Source: Candidatus Aenigmatarchaeota archaeon
GTDB lineage: Archaea; Aenigmatarchaeota; Aenigmatarchaeia; GW2011-AR5; JAGGXF01
NCBI GenBank assembly: GCA_029932645.1
Contig: JAOZPR010000008.1
Span: forward strand, 10,827-27,848
DNA length: 17,022 nucleotides
Reading direction: 5' to 3'
Below are positions 1 through 17,022 of the stretch, one piece after another; positions within the stretch are counted from its first letter, which is position 1; each line of letters starts with the position of its first letter. The notes beneath the pieces were generated by a model that saw only the letters and a list, made by a program, of their open reading frames with translations, was not told the origin of the DNA and did no database searches. A program made the position numbers and the translations under genes.

Positions 1-1
1 A

Positions 2-103
2 TGGGCCCACCCAGATTTGAACTGGGGTCTGAAGCTCCCAAAGCTCCGATGTTTGCCGTCCGGCGCTTCGCGCCAAACCCTAACCAAGCTACACCATGAG
101 CCC
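2..103 (-). tRNA. tRNA-Pro(TGG) with a 28-nt non-canonical intron at the D-loop/D-stem junction (about 52/53..79/80)
   Basis: The reverse complement folds as acceptor GGGCTCA/TGGGCCC-A, D-arm GTGT-AGCTTGGTTA-[insert]-(A/G)CAT, anticodon arm GGAGC-TTTGGGA-GCTTC (TGG) and T-arm CCCAG-TTCAAAT-CTGGG. Removing 28 nt restores a standard cloverleaf. CCA is not encoded. Confidence 0.93.
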
Positions 104-129
104 ATTGCTACGTAAGATTTATAGCGCTA

Positions 130-150
130 AAAGACTTTTAAAACTTTTTA
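130..150. promoter_or_regulatory. Putative bidirectional TATA box (TTTTAAAA, 136-143) for tRNA-Pro (-) and the methyltransferase (+)
   Basis: Palindromic TTTTAAAA has A-rich BRE-like flanks on both strands. It lies about 22 nt before ATG 165 and about 32 nt from the tRNA 5' end. Confidence 0.5.
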
Positions 151-164
151 AGCCAACTCTAATC

Positions 165-974
165 ATGAACCTCAAACAGGCGCTGGAAAAAAAAGGTATC
201 AAAGGCGCTCCAAAGAGCTTTGACCAAGTCGGCTGTATAGCCATAATAGAGATACCAGAGGAGCTCAAAAGGCACGAGAAAGTCATCGGCAATACTTTTT
301 TAGAGCTGCATAAGAACATAAAAACCGTGTTCAAGAAGGCGTCGCCGCGTTCTGGTCAGTATCGCCTGAGAAAACTTAAGCTCATCGCCGGTGCCAATAA
401 ATCAATAACAGAGCATAAAGAATCCGGCTGTCGGTTTTTGGTAAACGTAAGGACATGCTACTTTTCGCCGAGAGAAGGAACAGAACGTATGCGCATCGCT
501 GAAAAGGTAAGGAAAGGCGAGCGTGTTATGATCTTCTTCGCAGGCATGGGACCGTCTCCGATAATAATCAGTAAGAAGACAAAGGCTTCGGATGTTATCG
601 GCATAGAAATTAATCCGGCCTGCGTTAGATATTTTCGGCGCAATATTGCGCTGAACAAGACTCATAATATTAAAGTCATTCAAGGCGACGTTAAAAAAGA
701 GGCCAAGAAATATTATGGTTCATGCGACCGCGTTGCGATGCCTCTGCCTGAAACAGGATACAAATATCTCAGCCACGCAATAAGATGCCTCAAGCCAAAA
801 GGCATCGTCCATTTCTATTTTATTTCCCATGAAAATGAAATTAATAAATGGAAGAAGATTGTGCGCAGAGAAGCGTCAAAACTGAAAAAAAAAGCGAAAA
901 TAAAAGAGAAAAAAAAGATTCTGCCTTATGGTCCCGGCATTTATAAGTGGCGCATTGATTTTACTGTTTTTTGA
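165..974 (+). CDS. Trm5/Met-10+ family class I SAM-dependent tRNA methyltransferase, Trm5a/Taw21-like, lacking the D1 domain
   Basis: Motifs HKESGCRF-V-V---YFSPR---ER, GERVMIFFAG-GP, IEINP, GDV and DRVAMPLP (P-x-P in place of NLP). Start moved from 96 to ATG 165 because 96 lies inside the tRNA. Confidence 0.85.
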   Translation: MNLKQALEKKGIKGAPKSFDQVGCIAIIEIPEELKRHEKVIGNTFLELHKNIKTVFKKASPRSGQYRLRKLKLIAGANKSITEHKESGCRFLVNVRTCYFSPREGTERMRIAEKVRKGERVMIFFAGMGPSPIIISKKTKASDVIGIEINPACVRYFRRNIALNKTHNIKVIQGDVKKEAKKYYGSCDRVAMPLPETGYKYLSHAIRCLKPKGIVHFYFISHENEINKWKKIVRREASKLKKKAKIKEKKKILPYGPGIYKWRIDFTVF

Positions 975-1782
975 ATTTTGCATCAATAACAATATGATAT
1001 GTTCTAGGTGCGGTGCTTTTGACCTTCTTTTTTGTTATGATTCTGGTAAGAACAAATCCGTTTGCTTCGGCGCGTTTCCTTAGCTGTTCCAGCGGTTTTT
1101 CCCATAGCTCGCTCTGCTTGTAAACATTATGATAATGGATAATTCCCTTCTTCTTTAACAGCGAGAACGCTTTTGGTAGGAAGCGCTCTGTGCCAGGAAA
1201 ATAACCCATTATTATTCGGTCGGCCTTTTCTGGCAGCGTGGCAAAGCGGCAGTCGGCCATCATTGGCTTAATGTTTTTTATTTTATTTAAGGAAATGTTT
1301 TCTTTCAAGAATTTGAATGATGTTGGGTTTTTCTCTATGGCGTATATTTCTTTCGCTTTGCTGTTCTTGGCAATGCCTATCGAAAAATAGCCGATGCCCG
1401 CAAACATGTCTATGATTGTTTCGTTTGGCTTTATTTGGTTTATGAGCCGGCGACGCTCAGAGAGGTTGCCCTTGGAGAACATAATCTTTGCTACGTCTAT
1501 GCGATAGAGACAGCCATGCTCTTTGTGTGTTGTGGTGGTATTTTTATCCCCGGCTATAACTTCTGCTCGCGGTCTTCTATATTCTCCAGCAATGCCTTTT
1601 ATCATGCAAACCGTTCTTATGTATGGAAGCATCTCCAAAACCGCTTCGCCTATTTTCTTATGCTGCCCTGCTGTAGAGCCAAAGAGCTTGATTAATATTA
1701 TATCGCCGACCTTCTGGTAACTCGAAGGCAGTGCTTTCAGCGGCAGGCCTGTTTTCTCAGCGAGTTTTTGCTTAAAGGGCAT
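961..1782 (-). CDS. taw2: tRNA(Phe) 4-demethylwyosine aminocarboxypropyltransferase (TYW2/Taw2)
   Basis: Taw2-type signatures HKEHGCLYRIDVAKIMFSKGN--ER, DMFAGIGYF, IEKNP, ADRIIMGY and IIHYH. It is adjacent to taw1. Confidence 0.85.
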   Translation of the reverse strand: MPFKQKLAEKTGLPLKALPSSYQKVGDIILIKLFGSTAGQHKKIGEAVLEMLPYIRTVCMIKGIAGEYRRPRAEVIAGDKNTTTTHKEHGCLYRIDVAKIMFSKGNLSERRRLINQIKPNETIIDMFAGIGYFSIGIAKNSKAKEIYAIEKNPTSFKFLKENISLNKIKNIKPMMADCRFATLPEKADRIIMGYFPGTERFLPKAFSLLKKKGIIHYHNVYKQSELWEKPLEQLRKRAEANGFVLTRIITKKKVKSTAPRTYHIVIDAKFKKQ

Positions 1783-1815
1783 ATTTAAAATCTTTTTTCA
1801 AAAGATTTAACTATT
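1783..1815. promoter_or_regulatory. 33-bp divergent promoter region between taw2 and taw1 containing a 9-bp inverted repeat
   Basis: AAATCTTTT(1788-1796)-TTC-AAAAGATTT(1800-1808). TATA-like TTTAAAA at 1784-1790 (+) and TTAAAT at 1810-1805 (-) each lie about 23-25 nt from the ATG they would serve. Confidence 0.55.
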
Positions 1816-2733
1816 ATGATACTGACAAAAGAAGACATTACAAGGCTGGAAAAGGCTGGATACAGGTTTGTAGGCCCGTCAAAGCACTCAGCAGTTAAAA
1901 TATGCAGCTGGACACGCGAGGCTATTCGAGGCAAAAATTTCTGCTACAAGCAGAAGTTCTATGGTATTGCCTCGCACCGCTGCCTCCAGATGACACCAGC
2001 CCTGCCATTTTGTACGCAACGTTGCCAGTTTTGCTGGCGTGACACCACGATAACATACCCAGAATGGACTGGCCCAGTAGACGATCCCAAAGACATACTG
2101 GACGGTGCAATAGAGGCGCAGCGTGAAATCTTGCAGGGATTCAAAGGTAATCCAAACGCAGATATGGAAAAGTTTGAAGAAGCAATGAGCCCAAATCAAG
2201 TCGCCATATCACTAGCAGGCGAGCCCACGTTGTATCCAAAGCTGCCCGAGTTCGTAGACCTCGTGAACAGCAGGGGCATGACATCGTTTCTCGTGACAAA
2301 TGGAACAAATCCTGATATGATTGAGAGGCTCTTGGAACACCAGCCTTATCAGCTATACATAACCCTGGCTGCTCCTGATGAAGCTACCTACAAAAAAACA
2401 TGTTGCCCCATAATCAATGACGGCTGGTCTCGGCTAATGACATCATTATCCATGCTCAACCAGTTCAATCGTTCTGTCATAAGGCTCACGCTTGTCAAGG
2501 GGCTAAACATGACAAGCCCTGAAAAATACGCAGAGCATATAGAGAAAGCCGGGCCAAAATTCGTGGAGGCAAAGGCATACATGGCTGTTGGATATTCGCG
2601 CGAACGCTTGGGTTTGCCATACATGCCGCAGCACTCGGAAATTCGAGAGTTTGCTGAAAAGATAGAACAGAACTCTTCCTACAGAATCAAAGACGAGAAG
2701 ACAGACAGCAGGGTTGTTTTACTGATGAAGTGA
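1816..2733 (+). CDS. taw1: Radical SAM 4-demethylwyosine synthase (TYW1/Taw1)
   Basis: HSAVKICSWT, CYKQKFYGIASHRCLQMTP, the CxxxCxxC motif (CTQRCQFC), AISLAGEP, FLVTNG and EAKAYM-VG-SR. Confidence 0.96.
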   Translation: MILTKEDITRLEKAGYRFVGPSKHSAVKICSWTREAIRGKNFCYKQKFYGIASHRCLQMTPALPFCTQRCQFCWRDTTITYPEWTGPVDDPKDILDGAIEAQREILQGFKGNPNADMEKFEEAMSPNQVAISLAGEPTLYPKLPEFVDLVNSRGMTSFLVTNGTNPDMIERLLEHQPYQLYITLAAPDEATYKKTCCPIINDGWSRLMTSLSMLNQFNRSVIRLTLVKGLNMTSPEKYAEHIEKAGPKFVEAKAYMAVGYSRERLGLPYMPQHSEIREFAEKIEQNSSYRIKDEKTDSRVVLLMK

Positions 2734-2779
2734 ATTTTATCACTTAAAAGTAGTCTATTTAAATTTTGATGTCTAATTA

Positions 2780-3541
2780 ATGGACATGAAAGAAGAGACT
2801 AAGTCAAAGGGGTATGTCTTTTTCGTAGACTATAACTTTCTTCTTGTCGATGGATGGAATGAAATAGCTGTCTTATGGCAGTGGGCTCTAGATAACGTAC
2901 GCAATAAAAAAACAAGAATAGGTAAAATAAACGGCTTTTTTGAAGGAATTTACACAGGTTTAGATGGGTTATACAATACAATAAAGTATTTTAAGAATGA
3001 TGATTTTTCAGATTTCCTAAAATTTTTTAGTAAATATAACGGCGTCAAACCAGACTATGATAAAAAATCAGTTCTTGATAAATTATTACCATTCCCTATA
3101 AAACCCGAGCTAATGCCTAATGTTAGAGAATTTCTTGAGCATGTAAATAAGGTAGGAAAAGTGAATATTTTATCGAATGGTATAAAAGAATTTTTTGAAC
3201 CTTATTTAGAGGAGAAGGGTATTAAACACATGTTTGATAATATATATGCAAATAGCATAAAAGCTGCTAAAGAGGGCAAAATTGAATTAAAAAATGTGGA
3301 AGCTAAGAGAGAGCTCATAAAAGAATTATACCCAAGCCAAGATTTAAGTCGTGTTGTTTACATCGGCGATAAAAGAGATAGAAAAGTTATAGAGTATGTC
3401 GCCAAACATGGTGGCAAGGCTTTCATGCTTTCTAAGAAGGAAGGCGAAGAAATAATATATAAATGGCACAATGACATTGGAGACCATAAGAAAACTTTTT
3501 ACTATATAAAAAGTCTAAAAAATGTTTTTGAGCATCTTTGA
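2780..3541 (+). CDS. HAD-superfamily hydrolase, divergent
   Basis: Motif I FFVDYN (DxN), motif II ILSNG, a Lys motif (AKRELI) and motif IV YIGDKRD. The gene is AT-rich. Confidence 0.6.
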   Translation: MDMKEETKSKGYVFFVDYNFLLVDGWNEIAVLWQWALDNVRNKKTRIGKINGFFEGIYTGLDGLYNTIKYFKNDDFSDFLKFFSKYNGVKPDYDKKSVLDKLLPFPIKPELMPNVREFLEHVNKVGKVNILSNGIKEFFEPYLEEKGIKHMFDNIYANSIKAAKEGKIELKNVEAKRELIKELYPSQDLSRVVYIGDKRDRKVIEYVAKHGGKAFMLSKKEGEEIIYKWHNDIGDHKKTFYYIKSLKNVFEHL

Positions 3542-3551
3542 TACTGAAAAG

Positions 3552-4064
3552 TTATTTTTCAACAGTTTTCTTTCCCCTTTCCTGCGGTACGATTCTTATT
3601 CGTCCGCCAGAGAATTCTTTGTCGAGTTCTTTGCCTTTGAAGTATTCGTGAAGGAAGATAGCCAATGCCGCAACCTCGGAGTGCGGCTGGCTTGTCACGG
3701 CGATGTTATAATCAACAAGCTGATAGATTTCGGAAGGCACCTTTTCGCCGCCTACGACGACAAGAACATCTTTCTTCTGCCCGATTTCTTTTATTTTCTT
3801 CTGCACGGGTAAACCGTACATGGTTAGGTGAACAGAAACACCAGGAAAATTCTTAATAACTTTTTTCCAGTTTTTTTCATAACTGACTTGAAAACTGCCG
3901 CCCCATTCTTTCGTAACTTCTTTTATACTTTCAATGAGCTTTTCATCATGCTCGCCGCTCATTATAACAGAATCAGCGCCGAGCGCACGTGCTGTCAAGC
4001 CAACGTGCGTGCTCAATCGTGCATCTCTTCCGGGGCGATGACCAAGACGAAGAATTGTTATCAT
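3552..4064 (-). CDS. trm56: tRNA (cytidine(56)-2'-O)-methyltransferase, SPOUT family (aTrm56)
   Basis: [36 protein letters not shown] and [13 protein letters not shown]. Confidence 0.96.
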
Positions 4065-4076
4065 TTATTACACCTA

Positions 4077-4490
4077 TCATATTGAAAGCAATACCAGTGC
4101 TATTGCGCCGAGCGCCACACCCAGCATTTTCATGATTGTTATTTTTTCGCCCAGAAACAGAACCGCTATTATTACTGTTACAATTAGGCTCATGTTCCTT
4201 ATCGGCGTGACTATCGCGACCTTGCCGGTTTGTATCGCGATGACAAAAGACGTCATCCCAACAACCGCCAACAAAGATACGGTTATCAAAAGAATAATAT
4301 TTTGTGTTGATATCTGCATAATGGATGCTATTTGATTTCTCAACAACAGGAAAACACCAGTTATTACAGTGCTGAACAGATAGACTGTGAAAACGAGCAG
4401 GTATGGATCGACCTTAATGAGCTTGTATATTATCGCTGTTATACCAAATACCACGGTTGATATCAATGCAAAAATTATAGCTTGTTCCAC
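4077..4490 (-). CDS. EamA/DMT family small membrane transporter (single domain)
   Basis: Entirely hydrophobic helices with the EamA pattern GKVAIVTPI...VLFLGEKIT---LG. GTG start. It ends 12 nt before trm56, so the two are probably co-transcribed. Confidence 0.85.
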   Translation of the reverse strand: MEQAIIFALISTVVFGITAIIYKLIKVDPYLLVFTVYLFSTVITGVFLLLRNQIASIMQISTQNIILLITVSLLAVVGMTSFVIAIQTGKVAIVTPIRNMSLIVTVIIAVLFLGEKITIMKMLGVALGAIALVLLSI

Positions 4491-4535
4491 ACCAGCACCC
4501 AGTTAAAAAAATTAACATAAACAGATTTAAAACGA

Positions 4536-5570
4536 TTACAAATTGTAGATGGCCTTTGGTGTTATCTTTTTATTATCAATTCTGAACCATTCGAGCCAGA
4601 ACAAGTGTTCCCTGTGGCCACGGCATTTGTTCTGACCGCCGCGCCCAAAGTTGTTTCCGTTGGCTATATGCGCAACGCCAAGCAGCTTTTCATCAGTTAT
4701 GCTAAGGCCAATCAGCCTTCCTGGTATCAGGCCTATACCAAACTCTGCTATGGTTTTTATCGCTTCCGGCCGCATTCCACTTCTTGCATTTATTACAGAG
4801 AAATGATGCAGGTCTTCTTGTATCCTACCAACAACCTCGCTGTCCCCCTCTATGTCTTCTATCAGACCGTTCTCTATTTTCATCACGACCTTTTTCACAT
4901 CAACGGTTTCCGGGCCTATTTTAACACTTATGTCAATAACAGCCTTTCCATTGACGCTGTTCTCAATAGGGAACAGAACAACATCGCCTGCTGGTAGGTT
5001 TCCGCCTGTACCTGGCCTGTCGAACTTACCAGAGTTGAACCACGCCTTTCGGTCGGTCGCAGAACAGCTAATTCTCGTTCCATTGACACCCTTAATTTCA
5101 AATTTGTCTCCGCTGGAAAGTAGTTCTTTCAGCGCATTGCCAGCTTTTCTCATATGTTCTGTGTCAAATGTAAGCATATTCAGCAGGTCATGCTCCCGAT
5201 CCTTTCTGAGGCTGAGCAGCCCTGTCATTGATGCAAATCTCGCGCCCTTCTGCCTGATGAACAAGCGCAGACCTTTTTCAAAGAACGGATAAAGGCTGCC
5301 AAGCTTGTGGTTCAGGCATATAAACAGGCAGTCGCCTTTTCGAAGCTTTTCGAGCGCTCCCTTCACTTTTTGGTCGCAAGGACCGGAATCTATCGCGCGC
5401 TGCCTTATAAATTCAGAATCAATCTTCTCAGAATTCGCATAGTCGTAGACGTTCTTACTTATTTTACCGACGAACCCGCGGCTTGTGTCGGTTATAACAA
5501 AAAGCCGCTGCCCCTGTCCAACATGCAAATATTTTTTCAGAATTATCTCAGCAGCTTTTTCATAGGGCAT
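4536..5570 (-). CDS. Peptidase M29 (aminopeptidase T / thermophilic metalloprotease)-like protein
   Basis: GGNLPAGDV, NGKAVID, IENG-I--IEG, IAEFGIG, DEKLLG-AHIA-G-N---GG and H-x-E near the C-terminus. The start is more likely ATG 5570 than 5621. Confidence 0.8.
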   Translation of the reverse strand: MPYEKAAEIILKKYLHVGQGQRLFVITDTSRGFVGKISKNVYDYANSEKIDSEFIRQRAIDSGPCDQKVKGALEKLRKGDCLFICLNHKLGSLYPFFEKGLRLFIRQKGARFASMTGLLSLRKDREHDLLNMLTFDTEHMRKAGNALKELLSSGDKFEIKGVNGTRISCSATDRKAWFNSGKFDRPGTGGNLPAGDVVLFPIENSVNGKAVIDISVKIGPETVDVKKVVMKIENGLIEDIEGDSEVVGRIQEDLHHFSVINARSGMRPEAIKTIAEFGIGLIPGRLIGLSITDEKLLGVAHIANGNNFGRGGQNKCRGHREHLFWLEWFRIDNKKITPKAIYNL

Positions 5571-5666
5571 GTTTTTATTTTGTCGCAAGGATTTAAGAAC
5601 ATTTAAAAGCATACTCGACATATAATTTATAGTAAGAGCTGTTGGGCTAGTCTTTCTATTTTGAAT

Positions 5667-6557
5667 ATGATTAATTCAGAAGACATATCTGTTATAATGC
5701 CTTATTATAATGTCCCAATAGATTATGCGAGACAAGCTATAGAAAGTGTAATAGGTGAAAAAAGACCAAAAGCTAATCTAGTTTTGGTGAATGACGGGTC
5801 AAGTCCCCAATTCACCGGTCCTCTTGAGGAAATTGTAACTGAATTAGAAAAATATGAAAAGCCAATAACGTATATAAAATTAAATAAAAACAGGGGACTC
5901 CCGGCGGCAATAAATAAAGGAGTTTGTGAATCTTCTAAATATTTTATATGGGTGGATCCCGATGACATAGTTAATATCCATGGTGCTGTTTCTCGACTTT
6001 ACAGAAAATTCAAAAATGGTTGTAATGCGGTAATATCTGATCAATTATATGTGGATAATAGTATGAAAAGGGTGATTGCAAATAGAAAGAAAGGGCCTCT
6101 TCTAGAACTTTGGAATAAATATAAAAATACGATTTATGACCCCATTCTTCATTTTTCTTTCTTTGGTGCTCTACGAGCTTTTGAAAAAGGTTTTTTTGAA
6201 TCCATAGGTGGTATGGATGAAAAAATAAAATTTGCTGAAGACCACGATTTGTGGGTTAGGGCAACAGAACTTACTAATTTTCATATCTCTAATATACCCG
6301 AATCACTCTATATACATAGAAATAACCCAAATAGTATACGGAATTCACATTTTAAAGAAATCATAGAAATCACCGAATCGTTTTTACACAAAGCCTTAGA
6401 AAGACGGGAAATAGAGGGAACAGCCAAATATTTGGGTAAAGTAAAATTACCTCAGGGATATTATCATAGTTTTTTTGACATAAAAACTGAGAAAGGCATC
6501 GTATCTCCTCCTTATTTAGATAGACAGAGAATGTCTTTTAAACCAAGTTATTTTTGA
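5667..6557 (+). CDS. Glycosyltransferase family 2 (GT-A fold)
   Basis: ISVIMPYYN, LVNDGS, NRGLPAAINKG, DPDD and EDHDLW-R. AT-rich. TTG 5661 is an alternative start. Confidence 0.9.
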   Translation: MINSEDISVIMPYYNVPIDYARQAIESVIGEKRPKANLVLVNDGSSPQFTGPLEEIVTELEKYEKPITYIKLNKNRGLPAAINKGVCESSKYFIWVDPDDIVNIHGAVSRLYRKFKNGCNAVISDQLYVDNSMKRVIANRKKGPLLELWNKYKNTIYDPILHFSFFGALRAFEKGFFESIGGMDEKIKFAEDHDLWVRATELTNFHISNIPESLYIHRNNPNSIRNSHFKEIIEITESFLHKALERREIEGTAKYLGKVKLPQGYYHSFFDIKTEKGIVSPPYLDRQRMSFKPSYF

Positions 6558-6561
6558 TTTC

Positions 6562-6574
6562 AAAACAAAAAAAA
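6562..6574 (-). terminator. Oligo-T terminator downstream of tRNA-Gln
   Basis: The minus strand reads TTTTTTTTGTTTT a few nt after the discriminator base. Confidence 0.55.
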
Positions 6575-6579
6575 GGATA

Positions 6580-6730
6580 TAGCCCCGGCAGGAATTTCAG
6601 AACCTTCTTACATAATATATTTTTTCGATTGAAACTTTTTGCCTATAATTCTTTTTTGCAAAAAAGGCTCATTTGAACCTGCGTCCCAGGTTCCAAAGAC
6701 CTGTATCCTTGGCCGCTAGACTACGGGGCT
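6580..6730 (-). tRNA. tRNA-Gln(TTG) with a 78-nt intron at position 59/60 (intron 6594..6671)
   Basis: Acceptor AGCCCCG/CGGGGCT-A (A1-U72, typical of archaeal tRNA-Gln), D-arm GTCT...GGAT, anticodon arm CAGGT-CTTTGGA-ACCTG and T-arm GCAGG-TTCAAA^T-CCTGC. The intron junctions form a strict BHB, and the mature length is 73 nt. Confidence 0.95.
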
Positions 6731-6760
6731 ATTGCTGTGAATATTTAATGAAAATAATCA

Positions 6761-6778
6761 TATTTAAATAAATTTTCT
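6761..6778 (-). promoter_or_regulatory. TATA box / BRE of tRNA-Gln
   Basis: The minus strand reads AGAAAATTTA-TTTAAATA about 30 nt upstream of the tRNA 5' end. Confidence 0.5.
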
Positions 6779-6907
6779 CTCAAATAGATATGCACAAAGG
6801 TGGGTCAGATGATCGGTGAACGTCAAACACTCGTGCGATAGCGAAGCATTGTTTTTTTCTAGTCCTCTTTGTTTCTGTTGCGATTTTGAAAATAAGTATA
6901 ACAAATA

Positions 6908-6945
6908 TAAACATCCCGTACGAATAATTACACTAGGGATGTTTA
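6908..6945. repeat. 10-bp inverted repeat immediately upstream of the thrS Shine-Dalgarno
   Basis: TAAACATCCC(6908-6917)-18 nt-GGGATGTTTA(6936-6945), followed by GGAGGT at 6948-6953. Confidence 0.7.
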
Positions 6946-6960
6946 ACGGAGGTTTTGAAG

Positions 6961-8847
6961 ATGAAGTTATTGTTGATACATTCTGATTTTCTTGAATACG
7001 AACAAAAGGAAAAGGCCATTAAATCAGCAGAAGACGTGCAAAAGGAAAAAAAGCGCGTCGAAGACTGTCTTGTTGTTTTTACATGCGTCGAGCGCTGCGA
7101 TGAAGATAGCCCAGCACAGGCTGTTGCCGGCGCTGTGAAAGAGATACAAGATGTTGCAAACCAAGTTAAAGCCAAAAAGATAGTCATCTATCCGTGGGTT
7201 CATCTTTCTTCCGAACCTGCCTCAGCAGGCGCGTCTTTGAAGGTGTTGAAAGAACTGGAGACCAGCCTTGGCGCAGAATATGAAGTGCATAGAAGCCCAT
7301 TCGGCTGGTATAAGTCTTTCACTATCAGCTGCAAAGGGCATCCTCTGGCAGAATTGAGCAGAAAAATAAAAGCAGGCGAGGCTGGCAAGGAAGAGGTATC
7401 AGAAGCCCTGAAGAAAGAGGAGACGCTCAAGTCAGAATGGTTTATAATTGAGCCGGATGGAAAGATGAATAAAATAAGCATCAAGGATGGAAAAATCATT
7501 GGTTTTGATTTTTCCAAGCACAAAAAGCTGGAAAAGCTCGCAAAGTATGAGATGCAAAAAAGCAGGCTTGTGAAGCAAGAGCCACCACATATAAAACTGA
7601 TGAAGAAATTGGAGCTGGTAGACTACGAGCCGGGCAGCGACCCCGGAAATCTGAGATATTATCCAAAGGGCCGGATGATTAAAGCGCTGATAGAGGACTG
7701 GGTTACACAAAAAGTCTTGGAATACGGTGTCATGGATGTGGAATCGCCGATAATGTACGATTTCGAGCACCCATCACTTAAGAAATATCTGAACCGATTC
7801 CCTGCGCGCCAGTACACTATTCAAACTCCAAATAAAAAAGTATTCCTACGGTTTGCGGCATGCTTTGGCCAGTTTTTGATGGCGCACGATGCGACGATAT
7901 CGTATAGAAACCTGCCGCTGCGCATGTACGAGCTTACGAAATACAGCTTCAGGGTTGAAAAGCGCGGTGAACTTGCGGGCCTGAGAAGGCTTAGAACATT
8001 TACAATGCCCGATTGCCACGCTTTTTGTAAAGACATTGGGCAGGCAAAAGAAGAGATGCTGGTAAGGTTTGACCTAGCAGATGAGATACAAAAAGGATTT
8101 GACTTGGGTCGGGATGATTTTGAATTTGCCGTCCGTGTGGTGAAAAGCTTCTGGAACGAAAACAAAGACTATGTAGTTAACCTAGTGAAAAAGTGGGGCA
8201 AGCCCACCTTGGTAGAAATGTGGGACAAGCAATTCTTTTATTTCGTATTGAAGCATGAATGGAATTTTGTGGACGCGCTAGACAAAGCCTCATGCCTGAC
8301 AACAGACCAGATAGATGTTGAGAACAGTAAAACATACGACTTAAAGTTCACAGACGCGGACAATAAGCAAAAGCATCTGATTATTCTCCACCTTTCGCCG
8401 AGCGGTGCTGTTGAACGGGTTATGTACGCACTGCTCGAGAAGGCATATATGCAACAAAAGCAGGGCAAGAACCCTGTGTTGCCGTTGTGGCTGTCTCCGA
8501 CACAGGTGAGATTGTGTCCAGTCTCTGACAAATTCAATGAGCTGTGCAAGGAGATAGCAGATAAAATAGAAAAGAAGAAAGTTCGTGTCGATATAGACGA
8601 CAGAGTAGAATCCATTCAAAAGAAAATACGCGATGCTGAGCTCGAGTGGGTGCCCTTTATTGTCGTCATAGGAGAGAAAGAGCAGAAGAGCAACAAGCTC
8701 GCTGTGCGATTTAGAGCATCTGGGAAAGTCGAAAACATGAAGCCAGACGACTTAATAAAGCTCATCACCAAAGAGACGAAGGGCAAGCCATACAGGCCGC
8801 TGCCGCTGCCAAGACTTCTAACAAGGCGGCCAGTGTTCTACGGGTGA
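6961..8847 (+). CDS. thrS: Threonyl-tRNA synthetase, archaeal type with N-terminal archaeal editing domain
   Basis: Editing domain MKLLLIHSD, YPWVHL, PFGWYK and CKGHPLAELSR. Catalytic and Zn motifs LRFAACFG, FRVE--GEL-GL-RLR-FTMPDCH and ILHLSPSG-VER, plus an anticodon-binding domain. SD GGAGGT precedes ATG 6961. Confidence 0.98.
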   Translation: MKLLLIHSDFLEYEQKEKAIKSAEDVQKEKKRVEDCLVVFTCVERCDEDSPAQAVAGAVKEIQDVANQVKAKKIVIYPWVHLSSEPASAGASLKVLKELETSLGAEYEVHRSPFGWYKSFTISCKGHPLAELSRKIKAGEAGKEEVSEALKKEETLKSEWFIIEPDGKMNKISIKDGKIIGFDFSKHKKLEKLAKYEMQKSRLVKQEPPHIKLMKKLELVDYEPGSDPGNLRYYPKGRMIKALIEDWVTQKVLEYGVMDVESPIMYDFEHPSLKKYLNRFPARQYTIQTPNKKVFLRFAACFGQFLMAHDATISYRNLPLRMYELTKYSFRVEKRGELAGLRRLRTFTMPDCHAFCKDIGQAKEEMLVRFDLADEIQKGFDLGRDDFEFAVRVVKSFWNENKDYVVNLVKKWGKPTLVEMWDKQFFYFVLKHEWNFVDALDKASCLTTDQIDVENSKTYDLKFTDADNKQKHLIILHLSPSGAVERVMYALLEKAYMQQKQGKNPVLPLWLSPTQVRLCPVSDKFNELCKEIADKIEKKKVRVDIDDRVESIQKKIRDAELEWVPFIVVIGEKEQKSNKLAVRFRASGKVENMKPDDLIKLITKETKGKPYRPLPLPRLLTRRPVFYG

Positions 8848-8851
8848 TAGA

Positions 8852-8971
8852 ATGATGCTAGATAAACTTGGGGAAGCAATGAAACGCTTCCCAAAAAATA
8901 TGGATCAGAGTACTAGCGATCAATGGAAAAATTATTACGAAGCTTGGAAAGAGACTTGTAAGTATCGCTAG
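8852..8971 (+). CDS. Possible small protein (38-39 aa), MMLDKLGEAMKRFPKNMDQSTSDQWKNYYEAWKETCKYR
   Basis: The open frame fills the gap between thrS and the convergent gene. An SD-like GGTGA (8843-8847) overlaps the thrS stop. No recognisable domain. Confidence 0.3.
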   Translation: MMLDKLGEAMKRFPKNMDQSTSDQWKNYYEAWKETCKYR

Positions 8972-9414
8972 ATTAACATCCCAAAAGCGCCGAGCGCGCC
9001 AGTGCTTATCAGATAAACAGCAAGGGCAGCGAGAATTACTCCGACCGTGCACGCGACAAAGGATTTTTTCCATTCAAGCCCGAGCAGCCACGCGAGCAGC
9101 GCGCCCGAATAGACGCCGCTGCCGGGCAAAGGTATGGCGACGAATATCGCTATGCCAAGCATGCCATATTTTTTAACATATGGTTCTCCGCGCTTTCTGA
9201 TGTTGTTTACAACTTTCTTCACAACCCACCAGTTCTCGGTGAACCTGTAGAGAAGGCTCAGGCCAAGCCACACAGGAAAGAATATCAGCACGTTAAGCAG
9301 AAGGATAAATAAAATGCCTGCGGCGCCGTCGCCATTGAAAAGGGCATAGGGTATCGACGCCCTCAGCTCAAGCCCAGGCATGAGTGTAAGTACAGCAAGA
9401 CGAAGCCAATCCAT
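8968..9414 (-). CDS. Small multidrug export-type membrane protein (COG2426-like)
   Basis: Family motifs MPGLELRASIP and FVAIPLPGSGVYSG, with multiple TM helices. Confidence 0.85.
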   Translation of the reverse strand: MDWLRLAVLTLMPGLELRASIPYALFNGDGAAGILFILLLNVLIFFPVWLGLSLLYRFTENWWVVKKVVNNIRKRGEPYVKKYGMLGIAIFVAIPLPGSGVYSGALLAWLLGLEWKKSFVACTVGVILAALAVYLISTGALGAFGMLI

Positions 9415-9450
9415 AGCAATAATTAGAAAAAGAAGGATTAAAAGTTTATT

Positions 9451-9975
9451 TTATTTCCTTCTTTTCCACAGATGGTATATACAAATGCATGCGATAGCCA
9501 CAGTAGCGGCCAAGAATATTATCTGTATCCATGGAAGACCTGATGCGGTTGTTTCAGCCCCGAGCGTACCGCCAGCTTCTTGCACTTTTTCCGCACTAAC
9601 TGGGGCTCTCGCAAGGCCTGTTCCTAATGTTATCATGCTTCGCAAGAAAATTTTATAGGCCAGCCCGACAGCGGCCACAATAGCAAGAGCGAGCACGATC
9701 CAGACCTTGGTCTCTTTAGAGCCAAGAATGCTTCGGCCCTTTCGTGTTATCTCGTAATATTTCCATTTGTGCTCGTCGTCTATTTTTTTGATGAGGTTGA
9801 CCTTCAAAAGAATGTCAAGATGCTCTTTGACAGAGGAAGGGCTCATCTCAAGCTCGCTCTTGAGCTCCGATAGCGTCTTTCTCCTTTTAATCAGGCTTTT
9901 GAGTATCTTTACCCTCGTATCAACAGCAAGAGCGCGGAACGTTTTCTTGTCGAGCATGATTTTATCTTCGGGCAT
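9451..9975 (-). CDS. ArsR-like winged-helix regulator with two C-terminal transmembrane helices
   Basis: FRALAVDTRVKILKSL---RKTLSEL---L-MS-SSV-EHL--L----LI...KYYEIT-KG, followed by hydrophobic segments VWIVLALAIVAAVGLAY and WIQIIFLAATVAIACICIY-LWKRRK. Start taken at ATG 9975. Confidence 0.85.
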   Translation of the reverse strand: MPEDKIMLDKKTFRALAVDTRVKILKSLIKRRKTLSELKSELEMSPSSVKEHLDILLKVNLIKKIDDEHKWKYYEITRKGRSILGSKETKVWIVLALAIVAAVGLAYKIFLRSMITLGTGLARAPVSAEKVQEAGGTLGAETTASGLPWIQIIFLAATVAIACICIYHLWKRRK

Positions 9976-9998
9976 AGAAATAATTTGCGGCAAGGATA

Positions 9999-10634
9999 TT
10001 AAAACATATTCACAAGTTCTCTCAGGTCCTTGATTATTATGTCAGCACCAGCTTTTTTCAGGACCTCTACGTCAACAGTACCGATTTTACCTATCGCGGT
10101 CACGCCCTTATGTTTTGCATACCTCATGTCAGCTGGCGAGTCGCCGACAAATACTAGCTCTTCATTCGAGAGCCCGAATTTTTTCATTATGAATTCCATG
10201 TGCAAAAGCTTGTTGAAATTCGGCGCGCGGAACCCAAGAGCCGCGTCCACTGGTAATGGACGTACCTGCAGATATTTATCCACACTTTCCTGTAAAGCAC
10301 CAGAAGATATGCATACGAGGTATTCATTATCCCTAAGATATTTTATTACCTCTTCCACATCCGTGAACAGTGGCTGTTTAAAGAAGAGCTTACTTTTTTC
10401 TTTTCTAAATTCTTCTGCTATCTTTTTACCCAGCTCTTCATCTTTTGTCAGAAAGGTTACCTGCTTCGAGAAGGGCATGCCTGTCGTTTCTCTATAGATT
10501 CGCTCAATTTTTTCATCAGGGAGGTCCAGATATTTTTTCACCGCTTTTATCGCGGCTTTAACCAGTACGTGCATAGAATTGACAAGCGTTCCGTCAAGAT
10601 CAAATATTATGCATTTTATTTTTTCATCTTTCAT
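9999..10634 (-). CDS. HAD-superfamily hydrolase (phosphoglycolate phosphatase-like)
   Basis: IIFDLDGTLVNS, ISSG, K, FVGDSPADM--A---G and AGAD. Confidence 0.92.
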   Translation of the reverse strand: MKDEKIKCIIFDLDGTLVNSMHVLVKAAIKAVKKYLDLPDEKIERIYRETTGMPFSKQVTFLTKDEELGKKIAEEFRKEKSKLFFKQPLFTDVEEVIKYLRDNEYLVCISSGALQESVDKYLQVRPLPVDAALGFRAPNFNKLLHMEFIMKKFGLSNEELVFVGDSPADMRYAKHKGVTAIGKIGTVDVEVLKKAGADIIIKDLRELVNMF

Positions 10635-10695
10635 CGATACACCCTGTTGTTATCGTTCAAACAACTTTTAAAGTTTAGTTAATTATAAGATATTT

Positions 10696-11619
10696 ATGTC
10701 TTTGCTTTCTCTTGCAAGGTCATCAAAAGACGTTATTAACCCGTTTGGCGAAACAGACGTTCTGCTTTATTATTCTGCGGTCGCGCAAAAGCTGAAAAAG
10801 TTTCTTCATGGCAAAGAAATCGCATCAAAGATATGGCTTCCGAAGGGTATGCCATTCTTTATTAAAAGGGGTTCGAAAGACGAACCGTTGTTTGTAGAAG
10901 ATTTTTCTTCGGTTACAAAAGATTTTTTCTCGCTTCGGAAAAAACATCTTAAGGATGTCAAGTCAAAGCTAACGAGAAAACAGGAGCTCATTTGGCGCTA
11001 TTTTGTTCCACGAAAGCTATCGGATTTCTTCTACGCGACAAACGGAGAAAAACCACACAGGCCGATAGAGCGCATATTCCTTGATATAGACAGGGGATCC
11101 GGTGTTACATCAGAGCATGCTCGGGTCGCAACGAAAACATTGGTCGATGTTATGCATGATGATATAAAAACTCTGCCTGTTTCAGAGCCCTTCATCTGTT
11201 GGACAGGTTCATCTTTTCATGTGTTTCTATTTTTAGACAAGCCGAAACCAGAAAAGTTTTATGAAAAACATTTTCAGTTCTCGAAAAATAGGGAGACGCC
11301 TGAAACACTAACAGAAAAATGGGTTGTTGCTGTTCAGGAAAAACTGAAAAATGCCAACATAAGAGTGATGGGTGGTCATGACAAGAGAAAGAACACAATT
11401 AATATAGACCCGTCCCAAACACCGTCTGGCAAGCTGTGTCGTGCACCCTTCTCGTTGCACATGGCTGACGCAAAAACAACAGACGGCGTGGACATACCAT
11501 TGAATAAAAAGATGCTGAGCAACGCTAAACTTGTTCGTGCACTGAGGGCATATACCCCAAACAAGGTGATAAAGGATTTGGATAAGTTGGCAAATAGATT
11601 GCCTAGAAAATTTCAATGA
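10696..11619 (+). CDS. Stand-alone archaeo-eukaryotic primase-polymerase resembling the LigD POL domain
   Basis: N-terminal D-LLYY-AVA...PKG--FFIKR, motif I RIFLDID, motif II WTGSSFHV, motif III INIDPSQT-SGK---APFS and GVDIPL, in the same order as LigD-POL motifs. Confidence 0.75.
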   Translation: MSLLSLARSSKDVINPFGETDVLLYYSAVAQKLKKFLHGKEIASKIWLPKGMPFFIKRGSKDEPLFVEDFSSVTKDFFSLRKKHLKDVKSKLTRKQELIWRYFVPRKLSDFFYATNGEKPHRPIERIFLDIDRGSGVTSEHARVATKTLVDVMHDDIKTLPVSEPFICWTGSSFHVFLFLDKPKPEKFYEKHFQFSKNRETPETLTEKWVVAVQEKLKNANIRVMGGHDKRKNTINIDPSQTPSGKLCRAPFSLHMADAKTTDGVDIPLNKKMLSNAKLVRALRAYTPNKVIKDLDKLANRLPRKFQ

Positions 11620-11686
11620 CTGGACAAAGGTATTAAAAACTTTTCATTCAATGTAAATTAAACAGTATGTTGGAACGGCAGATAAT

Positions 11687-12322
11687 ATGGCAGTTGGACA
11701 AAAATTGCGCGAATGGCTGAAATCTTTAATTAGTTCTATTTTTGGAAGAAAAAAGGAGATTCGGCTGGGCCTTTATGGCCCGACCAATTCTGGCAAAACT
11801 ACGCTGGCCAACAAAATATGCGTGGACTGGATTGGCGAGAAGATGGGCAAGGTGTCCAGTATACCACATGAGACAAGAGAGATACAAGTAAAAGAGAAAG
11901 TCACGATAGAGAAAGGAAGCAAAAAACTCGTTTTCAAGCTTGTTGACACGCCTGGTATAGCGACAAAGATAGATTTTGAGGATTTTGTCAAGAAAGGCCT
12001 GAGAAAGAAAAAGGCAAAACAGCGCGCGAAAGAGGCAACAAAGGGTGTAATAGAGGCCATAAAGTGGTTAGACAAAATGGACGCTGTTCTTGTTGTTTTG
12101 GACGCCTCGAAAAATCCGGTCGACCAAGTCAATGTTACCATACTTGGCAATCTTGAGGCGCGTGATACGCCTGTGTTGATCGTTGCCAACAAGATAGACC
12201 TGAAGCGTGCAAACGCGCAGAAGGTTAGGTCAGCGTTCCCGAAATACAAGGTCATTGGTATAAGCGCCAAGAAGGGAACAGGAATCAAGAATCTTTACAA
12301 TGAACTGCTCGAGTTGTTGTAG
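11687..12322 (+). CDS. oapA: Era-like small GTPase OapA/ArvA
   Basis: G1 GPTNSGKTT, G2 PHETR, G3 DTPG, G4 NKID and G5 SAK, plus family-specific RAKEATKGVIEAIKWL and QVN-TILGNLEAR. Followed by OapB- and OapC-like genes. Confidence 0.92.
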   Translation: MAVGQKLREWLKSLISSIFGRKKEIRLGLYGPTNSGKTTLANKICVDWIGEKMGKVSSIPHETREIQVKEKVTIEKGSKKLVFKLVDTPGIATKIDFEDFVKKGLRKKKAKQRAKEATKGVIEAIKWLDKMDAVLVVLDASKNPVDQVNVTILGNLEARDTPVLIVANKIDLKRANAQKVRSAFPKYKVIGISAKKGTGIKNLYNELLELL

Positions 12323-12694
12323 ATGAGCGTCAAAAAAGAACTGAAGATAAAATTTGTGCCCTACGAGATTTTGAAAAAGAAGAAGACCAAAGATATAGTA
12401 AGCGACTTGGAAAAGAACACAATAATACTCGTTGATGCAAAACTCTTGCCGACTGAAGAAACCAAGCTCATAAGGGCGACGATGAAAAAGGTTTCATCAA
12501 AGTTTAGCGGCATTGAGCTGAACTCCCTTGATTTGTCAGAGATGAAAAAGAACAAGACATGGTCAGAGATAGTCAAAGAGAAGGCCATGGAGATAATCTT
12601 GGGAAAGAAGAGAGGAATAACCATTATAGGTCCTGCTGACATAATCAAAAAGATAGAAAAAGACCCATCGGATCTTTTGCTGTTCATGAAATGA
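12323..12694 (+). CDS. oapB: OapB/ArvB (DUF2073-like) protein
   Basis: L-P-EE-KLI--TM------FSGIE and GITIIGPA--IK-I-KDP. It starts directly after the oapA stop codon. Confidence 0.85.
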   Translation: MSVKKELKIKFVPYEILKKKKTKDIVSDLEKNTIILVDAKLLPTEETKLIRATMKKVSSKFSGIELNSLDLSEMKKNKTWSEIVKEKAMEIILGKKRGITIIGPADIIKKIEKDPSDLLLFMK

Positions 12695-12736
12695 TTATTT
12701 TAATTACGATTTTTGTATTGTTTTTCTGGTGATAAG

Positions 12737-13126
12737 ATGCCTAACAGGTGTACCAGGTGCGGAAAGATTTATCCAGACAGCGCCGACTTGAGCAATGGCT
12801 GTAGCGAGTGCGGTGGCAAGTTCTTTATACACGTCAAAGAAGAGCAACTGGAGAAAACAGAGGAGTTCATAAAACTCACAGAAAAGCAGGTTGATGAAAT
12901 AGAAAGAGACGTCCGTGACATTATCGGTGAGGAAAAAATTAAGCCAGAAGAGTCTGTTGTTCTGGACTTGGAGGCCATACGTGTGATAAAGCCGGGAAAA
13001 TACGAGATAGACCTAACGAACCTGTTCACTCAGCGCCCGATTGTTATCAGGCTCGCGCCAGGGAAATATGAAATCGATTTGACGAGCATACCAAAACGTT
13101 CTGCGAAAAAAGAAGATGAGGAGTAA
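12737..13126 (+). CDS. oapC: OapC/ArvC Zn-ribbon protein (DUF2072-like)
   Basis: MPNRCTRCG...GCSECGGKFF and C-terminal IRVIKPGKYEIDL. SD GGTGA precedes ATG 12737. Confidence 0.88.
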   Translation: MPNRCTRCGKIYPDSADLSNGCSECGGKFFIHVKEEQLEKTEEFIKLTEKQVDEIERDVRDIIGEEKIKPEESVVLDLEAIRVIKPGKYEIDLTNLFTQRPIVIRLAPGKYEIDLTSIPKRSAKKEDEE

Positions 13127-13141
13127 TCCTATCCTGCTGTT

Positions 13142-14122
13142 TCATTTCTTTACTAGCAAGCCGTTGGTATCTATCTTCTTCGAGCGTATGCGTGTTGATG
13201 ATATGGCTATCTTATCCTGTGCCGGTATTCTCTTTATCTTGATTATTTTTATGGGACGTCTGCCAGCCTTTTTTCGGAGCTTGTTTATCTTCAGCGCGTT
13301 CTTATATGTTTCGTCCGATACGACCACGACACCATCTTTCTCGAGGGCACTTCCGGGCATGTCATTCATTACGTAAAACGAAGCCCTTTTTGTCAAGCCG
13401 AATTCTTTCAGAAATGATTGGACATTCCTTTTTCTCCTTGCGAGACTTTGGCCGCGCTTTTGCTTTTTCCTTCGGAGTTTTTTGCTAAAAAACCCTTTTG
13501 ATGCTATATTTATCAGAACCCTTTTTCCGTGCTCAAACGCTGTTAGTAATATAAACTTGTGACCAGCATGCAGTCGGTCCCAGCTGCCACCAATCATAAC
13601 GAGGGGATTTTTCTCGGCAGCCAGGCGCTTCCTAATCTGGGCTTTCTTCTTCTTTGTTACATTAACAGCAACTATTCCTTTACCCCAGAGCCCGTAAAGA
13701 ACCAGAGTACCTCGCGGAGCGAAGTATGTTGCGGGCACGACCAACAGGTCCTCTTCACCATATACAAATATCTTTACTGGTATTGTGTAGCAGAATGCCT
13801 GCTTTATTGCCCGCCATGCCTGTCGAGAAACACAACCCTTTGGATTCTTAACCCTTAACACAATCGGGGCCTTTATCTTTTCTATAAGTTCTTTGCTCAG
13901 GCGTTCCCTTTCTGTTTTTCCGTCTATTATCATTATGTCAGGCTCTAGCTCTGTTTCAATGAGACTGAGCGACGAAATGTCCCCGACTGTCACTAGTTTT
14001 TTTGGTTTTTTCTTCTTTATGTATCTGACCAATTTATCGTAGTCAAGAAACAAACGGCCAAACGGCCTTCTAAAGAATTTCACGTCCTTTTTCTCAAGCT
14101 TGAAGACGGTCTCAGTGCTCAT
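13142..14122 (-). CDS. Fusion of GTP-dependent dephospho-CoA kinase (DUF359, N-terminal) and phosphopantetheine adenylyltransferase (C-terminal)
   Basis: The N-half has R-PFG-L, TVGD, IDGKTER, V-NP-G, GEEDLL and VLYG. The C-half has GGSWDRLHAGH (HxGH), VVVS-ET, IN--R---G and ISSTRIR---ID--G. Single frame, likely start ATG 14122. Confidence 0.88.
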   Translation of the reverse strand: MSTETVFKLEKKDVKFFRRPFGRLFLDYDKLVRYIKKKKPKKLVTVGDISSLSLIETELEPDIMIIDGKTERERLSKELIEKIKAPIVLRVKNPKGCVSRQAWRAIKQAFCYTIPVKIFVYGEEDLLVVPATYFAPRGTLVLYGLWGKGIVAVNVTKKKKAQIRKRLAAEKNPLVMIGGSWDRLHAGHKFILLTAFEHGKRVLINIASKGFFSKKLRRKKQKRGQSLARRKRNVQSFLKEFGLTKRASFYVMNDMPGSALEKDGVVVVSDETYKNALKINKLRKKAGRRPIKIIKIKRIPAQDKIAISSTRIRSKKIDTNGLLVKK

Positions 14123-14170
14123 AACAATAAGAATTAATGGTGTCAAGTTTTTATAGTTAGTTCCGCTACT

Positions 14171-14809
14171 TCATTTGAGAATCTTGCCCGTTTTCATATA
14201 CCACAGGTACAAATCCAGCTCTGCCAAGTTTGTATCTGTCTGCTCGGCCAGCTTTTCCAGAACCTTTTCTATTTCTTCATATCTTTTTGGCGTCATTGTT
14301 CGCGGCTCTTCTATCATCTCGTAATCACAGAGAACACTTAATATGTGTCTGTCGATTATCGACACATCCTTGAAGCCCACATTCCTCAGAAAGTGGCTCG
14401 CTTCCTTCATTCCAAGGCCTTTTATATTCTCCACAAGCCAGGCTCTCGCTTTTTTGCCTTCAAAATCGGAAACAATATTCTTTACGTCCCTGTGTTTCCT
14501 TGCTTTTACTATAAATTCAGCTCTTATGCTATAGAATCGATGACCGAGTTCTTTCAGCCTTTGTTCCAACTTTTCTTGCGGCAGGCAAAGAAAACCGTCC
14601 GAGCCGATCGCATCCTGTATCTTAATCCCAAGCGTTGCTGAAGAATTGGCCGTAAGTATGCAGAAACAGAGCTCTGAAAACCAATCCTCGGACGGCTTAT
14701 ACTTAAACGATTCGAACTCAATCAGACGCTTCTTTACCAAGATTGCAACTTCTGATTTTTTGAGCTCTTTTACTTTTTTCTCTAGATCTAATTCAACAGC
14801 CACATTCAT
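14171..14809 (-). CDS. ogg: 8-oxoguanine DNA glycosylase / AP lyase (Ogg2-type N-glycosylase/DNA lyase)
   Basis: FSELCFCILTAN, GHRF---RA, HhH motif IKGLGMKEASHFLRNVG, IIDRH and C-terminal LDLYLWYMKTGKILK. Start ATG 14809, just after the ferritin stop. Confidence 0.95.
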   Translation of the reverse strand: MNVAVELDLEKKVKELKKSEVAILVKKRLIEFESFKYKPSEDWFSELCFCILTANSSATLGIKIQDAIGSDGFLCLPQEKLEQRLKELGHRFYSIRAEFIVKARKHRDVKNIVSDFEGKKARAWLVENIKGLGMKEASHFLRNVGFKDVSIIDRHILSVLCDYEMIEEPRTMTPKRYEEIEKVLEKLAEQTDTNLAELDLYLWYMKTGKILK

Positions 14810-14814
14810 CACAT

Positions 14815-15069
14815 TCAGTCGTGCTCTTTGAACATCTTGTCTTGAGTCTTGTCGTTTTCTCTTATCCACTCCATGAGCATGGCAGTGTGCTCCTTTTCCT
14901 CATCTCTATTATGCTCCAGTATCTTTTTGAGCTCCGCATCTGTTGTCGTGTCGATACGTTCCTGATACCAGTTTATTGCCCCGAGTTCCTCGATAAGGCT
15001 CTGACGAGCCATTGTCAAATCCCGCTCTTCAGAACTAAGCTTTTTCTCGTCACCGTAACCAACAGCCAT
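14815..15069 (-). CDS. Encapsulin-associated ferritin-like protein (EncFtn/Flp family) without a targeting tail
   Basis: SLIEEL-AI-WY-ER---T-D-EL--IL-HNRDEEKEH-AML-EW-R--D. SD GGGGTGG and TATA-like TTATATAA (15100-15107) lie upstream. Confidence 0.9.
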   Translation of the reverse strand: MAVGYGDEKKLSSEERDLTMARQSLIEELGAINWYQERIDTTTDAELKKILEHNRDEEKEHTAMLMEWIRENDKTQDKMFKEHD

Positions 15070-15111
15070 TTTACCACCCCATTATCTCTTGTCAGAAAAT
15101 TATATAAGCCC

Positions 15112-15807
15112 TCATACCAGAGGCAGTCTCTTAGAAATTTTTACCAGATTCTTTTGTGTGTTCATTATCATTTTTTCGACATCTTCTTTCAATTCGAACA
15201 CTCCTTTTAATGAATCAACAAGATTTTTGTTGTCCAATTCTTTAATCATAACTTCGGTTTGCTTTTTCAATACACCAATATCTCCCCTGTTTATATGCTC
15301 TTTAACAATATTCCAATCAGCGCCCTTTAACATAATAATGTCTCTTAAATCAGTTCTCCTGCCAGAATGAATCTTAAATGCAAGTAATAATTCTTTGCTA
15401 GGAATCAGGCATTCAACAGAATTTTCTATTCCAGCTATGAGTGCTTTGCTTGAGTTTTTAAAAATATAATCAAAACTCCAAGATGCATTTGTCGTTCTTG
15501 AAACCAGAGAGTTAACCAATAAATCAACACTAATAGGAAGATTATCTACTTTTTTAATATATCTTATAAATTTTCCGGCGTATTCTGCGTCAAAACCATC
15601 TTTGATTATTGATTTTTCATAGCCTTCTTTAGTTAGAATATCAGTTATTTTTTTCAAATCTTTTTTGTCTATGACTATGTCGCAATCAACAGAAAACCTG
15701 TGGTTGGCTCTGGCGCTGACAGCGTAGCCGCCAACTACTATTATCTTCAAATTCGATAGTTTTCTTATAATTTTTATTATTTCGTTCTCTCTTTCTATAA
15801 ATTTCAT
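15112..15807 (-). CDS. Nucleotidyltransferase, AbiEii/type IV toxin-like
   Basis: Pol-beta-like motif IVVGGYAV------RFSVDCDI, VDLL and C-terminal K--SGR-TD--D. ATGA overlap with the upstream wHTH gene. Confidence 0.75.
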   Translation of the reverse strand: MKFIERENEIIKIIRKLSNLKIIVVGGYAVSARANHRFSVDCDIVIDKKDLKKITDILTKEGYEKSIIKDGFDAEYAGKFIRYIKKVDNLPISVDLLVNSLVSRTTNASWSFDYIFKNSSKALIAGIENSVECLIPSKELLLAFKIHSGRRTDLRDIIMLKGADWNIVKEHINRGDIGVLKKQTEVMIKELDNKNLVDSLKGVFELKEDVEKMIMNTQKNLVKISKRLPLV

Positions 15808-16418
15808 ACCTCTCTGTACCTCACTCGCATTTTCAAGCCATACATCTCATTTAACATTTCCAAGGCTGGTTCATACTGGTATATGTTTTCTTTGCAGAAC
15901 TTGATTGTTTCATTCAAAGAATCGACAGAAAAACCATCTGTTTTTTCTACTCCGAAAGATTTTTCAGGCGCTAACACATAAAATGTCCCGAAAAAGGTTT
16001 CTCGCAAGGGCATGCCTTTTACATAGTATTTCATGTTCTCGGATTTCAACTTTTTCTTCCATTTGTTCAAGTCCCGTTTCAAAACCCTCAAGTAAATGGG
16101 ATAGAACCCGAAGAATCTACCAACTTGATAACCACCCTTTGTCCACAAGAAAACCGCGTCTGGCCCTGTAAAAGCGTGCTTCAATCCGATTTTTTTGATT
16201 AAATCATAGGCTTTCGATATGCTGACACGCTCTTTGAATAATTCTTTGGGTGAGACCACCCTGTATTTTCCCCAGCCCGCTTTTTTCAAGAACCCCTTGC
16301 TTTTCATGTCAAACAAGACCTTGTTTGGGCTGGGTGTTTGGAAGGTTGATATGAATTCCTTTACCGAAAACTCCTTTTTCCATCGCCACAAGATAATCCA
16401 CAACTCATAATATTTCAT
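15804..16418 (-). CDS. Winged-helix protein, AbiEi/type IV antitoxin-like
   Basis: N-terminal wHTH (FSVKEF...VLFDMKSKGFLKKAGWGKYRV) and AFTGPDA---WT. It is translationally coupled to the NTase gene. Confidence 0.65.
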   Translation of the reverse strand: MKYYELWIILWRWKKEFSVKEFISTFQTPSPNKVLFDMKSKGFLKKAGWGKYRVVSPKELFKERVSISKAYDLIKKIGLKHAFTGPDAVFLWTKGGYQVGRFFGFYPIYLRVLKRDLNKWKKKLKSENMKYYVKGMPLRETFFGTFYVLAPEKSFGVEKTDGFSVDSLNETIKFCKENIYQYEPALEMLNEMYGLKMRVRYREV

Positions 16419-16430
16419 GCCTCATCACAA

Positions 16431-16490
16431 TATTACTATAGCAGTAATAATTTAAATAGTTTTCTATTTATTACCATAGTGGTAATAAAT
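16431..16490. promoter_or_regulatory. Two related palindromic operators flanking the TATA box of the wHTH-NTase operon
   Basis: TATTACT-ATAGC-AGTAATA (16431-16449) and ATTTATTACCA-TAG-TGGTAATAAAT (16466-16490) share the consensus TATTACYATAGYRGTAATA. A TATA-like TTTAAA at 16451-16456 lies between them. Confidence 0.75.
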
Positions 16491-16634
16491 TGGAGAGATG
16501 AAGGTGTAGTAGGTGACTACCAGTCTATCTCTTTGTATCTGTGCTGTATGTCGGGCTATTGGTGCGCACCTTTTAGCTCAATGTTATGATAATACTAATT
16601 AAGGCAGTTGCGGACAGGAAGAGCTGAAACTTTT

Positions 16635-16660
16635 TGAAATTAAAGTATGAAATTAAAGTA
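16635..16660. repeat. 13-bp perfect tandem duplication
   Basis: TGAAATTAAAGTA x2. Confidence 0.8.
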
Positions 16661-16753
16661 TATAAGATTTCTTAAAGAGCTGCTACAGAAAAGAATCGGG
16701 CAAGCATAGAAAATGTTAAAAAGCTATCTATAGAGTATTATTCAGGTGGAATA

Positions 16754-17022
16754 TTGAAGGGAAAAATGAACGCCCTGGTTCTTACCGAAAGAGGCCTTGT
16801 TAAGAGGCGGGTTGCGGTACCAGAGATAAGTGATGATGAAGTTCTTGTCAAAATAAAGTTCGCAAGCGTCTGTGGTTCTGACTACCCTGTCCTTAATAGA
16901 CATTCTCCTGGCTTTGTCGGGTCTGTGATTGGACACGAAGGTACAGGCTTTGTTGTCGAGAAGGGCGCGAATGTTTCTGGTTTTGATATTGGAGACTTGG
17001 TTGCTATGGAATCACACCGTGC
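16754..17022 (+). CDS. Zn-dependent medium-chain dehydrogenase (threonine/alcohol/sorbitol dehydrogenase-like), 5' part, truncated by the window end
   Basis: Manual translation gives (MKGK)MNALVL...VPEISDDEVLVKIKFASVCGSD...VIGHEGTG-V---G--V-GF-IGD-VAMESHR, with catalytic Zn motifs CGSD and GHE. SD AGGTGG precedes TTG 16754, and ATG 16766 is an alternative start. Confidence 0.9.
   Translation, partial: MKGKMNALVLTERGLVKRRVAVPEISDDEVLVKIKFASVCGSDYPVLNRHSPGFVGSVIGHEGTGFVVEKGANVSGFDIGDLVAMESHR

Follow-up and report, generated by a model that had tools for sequence, protein, structure and literature searches.

A T-loop intron in an archaeal tRNA-Gln(UUG) gene, predicted to be spliced and probably filled by a degenerate three-tract repeat

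Introduction

Position 59/60, in the T-loop, is reportedly among the intron positions catalogued by Marck and Grosjean in 2003, and Randau and Soll are said to have proposed in 2008 an anti-integration role for tRNA introns. The closest described counterparts of the intron reported here come from the Thermoproteales, in which intron "transposition" among tRNAs has been documented (Sugahara 2008 and Fujishima 2010, as related in PMC4033280 and PMC4090602). According to the portions of those two articles that we draw on, bulge-helix-bulge (BHB) introns in the Thermoproteales occur outside position 37/38, can be several to a gene and may be near-identical across tRNA specificities, and the genome studied here resembles them in each of these respects. 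It differs in belonging to a DPANN lineage, in encoding a single alpha-type splicing endonuclease (EndA) instead of a heterotetramer, and in having introns built on a three-tract repeat that is found outside tRNA genes too. T-loop BHB introns and the copying of introns between tRNA genes are already described for the Thermoproteales, and the tRNA-Gln(UUG) gene adds one case.

Two other bodies of work provide points of comparison. Among DPANN archaea, extracts of Kaneta et al. 2018 (PMC5829648) link an alpha4-type EndA that carries an insert, L3, to more disrupted tRNA genes. In bacteria, the BoxC, PIT and TMECO intrastrand triplex repeats are linked to genome instability and are described as having no known function in the corresponding sections of Holder et al. 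2015 (PMC4666352). In a further published study, most tRNA genes were interrupted, standard callers missed the introns and the sites were BHB-competent, all of which is also true here; that study reported no general route of arrival, copying between tRNAs included, whereas such copying is plain in the present genome.

The gene in question lies in a 17,022-nt stretch of a contig, referred to as the window, from a Candidatus Aenigmatarchaeota archaeon. The genome of this DPANN archaeon (G000) is a 0.72-Mb assembly of 43 contigs and is 89% complete. An earlier note, made from the sequence of the window alone, had described a tRNA-Gln with a long intron at 59/60 in a textbook BHB, had remarked that both tRNAs of the window carry non-canonical introns, and had offered views on T-loop modification and on protection from integrating elements. 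Here, we report a computational analysis of this locus, of its counterparts in related genomes and of the repeat from which its intron appears to derive.

Results

The tRNA-Gln(UUG) gene

The coordinates of the gene, its splicing motif and neighboring features are collected in Table 1. Joining the exons by script, position 6672 to position 6593, yields a sequence that ARAGORN calls as tRNA-Gln(ttg) with a regular, full cloverleaf, including a UUG anticodon in a 7-nt loop on a 5-bp stem; the gene identity and the 59/60 position given in the earlier note are thereby borne out. The 5' exon comprises the acceptor strand, the D-arm, the UUG anticodon arm, a 4-nt variable region, the T-stem strand GCAGG and TTCAAA, and the 3' exon reads T followed by CCTGC, CGGGGCT and A. 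Because the D-loop has one additional base and the variable region one base fewer, linear position 59 is also standard position 59. At 73 nt without CCA, the mature tRNA is shorter than its 78-nt intron, just as the earlier note had observed. The A1-U72 pair and A73, which matter for the GatDE route, are present (AGCCCCG...CGGGGCT, then A), and the same ends are found in 12 of 13 tRNA-Gln genes of relatives for which both the 5' and 3' ends are in view. The single exception, in G041 (L010), has C instead of A before GCCCCG. Upstream of the gene, the TATA-like box is likely its promoter, and the T8 run downstream is likely its terminator.

Table 1. Features of the window considered in this study (positions are those of the window)
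Feature	Position	Strand	Details
tRNA-Gln(UUG) gene including intron	6580..6730	minus	A1 at 6730, discriminator A73 at 6580; CCA not encoded; ARAGORN tRNA-Gln(ttg) once spliced
5' exon, tRNA positions 1-59, 59 nt	6672..6730	minus	Spliced cloverleaf
Intron at 59/60, 78 nt	6594..6671	minus	BHB scan: central helix 4 bp, exon helix 5 bp, intron helix at least 6 bp; strict
3' exon, positions 60-73, 14 nt	6580..6593	minus	Spliced cloverleaf
BHB 5' strand	6674..6682	minus	T-stem GCAGG 6682-6678 and central TTCA 6677-6674, then bulge AA/T 6673-6671
BHB 3' strand	6588..6599	minus	Central TGAA 6599-6596, bulge AT/T 6595-6593, T-stem CCTGC 6592-6588
Intron closing helix, 5' strand GAGCCTTT	6663..6670	minus	Pairs with 6600-6607
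Intron closing helix, 3' strand GAAGGTTC	6600..6607	minus	Pairs with 6663-6670
Pyrimidine tract Y (T6)	6660..6665	minus	Module alignment
Purine tract R (A6)	6652..6657	minus	Hairpin with Y across loop GC; RNAfold, module alignment
16-nt stretch	6635..6650	minus	Absent from G002 relatives; looks like a local duplication of the R end; alignment
Third tract R' (A6)	6620..6625	minus	After spacer TTTCAATCG common to G002 introns; alignment
TATA-like box TTTAAATA	6761..6768	minus	31-38 nt upstream of tRNA position 1; read off sequence
T8 run	6567..6574	minus	Starts 6 nt after discriminator base; read off sequence
tRNA-Pro(UGG)	2..104	minus	26-31 nt D-loop insertion; BHB relaxed, borders ambiguous
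aTrm56 (Cm56 methyltransferase)	3552..4064	minus	PF01994, E 1.5e-47

The interrupted gene escapes routine detection. ARAGORN without its intron mode finds no tRNA anywhere in the window, and Rfam at its gathering score likewise reports no tRNA there, missing the tRNA-Gln gene; at a loose threshold, Rfam recovers just the 5' part of the gene (6663-6723, 20 bits). The earlier note had named, as the case that would count against its reading, the lack of a spliced product together with an uninterrupted tRNA-Gln(TTG) elsewhere that supplies the function. A sequence search with the pre-tRNA, together with ARAGORN, found no second tRNA-Gln(UUG) in the 89% complete assembly; beyond its own locus, the pre-tRNA matched nothing but the Gln(CUG) gene and a single stretch of 24 nt. 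Given that completeness, an uninterrupted copy could still lie on the missing DNA.

The splicing motif

The textbook BHB of the earlier note was recovered, with the exon, central and intron helices and both bulges at the minus-strand places it gave. Our scan classes the motif as strict hBHBh', with four central, five exon (T-stem) and eight intron pairs. Along its 5' side, the five T-stem pairs are followed by TTCA, which corresponds to tRNA positions 54-57, then by a bulge made up of A58, A59 and the first intron base, T, and then by the intron helix. Its 3' side runs from the intron helix through TGAA to a bulge formed by intron bases A and T and exon base T60, and from there into the T-stem. 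This is the geometry of a canonical anticodon-loop intron relocated to the T-arm, and it has what defines archaeal BHB introns: 3-nt bulges on opposite strands separated by 4 bp, and flanking helices of at least 2 bp.

BHB-like geometry is in itself common in this AT-rich genome of 41% G+C, where 188,873 candidates reach a minimum of 2 bp in both flanking helices, a number that falls to 4,325 when the minimum is 4 bp. However, ARAGORN restored a tRNA across the joint for just 12 of the 188,873, and tRNA-Gln(UUG) is one of the 12. In the RNAfold prediction (z = -3.2), T-stem and intron helix are both paired, with a symmetric 7x7 internal loop between them at the place of the 4-bp helix and the bulges; in the minimum-energy structure the 4-bp central helix is absent, and the D and anticodon arms are misfolded. 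Support for the central helix comes from covariation of the intron base that lies opposite T-loop position 57 in related introns. Among 21 T-loop introns, counted by hand and restricted to those followed by an acceptor strand (the introns on contigs C33 and C9 included), A57 is opposite T in 11, G57 is opposite C in six, and four are mismatched. Moreover, near-identical introns of G000 differ at exactly this pair, CGAA accompanying TTCG loops and TGAA accompanying TTCA loops. Excision of the 78-nt intron at the two bulges is a prediction from the motif, and splicing itself is inferred.

Archaeal polymerase terminates at oligo-T, and the T6 run inside the intron could end some transcripts early. 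In most members of the repeat family described below, the pyrimidine tract is broken by a C, and premature termination may be avoided in this way.

Interrupted tRNA genes in the genome

Across the whole genome, ARAGORN without intron mode makes two calls, neither of them Gln and both misreadings of interrupted genes. Combining intron-mode ARAGORN, partial Rfam matches and BHB scans, we find at least 34 tRNA loci, nearly all interrupted. With none found by default in the window and two in the genome, default tRNA finders overlook almost all tRNAs of such genomes.

The earlier note had suggested a genome-wide catalogue of intron positions and a search for similar introns in other tRNAs. For the former we combined a BHB scan with ARAGORN after one, two or three removals. 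The strict 59/60 introns were resolved in this way; the catalogue is not complete, because many relaxed junctions gave ambiguous or conflicting calls. The search for similar introns succeeded, and near-identical or related 59/60 introns were found. Seven tRNAs carry strict 59/60 introns, namely Gln(UUG), Gln(CUG), Gly(CCC), Gly(UCC), Arg(CCU), Asp(GUC) and Ser(GGA), and two further introns at 59/60, both relaxed, are present on contig C27. Some of these genes are interrupted more than once: tRNA-Gly(UCC) (G000:C33:280-720, L055) has three introns, in the D-loop, the anticodon loop and the T-loop, and tRNA-Ser(GGA) (G000:C9:26300-26700) has a 12-nt intron at 37/38 in addition to a 102-nt intron at 59/60, the latter with an extra hairpin inserted in the hairpin loop.

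As the earlier note had it, the second tRNA of the window also has a non-canonical intron; this is tRNA-Pro(UGG), with its D-loop insertion. A paralogue of the tRNA-Pro gene (G000:C5:10633-10725, minus strand) lies about 100 nt before the start of the window, past a run of N. Its anticodon loop, TTAGGGA, gives the anticodon AGG, which would be unusual for an archaeon, and it has an insertion in the same D-loop region.

The nearby aTrm56 gene mentioned in the earlier note is indeed present, and it belongs to a cluster of tRNA-modification genes at 96-4064. The cluster also includes two TRM5/TYW2-type methyltransferases (96-974, plus strand, and 961-1782, minus strand) and a radical-SAM enzyme of wyosine formation (1816-2733). 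Elsewhere in the window, a threonyl-tRNA synthetase is encoded at 6955-8847, and adjoining genes for the origin-associated proteins OapB and OapC at 12323-13126 may mark a nearby replication origin.

Splicing enzymes

The genome contains one match to the tRNA-intron endonuclease family PF01974, a 207-aa ORF on contig C27 (L021:1177-1800) that encodes an alpha-type EndA. Its best solved relative is the EndA of M. jannaschii (1a79, a homotetramer subunit; E 4.9e-33), followed by the catalytic subunit of N. equitans. Compared with the M. jannaschii enzyme, it has an extra lysine-rich insert of six residues in the C-terminal half, aligned with the insert of the N. equitans alpha subunit (3iey_A). 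RtcB is encoded as well (E 1e-173). A single alpha-type subunit, a best match in M. jannaschii, an insert and heavily interrupted tRNAs are features shared with the DPANN EndA enzymes in the extracts of Kaneta et al. 2018 (PMC5829648), and on our reading of the alignment the lysine-rich insert would correspond to the L3 of that study. Since its BHB is strict, the tRNA-Gln(UUG) intron requires no broad EndA specificity.

The same site in relatives

In G001, a genome of the same genus, the tRNA-Gln(UUG) gene has an intron of only 20 nt at the same site, with a strict BHB and the same core. Across the part that is retained, it matches the window intron at 36 of 37 positions, and 58 nt of the interior are gone. 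The anticodon stems of the two genes show compensatory changes, CAGGT/ACCTG in G000 against TGGGT/ACCCA in G001. The tRNA-Gln(UUG) gene of G002, from a sister genus, has a D-loop intron and a 53-nt intron at 59/60, and the site is thus occupied in all three genomes of the family. Outside the family the picture is mixed: G007, from another family, has a 49-nt intron at 59/60 and its congener G013 has none there; the gene is uninterrupted in G044, G026 and G056, and G048 has just a D-loop intron. For tRNA-Gln(CUG), 59/60 introns occur in G000, G001, G041, G003 and G012, and the gene is uninterrupted in G004, G019 and G009. This pattern indicates that the 59/60 site is old within the family and has been gained or lost across the order.

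The loss of interior sequence in G001 is not confined to tRNA-Gln(UUG), as parts of the module described below are also missing from its T-loop introns in Gln(CUG), Ala(CGC) and Arg(GCG). Given these losses, we read the interior of the intron as dispensable for splicing and as eroding, and because G001 retains the BHB core in an intron of just 20 nt, the interior is likely a passenger.

Contigs were compared from four DNA sequencing runs. Run X1 contains a contig identical to the window locus and may be the source sample. Run X2 yields the long, 78-nt form and also a contig of about 90% identity that skips 6607-6667 and corresponds to the 20-nt form, probably from a G001-like organism; the 78-nt and 20-nt lineages thus appear to share one sample. 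In run X3, the runs at 6660 and 6620 are each one base shorter at a depth of 3.5, and may be errors. At the orthologous site, there is a natural series, in which the module is intact at 53 nt, degenerate at 78 nt and absent at 20 nt.

Copying between tRNA genes

Introns at 59/60 in G000 fall into forms shared by different tRNAs. An 84-nt form is found in Gln(CUG), Arg(CCU) and Gly(CCC), with mutual identity of 96-98%, and a 91-nt form in Asp(GUC) and Gly(UCC) is 100% identical between the two. Between the 84-nt and 91-nt forms, BLAST aligns just a common core of 31 nt (97-100%). Related to these forms but diverged, the window intron is identical in 68 of 83 aligned columns. Taken with its T-arm and compared with G002, it matches the T-loop introns of Arg(CCU) at 64 of 70 positions, Arg(GCG) at 66 of 77 and Gln(UUG) at 55 of 68, and the two Arg introns are nearer to it than the orthologous Gln(UUG) intron is. 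Because its nearest relatives are Arg introns of a sister genus, the intron was likely copied or exchanged between tRNA genes by way of similar T-arms. In G002 Arg(GCG), related sequence occurs in both the anticodon-side intron and the T-loop intron.

A three-tract repeat in introns and between genes

When the Gln(CUG) intron was compared by BLAST with 70 genomes of the order, 33 matched, mostly through a 45-nt core. Some of the matches fall within D-loop and T-loop introns; others are found immediately after a tRNA, in apparent other structured RNAs and between protein genes. Alignment of 31 copies reveals a module that begins with a pyrimidine tract (typically CCC T4 C T3), followed by a loop of 2-5 nt, the complement of the tract (A3 G A4 GG), a spacer of 8-16 nt and, last, another run of purines (A4 G A3). 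This third tract mirrors the second and does not repeat it, and it changes together with the first. In 1.02 Mb of DNA, the asymmetric cases comprised 28 exact mirrors and no direct repeats, alongside 10 symmetric and 23 other cases, nine of the 23 preserving the run before the G; the asymmetric tract forms include 5-3, 3-5, 3-2, 2-3, 5-4, 5-2 and 4-2. Extended to 371 genomes that sample the phylum, the mirror pattern gave 225 matches in 79 genomes and none in the backward-read control. The direct pattern gave 13 matches in 11 genomes and one in its backward-read control (G074), and at least five of the 13 contain the mirror tract first.

Copies of the module are positioned closely with respect to genes. 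Out of 58 distinct copies, 15 are located within 19 nt after the stop codon of a co-oriented ORF; for 13 others, an ORF on the opposite strand starts no more than 21 nt away, and it is always the pyrimidine side of the copy that faces this gene; three are ambiguous, and the remainder are in introns or farther from ORFs. In every intron copy with a readable host tRNA the module is in the sense orientation, with a possible exception in the degenerate L060 copy. At nine loci (L063, L072, L074, L075, L088, L091, L092, L094 and L095), an ORF on the opposite strand has its start codon 5-10 nt away from the module, and the purine arm, ending AAGGG, would fall at ribosome-binding-site distance in the leader of that gene. 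At L088, L096, L098 and L099, all of genus g16, the upstream stop codon is within the constant left edge of the element (..TAAGAC followed by T4CT3), as if the element of this subfamily supplied the stop codon. Two further copies, at L067 (G037, about 1508-1550) and L082 (G024, about 1502-1541), are flanked by the conserved, structured-looking sequences CAGGTGCCCCTCGC...GGTGTTCGGGA common to both genomes, and might represent introns of rRNA or of another large structured RNA.

We considered the module as a plain bidirectional terminator or promoter and left this aside, as copies adjoin stops in one direction and starts in the other, the mirror rule is explained by neither function, and the typical TATA boxes of the genome differ. 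By its layout the module is a triplex-type repeat, in which a triple helix is putative. Its antisense strand may resemble the U-rich/A-rich RNA triple helices of eukaryotic long non-coding RNAs. Like the BoxC, PIT and TMECO repeats, as presented in the relevant sections of Holder et al. 2015 (PMC4666352), the archaeal module places a pyrimidine tract, a loop, its purine complement, a second loop and a mirror purine tract on one strand, and exists as many dispersed intergenic copies. Unlike those repeats, it is A/T-rich and not G/C-rich, and it occurs inside tRNA introns and hard against stop and start codons. It also departs from the ITxF rule given there, which allows loops of 1-6 nt: the first archaeal loop, at 2-5 nt, is within this range, and the second, at 8-16 nt or more, is outside it. 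In the literature searched, we found no description of the archaeal three-tract repeat, the bacterial study of Holder et al. 2015 being the sole related work.

The copy in the window intron

Reading through the window intron, the closing helix is followed by T6, the GC loop, A6, 26 nt, a second A6 and a tail, TATATTATG..., that is common to G002 introns. The 26 nt between the A6 tracts consist of the 16-nt stretch and the shared spacer, and exceed the 1-6 nt loop rule. In the orthologous intron of G002 the tracts are T4CT3, A3GA4 and A4GA3, and the window copy lacks the C, the G and the G together. As its T6, A6 and A6 are all homopolymers, mirror and direct arrangements are indistinguishable in this copy; its layout, shared spacer and overall alignment suggest that it belongs to the module family.

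We also considered whether the intron holds a box C/D guide RNA, and rejected this candidate: no Rfam C/D family matched at E up to 10, the motif RUGAUGA is absent, and the sole CUGA in the intron belongs to a BHB strand.

Discussion

Taken together, the comparisons above make us confident that the locus is a functional tRNA-Gln(UUG) gene with a 59/60 intron that EndA and RtcB would splice, and that the interior of this intron is probably a degenerate three-tract repeat, likely copied between tRNAs. The single alpha-type EndA would cut at the two 3-nt bulges of the strict motif, RtcB would join the exons, and the T-loop would form, and become modifiable, solely after splicing. Because U54-A57 are paired and the precursor is without a 7-nt T-loop, it is plausible that T-loop modification, including Cm56 by aTrm56, waits for splicing. 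The degenerate copy of the repeat would be carried as a passenger, and the likeness of their T-arms would have allowed tRNA genes to copy or exchange the intron.

A bolder proposal, which we put forward tentatively and would not ourselves favor, is that the intron is the decayed copy of a self-spreading, triplex-prone DNA repeat that acts as the carrier bringing in tRNA introns and moving them around. A repeat landing beside sequence able to close a BHB would be made harmless by the EndA of the host, would persist as an intron and would then erode.

Alternatively, the interior might work as a released RNA, whether as a guide RNA, as a stable circular intron RNA or through a fold that aids the precursor. 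The three-tract module is conserved class-wide, and the stems around the third tract co-vary when read by eye, both of which speak for such an RNA. However, G001 does without 58 nt here, three of its other T-loop introns have lost parts of the module, and the module is also found in non-intron DNA, in both orientations relative to neighboring genes. In addition, neither the window intron nor six paralogous introns match any Rfam family even at a loose threshold, and inspection by eye finds no C-box-like RUGAUGA in the intron. A function of this kind is in our view improbable.

Still less probable is that the intron is kept as a safeguard against integrating elements, in that it interrupts the 3' segment that serves integrases as attB, a role that the earlier note had found the intron to fit and that has been published as a hypothesis about split and interrupted tRNA genes (PMC4033280). 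The T-arm and 3' acceptor segment are indeed divided by the intron, but nothing we found supports the claim: none of the 20 window ORFs scanned belongs to an integrase family, and no partial copy of tRNA-Gln suggestive of an att site was found in the genome. Relatives of the same order manage with uninterrupted tRNA-Gln genes, for UUG in three genomes and for CUG in three others. Furthermore, the intron family spreads by itself and is found outside tRNA genes too; since it is copied between tRNA genes and sits outside them, its presence requires no benefit to the host.

That the gene is a dead, disrupted copy, with Gln decoding left to tRNA-Gln(CUG) or to a gene missing from an assembly that is 89% complete, is very improbable, as all stems are intact with compensatory anticodon-stem changes between G000 and G001, a perfect BHB has been retained in the three genomes of the family, the gene is flanked by a TATA-like box and a T8 run, and nearly all other tRNA genes are interrupted, including Gln(CUG) at the same site.

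Our preferred reading remains a gene predicted to be spliced, whose intron interior is probably a decayed repeat. If the repeat is such a carrier, it would explain in concrete terms how archaea acquire their tRNA introns. The natural series at the orthologous site and the clear copying of T-loop introns between tRNAs, together with their tie to a repeat also present outside tRNA genes, allow the origin and spread of archaeal tRNA introns to be tested with comparative genomics and simple biochemistry.
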